From a virus (taxonomy: Duplodnaviria; Heunggongvirae; Uroviricota; Caudoviricetes), in the IMG/VR virus record IMGVR_UViG_3300049482_000044, positions 1 through 64,000 of that record: a stretch of DNA of 64,000 bases; one strand, written 5' to 3'. The position numbers and the translations under genes were made by a program. Positions within the stretch are counted from its first letter, which is position 1. The number at the start of each line of letters is the position of its first letter. The notes under the pieces are model-generated. The model was not told where the DNA came from. It ran no database searches and saw only the letters and a list, made by a program, of their open reading frames with translations. Below, one piece after another: positions 1-64,000 of the stretch.

Positions 1-76
1 TATAAAAATAGAGGATCTAAGCCTCGGAAATACTCTTTTAACCTTCACGTCGGCAACTACTGGTGCTAGTATCAAT

Positions 77-907
77 ATGCCCCATGGCGCTGCGCCAACA
101 TCGCCTGTGAACGGTGATGTCTGGACTACTACTACAGGTGTTTTCGTCCGTATCAGTACGGCGACCAAAACGCTGGCGACACTAGAAGATGCCCAGACAT
201 TCACTGCTACCAAGACATTCGGGGCGGCGGCATCGTTAGTCCTTGGTGCTGGAAGTACCGCAGTGGCACCCGCCAAGTTTACCTCGGGAACAAGCCTCAC
301 GTCTGTTCAGGGTGGGGCCGTGGAATACGATGGAACTGTTTTATATTTAACCCCTAACTCTAGTGCTACTGCTGGTAGGGCCATTGTGCCTGCGGCATAC
401 TTTTTAGTATCTGGTGCCGATCTTACACTATCAAACGCCACAGGCGTACAGTCATTATTCGCAGCGGCTAACGACACCATCACACTTGCTGCGTCAACTA
501 CATATTTCTTTGAAACAGAATTCCACATCACAGGAACTGGAACGACCAGCCATACACTCAACTTTGCCCTGGGTGGAACCATAACGACTCACAACGTACA
601 GTATCAATCGCACGTTGACCAGAATGCTACAGGATCTGGAACACCGACAAACACCGCTACCTATGGGGTCTATATCGCCACGGCGGCTTCTACCGCTATT
701 ACTGCTGCTACTGCTACAGCGATCTATCGCTCGGTAAGAATAACAGGAACTATCCGCGTCAACTCTAGTGGTACATTCATCCCACAGATAGCATACTCCG
801 CTGCCCCTGGTGTTGCTCCTGTCGTAAAAACGGGGGCCTGGTTGAGGCTAACACCTATCGGCGCTGCTGCTGCGGCTACTGCTAATGTCGTCGGAGCATG
901 GGCTTAA
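77..907 (+). CDS. Thr/Ala/Gly-rich structural protein, tail-fibre-like
   Basis: 276-aa ORF with low-complexity T/A/G/S-rich beta-type composition typical of phage fibre or receptor-binding proteins; no catalytic motif. Confidence 0.35.
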   Translation: MPHGAAPTSPVNGDVWTTTTGVFVRISTATKTLATLEDAQTFTATKTFGAAASLVLGAGSTAVAPAKFTSGTSLTSVQGGAVEYDGTVLYLTPNSSATAGRAIVPAAYFLVSGADLTLSNATGVQSLFAAANDTITLAASTTYFFETEFHITGTGTTSHTLNFALGGTITTHNVQYQSHVDQNATGSGTPTNTATYGVYIATAASTAITAATATAIYRSVRITGTIRVNSSGTFIPQIAYSAAPGVAPVVKTGAWLRLTPIGAAAAATANVVGAWA

Positions 908-964
908 TACATAGGTTGACAAGTAGTGTTACACTAAGATCTTGTATAGAAGGAATATAACCAT

Positions 965-1369
965 ATGTTCAATAAGAAGAAGTTAAGCAAAACTACTACA
1001 TATATATATAACAAGCGACTTGACGCTCCAAATGGTCTGAGTTTTCAGGTAGACGATCAGTATTTTTTGGTTAAGTCTGGCACCGCGATGCGCTTTTTCT
1101 CAAAGCGTGTGTTCCAGTCTTGGGGATTAATTCCTGTTGTTGTATCTGCTGGATCTATAGCCCACCTAAAATCGGCGGGCGTGATTGGTTTCAGAGACGG
1201 TAGTTTGGTAAAGAACTTCGTTGATGGTAAAATGTATCTAGTATCAGACAACAAACGGCGTCTTATCAAAGACCCTGATCTGGTAACACTCTTTGGACAA
1301 GAAGTTATTACCGCTTCTGAAGCAGAGATAAAATTGCACGATGAAGGAGAACCGCTAGATGCAGTTTAA
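965..1369 (+). CDS. hypothetical protein
   Basis: 134-aa ORF, co-directional and tightly packed with its neighbours. Confidence 0.4.
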   Translation: MFNKKKLSKTTTYIYNKRLDAPNGLSFQVDDQYFLVKSGTAMRFFSKRVFQSWGLIPVVVSAGSIAHLKSAGVIGFRDGSLVKNFVDGKMYLVSDNKRRLIKDPDLVTLFGQEVITASEAEIKLHDEGEPLDAV

Positions 1370-1778
1370 TCCACTGCCACTGATCACTGACGACTATGTC
1401 GACACTGAGGTTATCAATGACCTCATTAATAACGACAAGTATCTCAAAGAGACCATCCCGAACATGGGGTTCATCGCCCAGGACACTACGCAGTACCAAA
1501 CTGAAAATGGAAACAAACTGCGTATCATGTCGGGCGTCCTGGCGGTTAATGCTATCAAGGGCTCAGTGACCTTCGACCTAAAGTTCGGAGTACCAATTCA
1601 GCACGGGCCACCCGCGCTAATGCTAACCCCGTACCTTGGCTCTTCCGCTGGTTATGCACAGATCGTTAAGTGGCTGCCTAACTATTCAGGCGCGACGATC
1701 AAGATGGGTTACAATAACGGCACATCTAGCGCACCTCAGACCAGACTTTGCTGGACCTTGATCTACGTAGTATCTTAA
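1359..1778 (+). CDS. hypothetical protein
   Basis: 139-aa ORF overlapping the previous stop (ATGCAGTTTAA). Confidence 0.4.
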   Translation: MQFNPLPLITDDYVDTEVINDLINNDKYLKETIPNMGFIAQDTTQYQTENGNKLRIMSGVLAVNAIKGSVTFDLKFGVPIQHGPPALMLTPYLGSSAGYAQIVKWLPNYSGATIKMGYNNGTSSAPQTRLCWTLIYVVS

Positions 1779-2035
1779 TGTATTTCCCGCTGGCAAGATG
1801 GGTGGGCCGGAAGTCGAAAAGACTGAGCGGCTATGTGCTGGTGTTTGTTCCAGAGCATCCCAAGAACTTTGGCGGGTGGTACTATGAGCACAGGCTTGTG
1901 TATGAGCGTGACATCAAGCGCGTACTAGAAACGTGGGAAACCGTGCATCACATCAATCAGATAAAAACTGACAACCGCCTGTGCAATCTTTTTGTTTGCA
2001 CCGAGGCGGAACATCGCAAAGCACACCTGTGCTAG
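1748..2035 (+). CDS. HNH endonuclease (small)
   Basis: HHINQIKTDNRLCNLF...HRKAH resembles the HNH core (His-Asn-His with a C-terminal His). Confidence 0.45.
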   Translation: MLDLDLRSILMYFPLARWVGRKSKRLSGYVLVFVPEHPKNFGGWYYEHRLVYERDIKRVLETWETVHHINQIKTDNRLCNLFVCTEAEHRKAHLC

Positions 2036-2047
2036 ACTGGACGCCTT

Positions 2048-2860
2048 ATGACTGACATGAAGTGGTTGCTATCATCCGACCAGCAGATTCCCTACCACGA
2101 CCGCCGAACCATAGACCTTTATTTTCAGGTTATGAAGTGGTTCAAGCCACATGTGATCGACCTGGCTGGTGATCAGTCTGATCAGTTCTGTTTCTCTAGG
2201 TGGTCAGAGGGACGCCCTCAGGAATTTTTGGAGCAGTATAAGCGGGGTGAAATTGAAGATATTTTGACAGGCTCTAAGGCAGAGGAGCGACCTGTTGCTG
2301 AGTTTTATGAACAGCACAGGAAGATGGCAAAGAATGCAGAAATCTTCGTAGCCCTCGGAAACCACGACGTGCGGGCATTCGACTACTTTGAGAAAAAGAT
2401 CCCAGATTTGCTTGCTGAGGTTACCCCCGAAAGCCTATGGGGGCTAGACTCGCTAGGCATTGATTATATCTACTATAACGATAGACCCAAACATCGTTAT
2501 GGCGGAATGCATGTTCATCACGGCAACTCGATATCAAAGCACGGCGGGGAGTCCGTCAAGAATGATATGGATAACTTTGGCGTGTCCCTAATTCGTGGAC
2601 ATAGCCATAGACTCGCCCAGGTTGCACGTTCATATCCTCTTAGGAATGAGATCATTTACGGCTTTGAACTAGGACACATGATGGATATTCACCATGAGGG
2701 CGCTAGTTACGATAACGTTCATAACTGGCAGCAGGGCTTCGCTATAGGCCACATCGAGTCTGGTGGTTCTGGCCCTGATGGGTATAACGCTCATATTCAA
2801 CTTATTCAGGTTAGCAAGGACTACACCTGTTATGTTGAAGGGCGCAAATTTTCCGCCTGA
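2048..2860 (+). CDS. calcineurin-like metallophosphoesterase
   Basis: VALGNHDV (GNHD/E motif) plus downstream GHSH and further His motifs. Confidence 0.6.
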   Translation: MTDMKWLLSSDQQIPYHDRRTIDLYFQVMKWFKPHVIDLAGDQSDQFCFSRWSEGRPQEFLEQYKRGEIEDILTGSKAEERPVAEFYEQHRKMAKNAEIFVALGNHDVRAFDYFEKKIPDLLAEVTPESLWGLDSLGIDYIYYNDRPKHRYGGMHVHHGNSISKHGGESVKNDMDNFGVSLIRGHSHRLAQVARSYPLRNEIIYGFELGHMMDIHHEGASYDNVHNWQQGFAIGHIESGGSGPDGYNAHIQLIQVSKDYTCYVEGRKFSA

Positions 2861-2888
2861 CAGTTGTTCTGTATGGTACAATTAAGTC

Positions 2889-3422
2889 ATGGCTACATGT
2901 AGTGTTCAGGACTGTCATAGGTTGGTGTTCTGTCGAGAACTATGTCGTAGTCACTATCGCAGGCTTTCTTCTGGCAGCAACAAACCAATACGCGTAGCCA
3001 AATATGATCATCAGTGCTCTGTGTCTAGTTGCTCCGACGCTGCGAGGTTGCTGTCGATGTGTGATAAACATTATCGAGCATACATGAGGCATGGTGACCC
3101 AACTATAGTCAAGCGTAAAAACGGAAACGTTGTTGCCAATAAAGATGGATATATGGTCGTCGGATCAAAACACTCCAGCAACCCATACGGCCATAGAGTA
3201 TACGAGCATAAGTTAGTGATGGAAGCAATGCTAGGCAGAGAATTAGTTTACGGTGAAAATGTTCATCATAAAAACGGTATAAGATCCGACAATCGCCCAG
3301 AGAATTTAGAATTATGGTCAAAAAGTCAGCCTCCCGGCCAACGAGTCGAGGATAAGGTACAATGGGCCATAGAAATATTGGCGCTTTATGCGCCAGAAGT
3401 TTTAGTGTCTGAGGGGAGGTAA
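2889..3422 (+). CDS. HNH endonuclease
   Basis: Cys-rich N-terminus; HNH core NVHHKNGIRSDNRPENLELWSKSQ. Confidence 0.6.
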   Translation: MATCSVQDCHRLVFCRELCRSHYRRLSSGSNKPIRVAKYDHQCSVSSCSDAARLLSMCDKHYRAYMRHGDPTIVKRKNGNVVANKDGYMVVGSKHSSNPYGHRVYEHKLVMEAMLGRELVYGENVHHKNGIRSDNRPENLELWSKSQPPGQRVEDKVQWAIEILALYAPEVLVSEGR

Positions 3423-3425
3423 AAT

Positions 3426-3731
3426 ATGACAATGCAACTAGCAGTAGTAATCGTTTCGGTTCTTGTAGTGCTGGCCTCGTCCCTATTCAAGTTGGAGACG
3501 TTCAGCGCGACAGCAAAGCAGGTCATCGCAGCAGTAACGGCTCTCGTCGCTGGTGTGGTCACCGCCTGGTCAACAGGACAGTTCGATACAGCGACAGACG
3601 TAGCCCAGACATCTCTGGTGATCTACGGTCTTTCACAGGCTATCTATCAGTTCCTATTCGATCAAGGCAAGCCTCTTTCAGGGGTTAATACAGCCCTAGA
3701 GGCAGTAGGCGCACCCAAGGACGGGGGCTGA
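3426..3731 (+). CDS. small membrane protein
   Basis: 101 aa with two to three hydrophobic helices (VVIVSVLVVLASSLF; AAVTALVAGVVTAW). Confidence 0.4.
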   Translation: MTMQLAVVIVSVLVVLASSLFKLETFSATAKQVIAAVTALVAGVVTAWSTGQFDTATDVAQTSLVIYGLSQAIYQFLFDQGKPLSGVNTALEAVGAPKDGG

Positions 3732-3738
3732 ATATAAC

Positions 3739-4245
3739 ATGGACAGGCCAAAAAGAGACGTTCGGGCAGGTAAGCAGACTTATTTCTATCTCAACGGTGT
3801 CTTGTATAAGACCCTTAGAGCAGAAAAGCGAACTAACATGCTATACGCCAATGATTGCCGGGACCATAAGTTAACAGCCTTTATCCTCAGTGATGTTAGA
3901 GCACTAGGGCGAAAGACTTACAAGATATCTCAAGTAAGTAAGATGCTCGGGTGCTCTAACATCACTTTGCGTAGGTATGAGCGGGAGGGCAGGATTAAGC
4001 CTCCGCAACGCTGGAAACAGAATCTAGACGAAGCGGGGCTACGCTACTACAGCGAAGATCACGTCAGAGAGATACGTGAGGCAATGTCTGAGGTGTCACG
4101 CGGCAAGCCTCGTCGGGATGGTATAGTAGTCCCAAGAGAGCAACTCCCAAGCGCGGAGGAACTAGAAGCAATGTTTAGCGAAGAGGACATGATCTATGAA
4201 AAGGTTGACGGAGAGTTCGTCCCTATTTGGAAAGCAAAATTTTGA
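3739..4245 (+). CDS. MerR-family HTH DNA-binding protein
   Basis: KISQVSKMLGCSNITLRRYEREGRIKPPQR matches the MerR-type helix-turn-helix. Confidence 0.45.
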   Translation: MDRPKRDVRAGKQTYFYLNGVLYKTLRAEKRTNMLYANDCRDHKLTAFILSDVRALGRKTYKISQVSKMLGCSNITLRRYEREGRIKPPQRWKQNLDEAGLRYYSEDHVREIREAMSEVSRGKPRRDGIVVPREQLPSAEELEAMFSEEDMIYEKVDGEFVPIWKAKF

Positions 4246-4413
4246 CATCTAAGAAACAACCTGAACCTATCAGTGTTGATGTTGATTTTGCACTAGCCCG
4301 CGCAGCGTCTGTATTGGATGAAATAATGCAGATGGCAAGAGACATAAAAGACCCCACCTCTGCTCTAGAGGTGGTTAACGGATGGTTCACCCTCGCCGCC
4401 CTACTTGATGTAG

Positions 4414-4692
4414 ATGAGGACGAAAATACCGATGAGTCAGGTAAAAAGCACAAGACAGGATTCCACCATGAGTGATGTACGTATCCGGGTCTCGGCGGGG
4501 ATTACAAGGAACCTTGGCAACTTTGAGTCAGTACGCTATGATGTAGAGATAGAGGACTCGCAGCGCGAGGACGAGTCTGTTCACGATGCCACCCTCCGAA
4601 TTCGTCACAAAGTTGAGACGGAGTTGCAGGATGCTGTGAATGAACTAGAGGCAGAGATAGTAGCGACGAGGAAGAAAAATGGCAGCCGCTAA
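4414..4692 (+). CDS. hypothetical protein
   Basis: 92-aa ORF, acidic. Confidence 0.3.
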   Translation: MRTKIPMSQVKSTRQDSTMSDVRIRVSAGITRNLGNFESVRYDVEIEDSQREDESVHDATLRIRHKVETELQDAVNELEAEIVATRKKNGSR

Positions 4693-5005
4693 AGCAGACA
4701 CCAGGCCGTACGCCTTAATAGATCTGTACGCCCTCGTCTACACAACCAGGTTTCAAAAGAAACCATCTATAAACAAGTACCGTGATCGCTGGGGTTTCAT
4801 CGACATGATAGACTCCATAGGGTACGAGCGCTCAGTCGAGGTGGTGAAATACTTCGTCAGCCTTGATAGGGATAACTATCAACTCACCTGGCTATTCAAC
4901 AATTTTGATAGGCTTGACAGCATCTTGACTGAGCGGGATGAGGATCGGGCGCGACGAGAAAAAGTAAGACTAAAGACGCAGCAGCGAGTAGAGGAATCAT
5001 CTTGA
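4679..5005 (+). CDS. hypothetical protein
   Basis: 108-aa ORF. Confidence 0.3.
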   Translation: MAAAKADTRPYALIDLYALVYTTRFQKKPSINKYRDRWGFIDMIDSIGYERSVEVVKYFVSLDRDNYQLTWLFNNFDRLDSILTERDEDRARREKVRLKTQQRVEESS

Positions 5006-6216
5006 ACCTAGAAGCCCAAATAATTACATCGGTATGTGAAAAAAAGGATATCGGAGTTCTGTTTACGGAAAATGCCGACGGCCTATTCGTATCTCACGGA
5101 GACATCTGGGCCTCTATCAAGACATACTACTACAAGTATAAAGGCGTTCCAGATGTGGAACTGCTCGTAGAAAAGTACCCCGAGTTTGTTCCCGCCCCAT
5201 CCAAGGCGGCAACGGCGTACCTTGTTGATGAACTGAGGAACGAGTTTCTTTCCGCTAAGTTGCGAGACATGCTCCTCGGCGGTGGACAGGCTCTCAGTGG
5301 TCATGCACCAACTGCCGTCATTCACGCGATGCAAAAGGAACTGGCGGAACTAGAAAAATATACTACCGCAGTCCGAGATTTGGATATCACAGACTACAAG
5401 AAAGCAGAACTACACTATGAGCAAACTAAGGCTAAGGCTGACCTCATGGGAGGATCAGTTGGAATACCTACTGGTATCAAGGCTATTGATATGTCTTACC
5501 GCACTGGCCTCGCACCCGGCCATCTTGTTGTTGTTATCGGATGGCCCGGAAAAGGAAAGTCGTGGTGGACGGCATACCTCGCTGTAGCAGCATGGCGGGC
5601 GGGCTTCAAGCCTATGATTGTCAGTCTAGAGATGTCGCCAGAAACTATGCGCGACCGTATCTACACGGTAATGGGCCAGGGGGAGTTTCGCAACTCCGAC
5701 CTTGTGAGGGGTAATGTAAACCTGGATAGGTTCGATGCTTACGGCAGGAATAACTTTGAGGATAAGCCAGAGTTTATCGTCGTATCCAACCAGGGTTATG
5801 CCTCTGTAACGCCTAACCTTATTCAGGGCAAGATCGAGCAGCATAAGCCTGATCTGGTAATCGTTGACTATCACCAGTTGATTGACGACAATAGCAAGTC
5901 TGAGAACACAACTGTTCGTAACATGAATGTGTCTCGTGAACTTAAACTACTGGCTGTGAATAACGGTATTCCCGTCATTGACATCACGGCTGCAACTGCT
6001 CAGGAGCAGTCTGATCGCAAAGACCCGCCCATGTTGCATCACGTAGCCTGGTCAAAGGCTATCGAGTATGACGCTGACATGGCTATGGCCGTTCATAAAG
6101 ATTCTGACAGTGATATAATGGAAATTGTGTCGAGGAAGAATCGTCACGGCTCCGAGTTTGGCCTGTTTCTTAATTGGGATATTGACACCGGAGTCATAAC
6201 AGAAACATTCGAATGA
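5002..6216 (+). CDS. dnaB: DnaB-like replicative DNA helicase
   Basis: Walker A GWPGKGKSWW within a RecA-fold C-terminal domain (LVIVDYHQL Walker B); N-terminal DnaB-like region; TTG start in track. Confidence 0.75.
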   Translation: MNLEAQIITSVCEKKDIGVLFTENADGLFVSHGDIWASIKTYYYKYKGVPDVELLVEKYPEFVPAPSKAATAYLVDELRNEFLSAKLRDMLLGGGQALSGHAPTAVIHAMQKELAELEKYTTAVRDLDITDYKKAELHYEQTKAKADLMGGSVGIPTGIKAIDMSYRTGLAPGHLVVVIGWPGKGKSWWTAYLAVAAWRAGFKPMIVSLEMSPETMRDRIYTVMGQGEFRNSDLVRGNVNLDRFDAYGRNNFEDKPEFIVVSNQGYASVTPNLIQGKIEQHKPDLVIVDYHQLIDDNSKSENTTVRNMNVSRELKLLAVNNGIPVIDITAATAQEQSDRKDPPMLHHVAWSKAIEYDADMAMAVHKDSDSDIMEIVSRKNRHGSEFGLFLNWDIDTGVITETFE

Positions 6217-6491
6217 CCCATAAAGCCATCAAGCGTTTCCAGATAGACGGCCAGATTAGAGATGATAGCGACATCGCCAGGCTTCGTGAGCAGTATGTTA
6301 AACTGCTAGTGAACCAGATGCGCGATGAGGGCTATGTTCAGGTTCTTGACTTGACGCCAGCGTTTTCTATCGAGTACGATAAGACCAAGTCAACTTACAA
6401 GTTTTTGTTGACCATGCACGGCGTTTTCTATGGGAAGGTTAGGGCTAGAGAGTTATATGGGGTCGCTAATTCTAGGGAAGTCCCGGTCTAA
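6213..6491 (+). CDS. hypothetical protein
   Basis: 92-aa ORF overlapping the helicase stop. Confidence 0.3.
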   Translation: MTHKAIKRFQIDGQIRDDSDIARLREQYVKLLVNQMRDEGYVQVLDLTPAFSIEYDKTKSTYKFLLTMHGVFYGKVRARELYGVANSREVPV

Positions 6492-7515
6492 CTATTCGTA
6501 TCGCCAGGTCCGGGCGGTGTTGTCTGAGATAGGTATTCACATCGAGGGTGAGACCAGTAATGATTTCACCTGCCTGTGTCCGTATCACAGCAACCGAGAT
6601 ACTCCCGCCATGACGGTGAGCACAACCAAGGGTACGTTTTACTGTTTCTCTCCGCAATGCGGACAGACAGGCAACCTTCTGAAACTGGTATCTGACGTTG
6701 CGAGTATAAATGAGTTCGCAGCCCGAAGGCTGGTAGCAAAACATGCCGCTGCCACCGCAGAGGACTTTAGCGCTGACCTCAATAAGGCTATGACAGTTGA
6801 ACCTATGTTCAAGCCATTCGATACAGAATTGCTTAATGCTCTGCATGACAACCTAATGTCAACCGAGCACCCAGAGGGACGCGCCTACATGAACGGTCGG
6901 CGGTTCATGGACGAGACATTGGAACACTTCCGTATAGGATACTCCTGGAAGCGTAAGACGATAACCGTTCCAGTTACTTCGCCCGCTGGTATGGACGTTG
7001 GCTTCATCGGGCGCAGGATCGACGCCAAGATATTCGACAACTCCTGGAAACTACCCAAGAGTGATACTCTATTCAATATCAACGGAGCCAGAGCGCACTC
7101 CACGGCTTATGTTCACGAAGCCAGTTTTGATGCCATGCGAACATGGCAGGCTGGTTTTCCAGGTGCGGTGGCAATCGCTGGTGGTAACGTATCCGAGCGT
7201 CAGATCTATCTGTTGAACATGTATTTCAGTCGTATCGTCATCATGACAGATTTCGATGACAAGGAAAAGCATAGGATGCCCAACTGCCGTCGCTGTATGC
7301 CGCCCCGCTGCCTAGGACACAACCCTGGGCGGGATCTTGGCAACCGTATCGCTGAGCGCCTGAAGCATAAAGAAATACTGTGGGCAACGTATGAGCCAGG
7401 AGTAGTGTATCCTGGTGGAGCCAAGGACGTCGGTGATCTGACAGACGAGCAGATCAAGCAGTGCGTACAAAACGCAACACCTAACTTTATCTACCAGCAG
7501 TGGGATCTCTACTGA
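6430..7515 (+). CDS. dnaG: DNA primase (DnaG-like, CHC2 zinc finger plus TOPRIM)
   Basis: CLCPYHSNRDTPAMTVS...YCFSPQCGQTGN CHC2 zinc ribbon; downstream TOPRIM-like acidic motifs (IVIMTDFDDKEK); true start may be an internal ATG. Confidence 0.7.
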   Translation: MGRLGLESYMGSLILGKSRSNYSYRQVRAVLSEIGIHIEGETSNDFTCLCPYHSNRDTPAMTVSTTKGTFYCFSPQCGQTGNLLKLVSDVASINEFAARRLVAKHAAATAEDFSADLNKAMTVEPMFKPFDTELLNALHDNLMSTEHPEGRAYMNGRRFMDETLEHFRIGYSWKRKTITVPVTSPAGMDVGFIGRRIDAKIFDNSWKLPKSDTLFNINGARAHSTAYVHEASFDAMRTWQAGFPGAVAIAGGNVSERQIYLLNMYFSRIVIMTDFDDKEKHRMPNCRRCMPPRCLGHNPGRDLGNRIAERLKHKEILWATYEPGVVYPGGAKDVGDLTDEQIKQCVQNATPNFIYQQWDLY

Positions 7516-7578
7516 TTCGTGGTATAATGGTATACATAGCGGCCTAGAACAGTCGCAAAAACACATAGGAGAAAATAC

Positions 7579-8277
7579 ATGGGAATCATTCAAGGCCTCG
7601 CAGGTCTACAGAAACTATCACAGCCGTATGAGTCAGACGGCCCCAAGACGGTCTGGTTTAAGATCGCATCAGGACAGTCCGCACAGATCTATTTCTTGCA
7701 GGAACTGGACTCTTCATCACCTCGCTATTCAGAAAAGAATGGCCTAGGTCTCGCAGCACCGGAGCACTCGTCTCCCGCAAACTTCATGGTCAAGTGCCTC
7801 TGCTCAATGGGCGATGAGGATGCTTGCTATGGTTGTGAGCAGTACCGCGCTGACTACCCGAACCCCGACGTGCCCAAGGATAAGAAGTCACGTTGGCGTG
7901 CAAAGACCCGCCTCTACATCAACGTGCTCGTAAAGCCAGCCGATGGTACTGAGCCTTTCGTTGCCGTTCTTAGCCAGGGCTTCGGCCCTAAGGCTGTTGG
8001 AGACGATATCGTACAATTGGCTACGGCCAACGGCTCGATCACTGACCGCTCGTTCACGCTAAAGCGCGTAGGCGAGGGTCGAGACACTGACTGGACCCTG
8101 ACACCTTCCTTTAAGGAAGATGCCTCGTTTAATCCAGAGGATTACGAGGTCTACGACCTAGAGAAGGTTGCTGTTCGCAAGGTTCCTTACGCTGAGCAGA
8201 CTGAATTCTTCGCTGATCATACTCCTGTCGCGGCTGCTGCCGTACCGTCGTCTGCTTCCAACATCGAGTGGAACTGA
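7579..8277 (+). CDS. hypothetical protein (Cys cluster CLCSMGDEDACYGCEQY)
   Basis: 232-aa ORF between primase and polymerase; SD GGAGAAAATAC-ATG; upstream extended -10 TGGTATAAT at 7520-7528. Confidence 0.45.
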   Translation: MGIIQGLAGLQKLSQPYESDGPKTVWFKIASGQSAQIYFLQELDSSSPRYSEKNGLGLAAPEHSSPANFMVKCLCSMGDEDACYGCEQYRADYPNPDVPKDKKSRWRAKTRLYINVLVKPADGTEPFVAVLSQGFGPKAVGDDIVQLATANGSITDRSFTLKRVGEGRDTDWTLTPSFKEDASFNPEDYEVYDLEKVAVRKVPYAEQTEFFADHTPVAAAAVPSSASNIEWN

Positions 8278-8291
8278 CCGTATGCTAGGAT

Positions 8292-8317
8292 GGAGGGGCG
8301 GCTTCGGCTGCCCCTCC
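8292..8317 (+). terminator. UUCG-tetraloop GC hairpin after gene 7579..8277
   Basis: GGAGGGGCGGC-TTCG-GCTGCCCCTCC perfect stem immediately after the stop. Confidence 0.45.
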
Positions 8318-8336
8318 TACCTATTTAAGGAAACCC

Positions 8337-11300
8337 ATGACTTTTGTTCACCTTCATAATCATTCACAGTATTCGCTGCTCGACGGACTTAATTCGCCTA
8401 CTGAGTTGGTCGCAGCCGCAAAGGATTTCGGGCAGCCTGGAATCAGCATCACCGACCACGGAACGCTGTCGGGCCATAGAGAATTGCAGCGCGCAGCCAA
8501 GGCTGCTGGGCTAAAGCCAGTGCTAGGTATCGAAGCCTATATCTCACCAACTGACCGTTTCGACAAGCGCTCCGTAAAAAAGCGGGATGACGATACGAGT
8601 CTCTACAACCACATTATCTTGCTGGCTAAGAACCAGACAGGTGTACGAAACATTCACAAACTTTCTGAGACTGCCTGGACCGAGGGTTATTACTACAAGC
8701 CACGTATCGACGCAGAACTATTGTCTGAGCACCGCGACGGAATCATTGTTCTGTCGGGCTGCCTTAATGGTCTGATCGCCAAGGCAATCGAGCGGGAGGA
8801 TATGGACGAAGCCCATAGGCTAACCAAGTGGTTCAAGGACGAGTTTGATCAGGACTTCTATATAGAGGTCCAGGCTCACAATCCAGCCACGACGAATGGC
8901 CCGCTGCTCGAACTGGCGGACTACTATGGCGTCAGGCCTGTCGCTACCTCTGACTGTCACTACGCTAAAGAGGAGGACGGCTGGATAGAGGAGGCACTGC
9001 TGATTCTATCAACAAACCCCAAGGCTAATCCAGAAGCCGACCTTGCTTATTCAAAGACCATTAAGGATATCTATGAGCGCTTTAACTACCTTTACCCCGA
9101 CCGCAAGATGTCCTTCCAGAACTTCAATCTATACATTCAGTCCCGTACGAGCATTTCTGATGACTTTGCAAAGCAGGGCGTAACACGCACAGACATCTTT
9201 GACAACACGATTCACGTCCTCGATAGTATCGGTGACTACGAATATAAGGAAAACCTGGCCGTACTACCGAAGCCGAAAAAGGATGCCGCCGCAGAACTAC
9301 GTAGGCTATGCATAGAGGGTCTAAAGCGTCTAGGTCTAGACAATAACGCCAAGTACCTAAAGCGTCTGGAAATCGAACTAGACATTATTAGCAAGAAAGA
9401 TTTCTCGTCGTACTTCCTGATCGTGGCTGACATGGTTAACTGGACCAAGGGCGAGGGTATACTGGTAGGACCGGGTCGAGGATCGTCTGCTGGCTCCCTA
9501 GTTTGCTATGCTCTCGATATCACTACCGTTGACCCGATTAAGCGCGGGCTGCTGTTCGCTCGATTCATTAACGAAGAGCGCAACGACTTTCCCGACATTG
9601 ACGTTGACATTGAGGGACGCAGGCGTAACGAGGTCAAGGACTATATGGTCAAGAAGTATAAGAACGTTGCTTCCGTGTCCACGTACTCCTACTTTGCTGA
9701 CAAGGGTGTTATTCGTGACGCGGCCCGAGTGTACGGGATTGATATCTCTGAGGTAAACAAGGCTCTTAAGCCAGTAGGGTCATTCGAAGAATTCGAGACA
9801 TCTATTAACACCCGCTCGTTCCGTGAAAAGCATCCTGAGGTTCTGGACCTGGCTAAGCATCTGCGCGGTAGAATTCGTGGGGCTGGAATGCACGCGGGTG
9901 GACTGGTTGTAGCCAACAAGCCTATTAACCTTTACGCACCAATCGAGACGCGTTCGTCTACTTCTGATGACGGCACGCGCATTCCCGTGGTGGCTGCTGA
10001 CAAGAAAGAAATCGCGCTCATCGGCTTGATCAAGATCGACGCCCTCGGTGTCAATACTCTCAGCGTCATTGCAGATGCACTTAGCCTCATTAAGACACAT
10101 AAGAATGTAGATGTAAAACTGCTGGACCTGACGCTTGACGACCCTGCTGTATTCCGTATGATTTCGGCGGGGTTCACCAAGGGTGTATTCCAGGCTGAGG
10201 CAAATCCTTCTACCAATCTGCTAGTTAAGATGGGCTGTGAGAACTTCGATACGCTCGTGGCTAGCAACGCCCTCGTGCGTCCTGGTGCTATGAATACAGT
10301 TGGTGCCTCGTATGTTGCGAGAAAGCAGGGTCGTGAGCAAGTCAAGACCCCCCACCCCATCCTAGACGAGATAACAAAGGAAACATTCGGCGTTATCATT
10401 TACCAGGAGCAGGTCATGCTTGCCTGTACCGAATTGGCTGGGTTTAGTTGGTCTGAGGCTGACGAGATTCGTAGCATCATCGGTAAAAAGGAAGATCCTC
10501 ACAAGTTCGATGCATTCAAGCAGCGCTGGCTCGATGGAGCGAGCAAGAATATTTCGATGGAAGATGCTGAGCAGTTGTGGCACGACTTCGAGGCTCACGC
10601 TGGGTACTCGTTCAACAAGTCTCACGCCGACGCTTACTCAACTGTGTCCTACTGGACTGCCTGGTTGAAGTATTACTACCCCCAGGAATTCATGACGGCC
10701 CTGCTGATTAATGAGAATGAGTCGGCTAAGGTGACTTCCTACCTTATCGAGGCGAAGCGCCTGGGAATTCGTGTGCTGCTTCCCCACGTCAACATGTCTG
10801 GCATGACTTATCAGATGGAGGGCGATGCTATCCGCATCGGGCTCAGCAATATCAAATACATGTCCGATAAGACTGTGCCATCGCTGATGCGACACCGACC
10901 GTACGACTCATACGCCGCGCTCATGGAGGTCGCGGGAACGAAGGGGTCTGGCGTTACCAAGCGTCTCATCGACGCACTGGACGCAATCGGTGGGGCCGTG
11001 TTTGACGACAACCCACTGACTGGTAATGAGACGTCAAATTTCTACGAGTATCTGAATATTCCCAAGTTTGATACGTCTAAGATCCCGCTGCCAGTTATGC
11101 TTAACGTGCGTACTGCTGACGAGTATGAAGAGGAAGGAACGTTCGCTATCCTAGCCATGATTCAGAATGTTAAAAAGGGCAAGGGCTGGGCGCTGCTGGA
11201 CTTTGTTGATGAAACGGGTCAGGCTTCTGTATTTACGTCGGACAAGGCTGATATAGAAAAGGGTCAGATGTATCTGATGCTTGTATCCGATAATCGGGTT

Positions 11301-11636
11301 AATGCATGGATCGCAGCCCACGAGGTTCCAGAAATGCTAGACAACCCATTCGTTAAGTATTTGAATGAGGGGGCGGTGCTAAAGCAGGGCCGCAAATACG
11401 TGGTAGACTTTACCCCGTACAAGACTAAGGCTGGCAAGCAGATGGCCTATGTCGTGCTCGGAGATGAGGACGGCGGCATGGAGAAGGTTATGGTATTCGA
11501 AGACCTTTACCGTAAGTCTCTCGGCGCTATGCAGGCAGGCAAGACACCAAAACTAAGTCTGGCTAGATTGAAGTCAGGCGCTCTATTTGTAAAGGATATT
11601 ATTGATGACAGAATCGCAAATCGACCAGCAAATTGA
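8337..11636 (+). CDS. dnaE: DNA polymerase III alpha subunit (DnaE-type, PHP domain)
   Basis: N-terminal PHP motif HLHNHSQYSLLDG; 1099 aa; fingers motif GKKEDPHKF and tail-end OB region; unmistakable C-family polymerase layout. Confidence 0.85.
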   Translation: MTFVHLHNHSQYSLLDGLNSPTELVAAAKDFGQPGISITDHGTLSGHRELQRAAKAAGLKPVLGIEAYISPTDRFDKRSVKKRDDDTSLYNHIILLAKNQTGVRNIHKLSETAWTEGYYYKPRIDAELLSEHRDGIIVLSGCLNGLIAKAIEREDMDEAHRLTKWFKDEFDQDFYIEVQAHNPATTNGPLLELADYYGVRPVATSDCHYAKEEDGWIEEALLILSTNPKANPEADLAYSKTIKDIYERFNYLYPDRKMSFQNFNLYIQSRTSISDDFAKQGVTRTDIFDNTIHVLDSIGDYEYKENLAVLPKPKKDAAAELRRLCIEGLKRLGLDNNAKYLKRLEIELDIISKKDFSSYFLIVADMVNWTKGEGILVGPGRGSSAGSLVCYALDITTVDPIKRGLLFARFINEERNDFPDIDVDIEGRRRNEVKDYMVKKYKNVASVSTYSYFADKGVIRDAARVYGIDISEVNKALKPVGSFEEFETSINTRSFREKHPEVLDLAKHLRGRIRGAGMHAGGLVVANKPINLYAPIETRSSTSDDGTRIPVVAADKKEIALIGLIKIDALGVNTLSVIADALSLIKTHKNVDVKLLDLTLDDPAVFRMISAGFTKGVFQAEANPSTNLLVKMGCENFDTLVASNALVRPGAMNTVGASYVARKQGREQVKTPHPILDEITKETFGVIIYQEQVMLACTELAGFSWSEADEIRSIIGKKEDPHKFDAFKQRWLDGASKNISMEDAEQLWHDFEAHAGYSFNKSHADAYSTVSYWTAWLKYYYPQEFMTALLINENESAKVTSYLIEAKRLGIRVLLPHVNMSGMTYQMEGDAIRIGLSNIKYMSDKTVPSLMRHRPYDSYAALMEVAGTKGSGVTKRLIDALDAIGGAVFDDNPLTGNETSNFYEYLNIPKFDTSKIPLPVMLNVRTADEYEEEGTFAILAMIQNVKKGKGWALLDFVDETGQASVFTSDKADIEKGQMYLMLVSDNRVNAWIAAHEVPEMLDNPFVKYLNEGAVLKQGRKYVVDFTPYKTKAGKQMAYVVLGDEDGGMEKVMVFEDLYRKSLGAMQAGKTPKLSLARLKSGALFVKDIIDDRIANRPAN

Positions 11637-11791
11637 TATCAATCGTTTGCTGGCGGTGATTGCTGGAAAATTCGGGCCATTCGAATTAGGTGTAGAAGAG
11701 TTTGGAGTGCTCTACGCAGACGTTCCAACAACTGCTGCCATCCACTTTGATTTTGATGAGACCGGCGACCTGCTGACCATAAGGCGCGAAG

Positions 11792-12130
11792 ATGATAACT
11801 GAGACTAATTTCGATGGACTAGCAGATGAACTACACGCAACCGCCGTTGAAAAAGGATTCTGGCGAGGGGATATAGGCGTTGACTTTATTCTTTCTAAGT
11901 TGGCGCTTGTCCACTCCGAGGTCTCTGAGGTTCTAGAAGCCGTCCGCAAAGAAAAGGGGGACCAGCAGGTTGTCGAAGAAATGGCGGATATCATAATCCG
12001 CCTGCTTGATCTATACTCAGGCATGAAGGAAAACGGCTGGCTACAAGACGGCGTAAGCCTGGACCAGGTGCTTGACCAGAAGGCTAGGTTTAATACCTCT
12101 CGACCACGAATGCACGGAGTGCTTGCATGA
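11792..12130 (+). CDS. MazG-like nucleotide pyrophosphohydrolase
   Basis: LALVHSEVSEVLEAVRKEKG...EEMADIIIRLLDL matches the MazG EExxE/D helix motifs. Confidence 0.55.
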   Translation: MITETNFDGLADELHATAVEKGFWRGDIGVDFILSKLALVHSEVSEVLEAVRKEKGDQQVVEEMADIIIRLLDLYSGMKENGWLQDGVSLDQVLDQKARFNTSRPRMHGVLA

Positions 12131-12651
12131 TAGATATCAAGATCCTTGCACTACAGATACAGGCACTGAAATCAAATATGGACTGGATCAACGCGAGCAC
12201 ATTTTATATGCCCGCCACGACATTCGATATAGCACTTAAGAACGCCGAAGATCAGTTAGAGATTCTAAAAAAATGGAGGGCGATTCAACTTGGAAACATC
12301 AGCAACTGATATCTTGCTAGACCTGGCAAACGTTTTTGATAGGCAAGCACAGACTCATGGGTACGACCAGATAGACGATATGCCTCAAGAAGAATTACAG
12401 CAGAATTATTCTGCTGGTATTGCTATGGGGTTTAATATGGCAAGGATGCTGACTATTGCTACGCTTCAAGAACTACACTCGGAAAAGTGATATAATGGCT
12501 AGTGCCTACTTCCTAGAGGGAACAGATGACGAGTTCTTATTGGTGATACGAACTTTTAACAAAGCCGTCGCCCTTCAGGTTATTGAGGCTATCAAACTAC
12601 AGAAAACAAAAGAACTAGATCAAATTGCAGAACAATTAGAGGACAGCCTAC

Positions 12652-13716
12652 ATGATCGACATGTCAGCAGTATTAGCAAGCCTGGATCCAAAAACCAGAA
12701 AGCGCGTTCAAATGGCGAGCGAGGTAAAGGTCGAGAAGCAGTTAACCCCCAGCGTCGGGCTAAATCTGGCGCTTAAAGGAGGCCTTGCGTACGGTAGACA
12801 GCATTTGATCTGGGGGAATAAGTCAGCAGGTAAAACTAGTTTCTGCCTACAACTGATCGCGCTTGCTCAGAAAGATGGAAAGACATGTGCCTGGGTTGAC
12901 TGTGAGCAGACCTTCGACCCCGAGTGGGCGAAGCGTCTTGGTGTTGATATTGAGTCTCTGATCATCGTCCCCGAAATTGCAGTTAATAAGGTTACCAATA
13001 CCTGTGTCGAACTCATGCAGGCGGGTATTGACGTTCTGGTAGTTGACAGTATCTCGACAATTCTTAGTTCTGCTTATTATGATGACAACGAGTTAAAGGA
13101 TTTTGAAAAGACCGGCCAGATTGGTTCGTCGGCTAAGGATCTTGGAAAGATGTCCAATATGCTACTCGGAGTGAACGAGAAAACTTTGCTCATTCTTATC
13201 AGCCAGCAGACGACATTTATCAGCCCTACCTATACCAAAATGGAACACATGGGCGGGAACAAGATTAAGCATAACAGCAGTTCAGTTATCAAACTGTTTG
13301 CGACTGAGTCGGCCACGGAAGCCATCAAAGAAAAGATTGCTGTCGGAGACAGCCTTATCGAGACAATGGTTGGGCGTCCTGTCGTATGGAATGTTCAGTA
13401 TAATAAGACAGCAGCAATGGGTCCGGTAGGAAAATACAATTTCTTCTTCGAGGGCGATCACCGTCTAGGGGTTAGCCGTGAATCAGAACTAGTAAAGATC
13501 GGTGTGCTTTATAGCCTGATCAAGCGTTCGGGCGCATGGTATAGTTTAGGTGAAGCAACTATGCAGGGTGAAAGCAAGGTTGAAGACTTTCTCCGAAACA
13601 ACCCAGACGCAGCCGCAGAATTGGAGCGCAAGTTATATGACATCATTGATGGATCTACTACAGAGCGATTTGGAGACGTCACCGACGCCGACATCGAAGC
13701 CCTGGCTATCGACTGA
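12652..13716 (+). CDS. RecA-like recombinase
   Basis: LALKGGLAYGRQHLIWGNKSAGKTSFCLQLIA...CAWVDCEQTFDPEWAKRLGVDIESL parallels the RecA core (GPESSGKTT...FIDAEHALDP...LGVD). Confidence 0.7.
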   Translation: MIDMSAVLASLDPKTRKRVQMASEVKVEKQLTPSVGLNLALKGGLAYGRQHLIWGNKSAGKTSFCLQLIALAQKDGKTCAWVDCEQTFDPEWAKRLGVDIESLIIVPEIAVNKVTNTCVELMQAGIDVLVVDSISTILSSAYYDDNELKDFEKTGQIGSSAKDLGKMSNMLLGVNEKTLLILISQQTTFISPTYTKMEHMGGNKIKHNSSSVIKLFATESATEAIKEKIAVGDSLIETMVGRPVVWNVQYNKTAAMGPVGKYNFFFEGDHRLGVSRESELVKIGVLYSLIKRSGAWYSLGEATMQGESKVEDFLRNNPDAAAELERKLYDIIDGSTTERFGDVTDADIEALAID

Positions 13717-13812
13717 TATTAGTTTTCAATGTGAGTTGTGCTATGGGAATAATACACTTGTTGAATATCAAGAATGGGGAACCTTCAAGGTCACATGCAA
13801 TAACTGTGATCG

Positions 13813-14154
13813 ATGGTTCGAATGCAAGATCAACATACCGAGGTTTTAATGAGTGAAAAGTCGGAGATTAAGCGAGATGGTAGTAAAGCCCAGAAGAACT
13901 CCGGGCGGGGGAAGCATTCAAAAGGCGACGCCATTTATAGAGGGTTCCTTGTGGACTACAAGGAATACGAGAAATCGTTTAGCCTATCCCGTGACGTGTG
14001 GGCCAAGGTCTGCACCGACGCATATACGGTCGGCGGCTTTGAGATAGAGCCAGCCCTGAAGATAATCCTCGGCAAAGAAAACGAAAAGACCCGTCTTTAT
14101 GTTATATCAGAGACGATGTTTAATCAGTTAACGGAGCACCTAGATGGATCGTGA
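13813..14154 (+). CDS. hypothetical protein
   Basis: 113-aa ORF. Confidence 0.35.
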   Translation: MVRMQDQHTEVLMSEKSEIKRDGSKAQKNSGRGKHSKGDAIYRGFLVDYKEYEKSFSLSRDVWAKVCTDAYTVGGFEIEPALKIILGKENEKTRLYVISETMFNQLTEHLDGS

Positions 14155-14479
14155 GACAATCCTAGAGTTAGTGAGCAAAGTCACTGAACTCAATGATATT
14201 TCAGAGCATATGTCAGATGAAGATTTAGATACTGCGCTCGCATATGTGGTAAAATTAGTAGCGAACCCAGACGTGCCAATCTTCAAGGTTCCGGCCCTGA
14301 TCGTAAAACTACAGGCTATTGCCGCTCTGTGTCAGATAAAGGCTAAGCACTACCAGATTTACGGTGGTGGCACCGATACCCAGTCTAAGAAACTGGCTTC
14401 GGACAAGAAGAACATGTATTACACGGTTTCAGCCGAGATTGACAAACTTGTCGCCGCGCTGAAATACTATTCAAAATAA
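14144..14479 (+). CDS. hypothetical protein
   Basis: 111-aa ORF overlapping the previous stop. Confidence 0.35.
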   Translation: MDRETILELVSKVTELNDISEHMSDEDLDTALAYVVKLVANPDVPIFKVPALIVKLQAIAALCQIKAKHYQIYGGGTDTQSKKLASDKKNMYYTVSAEIDKLVAALKYYSK

Positions 14480-14482
14480 GGA

Positions 14483-15262
14483 ATGATCTTGCAGCGCAGC
14501 GCCAGTCTTACCAAATTTGTCGAAACACCTAAGGGCTTCGACGCTCACGCTTTTGGGTTGCTCATGGAGCAGACAATTGCTGGGCCACAAGAACCAGTAT
14601 TTAAAACAAAAAAGACTTTTAGCCCCTCGACCGTAGGCTACGGCCACGGAACCTGCCCGAGATATTGGCACCTCGCCTTCTCCGGTGTAGAGTTCGATGA
14701 TGCCCCTGATGCTACTGGGGCTGGGAATATGAATAACGGAACGTATGTTCATGATAGAATCCAAGCAAATTTGACCAAAGCCCTCGCTGAGTTGGTGGAT
14801 ATTGAGAGAGAGATCAATTTCCTAGAGCCTCCCATCCGAGGGTTTGTTGATGCCATTGTAAAGTTTAACGGCGTCGAGGCGGCGGGCGAGATCAAGTCCG
14901 CCAAGCAAGAGATCTTCGACGGTATAGTAAACACAGGGAAGCCGTTATCAAGTCACCTTGTCCAGTTGCTTATCTACATGAGAGTGTTGAATTTAGATAA
15001 CGGCTTCTTTTACTACGAGAATAAGAATACACAGCAGTTTATTATCCTCCCCGTTCAGATGAGTAAGTCGCTAAGCGAATATACTGATGAGATTTTTGAT
15101 TGGATGAAGGAAGTCCGACGAACGTTCGACGCTAAGGACTATGCAAAGCCCATAACAGCAAAGCGCAAGGCCAAGCAATGTACGTATTGCCCGCTCGTGG
15201 CGGCATGTATAGCAAAAGCCGATGGAACATCCGATCTAAAGCCACTGGCGGTGCGGCCTTGA
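14483..15262 (+). CDS. Cas4-like / RecB-family PD-(D/E)XK exonuclease with Fe-S cysteines
   Basis: N-terminal Cys (GTCPRYWHL), D...EIK nuclease motifs (VDAIVKF...GEIKSAK), C-terminal C-x2-C-x5-C (CTYCPLVAAC). Confidence 0.5.
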   Translation: MILQRSASLTKFVETPKGFDAHAFGLLMEQTIAGPQEPVFKTKKTFSPSTVGYGHGTCPRYWHLAFSGVEFDDAPDATGAGNMNNGTYVHDRIQANLTKALAELVDIEREINFLEPPIRGFVDAIVKFNGVEAAGEIKSAKQEIFDGIVNTGKPLSSHLVQLLIYMRVLNLDNGFFYYENKNTQQFIILPVQMSKSLSEYTDEIFDWMKEVRRTFDAKDYAKPITAKRKAKQCTYCPLVAACIAKADGTSDLKPLAVRP

Positions 15263-15546
15263 TGATTTGCGCTAACCCAGCCTGTAATAATATTTACCAA
15301 AAGAACACTCATAATCAAAAGTATTGCAGCCCTGAGTGCTGCAAGGTTGTAACGAATGAAGATATTAAGCGTAAGTATCACGAGAAGCGGGCGAGACTTA
15401 AGGGTCTTGTCCGCTATTGTGCTAACGGATGTGGAACGTTGCTATCAAGATACAACAAGTACGACACCTGCGCCTACTGTGACTCCACAGAAAAAACACA
15501 GCAGGCCCAGGCGTTAATGGGGCTGCTCAGTGTTATCTCGGTCTAA
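15178..15546 (+). CDS. Cys-rich zinc-finger-like protein
   Basis: 122 aa with repeated CxxC pairs (CANPAC, CSPEC, CANGC, CAYC). Confidence 0.35.
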   Translation: MYVLPARGGMYSKSRWNIRSKATGGAALMICANPACNNIYQKNTHNQKYCSPECCKVVTNEDIKRKYHEKRARLKGLVRYCANGCGTLLSRYNKYDTCAYCDSTEKTQQAQALMGLLSVISV

Positions 15547-16093
15547 GTACAAGAATGTAAAAACCGTGATGGGCATTGACGCCTCCACAAACTCCGTAGC
15601 GTTTTGTGTAATGGAGAACGGCAAGCCTGTCCGCTGGGGCGAAATTAAGTTCGTTGGAAGTAATGTATACGAGCGTATCCTTGATGCCAGCCTAAAGATG
15701 CGCGACCTGAAAGAAACATTCAAGGTGGATTATATTGCGATAGAGTCTGCCATTCTGGTAAACTCTGTATCTGTTGCTGTAAAAATGGCCTACGTGTTTG
15801 GAGCGATCATGGCAGAATTGTTGAGAGCGGGTGGTACTGTGGCAGAGGTAAAGCCCCTGGTGTGGCAATCGGCCATTGGAAATAAAGCCTGGACCGCCCA
15901 ACAGAAAGCCGCTCTAAAGAAAAAACATCCGGGCAAGTCATTATCGTGGTATCGTACAGAAATGCGTAAACAGCGCAAGCAGTTCACACTGGACTATTTC
16001 AATAAGAAATATAAGTTAAATATTGAATCAGACAACGTGGGAGACGCCTTTGGCGTGGCCTACTATATTTCCAATCAGGTAAAAAATGGCTGA
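15530..16093 (+). CDS. RuvC-like Holliday junction resolvase
   Basis: N-terminal MGIDASTNSVAFCV (catalytic Asp in the first strand) and a central YIAIESA acidic motif, as in the RuvC/RNase H fold. Confidence 0.5.
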   Translation: MLSRSKYKNVKTVMGIDASTNSVAFCVMENGKPVRWGEIKFVGSNVYERILDASLKMRDLKETFKVDYIAIESAILVNSVSVAVKMAYVFGAIMAELLRAGGTVAEVKPLVWQSAIGNKAWTAQQKAALKKKHPGKSLSWYRTEMRKQRKQFTLDYFNKKYKLNIESDNVGDAFGVAYYISNQVKNG

Positions 16094-16237
16094 CCTCTAT
16101 AAGAATCGGGCATGGCTTGCTGATCGATACGTAACCAAAAAAAGAAATGTTAATCAGATAGCGGACGAATGCGGTGTGTCCTTCCAGGTCATCCACTACT
16201 GGCTATCAAAATATCAACTAATTAGGAACCAGCGTAC

Positions 16238-16990
16238 ATGGAAGAAATAAGATATGCCGTCATGCATATTGATGACAGCAGGCTAACCAAGCGTACCGCT
16301 ATCAGGAACAAGTTGTTATTCTACGACGAAGCCGATATCGAATTTATCAACGGTGCTGACCCCGAGCAGGTCAAGGCGATGCGTAAAAAGTATCCGAATT
16401 GCACGGGCCGAGAGTGGATTCCTAAGGTTGGTGAAGTAGGCGTTTGGTATAGCCAGATGCAATGCTGGGATTGGGCGGTCAAGAACAACAAGCACCTTAT
16501 GGTGTTTGAGGACGACGCCATGCTGGACCCGAAGTTTGAAGAACTATGGCACAAGATGCTGCAGGAATTGCCCGCCGACTACGATTTCCTCTCGATCTTT
16601 GTACCAGATAATCAGGAGAATGACTATCTCTATATAAGGTTTTATGACGAGGGCGGTTACGCCACCGCTGAATCTACCGTGAGCGCTGATTGGTCTGGAT
16701 ATAACTTCGGCGCTGAAAACCTGGCTAAGGTTTATCAAGGCTATAGTTGCGTCGCTGCTATGTATTCTCCCAAGGGCGCTGCCAAACTGCTTGCACTCGC
16801 TGACGAGTACGGTATGTGGACGCCTGTTGACTGCTTTATTTTCTTGCACGCTCATGCTGGTAGACTAGAAGGGTACGCCCCGAAGCCCTCGTCTTGGTTC
16901 CCTAGGGCGGTACATATCGACTGGGAGGCTCCCAGTACGATTAGATATGGTGAAAGAATTAATCACGAACTATTGGTGGGAGAGGTATGA
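16238..16990 (+). CDS. glycosyltransferase (GT25-like)
   Basis: LMVFEDDAMLDPKFEE... the VFEDD motif is typical of family-25 LPS glycosyltransferases. Confidence 0.45.
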   Translation: MEEIRYAVMHIDDSRLTKRTAIRNKLLFYDEADIEFINGADPEQVKAMRKKYPNCTGREWIPKVGEVGVWYSQMQCWDWAVKNNKHLMVFEDDAMLDPKFEELWHKMLQELPADYDFLSIFVPDNQENDYLYIRFYDEGGYATAESTVSADWSGYNFGAENLAKVYQGYSCVAAMYSPKGAAKLLALADEYGMWTPVDCFIFLHAHAGRLEGYAPKPSSWFPRAVHIDWEAPSTIRYGERINHELLVGEV

Positions 16991-17559
16991 GAGTCGGATT
17001 TACAGGGTCGCACTCAACTGGCAAGACGAGTGTCGCAAGGTTAGTTGCAGAGCAAAACCCGTTCTGGGCGTTTGTTCCCTCTACCGCTAGAAAAGTAGCC
17101 GATGCTGGCCTCGGTGTGAACAGAGAGGCTGATCATATGTCTCAGGTTCTCACCACTCTATCAAGGTTTGTTGATGAGTCCCGAGCCCACGAAGAGGGCT
17201 GGGGCTTTACAGTAAGTGACAGAACCCCTCTAGACAGCCTTGCGTACACCAAATACCAGATAGATAATGTCTGGATCGGTAACGAGTTGAATAGTTTCTA
17301 CTGGGACTATTCTAAAAAATTCGTAATCGAAGCCATGAAGGTATATGATCGGGTATTCTATTTTCCCGTTGGCTCTTTCGCGCTTACCCTAGATGGACTC
17401 CGCGAAAACGACGAAAAATACCGTTCCGATATTGATGCTATAATTAAGGAACTAATAGTCGAACTGGCTATACCGGTTAGTATAGTTCCGGACGGAAGCG
17501 TCGAAGAGCGAACGAGATTTGTGTTGGAGAAGTGTGAAGATGCCTCTGTATACGTTTAA
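16987..17559 (+). CDS. P-loop NTPase / small-molecule kinase-like
   Basis: Walker A GFTGSHSTGKTS near the N-terminus; 190 aa, consistent with AAA_28/NadR-type kinases. Confidence 0.45.
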   Translation: MRVGFTGSHSTGKTSVARLVAEQNPFWAFVPSTARKVADAGLGVNREADHMSQVLTTLSRFVDESRAHEEGWGFTVSDRTPLDSLAYTKYQIDNVWIGNELNSFYWDYSKKFVIEAMKVYDRVFYFPVGSFALTLDGLRENDEKYRSDIDAIIKELIVELAIPVSIVPDGSVEERTRFVLEKCEDASVYV

Positions 17560-17712
17560 GTGTGACGAGTGCCAAGATTATGAAGAGATCAAATCAGACA
17601 TTGATAACAGAGACATGGAACGCAGATGCTCACACGATCAGAAACATATACTGCGACGGGTGCTTGACCGCCCCGCTCTGGTCTGGTCACCAACAAAAAA
17701 TGGAGGATACTC

Positions 17713-18258
17713 TTGATAATTGGGGCGTATCTATCTAGTCTTGGAGTGGGCGCTCGTTCTGGTTCCGCACAGTTGATGTCTATTGACAACGGAGTCTATA
17801 TGTTGATATGCGACTGCGGAACTCACTTTACCTTAAAACATTCCACTAGATTAAAAAATGACGGAATGTTCTCTTGCAAGTCGTGCTACTCCAAGCGCTA
17901 TGCAAATTCTTATTCTGAAAAGTGGTATCTTTCTAGCATTGAAAAAAGAATCAGGTCTGACGCATATGCTGCTAGTCGAGAGTACAGTTTATCTAGGGAT
18001 TTTTTAGAGAGGGCAATTTCAAAGCCGTGCTCGTACTGTGGGGCTGAGCCTAGCAATTTAATGACCTATAAAAGCAAGCATATGGGAATAATTAGAAGTT
18101 TTTGCTATAATGGCCTAGACAGAGTAGATAATTCTATAGGATATGTCGAAGATAACTGTATTCCATGCTGCAAGATTTGTAACCGAGCGAAGGGGAACCT
18201 GAGTTCTTTTGAGTTTCAGGAGTGGATTAAAGCCATATCATCCGGTGGTTATAGATGA
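17713..18258 (+). CDS. HNH endonuclease
   Basis: Cys pairs plus a C-terminal CCKICNRAKGN HNH-type motif. Confidence 0.45.
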   Translation: MIIGAYLSSLGVGARSGSAQLMSIDNGVYMLICDCGTHFTLKHSTRLKNDGMFSCKSCYSKRYANSYSEKWYLSSIEKRIRSDAYAASREYSLSRDFLERAISKPCSYCGAEPSNLMTYKSKHMGIIRSFCYNGLDRVDNSIGYVEDNCIPCCKICNRAKGNLSSFEFQEWIKAISSGGYR

Positions 18259-18563
18259 AATCCAAGAAGCGAGGCGCGCCCACTGCCCCAGAACACTTGT
18301 ATGCTGGCGGGGATAAGGTCTGTAGTTTTGAATTTCCGCTAGGGCGCGAACTCGTCAAGGCTGGTGACCGAATTAAGATAAAAAACGAGCGGGGCTGGTT
18401 TCGGTTCTACAAGGTAGTTCATAACATTAATCTTGGGGTGACCTGGGTTGATGTAACAGATAGTAAGACTGGCGAGTGGCGCAGTTTTTATCTAGAAAGA
18501 GTAAAGATGGTCGATAGACCGAAGAGGAGTTATAGAAAACGTGTTACGACAAACAGTGAGTGA
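18255..18563 (+). CDS. hypothetical protein
   Basis: 102-aa ORF. Confidence 0.3.
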   Translation: MKSKKRGAPTAPEHLYAGGDKVCSFEFPLGRELVKAGDRIKIKNERGWFRFYKVVHNINLGVTWVDVTDSKTGEWRSFYLERVKMVDRPKRSYRKRVTTNSE

Positions 18564-18834
18564 ACTTCCGGTTCATTCTTTCGGAACAAACGGATGCTAT
18601 CCGTATTGGCAGATTCCGCAGCAGTACCCATATTACTACCCATATGGTCATGATACTACACAGACAAGGTGGAAGTGTCCTGATTGCGGTGGTTGGGTGT
18701 TAGATACCGTACAGGTACATCACTGCTATAAGTATAATGGAGTAATCACCACTACTACCGCCAATACGGTAACAGTTTCAGGCGATCCCTCTACTCGGGT
18801 TTTCTTCCAGAAGCAGAATCCTGAAACGGACTAA
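18541..18834 (+). CDS. hypothetical protein
   Basis: 97-aa ORF, Cys/Tyr-rich. Confidence 0.3.
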   Translation: MLRQTVSELPVHSFGTNGCYPYWQIPQQYPYYYPYGHDTTQTRWKCPDCGGWVLDTVQVHHCYKYNGVITTTTANTVTVSGDPSTRVFFQKQNPETD

Positions 18835-19382
18835 TGGCCGCTGAATTAGAACTGGCCGATAAGTTCGAGACCATGAACAGGGTTGTCGAACAGAAACTCA
18901 CTGGGCAGAACCTGACACAGATCGCTCGCAACCTCGGCATAACTCGTGCCGAGGTAAACGAGTATTACGAGATGTTCAAGGTTATTGCCTCTGATTCAAG
19001 TAATATGAAAGCCCGCGCCCGTGAGGCGATGGCGACCGTTGATATTCACTATGATCGACTGATCCACGCCCTGTATAAGATCGTAGACGAAGCAGACGAT
19101 TGGCAGTCGATGGAGGGCGTCGATGCCAAGATGCTTAGCCAAAAGACTGGTGCTATTAGCAAGATAGCCGATCTAGAACTAAAGCGCGTTCAAATGCTAA
19201 AGGACGCGGGGCTGCTAGACGACCAGGAACTAGCACAGCAGGTTATCGACACAGAAAAGAAGCATGAGGTGCTTATCGGTATCTTGAAGGATGTTACGCA
19301 GCACTGTGATCGGTGTAGCAAGAAAGTAGCAGAGCGCCTGCGCGAAGTGAACAACGAGGCTGTGGCAGTAAAGTTTGTTTGA
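18834..19382 (+). CDS. putative terminase small subunit / HTH DNA-binding protein
   Basis: Immediately upstream of and overlapping terminase large; HTH-like LTQIARNLGITRAEVNEYYEMF. Confidence 0.35.
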   Translation: MAAELELADKFETMNRVVEQKLTGQNLTQIARNLGITRAEVNEYYEMFKVIASDSSNMKARAREAMATVDIHYDRLIHALYKIVDEADDWQSMEGVDAKMLSQKTGAISKIADLELKRVQMLKDAGLLDDQELAQQVIDTEKKHEVLIGILKDVTQHCDRCSKKVAERLREVNNEAVAVKFV

Positions 19383-22239
19383 GGATTTTCTAGACGTACT
19401 CAGCGGTGACGTGTTCGAGGAAATACCTGTCACCGTAGAAGAATTCGTCACGTCGCGGGACTTTGTCCGTCCAGGTGCCCCAGCATTCCCATCTCTGTCC
19501 GTGGATCAGATGCGTATGCTCAAAGCAATGACGCAGATTCTAGGCAGAGACACACTTATTCAGGTGTGGGGAGAGGGCATCGGGAAATCTCGGTGGGAAG
19601 AAACCTTCAACGAAATAATCCTCCAACTAGGTAAGGGTTGCCACGCTCCATACACCCCCGTATTTGATCCAAGTACCGGTAAGTGGAGCCGACTAGACTC
19701 ATTTGTAGGCGACGGGCTTGTTGCTTCTAGCGATGGGGCTAATCACTATGCAACAGAATCTTTTCGGGAGGGCTTCGGACAGATGGTGCGAGTCAAGACA
19801 TCTCTCGGACTTTCAGAGGATGTCTATGTCGGACATAAGTATCTTTCTCTTTCTAGGTCTGACTTCTACCACAGGTATAGAGGGATAGACCCGTCATTTG
19901 TATCGGTAGATAACCTCTTCGTGGGCGATAGGATTGCTGTCGCTGCTGGGTTTGACGTTTCCTCCCCGACCTATATGCAACCAGAAGTAGCCGAACTGAT
20001 AGGATTCTGGTTAGGCGATGGAATGCTTCCAACCGATGCAAACCCAATTATCAATATGGATTTCTGTTCAGACGAGTCTGAAAGTATCGCTAGGTATGAA
20101 GAACTATGTCTTATTATCGGAGACAGCCCCACAAAGACTATTCACCCAAACAAGAGTCTGACATTCTTTCGGCATGGAAGAAACTCCAAGGCGGTCCAGA
20201 TTGCTAAGGACAATGGTCTGTGGGGGATGCGTAGCCATACAAAATTAGTTCCCGACTGCGTACTTTCTTCAGATAACAAAACCATAGCGCTAGTTGTTGA
20301 AAAACTTTGGCAGACGGATGGCTGTGTCTATGCAAAAAACGGACTTACCGCAGAATATGTCTCTGTCTCTGAGCAATTGGCTACGGATGTACAGAGGATG
20401 CTACTACGCCTTGGTGTCCCATCAGCATTAAGATCTAGGACTCCAAAATCTAATTTTGCTAATGCCTCGCTAGCCTGGTACGTGACCGTTAGCAGTCAGG
20501 AGTGTGTGGGTGCATTTTTTGACAAAATCAAACTACTCGACCATAAGCGCCCCGAACTGACAGAAAAAACCGGGCGCACCTACAAGAGACTCCAAGACAA
20601 CTATTATTATGATCGAATCGCTTCTATAGAGCCAATTGGCGACGGGGAGTTTTGGACAAAAACTGTTCCAGATACTGGTAATTATGTTGGTAATGGAATG
20701 ATCTCTGCTAATTCCGGTAAGGACTTCATATCTACAGTCGCCGTAGCATATATAGTCTACGTACTGCTTTGTATGAAAGACCCGGCCAGTTACTATGGCA
20801 AGCCACAGGGCGACGCCATCGACATTCTTAATATTGCTATTAACGCCACCCAGGCAAAGAACGTTTTCTTCAAGGGGTTTAAGCAGCGCATCGACAACAA
20901 CCCCTGGTTCGATGGTAAATATGACGCCAAGGCAGATAACATAGAATTTGACAAGCATATTACTGTTCACTCTGGTCACTCAGAACGTGAGTCATGGGAG
21001 GGCTATAACCTGCTTGTTGTGATCCTTGACGAGATCTCCGGTTTTGCATTGGAGTCGGCTTCTGGGAATCTGAATGCCAAGACATCGGAACAGATCTATG
21101 ATATGTACTCGGCCTCTGTTGTGTCACGATTTCCTGACTACGGAAAGACAATTCTTCTATCATTCCCGCGCTACAAAGACGACTTCATCCAGCAGCGTTA
21201 TGCTGCGGTCGTGGCATCAAAGAACACCGTTATTCACACCGAGCGTCTTATAGTCAACCCCGACCTACCAGATGATTACGAGGGCAACTTCGTTGAATTC
21301 GAGTGGGAGGAAGATCATATTATTAGTTACCGAGAGCCTCGGGTATTTGCGCTAAAGAGGCCTTCCTGGATTATTAATCCTACCAAAAAGGTTACCGACT
21401 ATACCGGTCAGTTCTTCAAGAATATGACTGACGCGCTTATGCGTTTCGCCTGTATGCCTCCTGAGTCTATCGACGGTATGTTCAAGGACTCCGAGCGCGT
21501 TAATAATGCTTTCAGGCAGCCCCTGGCTATCGAAGAGGACGGCACGATAAACCATACATTGGTGGCGGACCCAGAGAAGATTTACTATATCCACGTCGAC
21601 CTTGCCCAGAAGATCGACCGATGTGCGGTATCTATGGCCCACGTAGACTCCTGGACTGCCGTTCGATACAAGGGTATTTCAGATAAGGTCGAGCCGGTGG
21701 TAGTCGTAGACTTTATTAGATACTGGACTCCTAGCGCAAGCAAGACGGTGGACTTTGCCGAGGTCCGTGACTTTATCGTGTCTATGTCTAAAAAGGGATT
21801 TAATATAGGCCTAGTAACATTTGACCGCTGGAACTCCGTCGAAATGATGGAGTATCTTGACGGAATGGGTCTGAAAACAGATAGACTCTCAGTGGCGAAG
21901 CCTCACTACACAGACCTTTTGATGGTTGTAAACGAGGGTCGTTGTCACGGTCCCGATATTGAACTGGTGCGTAAAGAACTAAAGCAGTTGCGAATCATCA
22001 AGGATAAGGTTGACCACCCCCGCTCCGGAAGCAAGGACTTGGCTGACGCCACCTGCGGTGCCGTGTTTAATGCCATCAGCCTCACACCTAAGGATAACTG
22101 GGGCGAGGTTGAGATTCAGACATATGACTCGTTGCGAGCATCCCGCCCCGTCGCGGTCGAGCCCCCAGAGGCCCAGCGCGCGACCGGACCCATACCAGAT
22201 GAACTTGCAGCATACCTTGACGGCATCACTGTTTTATAG
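19375..22239 (+). CDS. terL: terminase large subunit, intein-containing
   Basis: Exteins splice to ...QLGKG|SGKDF... forming a Walker A P-loop; Walker B LVVILDEISGF; C-terminal RNaseH-like nuclease region; 954 aa precursor. Confidence 0.8.
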   Translation: MFEDFLDVLSGDVFEEIPVTVEEFVTSRDFVRPGAPAFPSLSVDQMRMLKAMTQILGRDTLIQVWGEGIGKSRWEETFNEIILQLGKGCHAPYTPVFDPSTGKWSRLDSFVGDGLVASSDGANHYATESFREGFGQMVRVKTSLGLSEDVYVGHKYLSLSRSDFYHRYRGIDPSFVSVDNLFVGDRIAVAAGFDVSSPTYMQPEVAELIGFWLGDGMLPTDANPIINMDFCSDESESIARYEELCLIIGDSPTKTIHPNKSLTFFRHGRNSKAVQIAKDNGLWGMRSHTKLVPDCVLSSDNKTIALVVEKLWQTDGCVYAKNGLTAEYVSVSEQLATDVQRMLLRLGVPSALRSRTPKSNFANASLAWYVTVSSQECVGAFFDKIKLLDHKRPELTEKTGRTYKRLQDNYYYDRIASIEPIGDGEFWTKTVPDTGNYVGNGMISANSGKDFISTVAVAYIVYVLLCMKDPASYYGKPQGDAIDILNIAINATQAKNVFFKGFKQRIDNNPWFDGKYDAKADNIEFDKHITVHSGHSERESWEGYNLLVVILDEISGFALESASGNLNAKTSEQIYDMYSASVVSRFPDYGKTILLSFPRYKDDFIQQRYAAVVASKNTVIHTERLIVNPDLPDDYEGNFVEFEWEEDHIISYREPRVFALKRPSWIINPTKKVTDYTGQFFKNMTDALMRFACMPPESIDGMFKDSERVNNAFRQPLAIEEDGTINHTLVADPEKIYYIHVDLAQKIDRCAVSMAHVDSWTAVRYKGISDKVEPVVVVDFIRYWTPSASKTVDFAEVRDFIVSMSKKGFNIGLVTFDRWNSVEMMEYLDGMGLKTDRLSVAKPHYTDLLMVVNEGRCHGPDIELVRKELKQLRIIKDKVDHPRSGSKDLADATCGAVFNAISLTPKDNWGEVEIQTYDSLRASRPVAVEPPEAQRATGPIPDELAAYLDGITVL
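19639..20712 (+). mobile_element. intein (LAGLIDADG homing-endonuclease type) inside the terminase P-loop
   Basis: Begins at a Cys (CHAPYTPV...), has two LAGLIDADG-like blocks (LIGFWLGDGML; LVVEKLWQTDGCVY), ends ...GMISAN followed by Ser (+1 nucleophile). Confidence 0.7.
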
Positions 22240-22247
22240 TAGACTGG

Positions 22248-22796
22248 ATGCGAAGGGAGGTTGAGGTGACTGTAACCAGAGAAGATTACCTAACCAGACA
22301 AGAAATCATCGACATCTGCTCGGAGCGCGACGGGTACTACTGCTACATGTGCAAAGCGGAATTTAGCGAAGCACGAGGCATGGAACTCACACTTGACCAC
22401 TTCCACCCGCTTTCTAAGGGAGGAACCTGGGACATCGAGAACATGCGCTTGGCGCACCGTAGATGCAACCAGGATAAGGCTGACCGTGTATGGTTGGACA
22501 ACGGAGAACTAGAGCCGCGTGTCCAGCGTCTAGGATACCAGCAGCGCAAGCAGAACAAGGAGCAGATCCTGCTTAAGTTCTGTGAATTGTGCATGGATGG
22601 TAGGCTGTTGATGCCAGAGGAATACTGCCCCGAGTGTTTTCGCGGGGCTGTGGCTTGGCCCCAGACTATGAAGCGTAAGCCATCCGAATGTAGTCACTCA
22701 GGCTATGACTGGTGCTGGCTAGAAGCGTGCGGTTTGATCATACGTACGCCAGCCTTTGTAGACGTCCTAGATGGGGAATACACGAATGACGATTGA
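22248..22796 (+). CDS. HNH endonuclease
   Basis: LDHFHPLSKGGTWDIENMRLAHRRCNQDKAD is a classic HNH motif. Confidence 0.6.
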   Translation: MRREVEVTVTREDYLTRQEIIDICSERDGYYCYMCKAEFSEARGMELTLDHFHPLSKGGTWDIENMRLAHRRCNQDKADRVWLDNGELEPRVQRLGYQQRKQNKEQILLKFCELCMDGRLLMPEEYCPECFRGAVAWPQTMKRKPSECSHSGYDWCWLEACGLIIRTPAFVDVLDGEYTNDD

Positions 22797-23058
22797 GTTA
22801 CCAAAAGACCAAGTTCTTTATCATATGTATTATGATGCTGCTCAGAGTGGCAGTGTCGCCAGAATAACGACCCATGCTGGTAGTAGAATCGAACTATTCA
22901 CTGCTGACGGAGATCCTGGCGGCGAGGAACTTGGTCTTTTGGTGACCAATATCTTTGAACACATCGTCAACATGGCGAAGATGTATAACACCTCCGAGCA
23001 AGAAATATTCGATGATTGGTTTAATGAAATCGTTGAGGACTTTGAATTAGACGAATAG
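22771..23058 (+). CDS. hypothetical protein
   Basis: 95-aa acidic ORF. Confidence 0.3.
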   Translation: MGNTRMTIELPKDQVLYHMYYDAAQSGSVARITTHAGSRIELFTADGDPGGEELGLLVTNIFEHIVNMAKMYNTSEQEIFDDWFNEIVEDFELDE

Positions 23059-23089
23059 TGGTATACTTATAGCCTTGCAAAGGCACCAC

Positions 23090-23160
23090 GCAGTATTAGT
23101 GAAATGGTATCACGAAACCTTGCCAAGGTTTAAGCGCCAGTCCGATTCTGGTATACTGCT
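23090..23160 (+). tRNA. tRNA-Gly (anticodon GCC)
   Basis: Acceptor GCAGTAT/ATACTGC, D-stem GTGA/TCAC with AATGGTA loop, anticodon stem AAACC/GGTTT with loop TTGCCAA, T-arm GCCAG-TCCGATT-CTGGT. Confidence 0.6.
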
Positions 23161-23189
23161 CAAAAAGATAGTTAACTTTAAAGGATAAC

Positions 23190-24110
23190 ATGAAGGTATT
23201 AGTAACCGGCGGGCAGGGCTTTATTGGGCGCTACACCGTGGAGGAATTAGTTTCACGCGGCCACGAAGTCATCGTACTTGACCGCCACAACCACGTTACG
23301 TTCGGTGACGGGGTAGAGTTTATGCTAGGAGACATTCGTGACGCTACTGCTGTCACTGAGGCTATGGCCCACTCCGAAGGATGGATTCACCTTGGAGGAG
23401 TTCTAGGAACAGCCGAGACTATCTTTAACCCACGCCCCGCCGCCGAGACAAATATCGTCGGCGGTCTTAATGTTCTAGAGGCAGCGAGCCAGTATAAGTT
23501 GCCTGGTGTGAATATCGCCGTAGGAAACTACTGGATGAATAACACCTACTCGATTACCAAGAACACCGTCGAGCGCTTTGCTCAGATGTTCCGTGATGAG
23601 CGCGGGCTACAGGTAACGAACCTACGCGCCCTCAACGCCTTTGGCCCTCGTCAGTCAGTGGCGGCACCGTATGGGGACAGCAAAGTTCGTAAGATTATGC
23701 CTAACTTCGTATGCCGTGCGCTATCGGGCGAGGATATTGAGGTATATGGTGACGGCGAGCAGATCATGGATATGATCTACGTCCCTGACGTTGCTAAGTG
23801 CCTCGTCCGTGCGTTAGAATACACGGCATCTGTGGGCTCTGTCGAGCATGTCCTAGAAGCAGGCTCAGGTCGCCCTACAACTGTAAATGAAATTGCTGCT
23901 GCCGTTATTGGTGAGGTTCATAACCAGACCGGTAAGTTGGTTGGCATCAAGCATGCACCGATGCGACCAGGCGAGCCCTTGCAGTCTGTCGTCCTGGGTG
24001 ACCCTGAGACGCTGAATATCATCGGAATTCAGGAACTAGAACTAGCAGACCTAGAAACGGGACTTGTTCCCACGGTAAAGTATTTCAGGGACTACCTTGA
24101 TCAGAGGTAA
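23190..24110 (+). CDS. NAD-dependent epimerase/dehydratase (UDP-sugar epimerase-like)
   Basis: N-terminal Rossmann VLVTGGQGFIGRY; 306 aa; SDR-family YxxxK region. Confidence 0.65.
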   Translation: MKVLVTGGQGFIGRYTVEELVSRGHEVIVLDRHNHVTFGDGVEFMLGDIRDATAVTEAMAHSEGWIHLGGVLGTAETIFNPRPAAETNIVGGLNVLEAASQYKLPGVNIAVGNYWMNNTYSITKNTVERFAQMFRDERGLQVTNLRALNAFGPRQSVAAPYGDSKVRKIMPNFVCRALSGEDIEVYGDGEQIMDMIYVPDVAKCLVRALEYTASVGSVEHVLEAGSGRPTTVNEIAAAVIGEVHNQTGKLVGIKHAPMRPGEPLQSVVLGDPETLNIIGIQELELADLETGLVPTVKYFRDYLDQR

Positions 24111-24945
24111 AAAGGTAATCGTATTCACGCCATATGGCCGTGAACTAACTGCATCTATCTTATATCGCTACCTCAAAAGAGACTTTGAGGCGGGGGTTAT
24201 AGACGAATGGCAGTTATGGCAGAATACTGACGAAGATCAGGTATCTGACCGAGAATATGCCACGAAACTAGCCGCCGAGAATGAGTGGATCAAGGAAATA
24301 CCTTATCCAGAAGAGGCGGGGCCCAGGGCATACCCAAAGCAATTGAATACTGGTAGGTTCTATCATAAGGTGGCAGAGCAAGATCCTGATGCCATATTCG
24401 TACGTATGGACGATGACATCGTGTGGATTGATCAGCACGCAATCAAGAACCTAGTCAACTACCGTCTTGACAACCCGTTCCCGTTCGTAGTATTCCCGTT
24501 GATCTGGAATAACGCGACGTGTTCTTATTACTTACAGCAGGGTGAGCAGATGCCGTCCTGGTGGGGCGTTGTAAAGACCTCTTATTGCATGGACCCGATT
24601 GGGTGGGCAGATCCCCATTTCGCCGCTTCGATCCACGGACACCTTCTGGACATGATCGAGACCAAGCAAATCCCTCGTCTGTTCATGCACACGAGCATTC
24701 AGTTGCCTATGGGCCACCAGTTCAGTGTCTCCTGCTTCGCACAGAAAGCCTCTGAGTATTTAGAAGGTGTCCCTGGCGAGGAAGAGGCATGGCATACGAT
24801 TACAATGCCCTACGAAAAGGGTAGGCCGAATGCTATCGTTCCTGACGCACTGATTAGCCACTTTTCGTTTTTCCACCAGCGCGAGTATCTGTTGAAGAAT
24901 ACCGACCTGCTCGACAGATACCGAGCGTTAGCCGAAGCCCTGTGA
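24097..24945 (+). CDS. hypothetical protein, possible glycosyltransferase
   Basis: 282 aa; MDDDIVWIDQ acidic motif; sits between the epimerase and the DXD glycosyltransferase. Confidence 0.3.
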   Translation: MIRGKKVIVFTPYGRELTASILYRYLKRDFEAGVIDEWQLWQNTDEDQVSDREYATKLAAENEWIKEIPYPEEAGPRAYPKQLNTGRFYHKVAEQDPDAIFVRMDDDIVWIDQHAIKNLVNYRLDNPFPFVVFPLIWNNATCSYYLQQGEQMPSWWGVVKTSYCMDPIGWADPHFAASIHGHLLDMIETKQIPRLFMHTSIQLPMGHQFSVSCFAQKASEYLEGVPGEEEAWHTITMPYEKGRPNAIVPDALISHFSFFHQREYLLKNTDLLDRYRALAEAL

Positions 24946-25652
24946 AAAAGACCATCCATCGTATCTGGATAGGTCCAGCCAAGATGCCCGCCGAATACAA
25001 GCAGTATGGGCGGGACTGGGAGGATTTTAATCCAGGGTGGACAGTAACAGACTGGGATAGTAGCAGCCTGCACCTTAATGATACACAGGTGTGGAGAAAC
25101 GCAGCGGTACTGGACGACCTACTGGCGAACGGCGAAAAGGAAGGTGCGGATAAGATTGCTCTTGCCACACACCTTGCCGATGTGCTAGCCTATGAGTTAG
25201 TGTTCGAGTTCGGCGGGCTGTACGTTAACACAGATATGCAGCCGGTCAAGTCCTTGGATACGCTGTTTGAAAACCACCCGGCTCTGTATGAGACCGCCGG
25301 GGCGGGCAAGGAAGATGACCACTACGTCGTTAATGCAGTAATGTGGGCCCCAGAACCAGGCATGTATTTCTGGGAGCGGGTGATCGCTGAACTACCAGGA
25401 CGGTACTTTGGTATGTACGGCGATTACATGTCGAATACGACAGGCCCGCATCTGCTGACGATGGTATATAACTGGTTCCCCGACCTGCTACATGTTGTTG
25501 ACAAGCAGGTTTTCAATCCGCTACACTTCACCGAAGTAGAGTTCGGTCAGGATGCCAAGTTTAACGCCTGGGAACTTCCAGCGGAGACGATCACCGTGCA
25601 TCACTGGGGGCACCGCAAGAACCGTAGAAATCAGCGAGTGTTAGAGTCTTGA
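24942..25652 (+). CDS. glycosyltransferase, DXD-motif (GT32-like) family
   Basis: N-terminal IHRIWIG signature of the Gly_transf_sug family; acidic DXD-like TDMQ region. Confidence 0.5.
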   Translation: MKKTIHRIWIGPAKMPAEYKQYGRDWEDFNPGWTVTDWDSSSLHLNDTQVWRNAAVLDDLLANGEKEGADKIALATHLADVLAYELVFEFGGLYVNTDMQPVKSLDTLFENHPALYETAGAGKEDDHYVVNAVMWAPEPGMYFWERVIAELPGRYFGMYGDYMSNTTGPHLLTMVYNWFPDLLHVVDKQVFNPLHFTEVEFGQDAKFNAWELPAETITVHHWGHRKNRRNQRVLES

Positions 25653-25683
25653 CTTATATCCAGTCACTGGATATAATCCATGT

Positions 25684-26082
25684 ATGAAAATATGTCCTGG
25701 CTGTGGCAAGGCGAAGGAAGAGTCTGAGTTTTATCTAAAGCGCGGAAAACTTTATCAGTGTAAGCAGTGCCGGAATGAGTATCACCGCAAATGGTACTCC
25801 GAAAACCAGCAGGCGCACTTAGCCAGGGTTCGAGACTACAAGCAGCGACATAAGCATCGCATCCGGGCAGATAAGTATGGCATTACAGAGCAAGAACTGT
25901 TGACAGGCATGGCTGGTTGCTGTAAGATATGTAGTGAGCCAGCAGAGGTCGTAGACCATGATCACGAAACGGGAAAATTTCGAGGGTTTCTGTGCAATAA
26001 GTGCAACATGGGGCTGGGGCACTTTGATGGTGACAGGGAAAAACTTTTAAGTGCAATTAAATATCTAAAACTTGGGACGTGA
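25684..26082 (+). CDS. recombination endonuclease VII
   Basis: VVDHDHETGKFRGFLCNKCNMGLGHF is the Endo VII signature (DHDHxTGxxRGxLCxxCN). Confidence 0.6.
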   Translation: MKICPGCGKAKEESEFYLKRGKLYQCKQCRNEYHRKWYSENQQAHLARVRDYKQRHKHRIRADKYGITEQELLTGMAGCCKICSEPAEVVDHDHETGKFRGFLCNKCNMGLGHFDGDREKLLSAIKYLKLGT

Positions 26083-26146
26083 GCCAGCCGGTTACGGCGA
26101 CTGTCTTATATACAGTTTAGAGCAGGTTCGACTCCTGCACGTCCTA
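26074..26146 (+). tRNA. tRNA, anticodon loop CTTATAT (UAU, Ile-type); G at position 8
   Basis: Acceptor GGGACGT/ACGTCCT, anticodon stem ACTGT/ACAGT, T-arm GCAGG-TTCGACT-CCTGC; the D-stem is only 3 bp. Confidence 0.45.
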
Positions 26147-26274
26147 CGGTAGTCCACTTCACCTTCGGGTGCCCTGAGACAGTTTAATGGTAACCAGCGC
26201 AACGGTCGGGGTCGTCCACAGCGTTGCTTTTCAGGTGTGGACGCGAACTGTAGCGTAGACCCCGGCCTACCCGC

Positions 26275-26346
26275 GCCGCTGTAGTATAAAGGCAATTACA
26301 TGTTCTTGGTAAGAACAAAAAGTCAGTTCAATTCTGACCAGTGGCT
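26275..26346 (+). tRNA. tRNA-Thr (anticodon GGU), CCA encoded
   Basis: Acceptor GCCGCTG/CAGTGGC (G4-U69), anticodon stem TGTTC/GAACA with loop TTGGTAA, T-arm GTCAG-TTCAATT-CTGAC, 3-prime TCCA. Confidence 0.55.
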
Positions 26347-26367
26347 CCACCTAGATTAGGAGTAATA

Positions 26368-26694
26368 ATGGCAACAATTAATACACGACTAAGTCTTAAT
26401 GGCGCACAGAATAAGTACGATCAAGGAATTAGGCTAGCGGTTGAGGGCTATGTTCGTAGAGAACTAGGCTATTCTGACGACTACGATGTGATCATCAACA
26501 TTAACGCCATGCGCGTTAAGCGCGTAACGTTCGCTGCGGGCGATGTCTATCAGTATAGGTTTAATGCTTATGGCCCGTGGTATACCTATGTTCGCGGTCA
26601 GTCCGCCTGGGGCAGCACTGATATGACCGATGATCTTATGCGGCAGGGTTTGGATAATAGCCGTGCACGTAAGTGTGCTGTAACGCCGGTCTGA
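26368..26694 (+). CDS. hypothetical protein
   Basis: ATG with SD AGGAG just after tRNA-Thr; 108 aa (track ORF begins earlier at a GTG inside the tRNA). Confidence 0.4.
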   Translation: MATINTRLSLNGAQNKYDQGIRLAVEGYVRRELGYSDDYDVIININAMRVKRVTFAAGDVYQYRFNAYGPWYTYVRGQSAWGSTDMTDDLMRQGLDNSRARKCAVTPV

Positions 26695-26695
26695 T

Positions 26696-27157
26696 ATGAT
26701 CCGGCTTATCCCTGTCTTTTTCATAATCTTCCCGCTCCTTCTCATACCATATTTTTTCTGGAAGGATAGCAGGCAGAAGCCCGCCCTGATGATGTCAGTC
26801 GATGACCGTATTCTCGCACTAGAAAAAGAGTGCGAAATCCGTGATGAGGCGGGGGAACTGATACATAAGCCAGTTTGGGATGGATCTGCATGGGTAGATA
26901 ACTTGCTCGACTCAGCCAGGGTGCCTAGGCGGCAAGCGCCAGAAATTCCCACTCGGCTTACTCCAATGATGTCGATGCAGAAGCAGGCGCTAGACGAGTA
27001 CGAATTCCTTAACGTACAGGACTGGACTGGAAATGTGGTCCAGCAGTACGGATATAAGCATCTGCCCGATGGTCGAGTAATTGGGCATCGTCTAGACGTA
27101 TCCATGCCAGAATATGACACTTTTAGGAGGGGTTCAGGTGACTACGGTCCTCGTTGA
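26696..27157 (+). CDS. membrane-anchored hypothetical protein
   Basis: N-terminal TM helix LIPVFFIIFPLLLIPYFFW. Confidence 0.35.
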   Translation: MIRLIPVFFIIFPLLLIPYFFWKDSRQKPALMMSVDDRILALEKECEIRDEAGELIHKPVWDGSAWVDNLLDSARVPRRQAPEIPTRLTPMMSMQKQALDEYEFLNVQDWTGNVVQQYGYKHLPDGRVIGHRLDVSMPEYDTFRRGSGDYGPR

Positions 27158-27397
27158 TATTGGCTCTATGGTACGGGTATCGTATGCTGTTCAAGGACTC
27201 CCCGCCGGGATTACTTTTACGGTGGTCGATAAGGACGCCTGCCATTGGATTCTCGTCCCGAACATAACCTGGGACGGGCCTAGACTGAGAATACCTTTTA
27301 ACTGTGTCAGACCATTCGATGTTGAACAAAATTATCGGGACTGATACAATAGACTGAGCGGCAGCGTCGTTGTCATGAACATTCTGCCGCTCTCTAC

Positions 27398-27471
27398 CCT
27401 CGTAATGGCTCTGCCTTCTAAGCAAGTAGCGCATAACGGATGATGCTGGTTCGAATCCAGTCGAGGGTGCC
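27398..27471 (+). pseudogene. tRNA-like remnant (intact acceptor and T-arm, degenerate core)
   Basis: ACCCTCG...GCTGG-TTCGAAT-CCAGT-CGAGGGT gives a perfect acceptor and T-arm, but no canonical D or anticodon arms can be folded. Confidence 0.3.
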
Positions 27472-27571
27472 GGGGCAATTAAACGAACGATACCACCTAG
27501 GGGCGAGCGCTCAAACCTGGATAGGTCACACGCCAACGGATTGCGCGCATTAATAATCACACCCCGACCAA

Positions 27572-27638
27572 GCCGCTAATAAGGATATCGCTCGTCCCTC
27601 CGAAGGACTTGCTTCGAGTTCGACTCTCGATAGTGGCA
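27572..27638 (+). tRNA. D-arm-truncated tRNA-like gene, anticodon CCG (Arg-type)
   Basis: 67 nt: acceptor GCCGCTA/TAGTGGC (G4-U69), anticodon arm GTCC-CTCCGAA-GGAC, T-arm TCGAG-TTCGACT-CTCGA; only about 14 nt where 19 nt of D-arm are expected. Confidence 0.4.
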
Positions 27639-27751
27639 CAATGACTGCTAGACGCTTAACTACTATCTGGTGCAGGGTGATAGACTTGGGTAGCGCCCGA
27701 GAAACTAAAACAAGTCAGATCAGTCAGGGACCGGGGTACCACGGTCCACAC

Positions 27752-27818
27752 GCCGCTAGTAAGGAACAATCCAGGCCTCCTAAGCCAGGTATTTCGGGTC
27801 CGATTCCCGATAGTGGCA
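27752..27818 (+). tRNA. D-arm-truncated tRNA-like gene, anticodon CCU (Arg-type); paralog of 27572..27638
   Basis: 67 nt: same acceptor GCCGCTA/TAGTGGC, anticodon loop CTCCTAA, T-arm TCGGG-TCCGATT-CCCGA; shares the GTAAGGA connector with its paralog. Confidence 0.4.
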
Positions 27819-27819
27819 C

Positions 27820-28167
27820 ATGACTAATGAATACGATAGGATAAAGCACTTAGCCAGATCGCTATTAGATTACTGGTCGAATAGACAGTATCCTGATCGT
27901 AAGATCTATATTGAATGGAATCAAAAAACGGGTGTCTTTGAGGTAACCGTATACTTTTTGGTTGCAGGGCATAACCACCGTATGGATTTCGAAGTTCCAA
28001 TTGACTCCGACATTGAAAAGTATCCGATTGCCATGCTAAGAGTATGGGATAGCAAGATATCTGAAGAAACATCCTGGGTATCATCAGGGGCCGGTCCTTG
28101 GAATGATGAGAGGTACCGTAGGATCGCAGACAAACTGAATAAGGAGTTGCTCGATGGTTTATCTTGA
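27820..28167 (+). CDS. hypothetical protein
   Basis: 115-aa ORF starting right after the second tRNA-like gene. Confidence 0.4.
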   Translation: MTNEYDRIKHLARSLLDYWSNRQYPDRKIYIEWNQKTGVFEVTVYFLVAGHNHRMDFEVPIDSDIEKYPIAMLRVWDSKISEETSWVSSGAGPWNDERYRRIADKLNKELLDGLS

Positions 28168-28495
28168 TGAAATCCTCGATGAAAAGTATGATGTTTTCCT
28201 CATAGAGGAAAACTACTGCTGGAACGAGTACGACGACTATACAGACAACAAGCCTAAGTTAATAAAAACTTTCAAGACACTCGCGGAGGCAGAGAAGTTC
28301 TTGGAGATATGCGGGGACCGGCTTCCAGCGACACAGAAGAAATATCGTGGTAGGATCACCTATTTCATTAGGCCGATGTATTTACGCCATGAGATTAACG
28401 CTGTATGGACTTATACCAATCAGAGTCAGTCGGAACTGGATGAGTTTTACAACAAACTACTCCCGCCCAAGATTAGCGCACCATACACAGGATGA
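28154..28495 (+). CDS. hypothetical protein
   Basis: 113-aa ORF. Confidence 0.4.
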   Translation: MVYLDEILDEKYDVFLIEENYCWNEYDDYTDNKPKLIKTFKTLAEAEKFLEICGDRLPATQKKYRGRITYFIRPMYLRHEINAVWTYTNQSQSELDEFYNKLLPPKISAPYTG

Positions 28496-28499
28496 GGTT

Positions 28500-28814
28500 A
28501 TGACATACATGGATAAGAAACTTGATACTAAGACTTCCTGGTACGGCACGATAACCGGGCAACAACCAGACGAGCAGGTTTTTCTTCGCCGTTCGCTCGG
28601 TGATGCACAGGTAGTAATATGTGTAGGTGTAGATGGATACGACTATAACAGGCACAATCAGCGCAATCCTGTAAAATGGCAGACAAGTACGCGGGGGAAA
28701 AATATTCATATCGCTATGAACGCGGGTGCTAGATTGTCATTTCAAGAGTTCGAAGAACTTCACAATGCGATTAAAACTGCACACCTCTATTTGGTTGGAC
28801 TGTATAACGGATGA
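28500..28814 (+). CDS. hypothetical protein
   Basis: ATG with SD GGATGAGG; 104 aa (track ORF extended upstream in frame). Confidence 0.4.
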   Translation: MTYMDKKLDTKTSWYGTITGQQPDEQVFLRRSLGDAQVVICVGVDGYDYNRHNQRNPVKWQTSTRGKNIHIAMNAGARLSFQEFEELHNAIKTAHLYLVGLYNG

Positions 28815-29029
28815 CTAAAACAAATGAAACAGAATATGCAGGCATCGCTCTTCTTATTCTAATAATCCTCGGCGTCGTGGCGTTATTCGTACAGGCATGG
28901 ATCTTTATGCTTATCGCGGGTGGGCTGTCTACGTTCATTGAATGGATCCCCCCGTTCGGTTACGGAGAGTCACTGCTTATTGTCTTTGGGCTTAACTTTC
29001 TCGCAGGCATCTTCCGCTCTGTTCGATAG
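28811..29029 (+). CDS. small two-TM membrane protein (holin-like)
   Basis: 72 aa with two hydrophobic helices and a charged C-terminus. Confidence 0.3.
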   Translation: MTKTNETEYAGIALLILIILGVVALFVQAWIFMLIAGGLSTFIEWIPPFGYGESLLIVFGLNFLAGIFRSVR

Positions 29030-29057
29030 TTGGTTTTATAATTTGTCATGCTATAAT
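29030..29057 (+). promoter_or_regulatory. sigma70-type promoter TTGGTT-N16-TATAAT
   Basis: Consensus -10 TATAAT at 29052-29057, upstream of the small ORF 29097..29255. Confidence 0.4.
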
Positions 29058-29096
29058 TAAGTGTTCTAGAACATTTGATTGGAAGGTGACATATAT

Positions 29097-29255
29097 ATGC
29101 CAACGGAGACAGCAACCGCACGTCGTAACCGCACAGTTGATGCACAATCTACTGAGCGCAAGAATCGTGCTTACAAGTTCATGCCTCAGGAGCGCGCCCA
29201 GCGTCAGTACGTTGATGGTGCAACTACACTGTGGACCCTAGTTCAGACCCTCTGA
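29097..29255 (+). CDS. small basic protein (52 aa), not in the ORF track
   Basis: ATG preceded by GGAAGGTGA; bracketed by the promoter at 29030 and the terminator at 29275. Confidence 0.4.
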   Translation: MPTETATARRNRTVDAQSTERKNRAYKFMPQERAQRQYVDGATTLWTLVQTL

Positions 29256-29274
29256 TCTAGTCTGAAATTTGGTC

Positions 29275-29304
29275 GAACCGCATCATCTTTGGTGCGGTTC
29301 TTCC
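29275..29304 (+). terminator. rho-independent terminator
   Basis: GAACCGCA-N10-TGCGGTTC hairpin followed by TTCTTCC. Confidence 0.45.
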
Positions 29305-29305
29305 A

Positions 29306-29334
29306 TTGACAGACCTAAACTGATCGGCTAGGAT
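29306..29334 (+). promoter_or_regulatory. promoter TTGACA-N17-TAGGAT
   Basis: Perfect -35, 17-nt spacer and TAnnnT-type -10, upstream of the SPFH gene. Confidence 0.45.
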
Positions 29335-29375
29335 ACTCGTATCGCTGCAACCCGCAGCCCTAACGAAAGGTTCTC

Positions 29376-30299
29376 ATGGGAACTCTTATTTTTATGAGCC
29401 TCGTCGCCGTACTTGGACTTGTTGGACTTCTCCTTCTCGTTCGCCCGCCCAAGTTCGAGGTCGATGATGCCGGGGATCGCTACACAGAAGCCTCGACTAA
29501 GTCGTTTACCAAGTGGGTTAGAGTATCAGGAGCAGTTGTTCTGGCCCTGTCTCTGCTTATTATCATCCCGTCCAGCATTAAGTCTATCGACGCTACCGAT
29601 GTAGGTGTCCCGATTACTCTCGGGCAGCCTGGTGACCCTCTCGGCCCCGGCCCGCACCTGACGCTCCCCTGGACTACCGTGTCCAGCCTTGACGTCAAGA
29701 CTCAGGTATTGAACATGGACGACGACAACGAAATCAAGACTGTCACGTCCGACCGAGTCCAGACGCCTGTTGACGTCTCGGTTTACTTTTCCGTAGACAA
29801 GGCTCGCGCCGCTACGCTACTGTTGACGGTGGGCGAGGATTACGTAGACAAGATCGTCCGTCCTCTCACCCGCTCCACTGTCTATGACAAGGGAAGCACT
29901 TATTCCGCTGACAACATTCAGACTCAGCGGGATGCCTATGAGGATTCCGTAAAGGCTGCGCTGCTCCCCATCCTTGCTGCTCGTGGTATTATTCTGGAAA
30001 AGATCGAGATTCGTAAGATCCAGTTGCCCGACGCTATTTTACAGAACGCTCAGGCAAAGATCAACTCTGAGGAAATCCAGAAGCGTACTAAGATCGACGC
30101 TGAAACCAAGGTGATCGAAGCAACGGCGCAGGCTAAGGCCAATGAGATCCTTGCTGACTCGATCAAGCAGAATAAGGATGTCTGTCAACTGCTGCTCGTC
30201 CAGGGTCTTTCTACTGGAAAGATCACCGGCCCGCTGTACGTTAACCCCTGCGGGACCGACTCTGGAACCAGTCCGCTCTTGACGAAGTCTGTCGGCTAA
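29376..30299 (+). CDS. SPFH/band-7 (stomatin/prohibitin-like) membrane protein
   Basis: N-terminal TM; central SPFH-like region followed by a long coiled-coil alpha-helical tail (EIRKIQLPDAILQNAQAKINSEEIQKRTKIDAETKVIEATAQAKANEIL). Confidence 0.55.
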   Translation: MGTLIFMSLVAVLGLVGLLLLVRPPKFEVDDAGDRYTEASTKSFTKWVRVSGAVVLALSLLIIIPSSIKSIDATDVGVPITLGQPGDPLGPGPHLTLPWTTVSSLDVKTQVLNMDDDNEIKTVTSDRVQTPVDVSVYFSVDKARAATLLLTVGEDYVDKIVRPLTRSTVYDKGSTYSADNIQTQRDAYEDSVKAALLPILAARGIILEKIEIRKIQLPDAILQNAQAKINSEEIQKRTKIDAETKVIEATAQAKANEILADSIKQNKDVCQLLLVQGLSTGKITGPLYVNPCGTDSGTSPLLTKSVG

Positions 30300-30360
30300 G
30301 GTATACTCTTAGCATCAGGGAAGCAGAGGGTGGCGTCTACCTCTTTAAAAACAGCCTAAT

Positions 30361-30434
30361 GGCCTACTATTCCAATGGTAGAGAAAACGGGTTCAAACTC
30401 CGTACAGGTCTCGGTTCGAGTCCGAGGTAGGCTA
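30361..30434 (+). tRNA. tRNA with Leu anticodon CAA but a short variable loop (class-I-like), discriminator A
   Basis: Acceptor GGCCTAC/GTAGGCT, D-loop AATGGTA, anticodon stem ACGGG/TCCGT with loop TTCAAAC, T-arm CTCGG-TTCGAGT-CCGAG; variable loop only 6 nt. Confidence 0.45.
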
Positions 30435-30435
30435 C

Positions 30436-30508
30436 GCTCCCTTATCCCAACGGTAGAGGAAAACGGTTTAAGCCCGTCCGAGTGTCAGTTCGAATCTGAC
30501 AGGGAGTA
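30436..30508 (+). tRNA. tRNA with Leu anticodon UAA but a short variable loop, CCA encoded
   Basis: Acceptor GCTCCCT/AGGGAGT, anticodon loop TTTAAGC, T-arm GTCAG-TTCGAAT-CTGAC, 3-prime ACCA; 5-nt variable loop. Confidence 0.45.
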
Positions 30509-30520
30509 CCAGAAGCATCT

Positions 30521-31321
30521 ATGATAGACTACTCACAAGATCCACCTCTAACTAGGAGACTAATGACTTACCCTGAGTTCGAACTTATCCCCGCCCCGCT
30601 TGATGCCAAGCCTGAGGATATTGAGAAGATCGTTTCTGCAAACACCGCGATCCTTGACTATCGTGAAAAGGTCCGCGAGGCCGGTGATGATCATCTGCTT
30701 GACGACATTGAGCGCCAAAAGGCTGTCATGGATCTTGACAAGCAGCGTCTAGAACTCGACCGCTTGCAGCACTTCCTTGCGCGGGATGCAGATACGTACC
30801 GCTACAAGAACGGCATCTTCACACTCTACGACTATGTAGACGACTATTCCGTCAAGCAGGTCATCAGTGACATTACCGTGTGGCACAGCAATACTCCGAA
30901 GGGCACACCGCTGCAACTGAATATCAACAGTTATGGTGGGTCTGTGACTGACGGGTTCGCCCTGTTCGACACCCTCCGCTTTGTTGCAGAGGACGGTGAG
31001 CGCAAGATCAAGACCGTAAGCCTTGGCATCACCGCCTCGATGGGCGGGGTTCTATTGCAGGCTGGCGACGAGCGCGTTATGACTCCTTCCAGCATCCTGC
31101 TGATCCACGAAATCAGTTACAGCGCCCGTGGCTCGGTATCGAGCCACAAGGACGGCAGGGAAATGACTGACATTCTTTCTGACCGTATCATCGAGGTATT
31201 CGGTGAGCGTGCGCTGATCAGCGAGGAAGAGTTCAAAAAGAACTGGGACCGTCGTGACTGGTGGCTGTCTGCTAAGGATGCCCTGAGCAACGGTTTCTGT
31301 GACCGCGTAGCCTTTAACTGA
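30521..31321 (+). CDS. ClpP/NfeD-like serine protease (S14/S49 class)
   Basis: INSYGGSVTDGFALFDTLRF and GITASMGGVLL follow the ClpP GxSxxG oxyanion and active-site Ser pattern; N-terminal coiled coil. Confidence 0.5.
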   Translation: MIDYSQDPPLTRRLMTYPEFELIPAPLDAKPEDIEKIVSANTAILDYREKVREAGDDHLLDDIERQKAVMDLDKQRLELDRLQHFLARDADTYRYKNGIFTLYDYVDDYSVKQVISDITVWHSNTPKGTPLQLNINSYGGSVTDGFALFDTLRFVAEDGERKIKTVSLGITASMGGVLLQAGDERVMTPSSILLIHEISYSARGSVSSHKDGREMTDILSDRIIEVFGERALISEEEFKKNWDRRDWWLSAKDALSNGFCDRVAFN

Positions 31322-31355
31322 GGCAAGACAGCAAAACCTACAATAAGGAGAAAAC

Positions 31356-31547
31356 ATGAGTTTTAGCATCACGCTCGATAAGAACGACGACGGTACGTAT
31401 AAGGTCACTACCACATCCCCCGAGACCCTTCCGGCAAAACTGAGGATCGATGGGCACGTTGAGTCTGATGGGCAGGTGGTTGATCTGTCCGTGCGGGCAG
31501 CAAACCTCTACGCTTCGGCCAGCCGCAGGAATACTCCCGTCTACTAG
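31356..31547 (+). CDS. hypothetical protein
   Basis: 63-aa ORF with SD AAGGAGAAAAC. Confidence 0.35.
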   Translation: MSFSITLDKNDDGTYKVTTTSPETLPAKLRIDGHVESDGQVVDLSVRAANLYASASRRNTPVY

Positions 31548-32105
31548 ATTTAACTGATGGAAGGTGGGGCGCTGCTCTTGAAAGCCAGCGTACGCTTAAA
31601 TGACAGAGGCTAAGTATCTGCGCCCACTATCCATTGACACACCCGCTTCCAACTGATAGGATTCAGACATGAAGGTTAAGAACAAGGACATTTATTCCAC
31701 CAACCAGGCGTGGCTAGACACCATCGCGGAAGAGTACGAATCTGCTGGATTCTCAGTGGTCAGAGGGCAGGGCAAACTTACTGTCCTTGTACTCACTCCG
31801 AAGAAAGAAAAGCCGAGCAAGGATGACAGGAAGGGCCAGAAGCGTGAGCCAAAGCGAGCCGGTGCCCGCATGGATGACCGGGCCAAGAATTGATCTTGAC
31901 GATGTAGAGTTGGGTCTAGGCAGTAGGTATTACCACGAAATTGCCAAGGCGCACGCTCTAATTGACATAGCACGTAGTCTTCGTGTTATAATTGAACAGA
32001 ACGCTAAGGAATAGCCACCCGAAAGTTGGCGTCGGGGCCTGTTTGCTAAACAGAGTGGTCGCAAGGCCGTGCAGGATCATCCCCTGTCTATTCCGCGCAA
32101 GTCAG

Positions 32106-32437
32106 GGGGGCGAAAGGTAATCGATTTCGTTTCGGAAGTATGAAGTGGCAGCGGGCGCGGTTACCCTAAGTAACCAACAACAAAATAAACGACGAAACAA
32201 ACCAGATTGTTGCAGCAGCAATGCTCAACATCGACGCCGAGTACGAGGCACTTTGTGCCGAGTACGCTCTCATCACTGTATGAGTGGCCGGGTGTCAGCG
32301 ACCTAGGAACAGAACGCTGAAAACCGCCTGAGAGGGCACCCTGTAATGCCAGCAACAAAGAATAACCGGCAGGATGCATCGCTGTATCTGTGACATATAA
32401 TGAACGAAAGACGCGGGTTCGAATCCCGCCGCCTCCA
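32106..32437 (+). ncRNA. ssrA: tmRNA (ssrA-like), about 332 nt
   Basis: 5-prime GGGGGCG pairs with 3-prime CGCCTCC-A; 3-prime end GACGCGGGTTCGAATCCCGCCGCCTCCACC is near-identical in form to bacterial tmRNA TLD; internal AAACGACGAAAC resume-region homolog; tag ORF ends ...AEYALITV-TGA at 32281. Confidence 0.65.
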
Positions 32438-32451
32438 CCTAAGGAGCAATA

Positions 32452-32706
32452 ATGCTTTTAGTAACAACTGAGTCTGGCACATACTACACCATTGACGAAG
32501 AAAACCACTGGGTTAAGCGCAGTTCTGAGCGACCGTTAAAGTGGATCAGCGACGGAGTAAGACCAGAAGATATCGACGTAGATGGACGCCGTCCTTACGA
32601 TGCGCTCTACCCGCTTGATATCGGCGGGTCCGTGTACGCTCTATACAGGGATGGTACATTTTCTATGTCCACCGCCATTGTAAGCATCGAGACTATTGGA
32701 GAATAA
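32452..32706 (+). CDS. hypothetical protein
   Basis: 84-aa ORF starting right after the tmRNA, SD AAGGAG. Confidence 0.4.
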   Translation: MLLVTTESGTYYTIDEENHWVKRSSERPLKWISDGVRPEDIDVDGRRPYDALYPLDIGGSVYALYRDGTFSMSTAIVSIETIGE

Positions 32707-33332
32707 TGCGTCATAAGTTTCGTATGCAGACTGATCTGCGTAAATTCTTCGCAACCTCTGACCTGCACTTTGGTCACCAGATGATGGCAACCAAGATTCG
32801 CGGGTTCCACGACATTCTTGAACACGACGAGTATCTTATTCGTAAGTGGAACAGCGTAGTACCGATGGACGGTATCGTGCTGATGCTTGGCGACATTAGT
32901 TTTTCTAACCGTCTGAATACTGAGGCCATACTTAACCGTCTCAATGGTGAAAAGTATGTTGTTCCTGGCAACCACGATGACAGCAAGCGTCTGGCGTATT
33001 GGTTCGGTGATAATGTTCTTCCTGAACTTACCAATGTTAAGTTGACTGGTACACAGCCAAACGAAATCGTACAGTTTGTTGCAAGCCACTACCCGCTAGC
33101 AGCATGGGACGGCTCTGACAAGGGCACCCTGCAATTGCACGGGCACCTGCACAGCAAGAACAACCGTTCCGATGCTCATTTCTGCGCCCCGTACCTCGGG
33201 GCGGGGTCTAGGTACGACATAGGTATTGACAACGCTTCATGGTTCGGCTATGATCGTAGTCCTATCCCAATCAAGACCGTCTGGTCTAGGCACCAGTCGC
33301 AGTTATCATCTAAGGCGGTGGCTCGTGGATGA
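32706..33332 (+). CDS. calcineurin-like metallophosphoesterase
   Basis: FATSDLHFGH, MLGDISF and VVPGNHDD are the three canonical MPE motifs. Confidence 0.6.
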   Translation: MRHKFRMQTDLRKFFATSDLHFGHQMMATKIRGFHDILEHDEYLIRKWNSVVPMDGIVLMLGDISFSNRLNTEAILNRLNGEKYVVPGNHDDSKRLAYWFGDNVLPELTNVKLTGTQPNEIVQFVASHYPLAAWDGSDKGTLQLHGHLHSKNNRSDAHFCAPYLGAGSRYDIGIDNASWFGYDRSPIPIKTVWSRHQSQLSSKAVARG

Positions 33333-33442
33333 ACTAGAAGGGCAGTTAGAACTGTTCGGTCTTGACGAGTTCGAGTAGAACTGCTATACTAAGTTCACGA
33401 CATCGGAGAGGGTAAGAGCACCTCTTAAAAAACGCTCTCCAT

Positions 33443-33513
33443 ACCCCGGTCGTCTAACGGCAGGACAACGGTTTTTGGCACCGTTTATCGAAGTTCGAAT
33501 CTTCGCTGGGGTG
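33443..33513 (+). tRNA. tRNA-Gln (UUG)
   Basis: Acceptor ACCCCGG/CTGGGGT, D GTCT-AACGGCA-GGAC, anticodon stem ACGGT/ACCGT with loop TTTTGGC, T-arm CGAAG-TTCGAAT-CTTCG. Confidence 0.6.
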
Positions 33514-33683
33514 CTTGGGCAGGGCGGGCTACAGGATGGACTGTATAACCCGTCGATACGAACAGGATGTTCCACCTGGACCCATAAACGGAATATGCCA
33601 CTATAACATAAAAGTAATGTACCTGTCTTGTAAACAGGAAAAGAGGGGGCAGTACCTTCTTGTGGCTCGCAATAACTAAATAT

Positions 33684-33754
33684 GGGTCACTAGTGTATCG
33701 GAAACACATTTGCTTCCAACCCAAAAATGCCAGGTTCGACTCCTGGGTGGCCTG
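33684..33754 (+). tRNA. tRNA-Trp (CCA)
   Basis: Acceptor GGGTCAC/GTGGCCT, D GTGT-ATCGGAA-ACAC, anticodon loop TTCCAAC, T-arm CCAGG-TTCGACT-CCTGG. Confidence 0.55.
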
Positions 33755-33758
33755 CTCG

Positions 33759-33831
33759 CGGATATTAGTATATCGGTAGATTACGACTGGCTGATAACCA
33801 GTAAAGGGAAGTTCAACTCTTCCATATCCGA
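33759..33831 (+). tRNA. tRNA-Ile (GAU)
   Basis: Acceptor CGGATAT/ATATCCG, anticodon stem ACTGG/CCAGT with loop CTGATAA, T-arm GGAAG-TTCAACT-CTTCC. Confidence 0.6.
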
Positions 33832-33882
33832 CGAGGTTCGATTCTCGATGACCTTGCCAATTAACAAGCGGAATCGTAGTAA

Positions 33883-33955
33883 TGGCAGGTGGTGTGTTGG
33901 CTCGCCAAGATGATTCTGACTCATCCCTACATAGGTTCGATCCCTGTCCTGCCAG
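33883..33955 (+). tRNA. tRNA-Gln (CUG)
   Basis: Acceptor TGGCAGG/CCTGCCA, anticodon stem GATGA/TCATC with loop TTCTGAC, T-arm ATAGG-TTCGATC-CCTGT. Confidence 0.5.
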
Positions 33956-33960
33956 CCTAT

Positions 33961-34006
33961 ATGGTAGCACGTTGACAAAACTAAGTTGACGTGCTACCAT
34001 TAGTAC
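33961..34006 (+). promoter_or_regulatory. leaderless promoter TTGACA-N17-TACCAT-N6-ATG inside an 11-bp inverted repeat
   Basis: ATGGTAGCACG...CGTGCTACCAT inverted repeat brackets TTGACA(33972)-17nt-TACCAT(33995), six nt before the ATG of gene 34007. Confidence 0.5.
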
Positions 34007-34720
34007 ATGACCCCAAGAAAAACTTCCATCTGGTGGGATGAGCAGGCCGTCTTAAGCGCCTGGGATGGTGCTAAATCTCAAAAACAGATATTGCAAAGAC
34101 TGGGGCAGAAAATGGGCTCAGGAAACTATGCTAATTTAAGAGCCTTCGCGGAGAGGTATGGGCTAGAGATACCAATTTTCCATTCGGACCTTTCATATCT
34201 AAGAGAATATAGAAAAATATCTGACGATGAGTATTATTCTAAAGGAATAAAAAGGGGTGGGTCCAACCTTCGAATTAGATTGCTTCGTGACGGTCATCTA
34301 CAAGATAAATGCTATGCATGTGGTCTCGGTAATGTATGGAATGATTTACCCATCGTCATGACAGTTGAGCATATAGATGGTGATAACTTAAACAACGCAC
34401 TTGATAATCTTACCTTTCTGTGTCACAACTGTCACAGTCAGACTGTTACATTTTCTGGAAGAAACGTAAAAAATCGACTGGCTAAGTCAATATACTTCTG
34501 CGGCGACGGTTGTGGTAAGAGAGTCACGAGCAGTGGTAATTTTTGTGGGGCCTGCCGAGGGGCAAAGAGAAGAAAAATCAACTGGCCGGACCTTGACGAA
34601 CTAGACTCCCTTGTGGTAGAGTATGGTTATAGCGGTGCTGGCAAGAAACTGGGAGTCTCAGACTCTTCTGTTAGAAAAGCCCTTAATCGTTTAAAGAAAG
34701 AACATACCGCCGTCGCTTAA
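34007..34720 (+). CDS. HNH homing endonuclease with C-terminal DNA-binding region
   Basis: CYACGLGNVWNDLPIVMTVEHIDGDNLNNALDNLTFLCHNCH HNH core; C-terminal HTH-like region. Confidence 0.6.
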   Translation: MTPRKTSIWWDEQAVLSAWDGAKSQKQILQRLGQKMGSGNYANLRAFAERYGLEIPIFHSDLSYLREYRKISDDEYYSKGIKRGGSNLRIRLLRDGHLQDKCYACGLGNVWNDLPIVMTVEHIDGDNLNNALDNLTFLCHNCHSQTVTFSGRNVKNRLAKSIYFCGDGCGKRVTSSGNFCGACRGAKRRKINWPDLDELDSLVVEYGYSGAGKKLGVSDSSVRKALNRLKKEHTAVA

Positions 34721-34779
34721 TGGACATAGCACTTCGCTACGAACGAAGAATAATGCAGGTTCGATCCCTGCCGGTGGTA
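34706..34779 (+). tRNA. tRNA-Arg (ACG)
   Basis: Acceptor ACCGCCG/CGGTGGT, D-loop AATGG, anticodon stem CTTCG/CGAAG with loop CTACGAA, T-arm GCAGG-TTCGATC-CCTGC; overlaps the last 15 nt of the HNH gene. Confidence 0.6.
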
Positions 34780-34801
34780 CTCCTACTAACGAAAGGCCGT
34801 C

Positions 34802-34987
34802 ATGGAAATTGATGACTTCGTTCTAGAAAACATCTTTTACAAGTCGTTCTACAACGACAATGAACACTACGTCTGGTGGCGTGAGTGCTGGGCTGAAGGT
34901 GCTGGATATATCGTAATCTGGCCCAACGGCGAGCATTTGCATGCCTATCACTATCCGCCCACCTTTACTGAAGGTCGAGATTACTAA
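34802..34987 (+). CDS. hypothetical protein
   Basis: 61-aa ORF, Trp/Tyr-rich. Confidence 0.35.
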   Translation: MEIDDFVLENIFYKSFYNDNEHYVWWRECWAEGAGYIVIWPNGEHLHAYHYPPTFTEGRDY

Positions 34988-35568
34988 TGCCTAACGGTTA
35001 TACAGCCGGTGTTGTCGATGGTACAGCAACCGCAGCAGATTATCTTAATTCATGCGCCCGCAGTCGCGGTTTTGCTATCATGCAGCGCGATGAGTCGCTA
35101 GATGCGCCTGTGAGGTATCGCAAGCGCTCGGCATACTACGATGATTCGATCAAAAAGGCCCGCCAGGAACTTGACGAGTGGCTGAATATGACCAGCCAGG
35201 AAACAAAGCAGGCCTACTACGAATACGTTGATCGTATCCGCCAGTCAAATAAAGACAGCATAGCGGAGGCGGCTATCGTCCTCGCTCGTATTCAGGCAGT
35301 GCGTGACGCCATTGTTCCGCTAGATTGGCCCGATGAACTTCACTCCATGCGCGACGATGCATTGAAGATGCTTGATGATACTGAAGCATGGGATGCCAAG
35401 CCCTATACGTCCTCAATTCAACCATATGACGAATGGGTGGCTGCGCGAGGTGACTATCTTCGCAGATCATTAGGCAGTTCAGAAAAGTACGCTCAGGAAG
35501 AAACCGAGCGGGTTGAGCAGGCTAACCACTATATTGACTTGTTCCACAAGGTTTTGGAGCAATTGTGA
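34987..35568 (+). CDS. hypothetical protein
   Basis: 193-aa ORF overlapping the previous stop. Confidence 0.4.
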   Translation: MPNGYTAGVVDGTATAADYLNSCARSRGFAIMQRDESLDAPVRYRKRSAYYDDSIKKARQELDEWLNMTSQETKQAYYEYVDRIRQSNKDSIAEAAIVLARIQAVRDAIVPLDWPDELHSMRDDALKMLDDTEAWDAKPYTSSIQPYDEWVAARGDYLRRSLGSSEKYAQEETERVEQANHYIDLFHKVLEQL

Positions 35569-35737
35569 AGTTTCTGATCAAGATTCTTGGTGTTATTCCT
35601 CTCGTAGCCTATATGGTGTTTGTGATGAAGGTCCAGCCGCCCGCCGATTTTATTGTTTTACTTTTCTGGTGGTTCGGATTCTGGGTTTTTGTCGGAATCA
35701 AACAGGCTGTTGACATATACGCGGAGGATGAATACTG

Positions 35738-36085
35738 ATGAAACTAGACCAGCCGGTAATAATCTTGTTCTATGGAGGGCCGATTCATGGCTCTAAAAGG
35801 GTTGTGGGTGATAGCACTGTAATCGCCAACTCAATGCCGAAGCAGCGGGTGGTTTGGGCCAAAGATTCGGCAGACCCATACGCTATTGCAAACTTTAGAC
35901 GCACCCAGTATTCTATGCGACAGGTAGCCCGAGCAGATCACTCGGCTAGACTAGGCCTAGTTAATAGTCGCTACTCATATGTTATGATTCCAGATGGTAA
36001 GACATATAACTGGAACAAGGTATGGCGCATGATGGAGCGGTACAACTGCATGCCAATGTTAAAGACAGAGACAACTTCGATCTAG
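35738..36085 (+). CDS. hypothetical protein
   Basis: 115-aa ORF. Confidence 0.4.
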   Translation: MKLDQPVIILFYGGPIHGSKRVVGDSTVIANSMPKQRVVWAKDSADPYAIANFRRTQYSMRQVARADHSARLGLVNSRYSYVMIPDGKTYNWNKVWRMMERYNCMPMLKTETTSI

Positions 36086-36091
36086 AACCAC

Positions 36092-36120
36092 TTGACAGGC
36101 TCTAGACCGTCTGATATAGT
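36092..36120 (+). promoter_or_regulatory. sigma70-type promoter TTGACA-N17-TATAGT
   Basis: Near-consensus hexamers at the head of the tRNA block 36.2-36.9 kb. Confidence 0.5.
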
Positions 36121-36266
36121 TATACCAAGTTGAAGCAGCCGGTGGCTCCACGAAAAACGCGAAAGTAGTGGAACAGTAATTGAATAGAGATCACCTGACT
36201 TAAACTTTCCGTGGCCGTTTAGCGGCGGCAATAAATCGGACGTCTACCCGCGATAAGGGGAGTCCT

Positions 36267-36337
36267 GGGGGGCGCAGTGTAATGGTTGCACTACTCTTTT
36301 GCAAGGAGTCAGAGGGGTTCGAGTCCCACGCTTTCCA
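36267..36337 (+). tRNA. tRNA-Ala-like (UGC), imperfect stems, CCA encoded
   Basis: Anticodon stem ACTCT/GGAGT with loop TTTGCAA; G3-U70 present; T-stem only 3-4 bp, so possibly degenerate. Confidence 0.35.
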
Positions 36338-36541
36338 CCACCAAGTCCTGTCCGCATGAGATAGGCGAGTCTGCACTTGTATGGAGGCAGATGACCGGCC
36401 CGGTCGGCTACAGGGTATTAACGTTTGGCTACGAAGTGTGAAAATCTCTCCCCTTGGAACTATGTGGGTAGGCTAACGATAGGTGACGACCTTCGGTATT
36501 CAGTCCGACGCACCGCTGCAACGCGATACGGAGCAGCACGA

Positions 36542-36611
36542 GGACCAGTCGCTAACGGTAAGCACGTTGCTTTACACGCAACCGATGGGGGTTCGATTCC
36601 CTCCTGGTCTA
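36542..36611 (+). tRNA. tRNA-Val (UAC)
   Basis: Acceptor GGACCAG/CTGGTCT, D GCT-AACGGTA-AGC, anticodon stem GTTGC/GCAAC with loop TTTACAC, T-arm GGGGG-TTCGATT-CCCTC. Confidence 0.55.
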
Positions 36612-36701
36612 CGTTAACTAAGAGCGATGAATGACGAAGTCCCGGCGGGGAGTCGTCAGTAGCCCGCCCCTCATAACGTTCTAGAGGCTCTGGTTGATAA
36701 T

Positions 36702-36782
36702 GCTCTCGTGGCGCAACGGTTGACGCGCTTGACTTAGGATCAAGTTTCTTCGGATATGTCGGTTCGAATCCGACCGGGAGTA
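36702..36782 (+). tRNA. tRNA-Leu (UAG), class II with long variable arm
   Basis: Anticodon stem CTTGA/TCAAG with loop CTTAGGA; 13-nt variable arm containing a C(UUCG)G hairpin; T-arm GTCGG-TTCGAAT-CCGAC. Confidence 0.6.
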
Positions 36783-36862
36783 CGTGTAATAACGCTCTGA
36801 ATCAGGTGATTAATCTACTCTCATAAGGTAGGTAGTCTGGATCGTTACCAGGCTGAGCGACT

Positions 36863-36934
36863 CTATCCGAAGTGGAGGCATCAACACTTGCACTGTGACT
36901 GCAAGTATCGCCGGTTCGAATCCGGTCGGATAGC
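36863..36934 (+). tRNA. tRNA-His (GUG), CCA encoded
   Basis: Acceptor CTATCCG/CGGATAG, anticodon stem TTGCA/TGCAA with loop CTGTGAC, T-arm GCCGG-TTCGAAT-CCGGT, discriminator C. Confidence 0.55.
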
Positions 36935-36961
36935 CCACGTAACTACTATGATAGGATCAAA

Positions 36962-37726
36962 ATGCCTACACTAGTAATCGGATCTACTGCTATGAACCGG
37001 CTTGTTCCTGGTAGTAGGCTTCCGAAAGACACAGACGTTTTTTCAGACAACCCCGCCCCGTCGTGGGACTCTTTCTGGCATCCGAAATTCGAGGGATGGT
37101 TCCAGGGGTTTCGGAGCGCGACCCTGGACGAACTTTACACCATCAAGGTCAGTCACAGTTACTGGTCGCTGCCTAACGGCTCGTGGAATAAGCATATGTC
37201 TGACATAGTTGTTTTAAAGAGGGCTGGCGCAACCCTTGACCTGGACCTCCATGACTTGCTATACTCTGTGTGGGAAGAAAAGCACGGCAAAAAGCGTGTC
37301 AATCTAAACATGGACAAGCAGGCATTCTTTTCCGACGCCGTGACACGCATCTACGATCACGACTCTATCCATGAATCAGTCGCCTACGGCGAGCATCCTA
37401 TGTACGACTCGATGCTTGCGGGCGGGCAGCAGATCAAGATGGATATGACAGTAATCAAGGCTATGTCTTTTGAGGATCAGGTTAAACTGTATCGTGAAGA
37501 AATCTATGCCACTGCTCTAGAGCGATGGGTGATTCCTTCTGAATACCGGATTAGCCCGCGTAGGGCTTATGCTATGGCTACACAAAAGACTATCACCAGT
37601 CTGACTAAGGGCTGGTCGGCGCGGTTCCTTGTAGAAAACTACGAGACCTTCCGCATACCGGACATGGATTATGTCCAACATCATAAGAGCAAGGCCCACA
37701 AACTCGTTAGATTGGAACAATCATGA
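36962..37726 (+). CDS. hypothetical protein
   Basis: 254-aa ORF immediately after tRNA-His. Confidence 0.45.
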   Translation: MPTLVIGSTAMNRLVPGSRLPKDTDVFSDNPAPSWDSFWHPKFEGWFQGFRSATLDELYTIKVSHSYWSLPNGSWNKHMSDIVVLKRAGATLDLDLHDLLYSVWEEKHGKKRVNLNMDKQAFFSDAVTRIYDHDSIHESVAYGEHPMYDSMLAGGQQIKMDMTVIKAMSFEDQVKLYREEIYATALERWVIPSEYRISPRRAYAMATQKTITSLTKGWSARFLVENYETFRIPDMDYVQHHKSKAHKLVRLEQS

Positions 37727-38142
37727 CCGTTGCAGAACTTACCGCCAAGGACGCTGAAAAGACTCTATGGTCTATGTACTACAAGGCACCCGACTATGAG
37801 CCAGATGCCGACGTCGATGATGATGACTTGGAGTATGAGACCGAGCACTGGGGCGAACTTTCGTATTCTCTCGGGCGAACCATGACTTGGAGTTCTGAAC
37901 TGTCCCGGCATATTGATGTAGAGCCAGGAGAGGATTTCAATGGTATGCGCGTCGCCTGCGTCCAAGACGTAGGCGGCGAGGGCCAGGGTGAAACTCGCTA
38001 CGCAGTATTCTCGTTCACCGACGAGACTGGTATTAAGTATTTCCGCAAGGACGGATACTACGCTAGTTACGACGGCACGACCTGGGATGGAGACTTCCGT
38101 GAGGTCACCCCGCAGGAGCGAGTGGTGGTTTTCTATGAGTGA
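37723..38142 (+). CDS. hypothetical protein (paralog A)
   Basis: 139 aa; C-terminus ...YYASYDGTTWDGDFREVTPQERVVVFYE parallels the next gene. Confidence 0.4.
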   Translation: MTVAELTAKDAEKTLWSMYYKAPDYEPDADVDDDDLEYETEHWGELSYSLGRTMTWSSELSRHIDVEPGEDFNGMRVACVQDVGGEGQGETRYAVFSFTDETGIKYFRKDGYYASYDGTTWDGDFREVTPQERVVVFYE

Positions 38143-38488
38143 CTTCCTGTTGCTTTCTGACGTCACCGCCAAGAATGTCAGGGAACTGGTTTCCAAGGCG
38201 TACTGTGCCGATAATGCGTACGAAGATGAAAATCTATACGAAGAGGCCGTCTGGGAAATCGGACGTACGCCTGTCCAGTTCGGTGAATTGTTCGTATCCT
38301 CAGTCCAGCAAACGGGCGGGGGCGAAGGTTCCGGTGAATATATGGACATCGTATGGAAGATCGCTGACTGCAACGACGTACGATATTTCAAGGAAACTGG
38401 CCGCTACTACAGTTTTGTGGGCGGCGAGTGGAACGATGACATGCATGAAGTATTCCCTAAGCAGGTAGAGGTGACGGTGTACGAATGA
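38142..38488 (+). CDS. hypothetical protein (paralog B)
   Basis: ATGAGTGAC start overlapping the previous stop; C-terminus ...YYSFVGGEWNDDMHEVFPKQVEVTVYE. Confidence 0.4.
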
Positions 38489-38733
38489 TTACCAGGATTG
38501 AGTTTGTAGAAGAGGTAGACAATACTCCCAGTGTCAAGGACGGATACGACGGCGATTATAGTCAAGGCACCGTCTGGACCAACTGGAAGATCTACCGTCT
38601 TGTTGGCAGTAGCGCCGAGCCGGATCAGTATATCAGGGTCGGTCAGGTCTATAACTCTTACGGAAACGAAGAGGGCTCGACTGGACCAGAATTGGTGACT
38701 AAGGGCACTAAGATGGTCACGGTCTGGCAGTAA
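38485..38733 (+). CDS. hypothetical protein
   Basis: 82-aa ORF. Confidence 0.35.
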   Translation: MITRIEFVEEVDNTPSVKDGYDGDYSQGTVWTNWKIYRLVGSSAEPDQYIRVGQVYNSYGNEEGSTGPELVTKGTKMVTVWQ

Positions 38734-38909
38734 TGCGTATCTATAAGGTAGTATTCACAAAGACTGATCAGTCCCAGCCCGCCCCGTATTATGGGAGACG
38801 TACAACCTATCATGAATTGCGTCACGCAGAGTCGCAGGCGAAGTCGTGGCGGTCGCGGGGATGGGACGCCAAGGTAATTCAGTCCACGGAGTTTGACTGG
38901 GAAGAGTAG
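38733..38909 (+). CDS. small protein (58 aa), not in the ORF track
   Basis: TAATG stop/start overlap with the previous gene. Confidence 0.3.
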   Translation: MRIYKVVFTKTDQSQPAPYYGRRTTYHELRHAESQAKSWRSRGWDAKVIQSTEFDWEE

Positions 38910-38971
38910 CATGAAAGCAGTTGACACAGCCAGATCGGTCTGATAGACTTGTGTCAACAAGTTAGGGAGAG

Positions 38972-39367
38972 ATGAAGGCCTGCGGTAGATGCGGAGAAAC
39001 CAAGTCTCTGAACAGTTTTTCAATTCGTCGTGCTGACAAGTTACAATCATGGTGCAAGCAGTGCTTCACCGATTACGACCGTCACCGTTATCAAAACGGT
39101 GACAAGGCAAGAAAAGACAGAAACAAAAAAATACGTGCCGATAGACAGAAAGCCATGCTCAATCGCATTAAACTTGAGTCTGGGTGTGTTGACTGTGGAT
39201 ACAGAACAAACGCAGTCGCATTAGATTTTGATCATGTGCGTGGCGTCAAAGAGTTTAACCTCGCAGATAACACAAGGCGTAGGGTTTCAGATCAAAGACT
39301 GATAGACGAAGTTGCAAAGTGTGAAGTAAGGTGTGCTAACTGCCACCGAATTAAAACACATTGCTAA
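38972..39367 (+). CDS. HNH homing endonuclease
   Basis: CxxC pairs and VRCANCHRIKTH; paralog of 39737..40171. Confidence 0.55.
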   Translation: MKACGRCGETKSLNSFSIRRADKLQSWCKQCFTDYDRHRYQNGDKARKDRNKKIRADRQKAMLNRIKLESGCVDCGYRTNAVALDFDHVRGVKEFNLADNTRRRVSDQRLIDEVAKCEVRCANCHRIKTHC

Positions 39368-39439
39368 CTGGACGTAGGGTAATGGTAACCCACTTCGTTT
39401 GGGGCGAAGGCGATGCGAGTTCGACTCTCGCCGTTCAGA
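39368..39439 (+). tRNA. tRNA-Pro (UGG), CCA encoded
   Basis: Acceptor CTGGACG/CGTTCAG, D GGGT-AATGGTA-ACCC, anticodon stem CTTCG/CGAAG with loop TTTGGGG, T-arm GCGAG-TTCGACT-CTCGC. Confidence 0.65.
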
Positions 39440-39637
39440 CCAGTGAGAAATGTGGGCTGCGATCCACCCTATACGCCAGTTGGTAATAGGTCGTCCAAAA
39501 TGCAGGACACTCGCTAATGTTTGGGCCGCAAGCATTGAAGCGATGCAATGGGCTTTTACCCCATGGACCACGGGGCAGTACCGTGGCGGTCTACGTCTAG
39601 AGCAGCACGTCCGTTTTAAATATAACTGAATAAGTAT

Positions 39638-39730
39638 GGCAGGACAAGCCGAATTTTGGACGACGGCACTCGCCTTGAAAGCGAGCGAGGACTGATAATC
39701 CCTTGGGGGTTCGAAACCACCCTCCTGCCG
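39638..39730 (+). tRNA. tRNA-Ser-like (UGA), class II, atypical T-stem
   Basis: Acceptor GGCAGGA/TCCTGCC, D GCCG-(12-nt loop)-CGGC, anticodon stem CTCGC/GCGAG with loop CTTGAAA, long variable arm; T-loop TTCGAAA has an imperfect stem. Confidence 0.4.
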
Positions 39731-39736
39731 CCTCAT

Positions 39737-40171
39737 ATGGTATACTTGATTATGAAGTTTTGTTCCGGATGTAATCAAGATAGACCAGTGGAAGAATTTC
39801 ATTCTAACAAAAGCAAGCAAGATGGTAAGCAATCTGTATGCAAAAAATGTAGAACTGATTATAGTCGCGCTTGGTACAAAAAAAATAAGACACTCCAAAA
39901 GAACAGAGTCGCTGTTAATAAAAAATCGAAAAGGCAATTTCTTTTCGATTACTTGTCTGAGCATCCGTGTGTAGTGTGTGGAGAAAAGCGAATACCAACC
40001 CTACACTTTGATCATCTTGAAGATAAAAGTTTTAATATGGGGCATGCGGTGACACTCGGCAAGGGCCTGAAATTGATTCAAGCAGAAATCGAGAAGTGCC
40101 AGATTTTATGTGCAAATTGTCACTCTATGAAAACAGCAGAGCAGTTCGGCTGGTATAATGGTCTTTCTTAG
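39737..40171 (+). CDS. HNH homing endonuclease
   Basis: HFDHLEDKSFNMGH...CANCHSMKT HNH core; the track ORF runs upstream through the tRNA-Ser-like gene, so the ATG at 39737 is the likelier start. Confidence 0.5.
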   Translation: MVYLIMKFCSGCNQDRPVEEFHSNKSKQDGKQSVCKKCRTDYSRAWYKKNKTLQKNRVAVNKKSKRQFLFDYLSEHPCVVCGEKRIPTLHFDHLEDKSFNMGHAVTLGKGLKLIQAEIEKCQILCANCHSMKTAEQFGWYNGLS

Positions 40172-40173
40172 AC

Positions 40174-40248
40174 GCAGACGGTAGGTTGGATATCTAGTCG
40201 AGTCTCATAAACTCGAAATAAACGCGGTTCGATTCTCGCGGTCCTGCA
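40174..40248 (+). pseudogene. tRNA-like, anticodon CAU (Met/Ile2-type), degenerate acceptor
   Basis: Perfect anticodon arm CGAGT-CTCATAA-ACTCG, but the acceptor halves (GCAGACG vs GTCCTGC) and T-stem pair poorly. Confidence 0.3.
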
Positions 40249-40667
40249 ACCAGTTGAAAACTAAATAGCAATAAAACAGGCATGGCTGATATGTTGGGGT
40301 AACCCAATGAAAGGCGGGTGACAACCGCCACCAGAAATGGTAATCCATGCAATCCGAAACTGCAACGAGTTCCATACCAGGGGACCGGGGCATCGTAAGT
40401 CAGGCGGGAAACGGCAAACGTGCTTATCCCAGGTTGTCACGCAGACAACCAGCCACAAACGACGAGCGATGCTGGCAGGAAGGAAGGATCATAAGTCCGA
40501 GGCGTCAACCTAGGGCGGGGTCCATGAAGCCGAAAAAGTGGTCTGGCGAGGTCATAAGTATCGACGGAGATTGAGAGTACCTGACAAGGAAATCATATCG
40601 GAGGAGTGAAGCATTCTGTAGGCCAAAATCCTACGGACCTTCTAGGGAAGCGCTTCTTCTGTCAAAA

Positions 40668-40739
40668 GCAACTATAGGTCAATGGTAGACCGATTGTATT
40701 TGGAACAATATGTTGCAGGTTCGAATCCTGCTGGTTATT
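40668..40739 (+). tRNA. tRNA-like, anticodon UUG (Gln-type), weak acceptor
   Basis: D GGTC-AATGGTA-GACC and T-arm GCAGG-TTCGAAT-CCTGC are canonical; acceptor GCAACTA/TGGTTAT has a mismatch. Confidence 0.4.
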
Positions 40740-41038
40740 TCAAAAGCGAAAGACTTCCCTTGTTCTTGTTCGAAAGCGCCTTAATACTTGGCCCTCCGGG
40801 GAACCAAGTTCATCCCGAGCCGCAAGCGGAGGATGGTTCATAGCCAGTAATGCAGTCAAGAGGCTTGCTACCTCTAGACGAAGTGAAAACTGTGGAGTGG
40901 AACAGGAATATAAAGAGTGGTATGCTATACATACCAGGCGTGATAGTTAGCATGGGGACATGCTGGAAACGATGGGAATCAATAATCCGTCTAGAGACTA
41001 TCAAGGCAAGCGAGTATTCTCATCGCCCGCCAACTTTA

Positions 41039-41110
41039 TGCGACTGTGGTGTTAGTGGTAACATGAAACTCTTCCAAAGTTGAGTCGCGGGTTCGATTCC
41101 CGCTAGTCGC
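41039..41110 (+). tRNA. tRNA-Gly (UCC), CCA encoded
   Basis: Acceptor GCGACTG/TAGTCGC, D GTGT-TAGTGGTA-ACAT, anticodon loop CTTCCAA, T-arm GCGGG-TTCGATT-CCCGC. Confidence 0.6.
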
Positions 41111-41125
41111 TCCATAGGAGGTAAT

Positions 41126-41431
41126 ATGATCTTCCAGAGTATCAGGGAAATATTCGCCGCAGTTGAGGCGAAAGAACAACTTCCCTACCGCAAACACGGT
41201 AAGTCAGACGTCGATAAATCCAAATGCGAGCACGAATTCCGCGAGTGGGTCACGATCAAGTCCCGCTATGGCGGTCACCGCACGACGGTCATCGCTGGCG
41301 TAGAGAAAAGGGTCTGGACTATCCATGAATCTTCTAGCCGCTCATGTAAGCACTGCGGCAAGCACGAATATAAGTCAGAGTTCAAATACGAGTATGTTCC
41401 GGTGCTTGACGACTCGGCCCTACCCTGGTGA
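41126..41431 (+). CDS. hypothetical protein
   Basis: 101-aa ORF, SD GGAGG. Confidence 0.4.
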   Translation: MIFQSIREIFAAVEAKEQLPYRKHGKSDVDKSKCEHEFREWVTIKSRYGGHRTTVIAGVEKRVWTIHESSSRSCKHCGKHEYKSEFKYEYVPVLDDSALPW

Positions 41432-41437
41432 GGATTT

Positions 41438-41611
41438 ATGAAAATCGGTGACCCAATGGAATGCTGCGTTTGTCATAATGTTAGCGATAAATATTGTTAT
41501 CATCAGCGTTTAGGCGTGGCGATCTGTAGTGACTGCCCGCTGACAGATGTGATGGGCGAGGACGTGACGATGCATACGATGTATTGGGTCCGCCCATTGA
41601 CAGGCATTCTG
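41438..41611 (+). CDS. small Cys-rich protein (57 aa), not in the ORF track
   Basis: SD GGTGAGGA; CCVCH...CYH...CSDC Cys pattern. Confidence 0.35.
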
Positions 41612-41675
41612 TAATTTGATATACTGGTTCTCCTCCGGGCGGGAAGGTTAACATAAGCCGTCCCGTCACGGACAT

Positions 41676-41748
41676 GTCCGCATGGCAGAGTAGGTCTATG
41701 CGCTGGGTTGAAGCCTCAGAGAAGCGCGTTCGATTCGTGCTGCGGACA
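41676..41748 (+). tRNA. tRNA-Phe (GAA)
   Basis: Acceptor GTCCGCA/TGCGGAC, anticodon stem CTGGG/CTCAG with loop TTGAAGC, T-arm GCGCG-TTCGATT-CGTGC. Confidence 0.5.
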
Positions 41749-41752
41749 CTCT

Positions 41753-41824
41753 GGCCTCATAGTATATGGGTTAATATCCATCCCTCTCAAGGATGAGTAG
41801 CGAGTTCGATTCTCGCTGAGGCTG
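41753..41824 (+). tRNA. tRNA-Glu (CUC)
   Basis: Acceptor GGCCTCA/TGAGGCT, anticodon stem CATCC/GGATG with loop CTCTCAA, T-arm GCGAG-TTCGATT-CTCGC. Confidence 0.55.
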
Positions 41825-41929
41825 CAAAACTCGTAATACAAGTTACCCCAATGGTACATAGAGCGGGCGGGGTCGAATAGGTTACGAGTTAGTGACGGCA
41901 CGGTTGTCTATGAACTAGCCGTCACGGCT

Positions 41930-42000
41930 GCCTTGCTAGTTAAATGGCATAACTGGTGTTTCGTAAGCACCCATTCGCAGTTCGATTCTGCGGTGAGGCT
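41930..42000 (+). tRNA. tRNA-Thr (CGU), CCA encoded
   Basis: Acceptor GCCTTGC/GTGAGGC, D GTTA-AATGGCA-TAAC, anticodon stem GGTGT/GCACC with loop TTCGTAA, T-arm CGCAG-TTCGATT-CTGCG. Confidence 0.6.
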
Positions 42001-42181
42001 CCACAAGTGATACAATTCAGGTATGGATAAGTATCGCTTCAAAGTAGAACTAACAATAGAGGTTGAGGCTTTCGACCCCACCGACGCAGCAATAATCATC
42101 GGGGACTACTTAGGCCCCGGCCCTATGGATGACATAATTCAGATCTTGAACATGAAGATCAAGCACTCATAGGAGGACACC

Positions 42182-42580
42182 ATTAGGATTCTAGTTACCG
42201 GCTCAAGAGATTGGGCCGACTATCCTACATTCACTCGCGGCATCACTGTAGCGATTGAGACGCTGACTAAGCGACTGCCTGACGACAAGCAGATCATACT
42301 AGTGCACGGAGGCGCTAGAGGCGCTGACGAAATGTGTGAGTTTTATCTAGACCACACCGCCCAGTTTCTACGCGGGCAGGGCTACACAATAAGCACAGAA
42401 ACCCACAAGGCCGACTGGACCACGCACGGCAAGGGCGCTGGGCCACTTCGCAACCAGAAGATGGTTGACCTAGGGGCTGACATTGCGGTAGCATACATGC
42501 ATGAAGGCAGTCGAGGTACTGCTGACTGTGTGGCCCGCGCCAAAAAGGCCGGGATCGAAGTTCTACTATATAAGGGGTAG
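42182..42580 (+). CDS. SLOG/DUF2493-like Rossmann-fold protein, apparent non-ATG (ATT) start
   Basis: The conserved N-terminal (I)RILVTGSRDW...LVHGGARGADE lies upstream of the first ATG/GTG; the frame opens after TAG at 42170, with AGGAGG followed by ATT at 42182. Confidence 0.4.
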   Translation: MRILVTGSRDWADYPTFTRGITVAIETLTKRLPDDKQIILVHGGARGADEMCEFYLDHTAQFLRGQGYTISTETHKADWTTHGKGAGPLRNQKMVDLGADIAVAYMHEGSRGTADCVARAKKAGIEVLLYKG

Positions 42581-42963
42581 TTGTGTCTAAGACCATTGAC
42601 TCTACTTGCGACTATATCTATGTTGATACTTGGTATGACGAGGACGGCGATGATACTTACACAGAATATGATCGCTGCGACGATGACGCCGTGGGACTCT
42701 TTGACGGAGTCTACTATTGCGAGTGGCATGCGGCGCGGCAGGAGTCGGTCAAATGACCCTAGATGCTAGCAACTTTACCAACACAACTATCAAGCGTTTG
42801 ATCGGTATCATCAATACTCAAAAGGGTACCATCGATATGCAGAACGACATCATTGGTCTGCAACGCGATACGCTAGAGAGCATGGATGTTGTAGTTGACA
42901 TTCTAGACCGCCGCCAAAAGGCTATGAAGCCGCTATTGAAGCGCAGATACAGGAGTTTGTTCC

Positions 42964-43752
42964 GTGACTAAGTTTATGGTAGTTGGAGACGTTCACGGCG
43001 ACATTAGTTTCGCCAGCGCTGTCTGTCGCGCTGCTGAGTCTCTTGACATCACCAATATCTTTCAGGTCGGAGACTTCGGCATCTGGGACCACACGGATGA
43101 TGGTGTATATTTCCTCGACAAACTGAATGAGAACTCTTCGCTTCGCGGGGTCAACTGGTATGTCACGCTAGGCAACCACGAAAACTATGACCGGGTAGAG
43201 AACTACCAGGCGCTGACAACTCAGACCTTTATCCCAGTCCGTGACCACATCACCATTCTTGGAAACAAGACTGCGGTGTTCGATATGGACGGGGTTAAGT
43301 TTGCTTCCGTGGGCGGCGCTTACAGTATTGACAAGTATGCTCGCATCGAGGGTAAGTCTTGGTGGCGTAACGAAGAGATAAAGTTTTCTGACATTCTTAT
43401 GTTGCAGAACCTTATCGATATCACTGGTCGAGTAGATATTCTATTTACCCACGACTCTCCAACGACACTGCCAGAATGGGATGGTTTCATCAAGGATGAT
43501 CCTTACTCCCAAGGGCACCGCAAGATGCTAGATCGGGTTGGAGAAATCGCTAGGCCCGCATTCTGGTTCCATGGTCACTACCACCGTGCCGTACAGTACC
43601 AATTTGGCGACGCTCATGTTGTGGGGCTAGGAGCAAACCCCGAGGCCATGCCTTGGGGCATGCCTAAGCACCAGCACAATTCTGTCGCTGTTGTAACAGT
43701 AGATGAGTCTGGTATCTCGTGGGACTATAACCACGAGTGGGCGTACGTATGA
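42964..43752 (+). CDS. calcineurin-like metallophosphoesterase
   Basis: MVVGDVHGD, TLGNHEN and GHYH motifs. Confidence 0.6.
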   Translation: MTKFMVVGDVHGDISFASAVCRAAESLDITNIFQVGDFGIWDHTDDGVYFLDKLNENSSLRGVNWYVTLGNHENYDRVENYQALTTQTFIPVRDHITILGNKTAVFDMDGVKFASVGGAYSIDKYARIEGKSWWRNEEIKFSDILMLQNLIDITGRVDILFTHDSPTTLPEWDGFIKDDPYSQGHRKMLDRVGEIARPAFWFHGHYHRAVQYQFGDAHVVGLGANPEAMPWGMPKHQHNSVAVVTVDESGISWDYNHEWAYV

Positions 43753-43861
43753 GGGAGGGGGAGGTACAAACTCCCCCTCCTTCTCAAAAACCCTTGACGT
43801 TCTTTAGTTCTCTTGATAGACTTATAGCACAAACCGGACATACTAACGAAAAGAGCACATA

Positions 43862-44083
43862 ATGAAGTATGCTACCCTCAATTACGACGAGGCGCATGAC
43901 GTAGTTGACCGTAACAGATTCCTATCGTGGGACGGTTACGATATTATCACCCACCGCAAGTCCGCGAATGGCTATACAAATAAGCGTGGCGTTTTTCTAG
44001 ACGGTGAATGGTGGCTTCAGTTTCGGTACTCACTGCGTCCCAATGGGTCGTGGGAGGTGCCCGAAATTTATGTTGTTAACTGA
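43862..44083 (+). CDS. hypothetical protein
   Basis: 73-aa ORF. Confidence 0.35.
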   Translation: MKYATLNYDEAHDVVDRNRFLSWDGYDIITHRKSANGYTNKRGVFLDGEWWLQFRYSLRPNGSWEVPEIYVVN

Positions 44084-44369
44084 TTGGCAAGCCCTCGGAT
44101 CATGCTCTGGCATGGTAGACCTATCCGCAGACCTTATCGAAATCTTTTTCGATGACTATGAAACCGACTCTATCACGGCTCAGAACACTGACGCCATGTG
44201 CATTTCCTGTCCTGTAGCAGAGCAGTGTGGCTCACAAGGTCGCAAGAATAAAGAGTGGGGCGTTTGGGGCGGGGTGTATCTTAAGGATGGTAAGACAGAT
44301 GTCGCTCGTAATTCCCATAAGAGCGAGGATACCTGGGATATCTTGAAGGATATTCATAGATGGCTGTAG
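44070..44369 (+). CDS. WhiB-like Fe-S transcription regulator
   Basis: Four Cys (GSCSG; CISCPVAEQC) followed by the GVWGG turn motif diagnostic of the WhiB (Wbl) family. Confidence 0.55.
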   Translation: MLLTDWQALGSCSGMVDLSADLIEIFFDDYETDSITAQNTDAMCISCPVAEQCGSQGRKNKEWGVWGGVYLKDGKTDVARNSHKSEDTWDILKDIHRWL

Positions 44370-44660
44370 TTTATGGCCCCGTCGTTGCAGAGGCATGGCG
44401 TAAGATCAAAAAGCCATACAAGTTCACTGTCGATGTTGTAGTCCATGACCAGCGTCATCTAACAACGGATGATGGTATAAAGTATTTCGTAGAGTTGCGT
44501 GTCTATGAAAATGAATTGCTTGCATTTAATGAAGCAAAGACCATTGAAATAATGGAATACCTTTCGCTTTGTCAGAATATGATACAATCATACAACATAG
44601 AATGTATATTAGGCGGGGTCGCAGGCGACCCACCACAACCAAGGCGGGTTAATCAGTAAT

Positions 44661-44906
44661 ATGGAGACAGCACTCTGTCAGTCATGCAACAAGCAGCGGG
44701 CGATTCTTAAGCGTAGGTCAAGTCGACTTGAGCCAGGAATCCAGTTGGTGGTATGTCAGTCATGCATCGACAGCAAGTTTGAGCCTCGCTGGTTGATTAT
44801 TCTTCATGGTCGTCAGCATGGCCCTAGTGCCGTTGCTGATTTTATCACTAAGCGTCGCTATATCGGTGACGAAATAACTGCAATCGAACTAATTGTGAAT
44901 CAATAG
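44661..44906 (+). CDS. Cys4 zinc-finger protein
   Basis: CQSCNKQ...CQSCIDS. Confidence 0.35.
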   Translation: METALCQSCNKQRAILKRRSSRLEPGIQLVVCQSCIDSKFEPRWLIILHGRQHGPSAVADFITKRRYIGDEITAIELIVNQ

Positions 44907-44997
44907 TAAACCCGCCAAACGGGTGATAAACGACACCTAATTAGTTGCGTGTTGCTATAAAACAGGTGATACAATAAGTATATATTACCTGGAAGGA

Positions 44998-45270
44998 ATG
45001 ACAGATTTGCCTGAGGACGCGCTAGATCTCATACGCAAAATTGAGCGTGACCTATTGGATTTAGCCGCTAGGGTGAATCTGGAAGATGAGCGTATCCATT
45101 ATGATATCAAAAATTTGCACGACGAGGTGGGCCGGTTGAAGGAATCCGTTGGCGGAATGATCACCGAGGACAGGTTTAAGCCTGTTGAGAAGATTGTTCT
45201 AGGCGGGGCAGCACTGGTCTTGATTTCTGTTTTCACAGCAATTATTGCCATTGTTATTCGTTCTTCATGA
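44998..45270 (+). CDS. coiled-coil protein with C-terminal TM helix
   Basis: 90 aa, hydrophobic C-terminus LGGAALVLISVFTAIIAIVI. Confidence 0.35.
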   Translation: MTDLPEDALDLIRKIERDLLDLAARVNLEDERIHYDIKNLHDEVGRLKESVGGMITEDRFKPVEKIVLGGAALVLISVFTAIIAIVIRSS

Positions 45271-45761
45271 ATATGATTACAAAAAAGCAGCAATGGTACG
45301 TTAAGTTCATATGGACTGCGGGGGTTGTTCTCGGAGCCACATGCCTCGTTCTGCTGTATTGGTTAATCTTCCCGGCCCAGGGTCTTACTTTCAGTGACGA
45401 CTCGCTTACTACCAGTAAGAAGGTATACACCATCGGTGAAAACGTAGCCGTTACCGGTGGTGGAGAGTTCTGTAATAATGGCGTAGAAACAACTGTTGAG
45501 CGTCGGGTAGAATCTCGCGTCGGCGGTGAAATCCTTAACCCGCTATACTTCTTCCGCCCTAGTGAGCCCTACTGCGCTCCATCCGGTAACTTCGTTGTAA
45601 CATTGCCAGGAGAAATTCCCGTGGGAACATGGCACATCGCAATCTATACTACCTACAAGGCAAATCCAGTGAGATCCGTCACAATTGTCAGAGAAACAAA
45701 TGAGTTTGTAATCGTTGACAGTAAAAACGCTAATCGCCCAACCATTCTCGCAGGGAAGTAA
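45267..45761 (+). CDS. membrane-anchored / exported hypothetical protein
   Basis: N-terminal TM helix WTAGVVLGATCLVLLYWLIF. Confidence 0.35.
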   Translation: MNMITKKQQWYVKFIWTAGVVLGATCLVLLYWLIFPAQGLTFSDDSLTTSKKVYTIGENVAVTGGGEFCNNGVETTVERRVESRVGGEILNPLYFFRPSEPYCAPSGNFVVTLPGEIPVGTWHIAIYTTYKANPVRSVTIVRETNEFVIVDSKNANRPTILAGK

Positions 45762-45762
45762 C

Positions 45763-46056
45763 ATGCTTACAATAACCAATAACTATGAACTAGCAATAGA
45801 GGACGCCACAGGGATACTTGCGTTCACCGCATCCTGGTGTGTTCCATGCAGGGCTTTGAAACCGCAACTTGTTAAGTTGTCCGCGCAGACAGATCGAAAC
45901 ATCTATGTGTTAGACGTTGACGAACTGCCACCCGCTCTGCTAGAGTTCTACCAGATCAAGTCCGTGCCCACAGTAGTCGCTTACAGCGGTGAAGATAGTT
46001 GGGTCTACATTAATGGCAGGACAATCGCCGCCATTCTATCCGAACTAGGAGAATAA
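45763..46056 (+). CDS. thioredoxin
   Basis: WCVPC active-site motif (WCxPC). Confidence 0.55.
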   Translation: MLTITNNYELAIEDATGILAFTASWCVPCRALKPQLVKLSAQTDRNIYVLDVDELPPALLEFYQIKSVPTVVAYSGEDSWVYINGRTIAAILSELGE

Positions 46057-46766
46057 TGACCGAGGAACAAGTCGAACTCAAGCGCAGGCTTGAGTCTAAC
46101 GTTTCTGCCGCGTGGAAGAAGGTCCAGGGATCTACTGGAAAGTCTGCTGCCGGTGCTGAATCAGCCTACGGTATTGCTTACCAGGCTCTGGTGCGTGCTG
46201 GCTTCGCCCCGCAGATTCGCAAGAAGTACCGCCCCGGCATCTGATGCTCGCGCAGGAGTGGAGTTATATAACGCTGCCGGTATCACCAGCAGAACTTATC
46301 ATTCTATCTCTCTGCCTAGTGTGGTTGGTAACGCTCATCTTCAACTCATTTAGGGGGAGATAATGCCTCCACGTAAAAAGCAGGATATCGGCTATAACTT
46401 CCAGCGCAGTAGGTCTGGCTGGTGTTTGAGCGGGCACGATAAAGAATGTCCTCGTGTGTTCCATGATGGAGAATGCACCTGTGAGTGTCATATAAACCTT
46501 GACACAGCAATTCCAAACTGATAGGATCATCGCATGACTGAAACACCTACGGAAGAGCCGGTATCGGTTCAAGCCTATATTAACAACTCTATCAACAGTT
46601 TCGTGGCCGCTCGTGAAAAGTATCGGGGGGCAACCAAGGAAACAGCCAAGCGCGAGTTTGAGATTGCTTCCCTTGAAGCCCTGGTTGCTATTACACAGAG
46701 CCTTTCACTGATCGTGACCGACCTGCATTCGCAGGTTCGCACCCTTGTCGAACAACACACATCGGA

Positions 46767-47153
46767 GTGACAATGAAGCGACTGATTGGCCTTATTCTCG
46801 TCGGCCTAGTGCTGGCTGGTTGTGGTACGTCTGTGCGTTCGGGCACTGTTGTAGATAAGCATTACTCTCCTGCTCGTGACTGGACTACACAGGAGCCTAC
46901 CTATGTCTATGTGCCTGTTCAGCGGACACGTATGTCATGCTACACAGTTAATAAGCAGCAGCAGTGCTCCACACAGTGGTACACGGATATGCAGTATACG
47001 CTTGTCGGCTGGCACACCGAGGCCCATCACTCTGATCAGAAGTGGACGGTTACTCTCCGTGACAAGGACGGAAATACTGGCGAAGTCCAGGTTTCGCAGC
47101 CGCAGTTCAGTGAACTAAGCCAGGGGTCGTACTACGACTCAGAGCAACACTGA
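46767..47153 (+). CDS. lipoprotein
   Basis: Signal peptide with lipobox LVLAGC. Confidence 0.45.
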   Translation: MTMKRLIGLILVGLVLAGCGTSVRSGTVVDKHYSPARDWTTQEPTYVYVPVQRTRMSCYTVNKQQQCSTQWYTDMQYTLVGWHTEAHHSDQKWTVTLRDKDGNTGEVQVSQPQFSELSQGSYYDSEQH

Positions 47154-47647
47154 TGCAGACCTTCCTTCCCTACGGTCCTGACTTCACGGCTACGGCTAAA
47201 TGTTTGGACTACCGTCGTCTCGTCAAGCAGGCAGTAGAGGGCTATCAAATTCTGAGGGCCCTGGCGGGTTTAACGCAGGGCTGGGTGAATCATCCGGCCA
47301 CCAAGATGTGGAAAGGCCATGAGGGGTGGCTGGTGACCTATCTGGACGCTATCCTAGATGAGATGGACCGACGAGGATACTCCACGGCCACCAGATTAAA
47401 GATACATACGTTAGCAGATCAGGCATTCCCAGGCTGGGAAGATGACAAGATGCCTCCGTGGTTGATCGATGATCGTCTAGCGATCACTCATCGCGGGCGG
47501 CTGTTTGAAAAGTCACCTAGCCTCTATACCAGTTTCTTCCTTGACGCCTCTACATACAAGCAGTATACTTGCTGTGAGCGGTGCAACTACTACTGGCCGA
47601 CACACACTCAGGACTACGGATGGATGGAAGATGGCCGAAAAATTTAA
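47153..47647 (+). CDS. hypothetical protein
   Basis: 164-aa ORF. Confidence 0.4.
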   Translation: MQTFLPYGPDFTATAKCLDYRRLVKQAVEGYQILRALAGLTQGWVNHPATKMWKGHEGWLVTYLDAILDEMDRRGYSTATRLKIHTLADQAFPGWEDDKMPPWLIDDRLAITHRGRLFEKSPSLYTSFFLDASTYKQYTCCERCNYYWPTHTQDYGWMEDGRKI

Positions 47648-47858
47648 CGGCTTTAGGATAACCTCTCAGGATCTTGCTGACGTTGTTTCTGGCAATAATG
47701 AACTTCATACCGCCCAGGTAGTTGAGGAATTTCGTCGCTATATGTGGGCGATCCGACGTATCCGAGACGTAGTAGAAATATGGGATGATGATGATGCTAT
47801 GGCTCCGATTCCGCTCCGTGTTATTGATGAGATTCTAGAATCGGCCAAGTATGCCTAA
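47631..47858 (+). CDS. hypothetical protein
   Basis: ATG start 75-aa ORF overlapping the previous stop. Confidence 0.35.
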   Translation: MAEKFNGFRITSQDLADVVSGNNELHTAQVVEEFRRYMWAIRRIRDVVEIWDDDDAMAPIPLRVIDEILESAKYA

Positions 47859-48116
47859 ACATTTGCACCCAATCCCGCTCAGCGTGTTGCAGTTAAATCG
47901 ACTGATAACGTGTGGAGAGCCGATGTGCGATAACTATCGGGTTCGTGAGCGCAATTGCTCGGACTGCTTAAAGCGTCCAGAGGTTCTATATAACCCCGTT
48001 AGAGAGTGCTGGGAGGATCATGCCTAAGACGTGCAAGGATTTCAGTCCAGACTATTACGAGTGCTGCATCAAATGCCATACAGACGAGCAGGATTTCGAC
48101 AGGAGCCTGATGTATA

Positions 48117-48377
48117 TTGGAAAAGACTGGTATGTCTGCTGTACCATCTATCAACAGATTAATGACACTAATGTTTAAAGTATGGGCTTTTTTTTCTTTC
48201 GCGTTGATCGCTGGTCTTAATTTCGCGGGGGCTATGAATCAGATAGTCCACCCTGCCGAATATAACAGTGCGCTTATCTTGCTGGTATCCTATGCGTTGG
48301 CAGCATTTTCAACGATTATGGCCGTCGATGTTTGGTACGATATTTTTGAGGACAGTCGTGTTCAGCAACTCGACTGA
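48117..48377 (+). CDS. small membrane protein
   Basis: Two TM helices. Confidence 0.35.
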   Translation: MEKTGMSAVPSINRLMTLMFKVWAFFSFALIAGLNFAGAMNQIVHPAEYNSALILLVSYALAAFSTIMAVDVWYDIFEDSRVQQLD

Positions 48378-48554
48378 ATGGGATATCTGGTCTAGCAACT
48401 GGTGCGAGCGCTGCACAAAAGATTTAGCCTTTTCAGAGGGCTATGGTAATGGGTGCCCCATTATTCTGAATGGAATGATCGGCAGCCCAACGCCCGAATG
48501 GGTTCGCCAAGGTCCGGGGCTAAAAGGAATTATTTGCACAGAATTTGAGGAATT

Positions 48555-48917
48555 ATGACAGCAACACTAGTTGAGACACCCGGCGCTCAGTCGTTCCGTG
48601 CTGTGCTGCACGATGACGGACTACTTGAAATCATAGACACTCGGCATGGCTGGTACGGCTGGAAGTTTGAGTCGGTTCATGGAAAAATCCTAGGCCTTGT
48701 AGACCGTGATAGCGATGCTCCCGTGATGACGATGATCTTGAAGGATCAGCGCACCGTATTTGTGGAGCCTCAGCGTTTGAGCGGGCGAAGCAAGTGGCTG
48801 TTCGATACTGATACTATGTCAGGCGTAGTTACTCTTGACACAGGCCTGACCACAGAGGTATCCTACTTCGTAGGCAGAGGGCTTCCTGGCCTAGAGATTC
48901 TATACAACGGAGACTGA
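48555..48917 (+). CDS. hypothetical protein
   Basis: 120-aa ORF. Confidence 0.4.
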   Translation: MTATLVETPGAQSFRAVLHDDGLLEIIDTRHGWYGWKFESVHGKILGLVDRDSDAPVMTMILKDQRTVFVEPQRLSGRSKWLFDTDTMSGVVTLDTGLTTEVSYFVGRGLPGLEILYNGD

Positions 48918-48918
48918 T

Positions 48919-49236
48919 ATGACCAGGACATACGACATCGAGAGAGTTGCCATTCCCGCAAACGACGCGCGTCGTTTCAGCGAGTTGTTGCGTGCGGGGA
49001 ATTTGTCGCTAAGTGGTGTCATGGCACTGGCCGACCTGCTCGATCCACCTTCTGCCCCAACGCTGCGAGAAACATGTATAGACGCACTCCACGACATGCC
49101 TAGCATTGAGGAGTCGGTCGACATCATCCTTAATATGAGCGCTGACGCGGTTGGGGCGCTGCCCGGCACCGTCGACTCCGGTCCAGCCTGGGTGCGACGT
49201 AAGGCCGTCATCGACCTACTGCGGGGGACGACATGA
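48919..49236 (+). CDS. hypothetical protein
   Basis: 105-aa ORF. Confidence 0.4.
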   Translation: MTRTYDIERVAIPANDARRFSELLRAGNLSLSGVMALADLLDPPSAPTLRETCIDALHDMPSIEESVDIILNMSADAVGALPGTVDSGPAWVRRKAVIDLLRGTT

Positions 49237-49583
49237 CCGACGACTACGCCGCGCTCCTGGCGCTCGCGGAGGCAGCGACACCGGGACCGTGGGAGGAAAC
49301 GGGAACCTATGGCCGAATCGTAAGTGGGTCGATTCAGGTAGGCCGAGTGTATGGCGACGACGGACGAAGCACGCCCGACGCCGCCTACATCGCCGCCGCC
49401 TCACCGGATGTTGTGGCCCGCCTCATCGCGGACCTGCGCCGGGAGTCCGAAGCGGGCGACGAAGCCACGCAGCGAGCCTGCGACCAGACGTCCCGCGCCG
49501 TCGCCGCTGAGGCTGAGGTCGCGCGGCTGCTCCCGTTCTACGAGGAAACCCTCAACCGCGCAATCGACGGGGAGGAGTCGTGA
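49233..49583 (+). CDS. hypothetical protein
   Basis: 116-aa ORF; overlapping R-rich ORFs in other frames are likely GC artefacts. Confidence 0.4.
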   Translation: MTDDYAALLALAEAATPGPWEETGTYGRIVSGSIQVGRVYGDDGRSTPDAAYIAAASPDVVARLIADLRRESEAGDEATQRACDQTSRAVAAEAEVARLLPFYEETLNRAIDGEES

Positions 49584-50109
49584 GCGGCTGGGACCGGAAA
49601 GACCCGGACGAATGGGGCAACCCGGGGCGAGCATGCGTAAATGGTATTATCATTAGTGGACTGTTCTGGTTTATTCTATGGTTCGGCTACCTGTGGGTAA
49701 CTCGATGACCTGTCGACCAAGATCATATACATTGACTAAGACATATAAAGCCCATAAGTGGTCTGAATGGATCATGGGTTCATTCTCAGGCGTAAACTGG
49801 CATCAGTGCGAGCGGTGCGGGGCTATTGAGTGGGATGAGTAAGTACCGCATATATAAAGGTAAGAAAACTGGAACCTGGCGCATTTCTCAGAATGGTGTC
49901 ACGATGCTATGGGGCTGGTCTAGTTATGACCTCGCCCGCCGCTATCTTATAGGAGTAATAGATGCTGAACTTCGATCAACTGAGTGAAGAATTCAAGTCT
50001 TGGTGCCGACAAATCTGGCTAGATGGCTATAGGGATGGGCATGATGATGGATTGAGAGAAGCGTTAGCAGAAAATCTACCCGTAGTTATCACAGACTTGG
50101 AGCAAACTG

Positions 50110-50454
50110 ATGAGCACACCGCCGCCGCCGATGATTAAGACCAGCCCATTCATGACCTACAGAAATGGTGCTCCCGAATGGCAGTCTCGTTATCGTGTTT
50201 TTCTAAAGAAAACTCCAGATGGCTGGATCGCCAATATCTTGGTCCGCGACCAAGGTCTAGATTCTGGATACAAAGAGTTCCGATACGGCGAGATTACCGC
50301 CTACTCCGGGCAGGTTCGTTATGGATTAACGATGGGAAGTCCGTACGCCAAGTTCTCGACTCGCTGGGGCGCGGCTCGAAGTGCTAGCAGACACTGCAAG
50401 CGAATGTATAAAGACACCAAGATCAAGGAAGTATATGATTGGGAGCCAGCATAA
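50110..50454 (+). CDS. hypothetical protein
   Basis: 114-aa ORF. Confidence 0.4.
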   Translation: MSTPPPPMIKTSPFMTYRNGAPEWQSRYRVFLKKTPDGWIANILVRDQGLDSGYKEFRYGEITAYSGQVRYGLTMGSPYAKFSTRWGAARSASRHCKRMYKDTKIKEVYDWEPA

Positions 50455-50659
50455 TGGGATCTGACCTGTATATGGAGTCGATGAATTTCCGCCCGCGCCA
50501 GACGCTAGCGTTTGTTAATTCACGGGGCCGGATAGAAATCTACCGAGATTATTTTTACCACGGCTACAAGAAAGAAAAGCCCACTATGGAAGATAATCCC
50601 AGCAACAGGAAGATCATCAAGTCGTTGATATATGCTAGGTTTGTGGATGAGAGGCCAGC

Positions 50660-51013
50660 ATGACTGAGCAGCAAATTTCTGCCACCGTTTTGCCCGGTCC
50701 GTTCATCATCGACTATTCTGAGCGAGACGGTGTGGTTATCACAGACACTCGCGGCGGTAGCAAGGGCTGGTTCCTTGCGGGCGACGTTCTGGGTTTATAC
50801 AGCGTGGTCTCTGGCTCTGCTCCTGGTGTGAGCATGTCGTTGGGCCATGCTGCGATGAAGAATAGTGAAGTAGGTGAGGCGGGGTCCACTGGTGGAGTCT
50901 GGTATATCCGCTGTAATGGAATTATTACAGTCACAGTGAGCGAGGAAAATTTTGTCGTAGAACCTGGCGAGACTGTGATCATCAACGGTGACGAGGTAAG
51001 GCGTCATGGTTAA
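50660..51013 (+). CDS. hypothetical protein
   Basis: 117-aa ORF. Confidence 0.4.
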   Translation: MTEQQISATVLPGPFIIDYSERDGVVITDTRGGSKGWFLAGDVLGLYSVVSGSAPGVSMSLGHAAMKNSEVGEAGSTGGVWYIRCNGIITVTVSEENFVVEPGETVIINGDEVRRHG

Positions 51014-51220
51014 AACAAAAGAGACAGTAGAGATTTGGGGTTTGTTGAGGCCCGATGGAGTGATATTGCGCCGTGGTTATTCAGACCTCCCCCTCTTTTC
51101 AGAATCAGCCGTGAGAAGTGATTTCTCTAAAACAGTATTTGAGCAGGGGTGCATCCCGGTCCTAATAAAGAAGATCACTACCACTACCCATACCTACTGA
51201 AAGCATAGTATAATTGCAGT

Positions 51221-51841
51221 ATGTCCATGCTTCTAGGAATCAGGCACAATAACAAAGTCTACATGGCTGCTGATTCCGTCGCGGCGGCTGAGGAAATAAC
51301 TGTCACGCGCAAGGACAGTAAACTGTTCTGGAATGGTGAGTATCTTATAGGATACGTAGGTAGTTTCAGATACGGACAGATCGTGAAATTTTGCCATCTG
51401 CCTGAGTTCCCCAAAAATCTGCTGCCAGAAATTCTGCCTGGAAAATCTGCCTCCGAAAATCTGCGCCAAGAATCTGCCGATGAAAATCTGCTGCATAGCG
51501 TAGAAAAATTCTTCGTCAAAGAGTTCGTTCCAGTCATTCAGGAGGAATTAGAAGCGGCGGGGGTGGAGCAGTCAGACCTCGATAGTAGCAGTCTGATGAT
51601 AGGTGTAGGTCCATGGTTGTATATCATAGAGCCAGGGTTCCAGGCTAGTAGTTATGTCCATGACTATGCTGCACTAGGAGTCGCGGAGCAGGCTGGCCTG
51701 GTCGCGCTTGACGTATTAGCAGAGCAATCAAAAACGGCGGGGGCTGTTGATGATCCCCAATGTAGACTATTATCAGTATTAACTAGTATAGAGAAACATA
51801 GTATCTATGTGAAACCACCATGGCTGCTGTTGAATACGTAA
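51221..51841 (+). CDS. hypothetical protein, possible Ntn-hydrolase/HslV-like fold
   Basis: N-terminal LLGIRHNNKVYMAADSVAAAEEITVTRKDSKLF...GYVGSFRYGQ loosely resembles proteasome-beta/HslV strands; last + strand gene before the strand switch. Confidence 0.3.
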   Translation: MSMLLGIRHNNKVYMAADSVAAAEEITVTRKDSKLFWNGEYLIGYVGSFRYGQIVKFCHLPEFPKNLLPEILPGKSASENLRQESADENLLHSVEKFFVKEFVPVIQEELEAAGVEQSDLDSSSLMIGVGPWLYIIEPGFQASSYVHDYAALGVAEQAGLVALDVLAEQSKTAGAVDDPQCRLLSVLTSIEKHSIYVKPPWLLLNT

Positions 51842-51974
51842 CTATGCGTTTGCGTGCGTTTGCCTGTGTTTGTAGTCATTTATGACCACATGGTCCCGTT
51901 ATTAATGATCAAGTTACAGTAGTCATAAAGTATATGTGTAATTGGGCGAATAAATAAGGGCTTCGTAATGTCAA

Positions 51975-52000
51975 AAAAGCCTCAAAAACGGGGAAAACAG
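51975..52000 (-). terminator. rho-independent terminator for leftward transcription
   Basis: Minus strand reads CGGGGAAATAGGGCTGTTTTCCCCG followed by TTTTTGAGGCTTTTTT. Confidence 0.5.
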
Positions 52001-52198
52001 CCCTATTTCCCCGCATTTGCGGTCTAAAACATGCCTAAACCATACAAAAACGCTGAAAACGTCTAAATAAGACCTTTATACTCTATTCTGTTAACAAACA
52101 TCGACGCACGCGAAGCGGGCGGTGATTGACATACATACACTATCTATAGGCTTCTTTGTCTATACTATACTAGTATATAGGGACTCCAAAGACTCCAC

Positions 52199-52225
52199 CC
52201 GCCCCGTTTTATACGGGGTTTTTGG
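52199..52225 (+). terminator. rho-independent terminator for rightward transcription
   Basis: CCCCGTTTTATACGGGG hairpin followed by TTTTTGG. Confidence 0.5.
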
Positions 52226-52446
52226 CATATTCAGGCCTAAAATACAGGCTATATATGAAGGTCTCCCTCCACTGAGACAACTTTTCTTCCAGAATACTAT
52301 GGCATGTCTCTCCACTTAGCCCCTAAAAACAGGCATATTTAGGGGAATGAGGCCATTTTCTGCGATATTTGAGGCTCTTCGTAATCTAAAATCGTCCGCG
52401 ACTCTAAATGATCTTCGTAATATAGCCCAAAATCCCGCAAACTATA

Positions 52447-52512
52447 TCATTCTTCGTAAATAGGACATTTCGGCGGGCCATGCCCCGCGAGGCGAGGCAT
52501 GTCAACCCCTGA
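52447..52512 (-). repeat. regulatory repeat unit R1 (degenerate; no gene downstream)
   Basis: CTTCGTAAA box then CATGCC...GGCATG hairpins and GTCAACCCC; lies 3-prime of the last leftward gene. Confidence 0.4.
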
Positions 52513-52638
52513 GGTAGAAATCCGGTGGCGGGGAGATGTCCAACTCTCACCGTCTTGGTTATTCGACTTGGGTGCCTACCCCTGATTAGCCGAGCCACCG
52601 GACCCTCTTACAGTATACTAGACCACAAGCAGTCTAGT

Positions 52639-52782
52639 CTACTTCCGGCCCCGCACCACCGGGGCTACAGAAGCAGTCTGGTTGGTTGCGCCGAGGATGC
52701 GACCGGACTCGGTACGCACGACGGCCTTAACGACCTCGCCCTTGCGGGTGTTCCAGGTCTCAGTGCGGACGATAACGTTCAT
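52639..52782 (-). CDS. small protein (47 aa), not in the ORF track
   Basis: Strong SD GAAGGAGAAACAAC-ATG; ATGA overlap with the stop of 52779..52973. Confidence 0.45.
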   Translation of the reverse strand: MNVIVRTETWNTRKGEVVKAVVRTESGRILGATNQTASVAPVVRGRK

Positions 52783-52973
52783 GTTGTTTCTCCTTCATTC
52801 CAGGTGGCTTGGACTTGCTCGATGGTGTCTAGCATTTCCGCGATTTCCTCAGGCGAGGCAACCCCGGCTTCGATCTTGTCTAGCGTGGTGAGAACGCTGT
52901 CCGGATAAACACCGGGTGTCGCGCTCCGAAGTATTTCTGCCGCGTAAGCGAACACTTCCCTGTTCAGGTCCAT
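52779..52973 (-). CDS. hypothetical protein
   Basis: 64-aa acidic ORF. Confidence 0.4.
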   Translation of the reverse strand: MDLNREVFAYAAEILRSATPGVYPDSVLTTLDKIEAGVASPEEIAEMLDTIEQVQATWNEGETT

Positions 52974-52982
52974 GTGATAACC

Positions 52983-53255
52983 TTACCAGCCATCGGCGGG
53001 TGTGTCAAGACCTACTACGTATTCTCTTAGGCCTGCTAGATACTTAACCGCCTCGTGATCCTCCGGACTAAACTGGGCGTAGGATCGGTCGATGCGATTA
53101 ATCTTGCCGATAGCAGACACTAGTTCTGCCATTCGAATCTTGATCAGGGGAGGATACGCGCTCGTACCCGCCGCGAATGTAGCCACGTTAAAGTCTACGC
53201 GAGCGAGACTGTCACGCACCTGGACAAGCAACTTTCCTTCGAGGGACTGAGCCAT
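52983..53255 (-). CDS. hypothetical protein
   Basis: 90-aa ORF. Confidence 0.4.
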   Translation of the reverse strand: MAQSLEGKLLVQVRDSLARVDFNVATFAAGTSAYPPLIKIRMAELVSAIGKINRIDRSYAQFSPEDHEAVKYLAGLREYVVGLDTPADGW

Positions 53256-53267
53256 GGGGACATCCTA

Positions 53268-53675
53268 TCAGAGCGCATCGAATCGGTCAAGGGTCTTAAC
53301 CACGATGCTCGGAGGCTTCGGTCCACTCTTGCAAGAGCAGAGAGAAACGTGATAGGTGCAGCGCTGGCACAAGGCGAACCCGATTACATGTCCGCTTGAA
53401 TCCTCGCCGTACATACACTTGACCTGCCTCACGCGCTTTTGCGGCGAGATCTGGTAGGCCCGCTCAACTGCTTGAACGGGCCGGGGCAACTGGGAGGGAG
53501 CATCAGCCCCCTCCGTCGCCACCTCCTTGACCTTAGCGATCTTGTAGGCAGGCTCATCAAAGGTTAGACCGTTGGCCTCTGCCGTAGCAAGAGCCTCGTG
53601 TCCTTCCTTCGAGAACTTGCCTCGTCCAGGCTTGGCAAGACCAAGCCCTACGAGATAGTCACGCTTTGTAGCCAT
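53268..53675 (-). CDS. DNA-binding protein with C-terminal Cys cluster
   Basis: N-terminal KPGRGKFSKEGHEAL motif similar to the Lsr2 RGR clip; C-terminal CQRCTYHVSLCSC. Confidence 0.35.
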   Translation of the reverse strand: MATKRDYLVGLGLAKPGRGKFSKEGHEALATAEANGLTFDEPAYKIAKVKEVATEGADAPSQLPRPVQAVERAYQISPQKRVRQVKCMYGEDSSGHVIGFALCQRCTYHVSLCSCKSGPKPPSIVVKTLDRFDAL

Positions 53676-53684
53676 GTGTTCCTC

Positions 53685-53879
53685 CTACGCCTTGGAGACG
53701 AGGACCGCGATGGTCTCGCTCGGAATGCGACCACGAGCAGGAACGGCCACGCCAACCTCGCGCGCGAACGCACGAGCCTCGGCAGGGTTGGAGCGAAGGT
53801 AGGACTCGATTGCCGAATTCGGCGTACGACCCCGACCAGTGAGGCCCGCGAGGGCGCGAGCAGCCTGACGATTGAGCAT
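53685..53879 (-). CDS. Lsr2-like DNA-binding domain protein
   Basis: ARAFAREVGVAVPARGRIPSETIAVL closely parallels the Lsr2 C-terminal AT-binding domain (...ARGRIPAEV...). Confidence 0.5.
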   Translation of the reverse strand: MLNRQAARALAGLTGRGRTPNSAIESYLRSNPAEARAFAREVGVAVPARGRIPSETIAVLVSKA

Positions 53880-54103
53880 GGTTCCTCCTATGGAAGCCTT
53901 GGTTTCTTAGTTCTATCTTAGCCTATTGGCTGGTCCCTGTCTAGGGTTTTAGAGAAGATCCTTGATCTTTTCTGCGAGGACAAGGACGTCGGTGGAGAGG
54001 CGGTCGAGAATGTCTCGAACATCATCCTCATCATAGACGCCACCGTTATCCTTATAGTCGTTAGCATCCTCGACTAGGTTGTTGATCAAGTACGCCAGTT
54101 CGC

Positions 54104-54356
54104 TCACTTGCTCATCGCCTCCAACATCTGCTTAGACGGCTCGTAGGCCGGGTTGATCGACTGGATATGAGCCACGACGTCACGCAGAGCGGCGGGCTTC
54201 CTCGAAGCCTTGGTAAGCCCATCGGCCTTAGCAACCTTCAGGGCAGAGATACGGGTCATCTTCATGCCCGTGACGGCCTCAAAGGCGAGGCTGTGCGCGA
54301 TGGTGAGCAGACGGGCCATGTTAATGCCCTCGGGGGTGTCGATAATCGTTGTCATA
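54104..54356 (-). CDS. hypothetical protein
   Basis: Start ATG in the conserved context GGTTTACCTATG, six nt after a TATGGT -10; the track ORF extends upstream through the repeat unit. Confidence 0.4.
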
Positions 54357-54480
54357 GGTAAACCATAGCCTACCGATCCATGTTGGTCAAGGGATTTTCC
54401 GGCAAATTTAAGTACCTTCGTAAGTAGACATACCCCGTACGACGGGGTATGGCCCGCTGGGGGCCAGGTGTCAACCACCC
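54357..54480 (-). repeat. regulatory repeat unit R12
   Basis: TGTCAA box, GGCCC-CCAGC-GGGCC and ATACCCCG-TCGTA-CGGGGTAT hairpins, TTACGAAG box, GCCGGAAAA box, then TTGACC-N17-TATGGT-N6-ATG. Confidence 0.5.
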
Positions 54481-54515
54481 AGCCCCCAGCATTTCTACAC
54501 CCCACCCAGGGGAGT

Positions 54516-55385
54516 TTAGTCGTCGTCCTCGTCGTCGTAGGTCCAGTAGTCGTCCTCAGTGTCATCGCCATAATCCAGCGACTCAGCCTCGTCCGACTCA
54601 CCATCCCACACGACCGAAGCCGTCCACGCGCGCTCAGTCGTGGCGATCACGACGTACTTACAGGCGCGGATCTTGTGACCATCGTTCGGTACCGACACAA
54701 CATCGGCGGGGTCGATGCGAACGGTGAGCAGCACGCCCTGCGCGAAGGATGATGCGTAGGAGTGAGTACCCGCGTGAAGCCCGAACGAACAGTGGCTATT
54801 GGGGTTGTCGTCCACCTTGTGACGGGGAACCTCGACCACATCGCCCACGTTGTTACGCAGGGCACCGCTCTCGGTGACAACGCCGTTCACGACGCCGTAA
54901 CCGTGGTTGATCGACTCATAATCGCCCGAGTCGTTCGGACGAACGCCCTTGTAAGCGACGAGGAAGCCGTCGTTGTCGATGATCAGGCCGTGTTTCTCGA
55001 TCCACGAGAACAGGCTATTGCGCGAGCGATAGCCGGGGTTGTTGTTGAGGCGAGCGGCGAAGTTGGCGAACGCGGTTACGTCACCCTTCTGCGCCAGCAC
55101 GCCGAGGATCGTGCGGTTGAGTCCGTCAGAGACAGCCTCTCCGTCGTACTTCACGACACCATCGGCGTAGGTGAAGCCAGCGCCGACCGTAGCCAGAGCA
55201 TCGGCAATCGCGCCGTCGATGTTGAGTGCCTTACGCGCAGCATCGGTGTTACCCGAGCGGCAGGCGCGGAGAGCAGCGGCGAAGTTGACGTGACTGTCAT
55301 CGACAGTCACGGGGTTACCGTCAAGCACGACGGTGAGCGAACGACTGTCGTTGTCGTTCTGGTAGGTGTAGCGCAGTCCAGCCAT
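54516..55385 (-). CDS. rIIB-like protein (tentative)
   Basis: 289 aa, acidic C-terminal tail; immediately downstream of and coupled to the HATPase-domain protein (GGAGCCTGAAATG). Confidence 0.3.
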   Translation of the reverse strand: MAGLRYTYQNDNDSRSLTVVLDGNPVTVDDSHVNFAAALRACRSGNTDAARKALNIDGAIADALATVGAGFTYADGVVKYDGEAVSDGLNRTILGVLAQKGDVTAFANFAARLNNNPGYRSRNSLFSWIEKHGLIIDNDGFLVAYKGVRPNDSGDYESINHGYGVVNGVVTESGALRNNVGDVVEVPRHKVDDNPNSHCSFGLHAGTHSYASSFAQGVLLTVRIDPADVVSVPNDGHKIRACKYVVIATTERAWTASVVWDGESDEAESLDYGDDTEDDYWTYDDEDDD

Positions 55386-55386
55386 T

Positions 55387-57255
55387 TCAGGCTCCATTTC
55401 GGTAGGTGTAGAGGGCATTGACGTACTCGACTGAGTGTGCCGCGTCGAGATTGTAGTTGTTGAGCATCTGATAGTCCCTGACCAGAACGTTGATCTTGGC
55501 GGTAGCCTTGCTCAGACGGTCCCGATCAGTGAAGTTCTCGTTGCCCTTATGAGTCAATGATACCACGGCGTCGAGGGCGGGGTCTAGGAGTTTCTTCCCC
55601 TTGATCTTGCCGAGTGCCGACGACTGCGAGGCAGCATAGGACAGGTACCAGTCATCGCTGCGAGCCTTGTCCATTTCCGTGATCGACTGTTCGATCTGCG
55701 ACAGGGTGAACGTGGCGTAAGCCGCGCGGAATGCCGTTTCGTCACGCTTGTAAACAATGACGGGAATGAATCCGGCCTGAATGACACGGAGATACTGATT
55801 GTATCCCGTGGAGCGATCAGCGGGGGAAACCATGAAATACTTTCCCGCAGGATTATCCGAAGCAATAGCGCCAGAGAAATCACCACCACTGGCGAGAACC
55901 TTTCCACTGTTCTTGGAAATGGCACCACGCACGGTGGGAATAGAAACCTTGACGGGGAGCAAAGCCTTAACGTCGTCCCATTCCAGCCAATTGACCCAAT
56001 CACTCGCTGAGTCGGCAGAAAGGACGATGTATTCGATACCGTAGAACAGGTTACCAACAGTCTCCCTGTTCTTGTTGGCGTATTCCTTGAGGGGATTGGG
56101 GAAACTAGATCCCGCAAATCCACGAATGTGAATGGCGTTCTGCGAGTAACGGCTATTCCATCCACGCCCAGCCTTACCGTACGATCCGGCGCGGTAGGTG
56201 TAATTCTGATATGCCATACACCCGGTGATAGAAATTACCTCAGGAATGGGAACGCCATTCCAATCCCACTTTACACCCTTAAGGAATGAGAAACCCTCAT
56301 TGTTCTTTCGCATCTTCCAGGCAGTAGGCGCATCGGCAGCATTTGCCAATTGTGCGTCAATTTCTGTCTGAATGACCGACTTAATTTCCTTCACCTTGCG
56401 AGCCAGGAAATCTGTCGTGCGCTTATCGTACATCAGTTCCTCGCGCGAGGGCGCGAACGAAACGTCACCGATGTTGGCAGCGATGACCAGACGGGCACCA
56501 TTAAAGTCGTCCAGGAGCGTTGACTTCACCCGATAGGGCACGTTGCCCATGAGCACGATCTTCTCGGAGTCGTACGAGCGATCAGGCTTGTACCACGCAT
56601 CGACAGAGCCAGCCTTGGTCCAGTCGGAGTAGCAGAGCGCAGGCACCGATCCATCAACGATGACCGTGCCAGGAGTCCAGTACGAGTAGAACGTCCCAGC
56701 CTTGTTGCGGAACGTGATCACGTCCTGAGACTTCACGGGAATGGTGATCGTCGTACCGTTACGCTCCGAGGTCGAAGCCGTATCGACAATTTCGATCTGC
56801 CCGATGCCGTCAGTACCCTTGGAGGCGACAGCCACCGTACGCACGCCGTTACGGACGGACGTGATGGTGAAGGTGTTTGAGTAGGTCAGGCCAGACTTAC
56901 AGCCGAGCCCGAGCATCCCAACCACGTCGTTAGACTCGCGCTTGTCCGAGCGGCCATAGAGCGAGTAGTGGTCAAGGATCGTGTCGGTCGTCATGCCGAT
57001 ACCGAAGTCCTGAATGGTCAGGGTCGGAGCAAGTGACGTAGGCAGGGTGACCTTGATCGGCTCAGCAGAGCCAGCCTCACGCGCGGCGTCGAGTCCGTTA
57101 GTGGAATACTCACGGATGACAGCCATGATCGGATCGGCGTACAGGTTGGTCAGGACCGACAGGATGTGTGCCATAGCAGTCGTGTCAAGGCCCATAGCCT
57201 TTGTCTGACCGCCGATGGTCGAGTGAGTGGTGATGACCTGGGTGTTCGGCTTCAT
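55387..57255 (-). CDS. rIIA-like protein with N-terminal HATPase_c domain
   Basis: N-box IREYSTNGLDAAREAG and G1 box LTIQDFGIGMT of GHKL ATPases in a 622-aa protein followed by a partner gene, as in rIIA-rIIB. Confidence 0.45.
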   Translation of the reverse strand: MKPNTQVITTHSTIGGQTKAMGLDTTAMAHILSVLTNLYADPIMAVIREYSTNGLDAAREAGSAEPIKVTLPTSLAPTLTIQDFGIGMTTDTILDHYSLYGRSDKRESNDVVGMLGLGCKSGLTYSNTFTITSVRNGVRTVAVASKGTDGIGQIEIVDTASTSERNGTTITIPVKSQDVITFRNKAGTFYSYWTPGTVIVDGSVPALCYSDWTKAGSVDAWYKPDRSYDSEKIVLMGNVPYRVKSTLLDDFNGARLVIAANIGDVSFAPSREELMYDKRTTDFLARKVKEIKSVIQTEIDAQLANAADAPTAWKMRKNNEGFSFLKGVKWDWNGVPIPEVISITGCMAYQNYTYRAGSYGKAGRGWNSRYSQNAIHIRGFAGSSFPNPLKEYANKNRETVGNLFYGIEYIVLSADSASDWVNWLEWDDVKALLPVKVSIPTVRGAISKNSGKVLASGGDFSGAIASDNPAGKYFMVSPADRSTGYNQYLRVIQAGFIPVIVYKRDETAFRAAYATFTLSQIEQSITEMDKARSDDWYLSYAASQSSALGKIKGKKLLDPALDAVVSLTHKGNENFTDRDRLSKATAKINVLVRDYQMLNNYNLDAAHSVEYVNALYTYRNGA

Positions 57256-57299
57256 GTTTAGTGCCTCTCGTCTGGGTGTAGGTCAAGAATAGCAGCGAA

Positions 57300-57415
57300 G
57301 AGGTGTCGTGTCTAGAGGTTTCTGGCGCTTTTTCGGGAGTTTCTTAAATGCTTCGTAATTGACATGCCTGGAGATCCGGGGCATGCCCCGCCCGAAGGCG
57401 GGGCGTCAATCCCTA
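57300..57415 (-). repeat. regulatory repeat unit R2
   Basis: CTTCGTAATTGACA box, CGGGGCATGCCCCG palindrome overlapping a GCCCCGCC-CGAA-GGCGGGGC hairpin, then GTCAATCCC. Confidence 0.5.
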
Positions 57416-57731
57416 ATGCGTGTACCGCTTGACGAATCCCTCTGTGTCCCAGGACACGATCTTCACGCCGTCCTTAGCAACAAGAGTCACCGAGTCGCGG
57501 TGAAGGTCGATGATCGGGACGTTGTGCTCGTTGTCCACAGGCTTGCCCACCTGAATATGAGTCACATCACCAAGAGAGAAGAGGCGGTCGATGATCGTCG
57601 CGTTACCAACTGCGACATCATGCCCTTCGAAGTCGATAGCATTTGCGACGGTCGAAAGAAACCCGTCCGTAAACTTTTCTGCCGCGAGGTATATAAAACT
57701 GTCCAGGGACTTGATGCCTACGTTATACATG
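57413..57731 (-). CDS. hypothetical protein
   Basis: SD AAGGAG-N6-ATG; upstream TTGACT-N17-TAGTAG with a hairpin in the spacer. Confidence 0.4.
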
Positions 57732-57796
57732 ATGCTCCTTGTAGTTGGTAGTACCACTACTACCGCCTCAGAGGGCGGCAGTCAAGGCTTTTCGGA

Positions 57797-57868
57797 GGGG
57801 AATGAGGGAATCGAACCCTGAAATGTACGCTTTGCAGGCGTCATGCAGACCATCTACAACAAACCCCA
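57797..57868 (-). tRNA. tRNA-like, anticodon GCA (Cys-type), imperfect acceptor
   Basis: Minus-strand T-arm CAGGG-TTCGATT-CCCTC and anticodon loop CTGCAAA; acceptor GGGGTTT/ATTCCCC has two U-U mismatches. Confidence 0.3.
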
Positions 57869-57871
57869 TGG

Positions 57872-57942
57872 TAGGAGCACGGGGAATCGAACCCCGGAAT
57901 GCTGGGTAAGAGCCAGCGGTTATACCACTTTACTATACTCCC
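57872..57942 (-). tRNA. tRNA-Lys (CUU), CCA encoded
   Basis: Acceptor GGGAGTA/TGCTCCT, anticodon stem GCTGG/CCAGC with loop CTCTTAC, T-arm CGGGG-TTCGATT-CCCCG. Confidence 0.6.
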
Positions 57943-57985
57943 ATGGCTCCCCGATTTTTTAATAGCAGTTGGGGATTCTGCCTTG

Positions 57986-58058
57986 CTGCTCACACAGGAT
58001 TCGAACCTGTATCGTGCTCCTTAACAGGGAGCCGTCTTGCCAGTTAGACGAATGAGCA
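57986..58058 (-). tRNA. tRNA-Asn (GUU)
   Basis: Acceptor TGCTCAT/GTGAGCA, D GTCT-AACTGGCA-AGAC, anticodon stem GCTCC/GGAGC with loop CTGTTAA, T-arm ACAGG-TTCGAAT-CCTGT. Confidence 0.6.
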
Positions 58059-58099
58059 TTAACGGGATTGGTGTAGAGCGAACTCATAACCAATCCCCG

Positions 58100-58172
58100 C
58101 GCGACCTACGGGAGTCGAACCCGCTCCTAACACCGTGACAGGGTGTAATCTTAACCGTTTGACCTAGATCGC
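58100..58172 (-). tRNA. tRNA-Asp (GUC)
   Basis: Acceptor GCGATCT/AGGTCGC, anticodon stem ACACC/GGTGT with loop CTGTCAC, T-arm GCGGG-TTCGACT-CCCGT; fits standard numbering exactly. Confidence 0.65.
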
Positions 58173-58184
58173 ATGTTGCTTACG

Positions 58185-58256
58185 TAGCCCCAGGGAGTTT
58201 CGATCTCCCTTCACAGTGGTGAAAGCACTGTATCCTAGCCATTAGACGATGGGGCC
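58185..58256 (-). tRNA. tRNA-Glu (UUC)
   Basis: Acceptor GGCCCCA/TGGGGCT, anticodon stem CAGTG/CACTG with loop CTTTCAC, T-arm GGGAG-ATCGAAA-CTCCC. Confidence 0.5.
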
Positions 58257-58322
58257 TTAACCTTCTAGCGCCGCCCGCCCTAGTAGCGTGGTCACAGGGG
58301 ATACGATCCCTTTTCGAAGGAG

Positions 58323-58392
58323 TGTCAGTAGTAGGAATCGAACCCAACTCGGTAGTGGTTTACAGCCACGCCTCGTGCCACACGTTACTGAC
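58323..58392 (-). tRNA. tRNA-Tyr-like (GUA), short (70 nt)
   Basis: Acceptor GTCAGTA/TACTGAC is perfect, anticodon stem GTGG/CCAC with loop CTGTAAA, T-arm TTGGG-TTCGATT-CCTAC; variable region shorter than expected for class II. Confidence 0.4.
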
Positions 58393-58438
58393 ATTCTTGC
58401 CGGGGTGAGGAGATTATCACCCATCCCCGGCAGAGTCT

Positions 58439-58585
58439 CTATTCTACTGTACGCTTAGGGGTTGTGTCAAGTGCGTCTCCAAGCACTCCCTCGACGTGGC
58501 GTAGGGTGGACAGTAGTTTCGCGTTTGTGTCAAGCAGTTCGGCTATCCACGTTTCTAGGTAGTGGATACGCTGGTCTTTGTCCAT
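58439..58585 (-). CDS. small protein (48 aa), not in the ORF track
   Basis: Start in the conserved context TTGACA-N17-TAAGGT-TTACCT-ATG directly downstream of repeat unit R3. Confidence 0.4.
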   Translation of the reverse strand: MDKDQRIHYLETWIAELLDTNAKLLSTLRHVEGVLGDALDTTPKRTVE

Positions 58586-58712
58586 AGGTAAACCTTAGCA
58601 TCTAGCCAGCATGGTGTCAACAGATTTCCGGCGTTTTTTAGACTGTTCGTAACCAGAAAGATCTTGACACACGGGGCAAGATCTGCCCCGCCGAAGCGGG
58701 GCTGTCAAGCCA
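58586..58712 (-). repeat. regulatory repeat unit R3
   Basis: GGCTTGACAG, GCCCCGC-TTCG-GCGGGGC (UUCG tetraloop on the transcribed strand) overlapping GGGGCAGATCTGCCCC, TGTCAAGATC, TTACGAAC, CGCCGGAAA, then TTGACA-N17-TAAGGT-N6-ATG. Confidence 0.55.
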
Positions 58713-58835
58713 GGAATATGCCATAGAATAGAACGACAAAGGTAATCGCCAGCCCGAAACACTTTAGCGTTTCGCTCTCAGTGAAATAGGCTACCAATGC
58801 GCTGGCAATAGCAACAATGACCAGGAATAGCAACA

Positions 58836-59588
58836 TTAGCGCCCCTTAACAGCGAAACGGATATTAGCCTTGCCCTCAATACAAAGGCCACACGAGAAAC
58901 ACGCGCCGCCCTTATCCGTGATTAGCGGAATGCGACCCATTACCTCCGGGCACGCCGCGCCGGGCTTATTCTGGCCTGTCATTTCCTTAATCGCGTCGCC
59001 AGCCTCGCTAGCGGTGTCGGAAAGGTAGGCCAGGAGGATATTAGGGTATTCCTCCAAGATCGTTTCCGCATAAACGCGGTTAGCGTCATCGACGGAAAGG
59101 TAAATCGTCAGGTTGGGAATGTCGGAAAGAATGTCCACGACATTAGCACCCGGAATGAATGACCGCGTGTAGGCCCAGAATTGTACGTTAGGGTGAATTG
59201 CCACAACGTGCGCCCACGCTGCCGCATAAGTGCGGCTAAAGAAATCCCCGTCGTGGTGAATACGGAATGCCTTAACCGCGCCGCGCTTGTCGCAATCACG
59301 CTCGAAATCGTCAACCAGCGCAGAAAGGCTAATCACGAGGTCGGAATATGAGGCATTCTTTACGGCATCCCAATTCGCGGCCATAACAGCGGCGAAACCC
59401 TTAAAGATATTCTCCAATTTCCCAGCGTAACAAACCGACCCACAAACGCTAGTCTGTCCGGGGCAGGAGAATGCGCGGCCTGACAATAGGCCGAATGCGT
59501 TAGCGATATTAGCCGTCTTACCATTACGGCTCGCGCTAGTGGTCGTCTTACGGTCGGTGGAACGGCGAAGGGTGAGAGGCGGTGTCAT
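58836..59588 (-). CDS. Cys-rich hypothetical protein
   Basis: About 250 aa from the ATG at 59588 (six nt after a TACCCT -10); N-terminal C-x6-C-x3-C and C-terminal CFSCGLC clusters suggest metal/Fe-S binding. Confidence 0.45.
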   Translation of the reverse strand: MTPPLTLRRSTDRKTTTSASRNGKTANIANAFGLLSGRAFSCPGQTSVCGSVCYAGKLENIFKGFAAVMAANWDAVKNASYSDLVISLSALVDDFERDCDKRGAVKAFRIHHDGDFFSRTYAAAWAHVVAIHPNVQFWAYTRSFIPGANVVDILSDIPNLTIYLSVDDANRVYAETILEEYPNILLAYLSDTASEAGDAIKEMTGQNKPGAACPEVMGRIPLITDKGGACFSCGLCIEGKANIRFAVKGR

Positions 59589-59716
59589 AGTTCTAGGGTA
59601 GCCCATCGGTCGAGTCGAGTCAAGCAATTTCCGGCGAAATATTCGACTTTCTTAAACCTTGACAGGTCAGCCCCTGCGGGGCAGACCTTGCCCCGCCGAA
59701 GCGGGGTTTGTCAAAC
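59589..59716 (-). repeat. regulatory repeat unit R4
   Basis: Three overlapping hairpins (GCCCCTGCGGGGC; GGGGCAGACCTTGCCCC; GCCCCGCCGAAGCGGGG), TTGACA/TGTCAA boxes, CGCCGGAAA, then TTGACT-N17-TACCCT-N6-ATG. Confidence 0.55.
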
Positions 59717-59848
59717 CTCGTTGGCGGGGATGTGAAGCCCACAAAGCATCACGCCGTGACGCACGAACGTACCAACATTCTCACAGTAGGTGTAATCCTT
59801 GCCCTGTACGATCTGGTAGACGTACTCACACGGTGTCGAGTCTTTCAT
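59711..59848 (-). CDS. small Cys-rich protein (45 aa)
   Basis: GGAGGCGTCCG-ATG start; the track ORF is longer, from an upstream ATG. Confidence 0.35.
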   Translation of the reverse strand: MKDSTPCEYVYQIVQGKDYTYCENVGTFVRHGVMLCGLHIPANEV

Positions 59849-60113
59849 CGGACGCCTCCCAAACACTGTTGACGGCCTTCCCCCACGAACGGTGAGTGTC
59901 GCCAACCCATGCGTACGGGTCGCGCATGATTGCGATAGCCTCAACGATGCCGATAGCCTTAGCCTCGTCCATCGCGTTGCCAGTCTTGCGCGTGTTGTCT
60001 AGGTGCTGCTCCATCATTTCTACGATGGAGCGCCCGCCGTATTTCGGATTGGAGGCAGGCGCGCATACTTCGCCTGACGGTGTGACGAACGCGCGGCTAG
60101 TCACTCTGCCCAC
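59826..60113 (-). CDS. hypothetical protein
   Basis: 95-aa ORF (GTG start in track; true start uncertain). Confidence 0.35.
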   Translation of the reverse strand: MGRVTSRAFVTPSGEVCAPASNPKYGGRSIVEMMEQHLDNTRKTGNAMDEAKAIGIVEAIAIMRDPYAWVGDTHRSWGKAVNSVWEASDERLDTV

Positions 60114-60247
60114 CCCTTGCCCTTGTGCTTCGGCTTGCGCTGGTAGTCTTTGACAGACTTATGCTTCGTGGTTGCGTTGCTTGACCGCAGCCCCTCGACG
60201 CGACGCTGGTGCTCGGCAGTACGGCGGTGGTTAACGTGGTTGCTCAT
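60101..60247 (-). CDS. small basic protein (48 aa), not in the ORF track
   Basis: TTGACA-N17-TAGAGT-N6-ATG leaderless promoter directly upstream (unit R5, promoter only); Lys/Arg/His-rich. Confidence 0.4.
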   Translation of the reverse strand: MSNHVNHRRTAEHQRRVEGLRSSNATTKHKSVKDYQRKPKHKGKGWAE

Positions 60248-60433
60248 GTTCCTACTCTAATCTGTTTCGGGCGGGGTGTCAAGACTAAACCACTCAAAGA
60301 ACCAGTCGTTCTCAGTCCTCAAGTGTTTCTACCGCTTCGGCCACGCGGAGCAGGAAACGACATAGCGAGGGGTTGAGGAATGTAACCTCGGCGGCAAACT
60401 CGTCTAGCATGTCGATAAGTTCCTGGCGCTTCA

Positions 60434-60649
60434 TCAGTACGATCCTTCCGAGCATCCCCAGCAGCCGCAGCCGTCCGAGTGATTGACTTCCGGGTAACGC
60501 CGCTCGATTGCGTCTAGTGCGTCGTCGAGAATCTCGGCGTGACGCTCGCAAATAGTGCTATCGGTACAGCCAGAACGCGACACGCGCTCAAACAGGTCAC
60601 CGCCACACTCAGAATCCTCGTAGGACCGGGAACAGGTTTCTGTGCTCAT
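60434..60649 (-). CDS. Cys-rich hypothetical protein
   Basis: 71 aa; start context AAGGTTTACTCATG shared with R3 and R12; eight Cys including GCGCWGC. Confidence 0.45.
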   Translation of the reverse strand: MSTETCSRSYEDSECGGDLFERVSRSGCTDSTICERHAEILDDALDAIERRYPEVNHSDGCGCWGCSEGSY

Positions 60650-60775
60650 GAGTAAACCTTAGCAGTCAGCCTAGCGTGAGTCAAGCATTTTCCGGCGAAT
60701 ATTTCGTGTTTCGTAAGTTGACAGATCATGCCCCAGCGGGGCAAGATCTTGCCCCGCGTAGCGGGCAGATGATCA
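60650..60775 (-). repeat. regulatory repeat unit R6
   Basis: CGGGGCAAGATCTTGCCCCG perfect 20-bp palindrome overlapping a GCCCCGCG-TA-GCGGGC hairpin; TTACGAAACACGAAATATTCGCCGGAAAA; then TTGACT-N17-TAAGGT-N6-ATG. Confidence 0.55.
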
Positions 60776-60932
60776 TCGCAAAATCATTTTGGTCGATGTC
60801 TAATCTGCCCGCTGCGCGGTATTCTCATATGGTATTCTTTTAAGGTTGGTGGCTTAGGGTAACTATGTCGTCACCACCGGTTTATTTCCTCGACCGCTTA
60901 GGTCACCCAGGAAATCTGTTAGGGCATGATCG

Positions 60933-61193
60933 TTACTTGCCCTTCCGCGCCTGACGAGCCTTCTGGCCCCGGCGTGCCTTGTAACGCTGGGCATCAGCGT
61001 CTGTCTGGTCCTCGCGCACGTCCGTCTCGATGACGTTCGCGTACACGGTGATCACGCGCTTACCGATGGGGTCGACCACGGCCACGACGCCGTTACGGAT
61101 GTGCCGACGCTGGCCGGGAAAGCGCCCGTTGTCGTAGGAGATCTGCGGGTTGTCCGCAGCAGCGAGCACGTCGTTAACCGAAATGCCCTTCTG
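60933..61193 (-). CDS. hypothetical protein
   Basis: Probable GTG start with GGAG SD at 61193; basic C-terminal tail. Confidence 0.35.
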   Translation of the reverse strand, partial: QKGISVNDVLAAADNPQISYDNGRFPGQRRHIRNGVVAVVDPIGKRVITVYANVIETDVREDQTDADAQRYKARRGQKARQARKGK

Positions 61194-61364
61194 CGAGGCC
61201 TGGACAAGCGCGTGGGCGGTGGCGGTGAACACGATAGACTCCCGAATGTAGGTGGAACAGAGGATCAAAGCAACGGTAGGTTTTCACGCGGACCCTGTAA
61301 GTCCTGTCGCCCCATTTTCTGCGGCGAGTGCTACTAGGCTACCGCTGCTTTCATCCTCTGTTCT

Positions 61365-61497
61365 CTTGTAGTCATAGACTAGCAGCCTGAGCGAGCCGTG
61401 TCTAGCGTTTTCTGGGGAAATATTCGATCTTTCTTAACTTGCCTAGAAGAACTTAGCGGGCTAAGTTCTTGCCCCGCCGAAGCGGGGCTTGTCAAGC
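61365..61497 (-). repeat. regulatory repeat unit R7 with operator-like palindrome
   Basis: TAGTCATAGACTA at 61369-61381; AACTTAGC-GG-GCTAAGTT palindrome; GCCCCGCC-GAAG-CGGGGC hairpin; TGTCAAGCC. Confidence 0.5.
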
Positions 61498-61623
61498 CTT
61501 AGAGACTGTTTTTCCATGCTTGACGCTCACGACGACGGGTGAGACGGCGCTCCTGGCGAGGCGTCATGTTGTTGTGGCAGCAACCGTACGAGCAACGTGA
61601 CTTGTCAGTCACGCGCCCGACGT

Positions 61624-61797
61624 TACGATTCTTGCGGAGCATTAGTGACATCTCCCTCGATATCCCACGTTGCGGCACAGTTCTTCCAATTATCACACTC
61701 AAAACCGATAGGGACGCGCTCCTGCAAGTAGGCGCGTCCCTGCCACTCGGTTTCGACAGAAATTCGATCACCACAGAACGGACAGCGAATGTTCATC
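61624..61797 (-). CDS. zinc-ribbon small protein (57 aa), not in the ORF track
   Basis: MNIRCPFCGD...FECDNWKNCAA (CxxC...CxxxxxC) with an ATG start; alternative to the track ORF 61499..61774 in another frame. Confidence 0.4.
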
Positions 61798-61866
61798 AGT
61801 CACCTACAATCAGAAGCCAAAGAACGGTCAGGGTGGCCGCACTCAGCAGCAGAAGAAATCCCATGC

Positions 61867-62112
61867 TTAGATCATACTCCTACGCGCGGCCTCGGTCAAG
61901 CCTCCGAAGATGCCGTCGAGAACGATCCGCTTGTTGTCCTCGTTCGTCCAGAATCCTTGCGCGAGGCAAGCGCGCTTGACGTCGGCGGGGCAGTTATCGC
62001 ACGCCTGCTCGACAAACTCGTTTTGCTTGCGCTCCATGCCAGACATGCGCCACTTGTCAATGAAGCCAATGTCGAAGCCGAGCGAGTCGGGGTGGCAGGG
62101 AGTGGTGATCAT
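61867..62112 (-). CDS. WhiB-like Fe-S transcription regulator
   Basis: Cys at PCHPD, ACDNC and RAC, plus the GIFGGLT turn (G[VI]WGG-like). Confidence 0.45.
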   Translation of the reverse strand: MITTPCHPDSLGFDIGFIDKWRMSGMERKQNEFVEQACDNCPADVKRACLAQGFWTNEDNKRIVLDGIFGGLTEAARRSMI

Positions 62113-62303
62113 TTCGTTCTCCGTTTCGTTGGTAGTCTTAGACTATCATGGGGATCTGACAGTGCCAGCCTAGAAACGGACATTTCGACTAGTCACTTAT
62201 GACTATTTTTCTGGCAAATAACTAGTCATTCTTAACCATTGACAGAAGATCTTGACGGGCTAAGATCTTGCCCCGCCAGGGGCCGAAGCCCCTAGCGTTT
62301 AGC
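62113..62303 (-). repeat. regulatory repeat unit R8 with two operator-like palindromes
   Basis: TAGTCTTAGACTA at 62133-62145 and TAGTCACTTATGACTA at 62190-62205; CTGTCAGA box; TTGACAGAAGATCTTGAC; GGGC-TAAGATCTT-GCCC and GGGGC-CGAA-GCCCC hairpins. Confidence 0.55.
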
Positions 62304-62547
62304 CCCGATCCCAATAAGAATCGAGGAAGGCGTCCTCGCCAGCGAAATCTGGCACGTCGGCATAGTCCTCGTCATCTTCGTCGTCCTCGTCATCCGGCTC
62401 GACGTCACAGATGCCGTACTCGTGCTCGCAGAGCGCGTGCTCGTTGCCCGGACGGGAGGTGTCGAACGCACCAGGCTCGTCGTACCACTGGACGCCACAG
62501 GGGTCGTCGTTCGTGTGACCACAGCAGGGGAAATCTTCGCAGCGCAT
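62299..62547 (-). CDS. Cys-rich protein with poly-acidic C-terminus
   Basis: SD GAGAGG-N7-ATG; CEDFPCCGH...CGVQ...CEHEYGIC followed by a DDEDDEDDED run. Confidence 0.45.
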   Translation of the reverse strand: MRCEDFPCCGHTNDDPCGVQWYDEPGAFDTSRPGNEHALCEHEYGICDVEPDDEDDEDDEDYADVPDFAGEDAFLDSYWDRG

Positions 62548-62696
62548 GGGCTTGCCTCTCATTGGTTGGTAGCACCAGCGTATCACACGGGTCTGACATT
62601 CGCAGCATTTTCCGGCATCTCGTAACCTGATCGTAACCTTGCTTTTAAGATCTTCGCGGGGGAAGATCTTGCCCCGCCGTGGCGGGGCTGTCAAGC
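62548..62696 (-). repeat. regulatory repeat unit R9
   Basis: TGTCAGACC box; CATTTTCCGGC; TCGTAAC twice; GGGGGAAGATCTTGCCCC palindrome overlapping GCCCCGCC-GT-GGCGGGGC; TGTCAAGCC. Confidence 0.55.
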
Positions 62697-62882
62697 CTAC
62701 TCACCAGCCGTTCCCCAACGGCGGAAATAGTCCATTTCAGCCTGACGCATTGCTTTACGCTCCTCGTCAGAAAGATCGCGGAGAACGAAAGGAAAGCATT
62801 TCGGGCACGCTTTAGCGGTTCCGACATAAACGCACGAACAAACGTCACAAGTGACGTCGGGAACAGGAACATATACGAGCAT
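62697..62882 (-). CDS. Cys4 zinc-finger small protein
   Basis: TAATG overlap with the upstream gene; CDVCSC...CPKC. Confidence 0.4.
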   Translation of the reverse strand: MLVYVPVPDVTCDVCSCVYVGTAKACPKCFPFVLRDLSDEERKAMRQAEMDYFRRWGTAGE

Positions 62883-63142
62883 TAGATAATACCTTTGTTC
62901 AGAAGATCGAGAGCGATATCCCATTTAGCGTCCTCGAATGCCTCGGGAATGAGTGCGTCAACCTCACGCATGGGGTCGAATACAACGGCCTTACCTGTTT
63001 CCAGGTCGAGAACGATCATCGCGCGAGAATAACGGCCAGCCGTCACGCGCACGGGAATGCGCGCGCCACACGCGCCCACGAGGTAGCAATACTCTGGCAG
63101 AGCCACGACGCGCGTACGCACGGGGCGAAACACGCTAATCAT
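62882..63142 (-). CDS. hypothetical protein
   Basis: ATGA overlap start at 63142; 86 aa. Confidence 0.4.
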   Translation of the reverse strand: MISVFRPVRTRVVALPEYCYLVGACGARIPVRVTAGRYSRAMIVLDLETGKAVVFDPMREVDALIPEAFEDAKWDIALDLLNKGII

Positions 63143-63369
63143 CGCGCGCTCGCAGCGAACGGGACGGGCGAGGCATGAACGCCACGACGACCATCGGCCC
63201 AATAGGTGAGCACCTGCTCGGGGACGTTAATCGGGCTACGACCGCGCATGGTCGCAACGTGAGCGGCATAGAACATGCCGACAAGGTGGACACCGTGCGA
63301 GTCGAGAGGCGACAGGACACAGGCAGAGCAACGGCACTTTGGGGATTCATTCATCATCTTCATAGTCAT
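63139..63369 (-). CDS. Cys-rich hypothetical protein
   Basis: CRCSAC motif; the start codon lies inside the operator-like palindrome at 63363-63375. Confidence 0.45.
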   Translation of the reverse strand: MTMKMMNESPKCRCSACVLSPLDSHGVHLVGMFYAAHVATMRGRSPINVPEQVLTYWADGRRGVHASPVPFAASAR

Positions 63370-63544
63370 AGACTATCAGTAGGGTCCGACAGTGGCAGCA
63401 CGGGAACTGGGGCAAATCGGACATATCTGACTAGTCATTTGTGACTAACTTTTCCAGCGAAAAATAGTCCTATCGTAACTTGCTTCCGCCCGCTTCACGG
63501 GCTAAGATCTTGCCCCGCCAGGGGCCGAAGCCCCTAGCGTTTAG
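63370..63544 (-). repeat. regulatory repeat unit R10 with two operator-like palindromes
   Basis: TAGTCATAGACTA at 63363-63375 and TAGTCATTTGTGACTA at 63432-63447; GGTCCGACAG box; GGGC-TAAGATCTT-GCCC and GGGGC-CGAA-GCCCC hairpins (same as R8). Confidence 0.55.
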
Positions 63545-63720
63545 AAGTCGAAACCCTCAGCGATATCGCGCTGCGCGTAGCCGATCTGCGCGAGCACGAT
63601 GTCCTCGGGCGCGAAGTCCATGTCACCCAGGCTCGACTCAGCGACGTCCTCAGCGAGGTAGTCGGGCAGGCCGCAGGCGGCGGCGAGGTCGCGCGCGGCG
63701 GTGAAAGAAAGGTGGGTCAT
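63541..63720 (-). CDS. small acidic protein (59 aa), not in the ORF track
   Basis: Strong SD GGAGGAACC-ATG; the frame stays open to the TAA at 63541. Confidence 0.45.
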   Translation of the reverse strand: MTHLSFTAARDLAAACGLPDYLAEDVAESSLGDMDFAPEDIVLAQIGYAQRDIAEGFDF

Positions 63721-63866
63721 GGTTCCTCCTGGTTGGCTGATGACGAAAGTCTAGCATGCTGGTCTGACAGAACACAAGCAAATCCGGCGATTATTAGGCT
63801 CGATCTTAACTTGCTTTCTCAGGCCTGGCGGGGGAAGATCTTGCCCCGTGGGGCCTTGCTAGTCAA
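63721..63866 (-). repeat. regulatory repeat unit R11
   Basis: CTGTCAGACC box; AAATCCGGCG; GGGGGAAGATCTTGCCCC palindrome overlapping GCCCC-GT-GGGGC; CTAGTCAATACG. Confidence 0.5.
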
Positions 63867-64000
63867 TACGCACAGAGTCTCGAAGGTCGAAGGCTACCTG
63901 CCCAGAGCGGCCCACGTCGGCGTATCCGTAGGCGTCATATTCTACCAGTGTGTAGCCGAATCGGTCAAGATCATCCAGGAACTCATCGAACCACTCCCAA
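63848..64000 (-). CDS. hypothetical protein (C-terminal fragment; gene continues beyond the window)
   Basis: The minus-strand frame is open from the window edge to the TAG at about 63848; acidic. Confidence 0.3.

What the first reader, a model, noticed from the sequence alone, without database searches (positions are those of the whole stretch)
27572..27818. Pair of paralogous 67-nt tRNA-like genes lacking a D-arm, with Arg-type anticodons CCG and CCU
Both copies (27572..27638 and 27752..27818) have an identical acceptor stem GCCGCTA/TAGTGGC with G4-U69, good T-arms and clear anticodon stem-loops. Only 13-14 nt sit where 19 nt of D-arm are expected, and both begin that connector with (A/G)TAAGGA. 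D-armless tRNAs are known from mitochondria but are extraordinary in phages. Alternatively these could be tRNA-derived regulatory RNAs or decoys for host anticodon nucleases. A third element at 27398..27471 is a tRNA remnant with a perfect acceptor and T-arm but a scrambled core.
Basis: seen in the sequence. Interest (0 to 1): 0.6.

Follow-up and report, generated by a model that had tools for sequence, protein, structure and literature searches.

The report
Phage arginine tRNAs without D hairpin
This phage and its relatives carry conserved arginine tRNA genes that lack the normal D-arm hairpin, a shape so far described in animal mitochondria but, as far as I could find, not in bacteria or their viruses.

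Summary
27572-27638 (anticodon CCG) and 27752-27818 (CCU) are real, conserved tRNA-Arg-like genes with no D hairpin.

- **Detection:** Standard ARAGORN misses both. Rfam tRNA scores c2 at 21.2 bits against a cutoff of 29 and does not report c1.
- **Conservation:** Copies sit at the same locus in five related actinophage contigs, and similar genes occur in two more. Across 11 distinct sequences, 96.8% of the acceptor, anticodon and T stem positions pair, and 16 of 17 pairs show compensatory changes.
- **Connector:** The 13-14 nt connector keeps a D-loop-like GGA (G18 G19 A20; A20 is the main bacterial ArgRS determinant). Its 3' end often pairs with the short variable region.
- **The "remnant":** It lies at 27396-27469 (anticodon UCU) and is not a remnant. 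It belongs to a tRNA-Arg family found almost only in phages: 26 cultured actinophage records, 30 IMG/VR contigs, and 2 MAG contigs among 185,579 genomes. Its D stem forms around the anticodon arm, and its D loop (UAACGGA) sits where the variable region normally is.
- **Anticodon set:** With the canonical tRNA-Arg(ACG) at 34706, the three genes complete the arginine set.

They most likely act as working tRNAs. Expression and charging are untested.

The parts
27572..27638 (+). c1: 67-nt tRNA-Arg(CCG)-like gene without a D hairpin. Acceptor 27572-78/27631-37; connector 27579-92 with GGA at 27583-85; anticodon stem 27593-97/27605-09; loop 27598-27604; anticodon 27600-02; variable region 27610-13; T stem 27614-18/27626-30; T loop 27619-25; discriminator A at 27638.
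   Evidence: Sequence; ARAGORN -mt; model R1, built without it, scores 40.7 bits; orthologues in L017, L020, L021, L018 and L177; covariation; the minimum-energy fold gives the same three-way junction.
27752..27818 (+). c2: 67-nt tRNA-Arg(CCU)-like gene without a D hairpin. Acceptor 27752-58/27811-17; connector 27759-71 with GGA at 27763-65; anticodon stem 27772-76/27784-88; loop 27777-83; anticodon 27779-81; variable region 27789-93; T stem 27794-98/27806-10; T loop TCCGATT 27799-27805; discriminator A at 27818.
   Evidence: Sequence; RF00005 21.2 bits with the same boundaries; ARAGORN -mt; orthologues in L017, L019, L020 and L021; covariation.
27396..27469 (+). e3: 74-nt non-canonical tRNA-Arg(UCU). 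Acceptor 27396-402/27462-68; U8 A9 at 27403-04; 5' strand of the long-range D stem 27406-09 (TGGC); anticodon arm 27410-26 (anticodon 27417-19); 3' strand 27429-33 (GCGCA); D-loop-like TAACGGA 27434-40; linker TGAT 27441-44; T arm 27445-61; discriminator G at 27469.
   Evidence: RF00005 27.3 bits, below the cutoff of 29, with 7 nt in place of the D arm and a 15-nt insertion in the variable region; 81-85% identical copies in 26 actinophage records; about 36 distinct family members; long-range helix covariation.
27322..27350 (+). Promoter-like site TTGAAC-17-TACAAT (TG-extended) 46 nt upstream of e3. It is a possible start of an e3-c1-c2 transcript.
   Evidence: Consensus scan only: 3 sites found against 1.4 expected from shuffles. 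Weak evidence.
27728..27747 (+). Spacer hairpin GGACCGG-GGTACCA-CGGTCC ending 5 nt before c2. Similar hairpins occur in the Arg-tRNA spacers of L017, L020 and L021. Its role is unknown; processing or termination are possibilities.
   Evidence: Pattern search across loci.
34706..34780 (+). Canonical tRNA-Arg(ACG). It is the only standard arginine tRNA in the window. Its anticodon is the one the three odd genes do not carry.
   Evidence: ARAGORN; RF00005 55.3 bits.

Best explanation
c1 and c2 are working arginine tRNA genes with a rewired core, not wrecks.

Architecture (shown): each has a normal 7-bp acceptor stem, a 5-bp T arm and an anticodon arm, but no D hairpin. A single-stranded connector replaces it. 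The connector keeps the D-loop nucleotides G18 G19 A20 (TAAGGA). In most family members its 3' end pairs with the 4-5 nt variable region, so the anticodon stem gains 1-4 pairs. That added helix would occupy the place where the D stem normally stacks.

Mechanism (inferred):
- The genes are transcribed with the neighbouring UCU gene (e3).
- The transcript is trimmed by RNase P and a 3' nuclease. CCA is added afterwards, because no CCA is encoded.
- The host ArgRS charges them through A20, C35, G36/U36 and A73.
- They read CGG and AGG. e3 reads AGA/AGG, and the canonical ACG tRNA reads CGU/C/A.

The D domain can probably be rewired in the arginine family because bacterial ArgRS reads a D-loop base and the anticodon, and no D-stem determinant is listed for bacterial arginine identity.
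For: 1. Conservation at a fixed locus. Relatives found through the neighbouring SPFH protein carry the same genes upstream of that protein:
   - L017: e3-type UCU, c-type CCG, c-type CCU.
   - L020: canonical UCU, c-type CCG, c-type CCU.
   - L021: CCG and CCU. L018: e3-type UCU, e3-type CCU, c-type CCG. L019: CCU.
   - L027 has a c-type ACG gene and L177 (IMG/VR) a c-type CCG gene.
2. Structure under selection. 96.8% of cells pair, 16 of 17 pairs have compensatory changes, and 0 of 500 shuffles reach the observed values. The acceptor stem pairs in 100% of cells, with both-side changes in all 7 pairs.
3. Arginine identity features are kept. Every c-type member has an Arg anticodon (CCG, CCU or ACG) with C35 and G/U36. 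All have discriminator A, and 10 of 11 have GGA. Bacterial Arg determinants are A/G73, A20, C35 and U/G36 (PMC9976931).
4. The anticodons fill gaps and do not duplicate. The window has canonical ACG plus odd UCU, CCG and CCU, which is exactly the four-anticodon Arg set. The chance that three random triplets land on the three missing Arg anticodons is about 2e-5. This is my own arithmetic and a post-hoc figure.
5. Slots are interchangeable. The UCU slot is canonical in L020 but e3-type in the window and L017. The CCU slot is c-type in most relatives but e3-type in L018. Mildred21's only UCU tRNA is e3-type.
6. There is demand for these tRNAs. AGA, AGG and CGG make up 36% of 552 Arg codons in 35 window ORFs.
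7. Feasibility. An engineered D-armless tRNA-His is accepted by E. coli HisRS, EF-Tu and the ribosome without any adaptation (PMC11551756).
8. No gene was called over the 27157-27820 gap.
Against: - There are no expression, processing, aminoacylation or decoding data.
- c1 is the weakest family member: it has a C27.U43 mismatch, only a 2-bp extension, and scores 40.7 bits against 54-64 for its orthologues.
- c2 and L017-CCU have C rather than U at T-loop position 55.
- The added helix is only moderately supported: 62.5% of cells pair, with bulges needed in some members.
- In E. coli the engineered D-armless tRNA worked in vivo only after a PNPase mutation, so stability in the host is an open issue.
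- No ArgRS, CCA-adding enzyme or tRNA-modifying enzyme was found among the 45 window ORFs scanned against Pfam.
- The host is unknown.
Confidence: 0.68

Rival explanations
1. Defence-evasion tRNAs. They are charged and used in translation, but their odd core was selected because it escapes a tRNA-Arg-directed nuclease or other tRNA-targeting defence (or a phage-made one that shuts off the host). This adds a selective cause to the best explanation and does not replace it.
For: - Both odd architectures are confined to arginine tRNAs.
- Phage tRNAs are known to evade anticodon nucleases and retron effectors (PMC10264068, PMC11555353).
- Relatives that carry e3-type genes encode an RNA ligase, a polynucleotide kinase, a tRNA nucleotidyltransferase and a Ro-like protein, which suggests conflict over tRNA integrity.
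Against: - No Arg-specific nuclease has been identified in any host or in the window.
- The documented cases of evasion work through anticodon-loop changes, not core rewiring (title and abstract of PMC10264068).
- The canonical tRNA-Arg(ACG) is kept in the same phage.
Confidence: 0.2
2. Decoys or sponges. They are uncharged tRNA mimics that soak up a host factor (a nuclease, ArgRS, a modification enzyme, Ro/PNPase) and do not decode.
For: - They are tRNA-like but fall below the detection cutoffs.
- Ro60-like genes occur in related phages.
Against: - The exact complementarity of the anticodon set is hard to explain for a decoy.
- So are the conserved U33 and 7-nt anticodon loops, the intact acceptor stems with discriminator A, and the interchange with a canonical tRNA in the same slot.
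- There is no match to YrlA or any other Rfam family.
Confidence: 0.08
3. Decaying pseudogenes: duplicated tRNA-Arg genes that lost 5-6 nt of the D arm and are drifting.
For: - c1 has a mismatch in the anticodon stem and a low model score.
- More distant relatives (L025, L026) have canonical Arg tRNAs instead.
Against: - The same architecture persists in contigs whose neighbouring SPFH protein is only 63-71% identical.
- 57 compensatory cells are seen and no stem decay.
- The acceptor stem pairs in 100% of cells.
Confidence: 0.03
4. Ordinary cloverleaf tRNAs whose boundaries were misread, or which carry an intron or a hidden D arm.
For: Standard ARAGORN calls shifted 68-73 nt tRNA-Arg genes at some orthologues (L017, L020, L021, L177).
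Against: - Those calls need acceptor stems with mismatches and 2-bp D stems.
- RF00005 aligns c2 with the same boundaries and a truncated D region, at 21.2 bits.
- Only the 66-67 nt boundaries give pairing with covariation.
- ARAGORN's intron mode finds nothing.
Confidence: 0.02

Closest known systems
D-armless mitochondrial tRNAs of animals (for example mt tRNA-Ser(AGY) of mammals, mt tRNA-Ser(UCU) of nematodes)
   Same: - No D hairpin; a short single-stranded connector joins the acceptor and anticodon stems.
- About 60-67 nt long.
- ARAGORN's mitochondrial mode recognises c1 and c2.
- These mitochondrial tRNAs are functional despite the loss (PMC7609411, PMC9427863).
   Different: - c1 and c2 are in a phage of bacteria, not an organelle.
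- They are arginine tRNAs, not serine.
- The connector is longer (13-14 nt against about 5) and keeps GGA.
- The T loop keeps the bacterial consensus TTCGAnT, whereas the mitochondrial forms have eroded T and D loops.
- There is no sign of genome-wide tRNA erosion: 23 canonical tRNAs sit in the same window.
Engineered 'mini HisT', a D-armless tRNA-His used by evolved E. coli (Edelmann et al. 2024, PMC11551756)
   Same: - A D-arm-less tRNA operating with bacterial translation machinery.
- It shows that a synthetase, EF-Tu and the ribosome can accept such a fold without adaptation.
   Different: - It is artificial: bases 11-25 were removed, giving a 4-nt connector and 62 nt.
- It needed a pnp mutation to work in vivo.
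- c1 and c2 are natural, retain a D-loop equivalent, and form a conserved family.
Canonical bacterial and phage tRNA-Arg (Rfam RF00005)
   Same: - Acceptor stem, anticodon arm and T arm.
- A20-type D-loop motif, C35, discriminator A.
- Placement in phage tRNA gene clusters.
   Different: - No 10-13/22-25 hairpin.
- Scores below the family cutoff.
- 66-67 nt against 73-76 nt.
The e3-type tRNA-Arg family defined here (window 27396-27469; Streptomyces phages Mildred21, Comrade, Gilson and others)
   Same: - Arginine only and phage-borne.
- No D hairpin, but a GGA-containing D-loop equivalent is kept.
- Occupies the same genomic slots as c-type genes.
   Different: - In e3-type genes the D-loop equivalent (TAACGGA) lies 3' of the anticodon arm.
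- A 3-4 bp helix forms between the 5' connector and the bases just before TAACGGA.
- In c1 and c2 the D-loop equivalent lies 5' of the anticodon arm, and the partner strand is the short variable region.
Bacterial and phage YrlA-type Y RNAs (tRNA-like domain bound by Ro60/Rsr)
   Same: - Contain a tRNA-like T arm and acceptor-like stem.
- Ro-like genes occur in related phages.
   Different: - From my own knowledge of the family: in Y RNAs the 5' and 3' ends form the Ro-binding stem, and there is no anticodon loop with a sense anticodon.
- No Rfam hit other than tRNA.
- c1 and c2 end in an acceptor stem plus a discriminator.

Membership tests
Canonical tRNA (Rfam RF00005) | Score at or above the curated gathering cutoff (29 bits) | tested here: not met
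   c2 scores 21.2 bits, e3 scores 27.3 bits, and c1 is not reported at E<=10.
Canonical tRNA (Rfam RF00005) | D arm: a 3-4 bp hairpin between positions 10 and 25 | tested here: not met
   Only 13-14 nt lie between the acceptor and anticodon stems. No conserved hairpin is seen in 11 homologues.
Canonical tRNA (Rfam RF00005) | 7-bp acceptor stem, 5-bp anticodon stem with a 7-nt loop and U33, 5-bp T stem with a 7-nt T loop | tested here: met
   All are present and covary. The acceptor and T stems pair in 100% of cells and the anticodon stem in 89%.
Bacterial tRNA-Arg identity set | A20 in the D loop, C35, U/G36, A/G73 (PMC9976931) | tested here: inconclusive
   C35, G36/U36 and A73 are present in all 11 members. 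An A follows GG in 10 of 11. Whether that A occupies the position 20 pocket cannot be judged from sequence, and charging was not tested.
D-armless tRNAs of the mitochondrial kind | D hairpin replaced by a single-stranded connector, with the acceptor, anticodon and T arms retained | tested here: met
D-armless tRNAs of the mitochondrial kind | Organellar (metazoan mitochondrial) origin with co-adapted partner proteins | tested here: not met
   The window is a tRNA-rich phage with DNA polymerase III alpha, DnaB, primase, RecA, a tmRNA and GOLLD RNA. Its relatives carry WhiB genes.
   This row tests c1 and c2. Their GGA motif lies 5' of the anticodon arm and their variable region is 4-5 nt. The feature is met for 27396-27469.
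YrlA / Y RNA | Match to the Rfam Y-RNA-like models; termini form a Ro-binding stem | tested here: not met
   A permissive cmscan of 27300-27900 returns only tRNA and two chance-level hits.
tRNA fragment at a phage attachment site, or tRNA pseudogene | A partial tRNA next to an integrase, with no selection on pairing | tested here: not met
   Both acceptor strands are present and compensatory changes occur throughout. A true att-type fragment, L016, looks different: it has the 3' part only, next to a recombinase-like ORF end.

The most novel reading that the evidence does not exclude
Phages of actinobacteria maintain a private class of arginine tRNAs whose D domain is rebuilt in two different strand topologies: c-type, and e3-type with the D loop moved to the variable-region position. 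These tRNAs are charged and used by the bacterial translation system. Their altered core was selected because it makes them invisible to a tRNA-Arg-directed nuclease or quality-control pathway, so the phage keeps translating when host tRNA-Arg is attacked.
Probability: 0.2. Interest if true: 0.92.

Novelty: new variant of a known kind. Interest (0 to 1): 0.8.

Why it matters
[quoted passage not shown] A 2020 review of non-canonical tRNAs lists D-armless forms only from mitochondria (PMC7609411). My searches of the held library found no description of such genes in phages.

If these genes are functional, three things follow:

- Natural translation in bacteria tolerates tRNAs without a D hairpin, and in at least two different topologies.
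- The arginine system would be a natural case showing which core features ArgRS, EF-Tu, RNase P, the CCA enzyme and the ribosome really need.
- The question is directly testable, because the e3-type genes sit in cultured Streptomyces and Rhodococcus phages (Mildred21, Comrade, Gilson, NiceHouse).

There are practical consequences as well:

- Standard tRNA finders miss these genes, or they end up labelled "tRNA-OTHER" or overlaid by hypothetical ORFs. Phage tRNA inventories and codon-compensation analyses therefore undercount arginine tRNAs.
- Compact tRNAs with an altered shape are of interest as orthogonal parts in synthetic biology.

Tried and rejected
- **Standard detectors.** ARAGORN in bacterial, pseudogene-tolerant and intron modes found nothing at c1, c2 or e3. 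Rfam at the gathering threshold found nothing there.
- **Direct DNA similarity for c1 and c2.**
  - blastn against 50,697 phage records gave only chance-level hits.
  - An exact-pattern scan of IMG/VR with the shared acceptor found nothing.
  - A looser pattern gave one random hit and one ordinary tRNA-Arg att fragment.
- **Relatives through neighbouring proteins.**
  - Searches of IMG/VR failed.
  - The ORF just downstream (27820-28167) has no homologue other than itself.
  - The SPFH protein then worked.
- **MAFFT alignment of all c-type sequences.** It was out of structural register. I used a hand alignment and a model-based alignment instead.
- **A D stem inside the connector.** GGA could pair with UCC of the anticodon stem or loop. 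I rejected this because it is not conserved and competes with covarying stems.
- **A phage ArgRS, CCA enzyme or tRNA modifier in the window.** None was found among the 45 ORFs scanned.
- **First register for the e3 long-range stem.** I first assumed a straight TGGC/GCGC pairing. Diverse homologues corrected this to positions 11-13 with the 3 nt before TAACGGA, with a bulged G in the TGGC subfamily.
- **The Met(cat) candidate at 40181-40248.** It had no clear counterpart among the tRNA-Met genes I compared in four loci.

Full report
**Setting.** The window is part of a tRNA-rich phage genome.
- It has 23 tRNA genes by standard ARAGORN, a tmRNA (32106-32440) and a GOLLD RNA (40599-41026).
- It encodes DNA polymerase III alpha, DnaB, primase, RecA and ClpP.
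- It has no near relative among 50,697 deposited phage genomes.
- One of its proteins is on record from a 115-kb JGI contig and a Logan contig.
- Relatives found later carry WhiB genes, which points to actinobacterial hosts.
- No gene was called across 27157-27820. That gap holds three tRNA-like elements on the + strand.

**Checking the observation.**
- Both have the acceptor stem GCCGCTA/TAGTGGC with G4.U69, good T arms, seven-base anticodon loops with CCG and CCT, and only 14 and 13 nt where a D arm should be.
- Standard ARAGORN finds neither, even in its pseudogene and intron modes.
- Rfam's tRNA model gives c2 21.2 bits against a cutoff of 29, with the same boundaries and a collapsed D region. 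It gives nothing for c1.
- ARAGORN's mitochondrial mode calls both. The same mode makes 45 calls in the window, and about ten of them are inside ORFs, so this alone proves little.

**Relatives.** c1 and c2 have no detectable DNA homologue in the phage collection or IMG/VR by similarity or by exact patterns. The neighbouring SPFH/Band-7 protein (29376-30299) has homologues at 53-71% identity on metagenomic contigs. Fetching those contigs showed the following.
- The closer relatives carry the same genes upstream of that protein:
  - L017: UCU, CCG, CCU.
  - L020: UCU, CCG, CCU.
  - L021: CCG, CCU.
  - L018: UCU, CCU, CCG.
  - L019: CCU.
- L027 has a 66-nt version with anticodon ACG, next to a canonical CCU gene.
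- One IMG/VR contig (L177) has a CCG version.
- More distant relatives (L025, L026) have canonical tRNA-Arg genes instead.

**Structure of the c-type genes.** I aligned ten sequences by hand. The acceptor stem pairs in 70 of 70 cells, with compensatory changes at five of seven positions. The anticodon and T stems covary as well.

A covariance model (R1) built from seven sequences left out c1 and its CCG orthologues.
- It finds c1 end to end at 40.7 bits and the orthologues at 54-64 bits.
- Canonical tRNAs reach at most about 37 bits and are mostly partial matches.

On the model-based alignment of 11 distinct sequences:
- 96.8% of cells pair, against 66.4 +/- 2.5% in shuffles and 36-48% with partners slid.
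- 16 of 17 pairs have changes on both sides.

That alignment is fitted to the model and so leans towards its structure. The hand alignment gives the same picture.

The shifted cloverleafs that standard ARAGORN forces on some orthologues need mismatched acceptor stems. I reject them.

**The connector is not random filler.**
- It begins G (A in c1) followed by TAAGGA. The variants are CATGGA, GAAGGA and, in L027, AACAGA.
- A normal tRNA-Arg(CCT) fragment met by chance (L016) has the D loop ATATAAGGAT. TAAGGA is therefore best read as the D loop with G18, G19 and A20.
- A20 is the main arginine identity element for bacterial ArgRS, together with C35, U/G36 and A/G73 (PMC9976931). All members have C35, G/U36 and discriminator A.
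- The 3' end of the connector can pair with the 4-5 nt variable region. Position 26 pairs with 44 in 8 of 10 sequences and 25 with 45 in 6 of 10, with several pair types.
- In the tool count this added helix pairs in 62.5% of cells.
- Minimum-energy folds of c1 and the L020 and L017 orthologues show anticodon arms of 4+2 (c1), 9 and 5+3 pairs.

I read this as partial replacement of the D stem. The variable-region strand takes the place of positions 10-13. This step is inferred and only moderately supported.

**The third element.** The "remnant" lies at 27396-27469. It scores 27.3 bits on RF00005, with 7 nt in place of the D arm and a 15-nt insertion in the variable region. It is far from a remnant.
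- Copies 81-85% identical occur in 26 deposited Streptomyces and Rhodococcus phage records. They sit inside tRNA arrays, and are annotated as "tRNA-OTHER", left unannotated, or overlaid by a small hypothetical ORF.
- One metagenome scan and two IMG/VR scans brought the set to about 36 distinct sequences.
- All carry arginine anticodons (UCU 28, CCU 3, ACG 3, UCG 2), although the main scan did not specify the anticodon.

The shared plan of these genes is:
- acceptor stem, U8 A9, one base;
- a 3-4 nt strand, then the anticodon arm, then 2-11 nt;
- a complementary 3-4 nt strand, then TAACGGA, then 4-7 nt;
- T arm, acceptor stem.

The two short strands pair.
- The first two positions are standard pairs in 36 of 36 sequences, with four pair types each.
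- In the 19 sequences outside the TGGC subfamily, 54 of 57 cells pair, against 29.4 +/- 3.4 (maximum 42) in 2000 permutations.
- On a MAFFT alignment of 29 sequences the tool count gives UA 16, CG 11, GC 2 for the first pair and GC 23, AU 3, CG 3 for the second.
- In the window's own subfamily (TGGC with G(C/T)GCA) the helix continues past a bulged G.

This family therefore forms its D stem around the anticodon arm, and carries its D-loop equivalent, again with GGA, in the position of the variable region. The canonical tRNA-Arg(UCU) of L020 shares its acceptor stem, T arm and the ATGAT linker with e3-type genes. That shows the two forms are evolutionarily connected.

**Distribution.** The same e3-specific pattern hits 30 IMG/VR contigs, many of them 90-400 kb. 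It hits only two contigs, both from metagenome-assembled bins, among one genome each of 185,579 prokaryotic species. The family is therefore essentially phage-borne.

**Function.** Nothing here shows expression or charging, so the mechanism is inferred. The arguments for ordinary decoding are these.
- **Anticodon set.** The window has a canonical ACG gene (34706-34780) and odd UCU, CCG and CCU genes. Together these are exactly the four anticodons that cover all six arginine codons.
- **Interchangeable slots.** At the same locus, canonical, e3-type and c-type genes replace one another between relatives.
- **Sole UCU gene.** Mildred21's only UCU tRNA is the e3-type gene.
- **Codon demand.** AGA, AGG and CGG make up 36% of arginine codons in the window's ORFs.
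- **Feasibility.** An engineered D-armless tRNA-His works with unadapted E. coli HisRS, EF-Tu and ribosomes. In vivo it needed a PNPase mutation (PMC11551756).

Why arginine only? The simplest reading is that ArgRS depends on a D-loop base and the anticodon, and no D-stem determinant is listed for bacterial arginine identity.

A more interesting reading is an arms race over tRNA-Arg.
- Phage tRNAs are known to evade tRNA-targeting defences (PMC10264068, PMC11555353).
- Carriers such as Mildred21 encode an RNA ligase, a polynucleotide kinase, a CCA-adding enzyme and a Ro-like protein.
- No arginine-specific nuclease is in evidence.

**Verdict.**
- The closest known things are the D-armless mitochondrial tRNAs. 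The phage genes work like them in outline but are not members of that group. They are not organellar, they keep bacterial T-loop and D-loop motifs, and they belong to arginine.
- Searches of the held literature found no earlier description. The library is incomplete.
- I rate c1 and c2 as a new variant of a known kind. The e3-type topology seems to me further from anything described.

Noticed in passing
window 40599-41026: GOLLD RNA (RF02032, 201.6 bits) with a tRNA-Gln(ttg) gene embedded at 40667-40741.
   Followed up: no
window 32106-32440: Phage-encoded tmRNA. Its tag ends ...EYEALCAEYALITV, and the tmRNAs of relatives L020 and L021 have similar tags ending ...EYEALCAEYAL.
   Followed up: no
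window 40181-40248: Possible second kind of tRNA without a D hairpin, with anticodon CAT (Met/Ile2). It has a 10-nt connector containing GGA and a 6-bp anticodon stem, and its acceptor stem has a U.U mismatch. It scores 18.4 bits full-length with model R1. No clear counterpart was seen among the tRNA-Met genes compared in four loci.
   Followed up: partly
window 36268-36336, 36793-36861, 39523-39594, 39638-39729, 57796-57868(-), 58322-58393(-): Further tRNA-like genes inside the tRNA clusters that standard ARAGORN and the Rfam cutoffs miss. They are Ala(tgc) at 28.4 bits, Glu(ctc), Lys(ttt), Ser(tga) whose best match is the tRNA-Sec model (33 bits), Cys(gca) and Tyr(gta). This phage seems to carry many off-consensus tRNAs.
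   Followed up: partly
window 27728-27747; L017 3726; L020 7534; L021 1237: Conserved GC-rich hairpin (GGRCCGG...CGGYCC) in the spacers of the Arg-tRNA cluster. In the window it ends 5 nt before c2. Its role is unknown.
   Followed up: partly
L179 (Mildred21) 36559-36687: A 129-nt "tRNA-OTHER" with an acceptor-like stem and T arm but a long insert. It looks like a YrlA-type Y RNA. The same phage encodes a Ro-like protein, a tRNA nucleotidyltransferase, an RNA ligase and a polynucleotide kinase. TROVE/Ro60 genes also occur in L025, Comrade and Gilson.
   Followed up: no
L178 682-754: Another odd tRNA-Arg(cct)-like gene in an IMG/VR contig. A 4-bp D stem with a 4-nt loop (GGTA-AGGA-TGCC) abuts the acceptor stem directly, with no positions 8-9.
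   Followed up: no
L027 9894-9959: c-type tRNA-Arg(ACG) in which both the D-loop GG (AACAGA) and the T-loop consensus (TGCAATT) are degenerate. This may be a further step towards a mitochondrion-like loss of the elbow contact.
   Followed up: partly
window 19375-22239: A 954-aa ORF with LAGLIDADG and intein-splicing domains, so probably an intein-containing gene. Several HNH and Endonuclease VII genes lie among the tRNA clusters.
   Followed up: no
L003 (NiceHouse) 1454-1594; L004 (Gilson) 1570-1728: Small "hypothetical protein" CDSs annotated in deposited phage genomes. The NiceHouse CDS covers the e3-type tRNA-Arg gene and the Gilson CDS directly abuts it. The NiceHouse call in particular is probably a mis-annotation.
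   Followed up: partly

Follow-up and report, generated by a model that had tools for sequence, protein, structure and literature searches.

Introduction

The closest described systems to the locus considered here are the SsrA-type tmRNA of E. coli and the tmRNAs of phages that infect actinobacteria. The E. coli type, like the RNA described below, combines a tRNA-like domain carrying G3·U70 with a helix 2, a pseudoknot PK1, a U-A determinant and a helix 5 that holds the stop codon. In E. coli, U85/A86, at positions -5/-4, are the upstream determinant of the tag frame (PMC2481249). Nearly all known tags have a hydrophobic end (PMC4131195), and the Streptomyces host-type tag ends in AFALAA (PMC2635970). 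For phages, Bxz1 was listed among 'phages with ssrA' by Hudson et al. 2014 (PMC4131195), who also noted a phage tmRNA that is TLD-only (tRNA-like-domain-only), such molecules being inhibitory to tmRNA, and one tmRNA each was reported for the BE1 phages (PMC5764925). The cataloguing of phage tmRNAs goes back two decades and those with odd tags are already known, although we found no analyses of the tags in searchable papers. In the literature searched, the tag family with the core NIDAEYEALCAEYAL was not found described, and neither the peptide string AEYEALCAEYAL nor phage-encoded tmRNA as a phrase gave a match.

The window analyzed here, by which we mean the whole 64,000-nucleotide stretch (positions 1 to 64,000 of IMG/VR record IMGVR_UViG_3300049482_000044), comes from a large actinobacterial phage, a distant relative of the Streptomyces phages of the Stanwilliamsviridae; its DnaE is ~53% identical to theirs and the spacing from DnaE to the tmRNA is syntenic. 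tmRNAs are present in 74 Streptomyces phage records, and none was found at 79-97 kb of Daubenski, whose relatives carry the tmRNA further along the genome. Most other Stanwilliamsviridae have short host-like tags (ANSNFALAA, ANSKNASAYALAA, ANSKFAFALAA, ANSRNAFALAA), all of which end in ALAA. Wakanda, Muntaha and the Samistivirus/BE1-cluster phages belong to the same family and carry the tmRNA in the same tRNA island, with that of Wakanda in the same position and with the same small gene alongside. In contrast to the canonical tags of Wakanda and the BE1 cluster, those of BillNye, Circinus (Wilnyevirus), Byblos, Ankus and DekoNeimoidia (Stanwilliamsviridae) have the same core as the window, in the form ADNIDAEYEALCAEYALVTV or ANNIDAEYEALCAEYALVTV. 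This group also shares with the window the loop UAGGAACAGAA, a tmRNA ~23.7 kb after dnaE and the adjacent small gene. The window differs from it by 10 extra tag codons, predicted to form an added hairpin, by a resume codon that is GAC (Asp) rather than GCN (Ala), by a tag end of ITV rather than VTV and by tmRNA length (335 nt versus about 296 nt), and nucleotide similarity is limited to the tag region (~77%). A sequence-only reading of this DNA had not recognized the tag. The tag is nonetheless no orphan, as it occurs in the GenBank records of BillNye and Circinus under plain 'tmRNA' features; in the records of this group, no tag is annotated.

A more distant likeness is seen in Bxz1, a myovirus of Mycobacterium, which, with its cluster C1 relatives, has the long atypical tag ATDTDATVTDAEIEAFFAEEAAALV. 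In an ungapped alignment, 9 of the last 16 residues of this tag are identical to DAEYEALCAEYALITV, a likeness with a shuffle p of ~0.006 against the window tag and of 0.0006 against that of BillNye, and the C-anchored score was reached by none of 5000 shuffles. In Bxz1, BillNye and Wakanda alike, the tmRNA comes immediately after tRNA-Arg(cct), and a hairpin is also predicted inside the Bxz1 frame. However, it is 434 nt long and has no detectable nucleotide similarity to the window outside the tRNA-like domain, and no small linked gene was detected within the 7.7 kb examined. Homology of the two tags is likely but not proven. The atypical tmRNA of large mycobacteriophages, mentioned in the earlier reading, is probably related to this tag, as the C-terminal half of the tag resembles that of Bxz1. 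Compared with the E. coli SsrA type, the window tmRNA has a tag three times longer, a non-alanine resume codon, no LAA-COOH ending, two extra hairpins in the frame and a shorter pseudoknot region.

Results

A one-piece tmRNA (ssrA) gene was called by ARAGORN on the plus strand at 32106-32439, with the tag DETNQIVAAAMLNIDAEYEALCAEYALITV*, and the parts of the tmRNA described below lie on the same strand, as do the small gene at 31669-31893 and the tRNA-Ser(gct)-derived stretch at 32008-32095. The alignment to the Rfam model RF00023 spans 32106-32440, covers model positions 1-374 (the full model) and scores 66.9 bits, where the gathering threshold is 47 (E = 6.6e-24); this is far above chance level. 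At about 335 nt, the RNA shares 92% identity with its counterpart in relative L026 and 73-76% with the tmRNAs of L018, L019 and L021, while megablast of the locus against phage records gave no match. It should be noted that ARAGORN missed the tmRNAs of L010/L011/L017 and L021, which were recovered by Rfam or by direct reading. The 3' end of the gene is ACC followed by T (the discriminator A, then CC), and the final A of the CCA must therefore be added post-transcriptionally. The proposal that the phage encodes a one-piece tmRNA bearing a long tag is supported by two independent detectors (ARAGORN and RF00023), by covariation and by 14 relatives. The detection programs place the same frame as that proposed, with no short canonical tag, and compensatory changes are found in H1, H2, PK1 stem 2 and the PK2-region hairpin.

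The acceptor-stem 5' strand GGGGGCG (32106-32112) pairs with CGCCTCC (32430-32436), which is followed by ACC, and the T-arm GCGGG-TTCGAAT-CCCGC (32413-32429) has a GGUUCGAAUCC-type loop, with one pair covarying CG/AT; both elements had been named in the earlier reading. The acceptor stem has 7 bp, including a G3·U70 wobble that is invariant in 6/6 relatives, and pairs 5:327 (GC/TA/AT/CG/TG) and 6:326 (CG/AT) covary. G3·U70 is the identity element for alanyl-tRNA synthetase. The 5' strands of helix 2 are found at 32125-32152 and their partners at ~32381-32409 (RNAalifold and pair table), with compensatory changes in H2a (20:304 to 23:301) and H2c (45:278 to 47:276). The pair tables were derived from a G-INS-i alignment, as the 5' end is one base out of register in the alignments made with MAFFT defaults (A1 and A2). 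For PK1 (32153-32175), stem 2 (GGTTAC/GTAACC) is placed identically by the Rfam alignment and 4/6 of its pairs covary (GGUUAC/GUAACC versus UGAUUGG/CCAGUCA in L021), while stem 1 (GGG/CCC) has 3 bp only and no covariation. PK1 as a whole knot, just upstream of the resume codon, can thus be considered as supported but not proven.

Downstream of the tag, the hairpin TCAGCG-(ACCTAGGAACAGAA)-CGCTGA (32295-32320), in the PK2 region, carries the family-wide loop motif UAGGAACAGAA, and 6/6 of its pairs covary among six clade members. The stop codon itself (UGA, 32281-83) lies inside a hairpin, in or beside helix 5, that was read from the sequence at 32269-32286 as either CUCAU-CACUGU-AUGAG or CACU-GUAUG-AGUG. 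Every relative has a stop-bearing hairpin at helix 5, although in a differing register (BillNye GUGAC/GUCAC, Byblos GUAAC/GUUAC, L013 GUUAC/GUAAC). The ~105 nt between helix 5 and the return strand of helix 2 suggest that fewer than three knots would be formed there. A candidate closing helix (GCCGG/CCGGC) and candidate PK3 stems (GGCA/UGCC and CCUG/CAGG) show no covariation, being either invariant or broken in L019 and L010.

The frame-setting sequence AUAAAC and the resume codon GAC (Asp, 32191-32193) together occupy 32185-32193, and the tag frame of 30 codons and a TGA (32191-32283; stop at 32281-32283) encodes DETNQIVAAAMLNIDAEYEALCAEYALITV*. The resume codon is placed alike by ARAGORN and the Rfam alignment. 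In an ungapped codon alignment, AUAAAC-GAC of the window stands opposite AUAAAU-GCA of the relatives, with AUAAAU-GAC in L026, and resumption at GAC puts U and A at -5/-4. As both detectors, the codon alignment and the U-A at -5/-4 agree, we consider GAC to be the resume codon. The frame is that proposed in the sequence-only reading, and AAACGACGAAAC was found in the resume region as claimed, but the resume codon is GAC at 32191 and not the AAC one codon upstream. Likewise, of the approximately 31 residues proposed, 30 are encoded, and 31 are reached only when the charged alanine is counted. The in-frame TGA at 32281 and the tag end ...YALITV, rather than ...YALAA, both stand; this end is hydrophobic, although the specific LAA-COOH ending is absent. 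AUAAAY directly precedes the frame in 15/15 family members, and the frame from AUAAAY to the core is kept in the relatives over six length classes (1, 2, 3, 8, 10 and 12 codons). Such frame-preserving indels indicate that the region is read as codons.

The 15-codon core NIDAEYEALCAEYAL (32227-32271) is invariant, with the window matching the family at 15/15 residues. It is common to BillNye, Circinus, Byblos and 14 metagenomic loci, and the core peptide is identical in 13/14 distinct relatives. When considering this conservation, it should be noted that metagenomic family members were obtained with a back-translated pattern and the sample is thus conditioned on the peptide. Six sequences were retrieved without reference to the tag, either through the neighbouring phosphoesterase gene (L026, L019/L020, L021) or by blastn (BillNye, Byblos). 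In these, 9 core columns vary and 9/9 are third codon positions. In addition, the five codons outside the search pattern show only synonymous variation in 13/14 distinct relatives. Core columns that vary only at third positions point to selection on the peptide, and the core is accordingly under strong purifying selection as a peptide. Part of this apparent conservation could, however, be RNA constraint, because the hairpin described below also pairs core bases at codon positions one and two. The tag pattern gave 0 matches in 185,579 bacterial species genomes, while 11 metagenomic loci match, and, as far as these searches reach, the tag family is phage-only. A tblastn search of phages with the 30-residue tag gave no match, but carries little information, as this short, low-complexity query missed even BillNye.

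As opposed to the core, the three residues that follow it show the lowest conservation within the tag, being ITV in the window and SNV in the 92%-identical relative. The endings seen are ITV, SNV, LGV, ATV, TSV, VTV, VTL, AVA, AAA and ISA, such that the last residue is V, A or L in all family members. The predicted C-terminal tag peptides of the variant-tag phages read ...NIDAEYEALCAEYALVTV.

The hairpin within the core, GUAC-GA-GGCAC-UUU-GUGCC-GA-GUAC (32241-32265), has a folding energy of -13.5 kcal/mol (z = -4.3), which was reached by 0/200 shuffles, and fits the family consensus GUAC-GA-GGCRC-UUU-GYGCC-GA-GUAC. Across the family, pairing holds in 99.2% of its cells. At pair 24:30, 7 sequences have A-U and 7 have G-C, with no mismatch, and the covariation score of 0.201 (shuffles, 0.131 ± 0.022) was reached by 0/500 shuffles. 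This switch between A-U and G-C opposes local third-position GC usage, as the stem has GCG/TGC in BillNye, where the nearby codons are ATT, GAT and GCA, and GCA/TGT in the window, where they are ATC, GAC and GCC. As judged from pairing and covariation, the core is thus also held as an RNA hairpin. A second hairpin, GUUG-C-AGCA / GCAA / UGCU-CAAC (32209-32229), is predicted by folding in the N-terminal tag extension. At the same place, L018 has GUUGCUCA-GGCAA-UGAGCAAC, in which the structure is kept but the peptide differs (AAAML versus AQAMS). The 10-codon N-terminal extension of the window's clade may thus be mainly an added RNA hairpin that is translated incidentally.

Discussion

Taken together, we consider it probable that the window encodes a functional phage tmRNA with a peptide-selected, hairpin-encoded tag that belongs to a phage-only family. 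The steps of its action can be proposed from the established trans-translation pathway. The tmRNA would be cut out of a polycistronic transcript, its 3' CCA would be completed, and host alanyl-tRNA synthetase would load alanine via G3·U70. During infection, host SmpB and EF-Tu would then deliver the RNA to ribosomes that have stalled on broken mRNAs. The 30 window ORFs tested, among them all of 150-210 aa, yielded no SmpB domain, which fits the use of host SmpB, the assumed partner. Translation would resume at GAC (32191), alanine and 30 residues would be added, and the ribosome would be freed at the UGA. The invariant core, which is probably helical and amphipathic, may be read by a protein partner, much as SspB binds to part of the E. 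coli tag. The C-terminus, variable but aliphatic (V, A or L), would serve as a generic and probably weaker degradation signal, rather than as a specific anti-ClpX device.

If the tag is an ordinary, weaker degradation signal, then the finding is one of routine annotation. In one actinophage lineage, the host-like ...ALAA tag has given way to a peptide that was then frozen across very divergent phages, which argues that the phage cares about what rescued proteins bear, and not only that ribosomes are freed. As the cultured Streptomyces phages BillNye, Circinus and Byblos have the same core, while their sisters Wakanda and the BE1 cluster are canonical, the question is directly testable.

An alternative function for the tag is protease evasion or redirection, whereby products that have lost LAA-COOH escape ClpXP and are either spared or passed to a different protease, for example the ClpP-like enzyme of the phage itself. 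The idea of redirection away from ClpXP was raised in the sequence-only reading and is speculation; we consider the explanation as a whole unlikely, albeit the least unlikely of those that replace the proposed function. In its favor, the tag ends in ITV and not in the LAA of the host-type tag, and the ...ALAA ending is kept in the sister phages, which indicates that the tag change is derived and lineage-specific. Moreover, a ClpP-family gene (30521-31321; Pfam 9.8e-27) lies 0.8 kb upstream of the tmRNA, an arrangement kept in L018, L019 and L021. However, E. coli reporters ending in AAV, ASV or LVA continue to be degraded, at a lower rate. In the tag family, conservation is lowest at the terminal tripeptide, some members end in AAA or AVA and the conserved part is internal, while the V, A or L found at the end of all members is the usual hydrophobic tag end (PMC4131195). 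In addition, Byblos has the same tag core, but its complete genome contains no homologue of the ClpP-like gene or of the adjacent SPFH gene, and none is present at 55-100 kb of Wakanda. Tag type is not tracked by the neighbouring ClpP-like gene. The view of this enzyme as the dedicated protease of the tag was rejected as a general explanation, as Byblos has no homologue and the annotated 'peptidases' of Wakanda are unrelated. PHROGs groups the ClpP-like gene with head-maturation proteases.

We regard as similarly doubtful, although more far-reaching, a phage-private branch of trans-translation, of which the invariant core and its covarying hairpin would be the mark. Products of stalled ribosomes would be tagged with an amphipathic helix, to be read by a factor dedicated to it, of phage or host origin, and not by way of ClpX and LAA-COOH. 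Unrelated actinophages such as Bxz1 would, in this case, share the device through a motif DAE-x-EA-xx-AE-x-A...V, and the fate of tagged proteins would differ (sequestration, delayed turnover or a signal). A small basic-tailed protein, genetically linked to the tmRNA, may be involved. Such a protein, of 74 aa, is encoded at 31669-31893, with a beta-alpha-beta-beta fold and a basic tail in the AF2 model (pLDDT 80). Its homologues adjoin the tmRNA in BillNye, Byblos, Wakanda, L015, L018, L019 and L021, and the gene family has 49 representatives. The protein has no Pfam or PHROGs match, and its AF2 model gave no significant PDB fold match (best E = 0.29).

Less probable again is that the core is kept solely as an RNA element, i.e. 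a protein-binding or processing site, with the peptide as a by-product. The core hairpin is indeed stable and covarying, the third codon positions of the stem all pair with one another, and what is conserved in the N-terminal extension is a hairpin rather than a peptide. However, the codons for N, I, D and A before the stem and for A and L after it lie outside the hairpin and vary only synonymously in 13/14 relatives. Furthermore, no compensatory double change was seen at first or second codon positions in 14 distinct sequences, and indels preserve the frame.

It is very improbable that the RNA acts as a decoy, titrating host SmpB or alanyl-tRNA synthetase and so shutting down host trans-translation. 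Such a role was likewise proposed for the TLD-only molecule of mycobacteriophage DS6A and would agree with the lack of an SmpB gene among the window ORFs tested, but a decoy needs none of the full mRNA-like domain, maintained frame, resume context, stop and peptide-level selection found here.

The idea of a functionless, decaying relic of a captured host ssrA can be practically dismissed in view of the compensatory changes, of a core that is invariant across phages with DnaE only ~53% identical and of the absence of the tag pattern from all of the bacterial genomes searched, even though some RNA genes of the island do decay, as seen in the degenerate tRNA-Ser-like sequence adjacent to the tmRNA. 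This tRNA-Ser(gct)-derived stretch (32008-32095), directly upstream of the tmRNA, was not called by ARAGORN or by the Rfam tRNA model at E <= 1. It aligns to the intact tRNA-Ser(gct) of L021 and L018, with a T-loop of GGATCATCCCC instead of GGTTCGATCCC.

The tmRNA lies in a phage tRNA island, and 24 tRNA genes are found within the window.

Identification and architecture of the tmRNA

ARAGORN called a tmRNA at 32106-32439(+) with the tag DETNQIVAAAMLNIDAEYEALCAEYALITV*, and RF00023 gave a full-length match at 32106-32440, with 66.9 bits against a gathering score of 47 (E = 6.6e-24, Rfam). The sequence elements by which the sequence-only reading had recognized a phage tmRNA are all present in this interval, as is the TGA stop codon that it placed at 32281 (32281-32283). 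The covariance model RF00023 supports the same frame and gave no short, different one. The register proposed from sequence stands, on the combined evidence of ARAGORN, Rfam and the relatives, but its start was one codon too early, since GAC at 32191 is the resume codon according to ARAGORN, the alignment to RF00023 and an ungapped alignment of codons with relatives. In the codon alignment, the window leader and resume codon are AUAAAC and GAC, versus AUAAAU and GCA in relatives; the closest relative, locus L026 (tmRNA 92% identical), also has GAC. Given this resume codon, the U and A at -5 and -4 of the window leader are at the positions of E. coli U85 and A86, of which A86 is the chief frame determinant in E. 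coli tmRNA (PMC2481249). The interval 32106-32439 is a real tmRNA, and the earlier reading was correct save for this one codon.

Base pairs were tabulated from an alignment of the window with five related loci (L026, L018, L019, L021 and L010), in which compensatory changes are present. G3·U70 of the acceptor stem is kept in all six sequences, and two other acceptor-stem pairs covary (5:327 as GC/TA/AT/CG/TG and 6:326 as CG/AT), as does one pair in the T-arm. Helix 2 shows compensatory changes in two segments and stem 2 of PK1 in four of its six pairs, PK1 stem 1 being only 3 bp long. All six pairs covary in a hairpin 3' of helix 5 (32295-32320), the loop motif of which, UAGGAACAGAA, is common even to Wakanda; the pseudoknots downstream of this hairpin were not established from the six-sequence base-pair table.

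Phage identity and distribution of the tag family

The DnaE-like polymerase of the window (8337-11636) is ~53% identical to its homologues in the Streptomyces phages BillNye, Circinus, Wakanda, Byblos and the BE1 cluster (Stanwilliamsviridae). Byblos holds homologues of ~50 window ORFs in conserved order, the dnaE-to-tmRNA spacing of ~23.7 kb is as in BillNye, and the G+C content of ~49% is like that of the Stanwilliamsviridae phages compared. Megablast of the locus against phage records gave no match. On these results, the window is a new, distant Stanwilliamsviridae relative, whose host is probably an actinobacterium. ARAGORN found 24 tRNA genes in the window; a further interval, 33597-33667(+), matches the Rfam tRNA model (43.8 bits) with no ARAGORN call. 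An ORF of 954 residues at 19375-22239(+) is homologous, along only about half its length, to the terminase region of Byblos and Wakanda and contains LAGLIDADG and intein-splicing domains, and is therefore probably an intein-interrupted terminase large subunit.

By blastn, the tag-coding region matches the annotated tmRNAs of BillNye, Circinus, Byblos, Ankus and DekoNeimoidia, the tags of which are ADNIDAEYEALCAEYALVTV or ANNIDAEYEALCAEYALVTV. A search with back-translated EYEALCAEYA matched only BillNye in IMG/VR and 11 loci in metagenomes, with 0 matches in 185,579 bacterial and archaeal species (one genome each). Because such a pattern conditions on the peptide, relatives were also retrieved through the neighbouring phosphoesterase gene, which yielded three independent loci, L026 (tag DETNQIVEAAMLNIDAEYEALCAEYALSNV), L019/L020 (ANEDAVVAEAMANIDAEYEALCAEYALATV) and L021 (ANIDALMSNIDAEYEALCAEYALTSV), all three with the same core. 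In the more distant relatives L022 (2819-4423), L024 (3990-5609), L025 (1853-3406) and L028 (2296-3843), the phosphoesterase homologue adjoins a gene for a Ro60/TROVE and vWA protein, none being seen near the phosphoesterase gene of the window.

In 74 Streptomyces phage records from this phage family, by contrast, the tmRNA tags are short and host-like (ANSNFALAA, ANSKNASAYALAA, ANSKFAFALAA and ANSRNAFALAA), similar to that of S. coelicolor, which ends in ...AFALAA (PMC2635970). Wakanda belongs to BillNye's subfamily, yet the tag of its syntenic tmRNA is canonical, which makes the NIDAEYEALCAEYAL tag a lineage-specific replacement.

Phage tmRNAs with atypical tags are already known, and that of the window belongs among them. 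Among phages, ssrA was listed by Hudson et al. 2014 for the Bxz1 group, Bacillus phage G and DS6A (PMC4131195), and the BE1 genome announcement reported one tmRNA per phage without commenting on the tag (PMC5764925). Our literature searches found no published discussion of the NIDAEYEALCAEYAL tag family. Three observations are new here: the tag family occurs in phages only and its core is frozen, its reading frame contains a hairpin that covaries, and it is probably related to the Bxz1 tag. They do not establish a new mechanism, although cultured Streptomyces phages allow the family to be tested directly.

Constraints on the tag

The 15-codon core (32227-32271) was compared among 14 distinct sequences. 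Its variable positions comprise 12 third, two first and one second codon positions, with the first- and second-position changes confined to locus L010. In the peptide-unconditioned set (n = 6), all nine variable core columns are third positions, the probability of which is ~5e-5 if no codon bias is assumed. The five core codons outside the search pattern show synonymous changes only in 13 of 14 distinct relatives, and the AUAAAY-to-core distance falls into six length classes (1, 2, 3, 8, 10 and 12 codons), all in frame. Taken together, these observations indicate that the region is read as codons, with purifying selection acting on the peptide.

The core also encodes a hairpin, GUAC-GA-GGCRC-UUU-GYGCC-GA-GUAC (32241-32265; -13.5 kcal/mol, z = -4.3), in which 99.2% of cells are paired and one pair switches between A-U and G-C, with seven sequences of each kind and none mismatched. 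Its covariation score exceeds those of all 500 shuffles and all slid controls. The A-U/G-C switch is not a GC3 effect, as it runs opposite to the third-position usage of neighbouring codons. Peptide and RNA-hairpin constraints thus both operate on the core.

The unusual length of the window tag is due to an N-terminal extension. Its peptide is poorly conserved (ETNQIVAAAML, NIDNEVAQAMS, NEDAVVAEAMA, NIDALMS), unlike the hairpin that it encodes, which is kept among relatives; in loci L018 and L021, the extension resembles a partly duplicated NIDAE unit. A hydrophobic last residue was described in essentially all tags (Hudson et al. 2014, PMC4131195), and the final residue in this family is always V, A or L. 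Conservation within the tag is lowest in its last three residues (ITV, SNV, LGV, ATV, TSV, VTV, VTL, AVA, AAA, ISA).

Probable relationship to the Bxz1 tag

A pattern back-translated from the Bxz1 tag identified two Bxz1-like mycobacteriophage contigs in IMG/VR, L033 and L034, and in both ARAGORN reported the tag ATDTDATVTDAEIEAFFAEEAAALV. The last 16 residues of the Bxz1 tag align ungapped with DAEYEALCAEYALITV, nine being identical. Against composition-preserving shuffles, the best local alignment of the Bxz1 tag has p ~0.006 with the window tag and 0.0006 with that of BillNye, and its C-anchored alignment score was reached by 0 of 5000 shuffles. In the Bxz1-like contigs, as in BillNye and Wakanda, a tRNA-Arg(cct) is directly followed by the tmRNA, which suggests that the pair moved as a single module; the pair was located at L033 5397-5917, L034 870-1391, L001 2831-3210 and L005 19217-19570. 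As the Bxz1-like tmRNA shows no nucleotide similarity outside the tRNA-like domain, common descent of the Bxz1 tag and the NIDAEYEALCAEYAL family is no more than likely. The tRNA array of L033 also includes, at 1054-1125, an amber-reading tRNA with anticodon CTA, labelled tRNA-Pyl by ARAGORN.

Possible function of the tag

The best-supported reading is that of an active tmRNA using host factors. The phage tmRNA would rely on the host alanyl-tRNA synthetase, SmpB and EF-Tu, and products of stalled ribosomes would receive Ala plus 30 residues. No SmpB domain was found among the 30 window ORFs examined. The hydrophobic residues of the core (I, Y, L, Y) are spaced as on one helix face, and the invariant internal core would most simply be a site read by a protein, for which the adaptor-binding part of the E. 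coli tag is the proposed analogue. The variable aliphatic end looks like a generic, probably weaker degradation signal. The idea, raised from sequence, that tagged proteins evade ClpXP is weakened, as the terminus is variable across the family and some members end in AAA or AVA. A ClpP-family gene (30521-31321) with its SPFH neighbour was rejected as the general partner of the tag, since both genes are confined to the window's own clade and absent from Byblos, which has the same core.

Neighbouring genes and RNAs

A small gene (31669-31893(+), 74 residues), 0.2 kb upstream of the tmRNA, is the sole protein-coding gene of this tRNA-island segment that is common to Byblos, BillNye and Wakanda; in these phages, its homologue lies directly 3' of the tmRNA. 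The gene adjoins the tmRNA in the window, L015, L018, L019, L021 and these three phages; this linkage is frequent but not universal (exceptions being L009 and L010), and extends to canonical-tag tmRNAs. The family has 49 representatives at 50% identity. The AF2 model shows a confident beta-alpha-beta-beta unit and a disordered, very basic tail, with no known family found in Pfam or PHROGs and no significant fold match in the PDB. The protein could be a tmRNA- or ribosome-associated factor.

A promoter-like site (TTGACA-17-TAGGAT, extended TG; 31634-31662(+)) precedes the small gene, and an AAGGAG Shine-Dalgarno sequence with the ATG of the next ORF (32441-32454(+)) lies within 13 nt of the tmRNA 3' end. 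Judged from these signals, a single transcript may carry the small gene, a tRNA-Ser relic, the tmRNA and the ORFs downstream. The relic, at 32008-32095(+), derives from a tRNA-Ser(gct) gene that L018 and L021 retain intact at the corresponding position; it has an altered T-loop (GGATCATCCCC), a variant also present in L026, and neither ARAGORN nor the Rfam tRNA model called it.

Further upstream, an SPFH/Band-7 gene (29376-30299(+)) adjoins the ClpP-family protease gene (30521-31321(+)), the product of which has an N-terminal extension of ~90 residues; the pairing is reminiscent of bacterial stomatin/NfeD pairs. In L018, L019 and L021, the ClpP-family gene lies 0.8-1.5 kb upstream of the tmRNA. 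The window also contains a GOLLD RNA at 40599-41026(+) (RF02032, 201.6 bits against a gathering score of 150), whose variable region contains a tRNA-Gln(ttg) at 40667-40741. Another GOLLD, scoring 183 bits, occupies positions 1-392 of the related metagenomic contig L015, where the phage tmRNA follows 3.4 kb downstream.

Follow-up and report, generated by a model that had tools for sequence, protein, structure and literature searches.

Conserved TAGTC palindromes at minus-strand promoters of an uncultured large actinophage are putative regulator binding sites

Several minus-strand promoters of an uncultured phage carry perfect palindromes of two kinds, TAGTC-N3-GACTA (13 bp) and TAGTCA-N4-TGACTA (16 bp), and the question they raise is whether a regulatory protein reads them and to what effect. 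The source phage is a large, tRNA-rich, uncultured actinophage, and the window analyzed here (64,000 nt) is part of its genome. Its host is probably Streptomyces, and with rIIA/B and many tRNAs its lifestyle looks lytic. Minus-strand genes at 52.6-64 kb are arranged as terminator-plus-promoter cassettes, the order of which is clearly shuffled between relatives. Promoters of the early region in this lineage fall into two classes, leaderless starts are frequent, and a putative TAGTC regulon surrounds a WhiB-like gene. Near and distant DNA searches of a phage collection with 60-64 kb as the query gave no match, and an IMG/VR scan with the terminator word AAGATCTTGCCCCGCC returned single matches only.

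All five perfect palindromes listed in a preliminary description of this DNA were confirmed, at 61369-61381, 62133-62145, and 63363-63375 for the 13-bp type (N3) and at 62190-62205 and 63432-63447 for the 16-bp type (N6, counted between five-base half-sites). Their number is well above chance: three N3 sites were observed against 0.08 expected in the window and two N6 sites against 0.00, and in neither case did any of 100 shuffles reach the observed count. TAGTC itself occurs 13 times in 60-64 kb, compared with about 3 times per 4 kb elsewhere. In 85 kb of non-redundant relatives, where 0.06 sites of each type were expected, we found 11 of N3 and 11 of N6, an over-representation of about 175-fold per type in counts that are not phylogenetically independent. 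The motif scan thus speaks against occurrence at random frequency, the outcome named beforehand as refuting a regulatory role, and the sites lie at fixed promoter positions and only in promoter cassettes. They are situated within cassettes, not at cassette borders, and the majority of cassettes have none. The palindrome-bearing units were initially taken to be three consecutive repeats, but a palindrome-free cassette at about 62560-62700 sits between two of them.

When IMG/VR was scanned with a proximal pattern of 15 bases, the 52 matches were all single and consistent with chance except for one true relative (L044/L062); a composite distal pattern had no match in IMG/VR, and literature searches for the TAGTC motif yielded primer noise only. 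A one-mismatch distal-like site, TAGTCATTTATGACCA (51873-51888), is a candidate extra member in a 0.8-kb non-coding region between converging gene blocks. The element ACTAGAC-N8-GTCTAGT (52617-52638), formerly regarded as a weaker relative, does not belong to the family, because its half-site is different and it forms a hairpin of -13.6 kcal/mol after the last gene.

On the minus strand, the N3 sites, hereafter termed proximal, read as a putative extended -10 element (TGnTAGTCT) followed by nnGACTA, ending at the predicted +1. These -10 and +1 assignments are predictions from a family-wide alignment; TAnnnT is invariant, exactly 17 nt after a CTGTCRGA box. At 63363-63375, the predicted -10 TAGTCT (63375-63370) is followed by ATGACTA, of which the final A, at 63363, is the predicted +1. 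At 62133-62145, TGA-TAGTCT (-10 at 62145-62140) is followed by AAGACTA with a predicted +1 at 62133. The third site, 61369-61381, combines TGC-TAGTCT with ATGACTA and a -35 TAGACA at 61404-61399, in a promoter predicted to drive both the long structured leader and the DUF4258 gene that it precedes. Exactly 17 nt before the -10 of the other two promoters, the minus strand carries a -35-like hexamer with a conserved spacer box, CTGCCA with CTGTCGGA at 63385-63398 and CTGGCA with CTGTCAGA at 62155-62168. Promoters without a proximal palindrome hold TATAAT or TAGACT at the same -10 position. As in repressor operators that overlap the core promoter, the 13-bp sites span the predicted -10 to the predicted +1.

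Two placements in the preliminary description need to be amended accordingly. The site at 62133-62145 was said to lie between the -10 and the Shine-Dalgarno sequence of the WhiB-like gene (GGAGAA at 62122-62117, ATG at 62112), but it contains the -10 hexamer itself. The site at 63363-63375 does include the ATG at 63369 that was assigned to gene 63139-63369; this ATG abuts the -10 hexamer, however, and therefore cannot be in the mRNA. The start is most likely a leaderless ATG at 63363, whose first base is the predicted +1, and the gene call of the orthologue in the related contig L070 begins at the equivalent base. An antisense promoter arising from the symmetric -10 was rejected on reading the plus strand, where a TG extension is missing and the -35 is poor.

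The N6 sites, termed distal, lie farther upstream. The palindrome TAGTCATTTGTGACTA (63432-63447) is centred at about -76.5 of the promoter of gene 63139-63363 and starts 72 nt upstream of the -10; TAGTCACTTATGACTA (62190-62205) is centred at about -64.5 of the WhiB-like gene promoter and starts 60 nt upstream of the -10. Additional half-sites, earlier noted near 62221-62231 and 63465-63469, are indeed present as GACTA on the minus strand at 62223-62227 and 63465-63469, each 22 nt upstream of its distal palindrome. An everted half-site pair, GACTAGTC, which was seen in closer relatives only, overlaps the promoter-proximal arm in both cases (63429-63436 and 62187-62194). Just downstream, on the minus strand, lie a box GATATGTCCGATTTGCCC (63410-63427) in one promoter and an ATGTCCG box (62177-62183) in the other.

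We aligned 11 cassettes with a distal site, drawn from the window together with seven contigs of relatives. All 11 positions of TAGTC and TGACTA are invariant in 11 of 11 cassettes and the sixth position of the left arm is nearly so, with variation in the central N4 and the flanks. The arms are invariant despite divergence of the adjacent WhiB-like protein to 55% identity among relatives. The third half-site, 22-23 nt upstream, is GACTA in 11 of 13 modules and GACCA in the remaining 2. A promoter follows every distal site, which starts 60, 61, 70, or 72 nt before the -10 in the 13 phage cassettes, so that the distances fall into two classes (60-61 and 70-72 nt) separated by one helical turn. 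A dyad upstream of the -35 at positions stepping by whole turns is the geometry of an upstream activator site. The distal site is not itself a sigma-70 or ECF promoter, given that no conserved -10 is found 16-18 nt downstream.

Based on their fixed promoter positions and their conservation in relatives, the TAGTC palindromes are very probably binding sites for a putative regulator. The original proposal that they are sites for a regulatory protein is thus borne out as far as conserved arms, enrichment, and promoter position can indicate. As to how they work, we lean towards a joint model in which one TAGTC-specific protein uses the distal site as an anchor and the proximal site as an operator to repress or shut off an early regulon; protein binding and the sign of regulation are what we infer from the arrangement of the sites. 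A single sequence-specific DNA-binding protein, encoded by phage or host, would read all TAGTC/GACTA palindromes, and its regulon would be a small set of early promoters around the WhiB-like gene. The distal module GACTA-N17-TAGTCA-N4-TGACTA would form the conserved anchor, in which the three half-sites follow each other at 22 and 11 bp and share one helix face, and because it lies 60-61 or 70-72 nt from the -10, it would present the same helix face to bound RNA polymerase. The proximal site, consisting of the -10 TAGTCT and a GACTA ending at +1, would be the operator. Its occupancy would exclude RNA polymerase and would thereby result in net repression or shut-off at the three window promoters, possibly assisted by a loop between proximal and distal sites. 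Since the source phage looks lytic, the outcome would be a temporal shut-off rather than immunity. A position at -65/-75 would be just as usual for an activator.

Some details of the geometry initially proposed for paired sites do not hold. Instead of about 60 bp for both pairs, the centre-to-centre distances are 58.5 and 70.5 bp, corresponding to 5.6 and 6.7 turns and thus not to the integral number expected of helical phasing. Cooperative pairing is not required, because six cassettes of relatives (L071, L073, L074 twice, L075, and L080) have a distal site but no proximal palindrome. Half-site centres are 8 bp apart in N3 sites and 11 bp apart in N6 sites, so that one rigid dimer cannot bind both alike, and there may be two proteins or two binding modes.

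It is possible, as a tentative alternative, that the distal module is instead a class I type upstream activator site which recruits RNA polymerase to promoters with a weak -35 and switches the regulon on, the proximal palindromes being irrelevant or unrelated. This would account for the 5-N6-5 geometry, with centres near -64.5, -65.5, -74.5, and -76.5 in two classes one turn apart, and for the six cassettes that have a distal site without a proximal one, as does a copy in Streptomyces mashuensis described below. It would also fit the poor -35 hexamers at distal-bearing promoters (CTGGCA, CTGCCA, CACGGA, CATCGA, and CGGGTA), but equally poor hexamers are present at promoters of the same class that lack a distal site. 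Moreover, the recurrence of the half-site over -10 and +1 is left unexplained, and no activator was found, the nearest candidate being an Ogr/Delta-like zinc-finger match of gene 61623-61796 below threshold (18.3 vs 26.3 bits).

Somewhat more doubtful is the explanation that only the distal site is real and that proximal symmetry is a by-product of promoter composition, with a -10 TAGTCT beside a start context ACTA. TAGTCT is the commonest -10 among family promoters (19 of 96) and CTA the commonest +1 context (38 of 96), and only about 4 of the 10 proximal arm bases are free once these preferences are allowed for. Proximal arms are kept in the closer clade and, at the DUF4258 promoter, in 5 of 9 lineages; elsewhere they are lost, including at the orthologous WhiB-like and DUF4258 promoters of more distant relatives (L071-L075, L076, and L078). 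Lineages also differ in which promoter carries the palindrome (L062 at 17922, L076 at 1738, and L080 at 1562), and such turnover counts in favour of the binding-site model. GACTA is absent from 8 of the 19 TAGTCT promoters, but nnGACTA follows the other 11, compared with 1 of 77 promoters with another -10 (Fisher 9e-9). In addition, the flanks and spacer differ among the three proximal sites of the window, which therefore are not recent copies, and they have exactly the half-site of the distal site, whose conservation is independent.

The distal module is also found in at least one Streptomyces chromosome, in native DNA of S. mashuensis with 73% G+C, flanked by a gene of the glyoxalase family and by an unknown gene; this copy has the distal site only, 60 nt from the -10. 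If the module (TAGTCA-N4-TGACTA, a CGACTGTCAGACCCC box, and a -10 at 60 nt) were a type of host promoter, the phage would have joined a host regulon by plugging in its WhiB-like early genes. One uncharacterized Streptomyces factor would then act as an activator from -65/-75 and as a repressor at the added -10/+1 sites. We consider this unlikely; if true, a single protein would serve as an on/off timer for phage early genes.

That the palindromes act as hairpins in RNA or DNA, be it as terminator, processing site, or cruciform, or as recombination sites for cassette shuffling is very improbable: they are perfect inverted repeats and cassettes are clearly shuffled between relatives, but the hairpins are weak (-3.8 to -5.4 kcal/mol) and lack a U-tract, transcription would cover just one arm at the proximal site, Rfam gave no family match at the palindromes, which lack the features of terminators or structured RNAs, the sites do not mark cassette borders and most cassettes do without them, and the arms are invariant with no covariation, which together with the weak hairpins argues for base-specific read-out.

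Which protein might read the sites was addressed by searches of the encoded proteins. Among about 130 window open reading frames, the only proteins identified by Pfam scans were MerR-like, Lsr2-like, or, in two cases, WhiB-like. No Cro/CI, ribbon-helix-helix, or other plausible dyad binder was revealed when the minus-block genes and about 120 plus-strand open reading frames were scanned with Pfam and PHROG, nor by PDB sequence searches with four small proteins. The WhiB-, Lsr2-, and MerR-like proteins, put forward in the preliminary description as candidate regulators, fit poorly. WhiB-like proteins bind sigma and are not known to read palindromes, and the binding of Lsr2 to AT-rich DNA is non-specific. 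Operators of MerR proteins are located inside spacers of 19-20 bp; a MerR-type operator was rejected because the promoters described here have spacers of 17 bp, with dyads at -10/+1 or -65/-75.

Similar arrangements are known from other systems. Repressor operators overlap core promoters in lambda OR/OL and at the P22 Arc operator (13 bp with a TAGA-N5-TCTA core), and phiC31 has conserved inverted repeats in early intergenic regions. The TAGTC sites resemble these as short dyads over -10/+1 or beside early promoters, in multiple copies per regulon and with auxiliary upstream sites, but they share no sequence similarity, and no repressor gene was found here. Class I CRP sites (TGTGA-N6-TCACA at -61.5/-72.5) are, like the distal site, 16-bp 5-N6-5 dyads at upstream positions stepping by one turn; the half-site differs, however, the distal sites miss the CRP optima by about 3 bp, and there is no known activator. 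Cluster A stoperators are 13-bp repeats of actinophages that bind one repressor. They are asymmetric, oriented with transcription, and scattered in operons, whereas the TAGTC sites, also 13 bp and repeated in an actinophage, are perfect palindromes confined to promoter cassettes and hence not stoperators. The McbR motif of Corynebacterium glutamicum (TAGAC-N6-GTCTA), the BldD box, and the WhiA GACAC motif appear to differ from the TAGTC sites in either half-site or arrangement. Streptomyces phage Coruscant (cluster BE) has small leftward genes preceded by a terminator, a palindrome, about 55 nt, and an extended -10, and it shares the 18-mer GATATGTCCGATTTGCCC with the window. Its palindrome is GGCGCCCGGCGCC and its -10 is TGTAAGCT, and the first 50 kb of its genome hold no TAGTC-N3 or TAGTC-N6 sites. 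Cluster O mycobacteriophages carry a 17-bp dyad, TGTTCGG-N3-CCGAACA, in more than 30 copies genome-wide, many inside open reading frames, which is repeated in the region of small leftward genes and for which neither a binding protein nor a function is known (PMC4351075). Both that repeat, with its variable 3-bp centre, and the TAGTC sites are actinophage-specific palindromes with invariant arms. Membership in the Cluster O family was rejected, because the TAGTC sites have another half-site, number 5 in 64 kb, all lie at fixed promoter positions, and come with two spacings.

In conclusion, operators of palindromic form are well known from the early promoters of phages, and our results therefore change no concept. 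The 16-bp site could be used as bait for the regulator, and the promoter cassettes are candidate regulated parts for actinobacterial synthetic biology. For this uncultured lineage of large actinophages, which has a probable link to Streptomyces, the sites described here provide a concrete putative cis-regulatory code of the early ('host-takeover'-like) region.

Exact matching located all five perfect inverted repeats of the preliminary description, namely the 13-bp palindrome TAGTC-N3-GACTA (proximal site) at 61369-61381, 62133-62145, and 63363-63375, and the 16-bp palindrome TAGTCA-N4-TGACTA (distal site) at 62190-62205 and 63432-63447. The additional half-sites, at 62223 and 63465, were likewise confirmed, and TAGTC is approximately fourfold enriched in the final 4 kb of the window. 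Against 0.08 proximal and 0.00 distal palindromes expected, the window contains three and two, respectively, and none of 100 shuffles reached three proximal palindromes. The three units carrying them are not consecutive, as had been proposed; a palindrome-free cassette intervenes at approximately 62560-62700. A weaker relative of the motif had also been placed after the last gene, but its half-site, CTAGAC, differs, and the element (52617-52638) is a hairpin of -13.6 kcal/mol.

Metagenomic orthologs, at 55-92% identity, were found for two proteins, WhiB-like (61867..62112) and DUF4258 (60933..61268). Together with L062, a related contig reached via rIIA, the ortholog contigs L068-L081 provide 85 kb of nonredundant sequence containing 11 perfect proximal and 11 perfect distal palindromes (0.06 expected of each). 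Genes at 52.6-64 kb of the window lie on the minus strand; about ten cassettes, in which a promoter comes after terminator hairpins, lie between them. Among these contigs and this region, genes are reshuffled one cassette at a time. The terminator-promoter units sit at the junctions of exchanged cassettes, an arrangement that resembles the promoter-stem-loop cassettes of T4-type phages.

Read on the minus strand, the three proximal palindromes conform to TG-n-TAGTCT-A-n-GACTA, with a -35-like hexamer exactly 17 nt upstream of TAGTCT (TAGACA for the unit at 61.4 kb, CTGGCA or CTGCCA for the remaining two) and, in the two units with CTGGCA or CTGCCA, a CTGTC(A/G)GA box exactly 17 nt before TAGTCT. 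In a family-wide alignment, TA...T of the hexamer and an ACTGTC box are invariant, and relatives lacking the palindrome have TATAAT, TAGACT, or TAGCCT at the position of TAGTCT. The invariant TA...T, the 17-nt spacing, and these replacements identify the left arm as the predicted -10 hexamer and the final A of the right arm, 7 nt past the hexamer, as the expected +1. The site at 62133-62145 had been placed between the -10 and the Shine-Dalgarno sequence of the WhiB-like gene, whereas its left arm would itself be the -10. The symmetry of the proximal site comes free in part, from a common -10 (TAGTCT, 19 of 96 family promoters) and a common start context (CTA, 38 of 96), each the most frequent of its kind. 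The sequence nnGACTA follows 11 of the 19 TAGTCT hexamers versus 1 of 77 other -10 hexamers (Fisher, 9e-9; the counts are not phylogenetically independent). Lineages carry the palindrome at differing promoters, namely at 17922 of L062 (ahead of a 332-aa gene), 1738 of L076, and 1562 of L080. Losses affect the orthologous WhiB-like promoter (L071-L075) and the DUF4258 promoter (L074, L076, L078, and L079). Such turnover is more in keeping with a modulatory binding site than with pure chance or strict necessity.

The CTGTC(A/G)GA box occurs on the minus strand at 62155-62162, 62592-62599, 63385-63392, and 63763-70, and at more than 40 sites in L062-L086, often preceding CCCC. One class of this family's promoters has it precisely 17 nt ahead of the -10, within the spacer's first half, and many such promoters have no recognizable -35. 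A phage or host factor may recognize this box.

Eleven cassettes were aligned: at the distal site, no arm position of TAGTC or TGACTA varies, position six of the left arm (A) is almost invariant, and variation falls in the four central bases and on either flank. A third half-site, (T/G)GACTA, is present 22-23 nt upstream of the palindrome in 11 of 13 modules, and the half-sites begin at 0, 22, and 33 nt and thus on one helix face. Downstream of each distal site comes a promoter, and from the start of the site to the start of the -10 there are 60 nt (six cases, window included), 61 nt (three), 70 nt (two), or 72 nt (two). The two spacing classes are one helical turn apart, with centers near -64.5/-65.5 and -74.5/-76.5. 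In all relatives, the WhiB-like gene or a homolog of 62882..63142 follows the distal site, either immediately or one to two genes further downstream. Because six cassettes (L071, L073, L074 twice, L075, and L080) have a distal site without a proximal palindrome, the distal site is the older and more constrained element, independent of pairing. The spacing of about 60 bp previously attributed to paired sites holds for one pair (58.5 bp center to center) but not for the other (70.5 bp). These distances do not support helical phasing of the pairs, nor do the six cassettes support cooperative pairing.

The gene called 63139..63369 begins at an ATG that abuts the -10 hexamer and, given this promoter assignment, cannot be transcribed. 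Because ATG 63369 is so placed, an in-frame ATG at 63363 sits 6 nt past the hexamer with identical spacing at at least eight other window promoters, and the gene call made independently for the orthologous contig L070 begins at the matching base, mRNA from ATG 63363 is most likely leaderless. A structured 5' leader of approximately 115 nt (61252-61362, minus strand) separates the 61369 promoter from the DUF4258 gene, with counterparts in L070 (2097-2235), L075 (1866-2000), and L076 (2643-2785). A helix of approximately 19 bp closes the leader; comparison of four relatives shows four compensatory pair changes in it. The leader contains a conserved mini-ORF (MKAAVA-stop/MKETVGL-stop) and matched no Rfam family. 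The DUF4258 gene probably starts at GTG near 61235 rather than at TTG 61268. The 3' end of the WhiB-like gene harbors a consensus promoter, TTGACC-17-TATGAT (61797-61899, minus strand); 6 nt farther on begins a leaderless ORF that encodes, in about 22 codons, a hydrophobic peptide (MGFLLLLSAATLTVLWLLIVGD). Both promoter and ATG are conserved in L068-L072. A very basic 47-aa protein (61499-61642, minus strand) is 78-91% identical in five relatives, outconserving the neighboring WhiB-like protein in four of them. It contains a CSYGCCH cluster and an arginine-rich C-terminal stretch, TRRRERQAWK, which we take to resemble the RNA-binding motif of lambda N.

The window is part of a large actinophage-like genome, with a G+C content of about 50%, 23 tRNA genes, and a tmRNA according to ARAGORN; Rfam gave 21 tRNA matches, one tmRNA, and one GOLLD RNA. 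The tmRNA is at 32106-32440, and the full-length GOLLD RNA (RF02032, 201.6 bits; 40599-41026, plus strand) lies within a tRNA-rich block, with a tRNA gene (40668-40739) embedded in it. Two WhiB-like, one Lsr2-like, and one MerR-like protein are encoded, as is an rIIA/rIIB pair, of which rIIA is 34-37% identical to rIIA of Streptomyces BE/BK phages and Rhodococcus phage Peregrin. A DNA-level search of the phage collection found no relative of the window. At the convergence of plus and minus gene blocks, approximately 0.8 kb of AT-rich noncoding DNA (51842-52640) contains three tandem units of about 36 nt each (52359-52460), which end in TTCGTAA, and a seemingly structured stretch, judged by eye, at 52500-52600. 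It is a possible origin, packaging site, or genome-end region.

A composite pattern of the distal palindrome, 26-38 nt, ACTGTCNGA, N9, and TANNNT had no match in IMG/VR, and in JGI metagenomes it matched only family members. Among 185,579 reference genomes there was at least one match (approximately 0.2 expected by chance), in Streptomyces mashuensis JCM 4059. The sequence TAGTCAAATTTGACTA there occupies part of an 84-bp divergent intergenic region, in 73% G+C DNA, that is flanked by a glyoxalase-family gene and a 161-aa gene of unknown kind. The complete phage-type module on this chromosome (NZ_BNBD01000005.1, positions 3508-3573 of our stretch L088) consists of the palindrome, CGACTGTCAGACCCC, a TAGGCT -10 at 60 nt from the palindrome, as in the phage, and a near-leaderless ATG. 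The 15-mer CGACTGTCAGACCCC is common to S. mashuensis and the phage cassettes of L074 and L076, and seven of its bases are unspecified by the pattern. A match by chance is unlikely; the module points to Streptomyces as the host genus, with the possibility that a host factor reads it.

Streptomyces phage Coruscant (cluster BE) has analogous cassettes, but with a different palindrome. An 18-mer, GATATGTCCGATTTGCCC, is identical between 63410-63427 (minus strand) and Coruscant (MT711976.1, approximately 11186-11203, 11100, and 3632). Its copies in this only distantly related phage are in regulatory intergenic regions, and its ATGTCCG core is also found after the distal palindrome of several relatives. 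The closest described actinophage analog is the Cluster O 17-bp repeat TGTTCGG-N3-CCGAACA, of unknown function, although it is unlike the TAGTC sites in sequence, copy number, and distribution (PMC4351075).

Because the palindrome arms are invariant and noncovarying and the hairpins weak (-3.8 to -5.4 kcal/mol), our data argue for base-specific protein recognition over RNA or DNA structure. Searches for a regulator against Pfam (approximately 130 ORFs), PHROG (ten genes, those closest to the sites), and PDB (four small proteins) found none, detecting only the MerR-like, Lsr2-like, and WhiB-like proteins and a sub-threshold Ogr/Delta-like zinc finger (61623..61796). The first three, named earlier as candidates, are poor ones by what is established for their families: WhiB-like proteins work via sigma, Lsr2 is a nonspecific binder of AT-rich DNA, and MerR operators lie within 19-20 bp spacers, versus 17 bp at the sites here. 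Half-site centers are 8 bp apart in the proximal and 11 bp apart in the distal site, so a rigid dimer could not bind both alike.

In conclusion, the TAGTC palindromes are confirmed, and their operator-like reading is supported in part, as protein-recognition sites, but not in the pairing, the phasing of pairs, the position relative to the -10, or the regulators named. The distal dyad, at -65/-75, could equally well be an activator site, and in function the TAGTC sites are akin both to classical phage operators and to class I activator sites. In the mechanism that we propose, all TAGTC sites would be targets of one TAGTC-specific protein, with the distal three-half-site module as an anchor phased to the promoter and the proximal site as an operator whose occupancy would block the -10 and +1. 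By this mechanism, the WhiB-like early gene cluster would be shut off or autoregulated.
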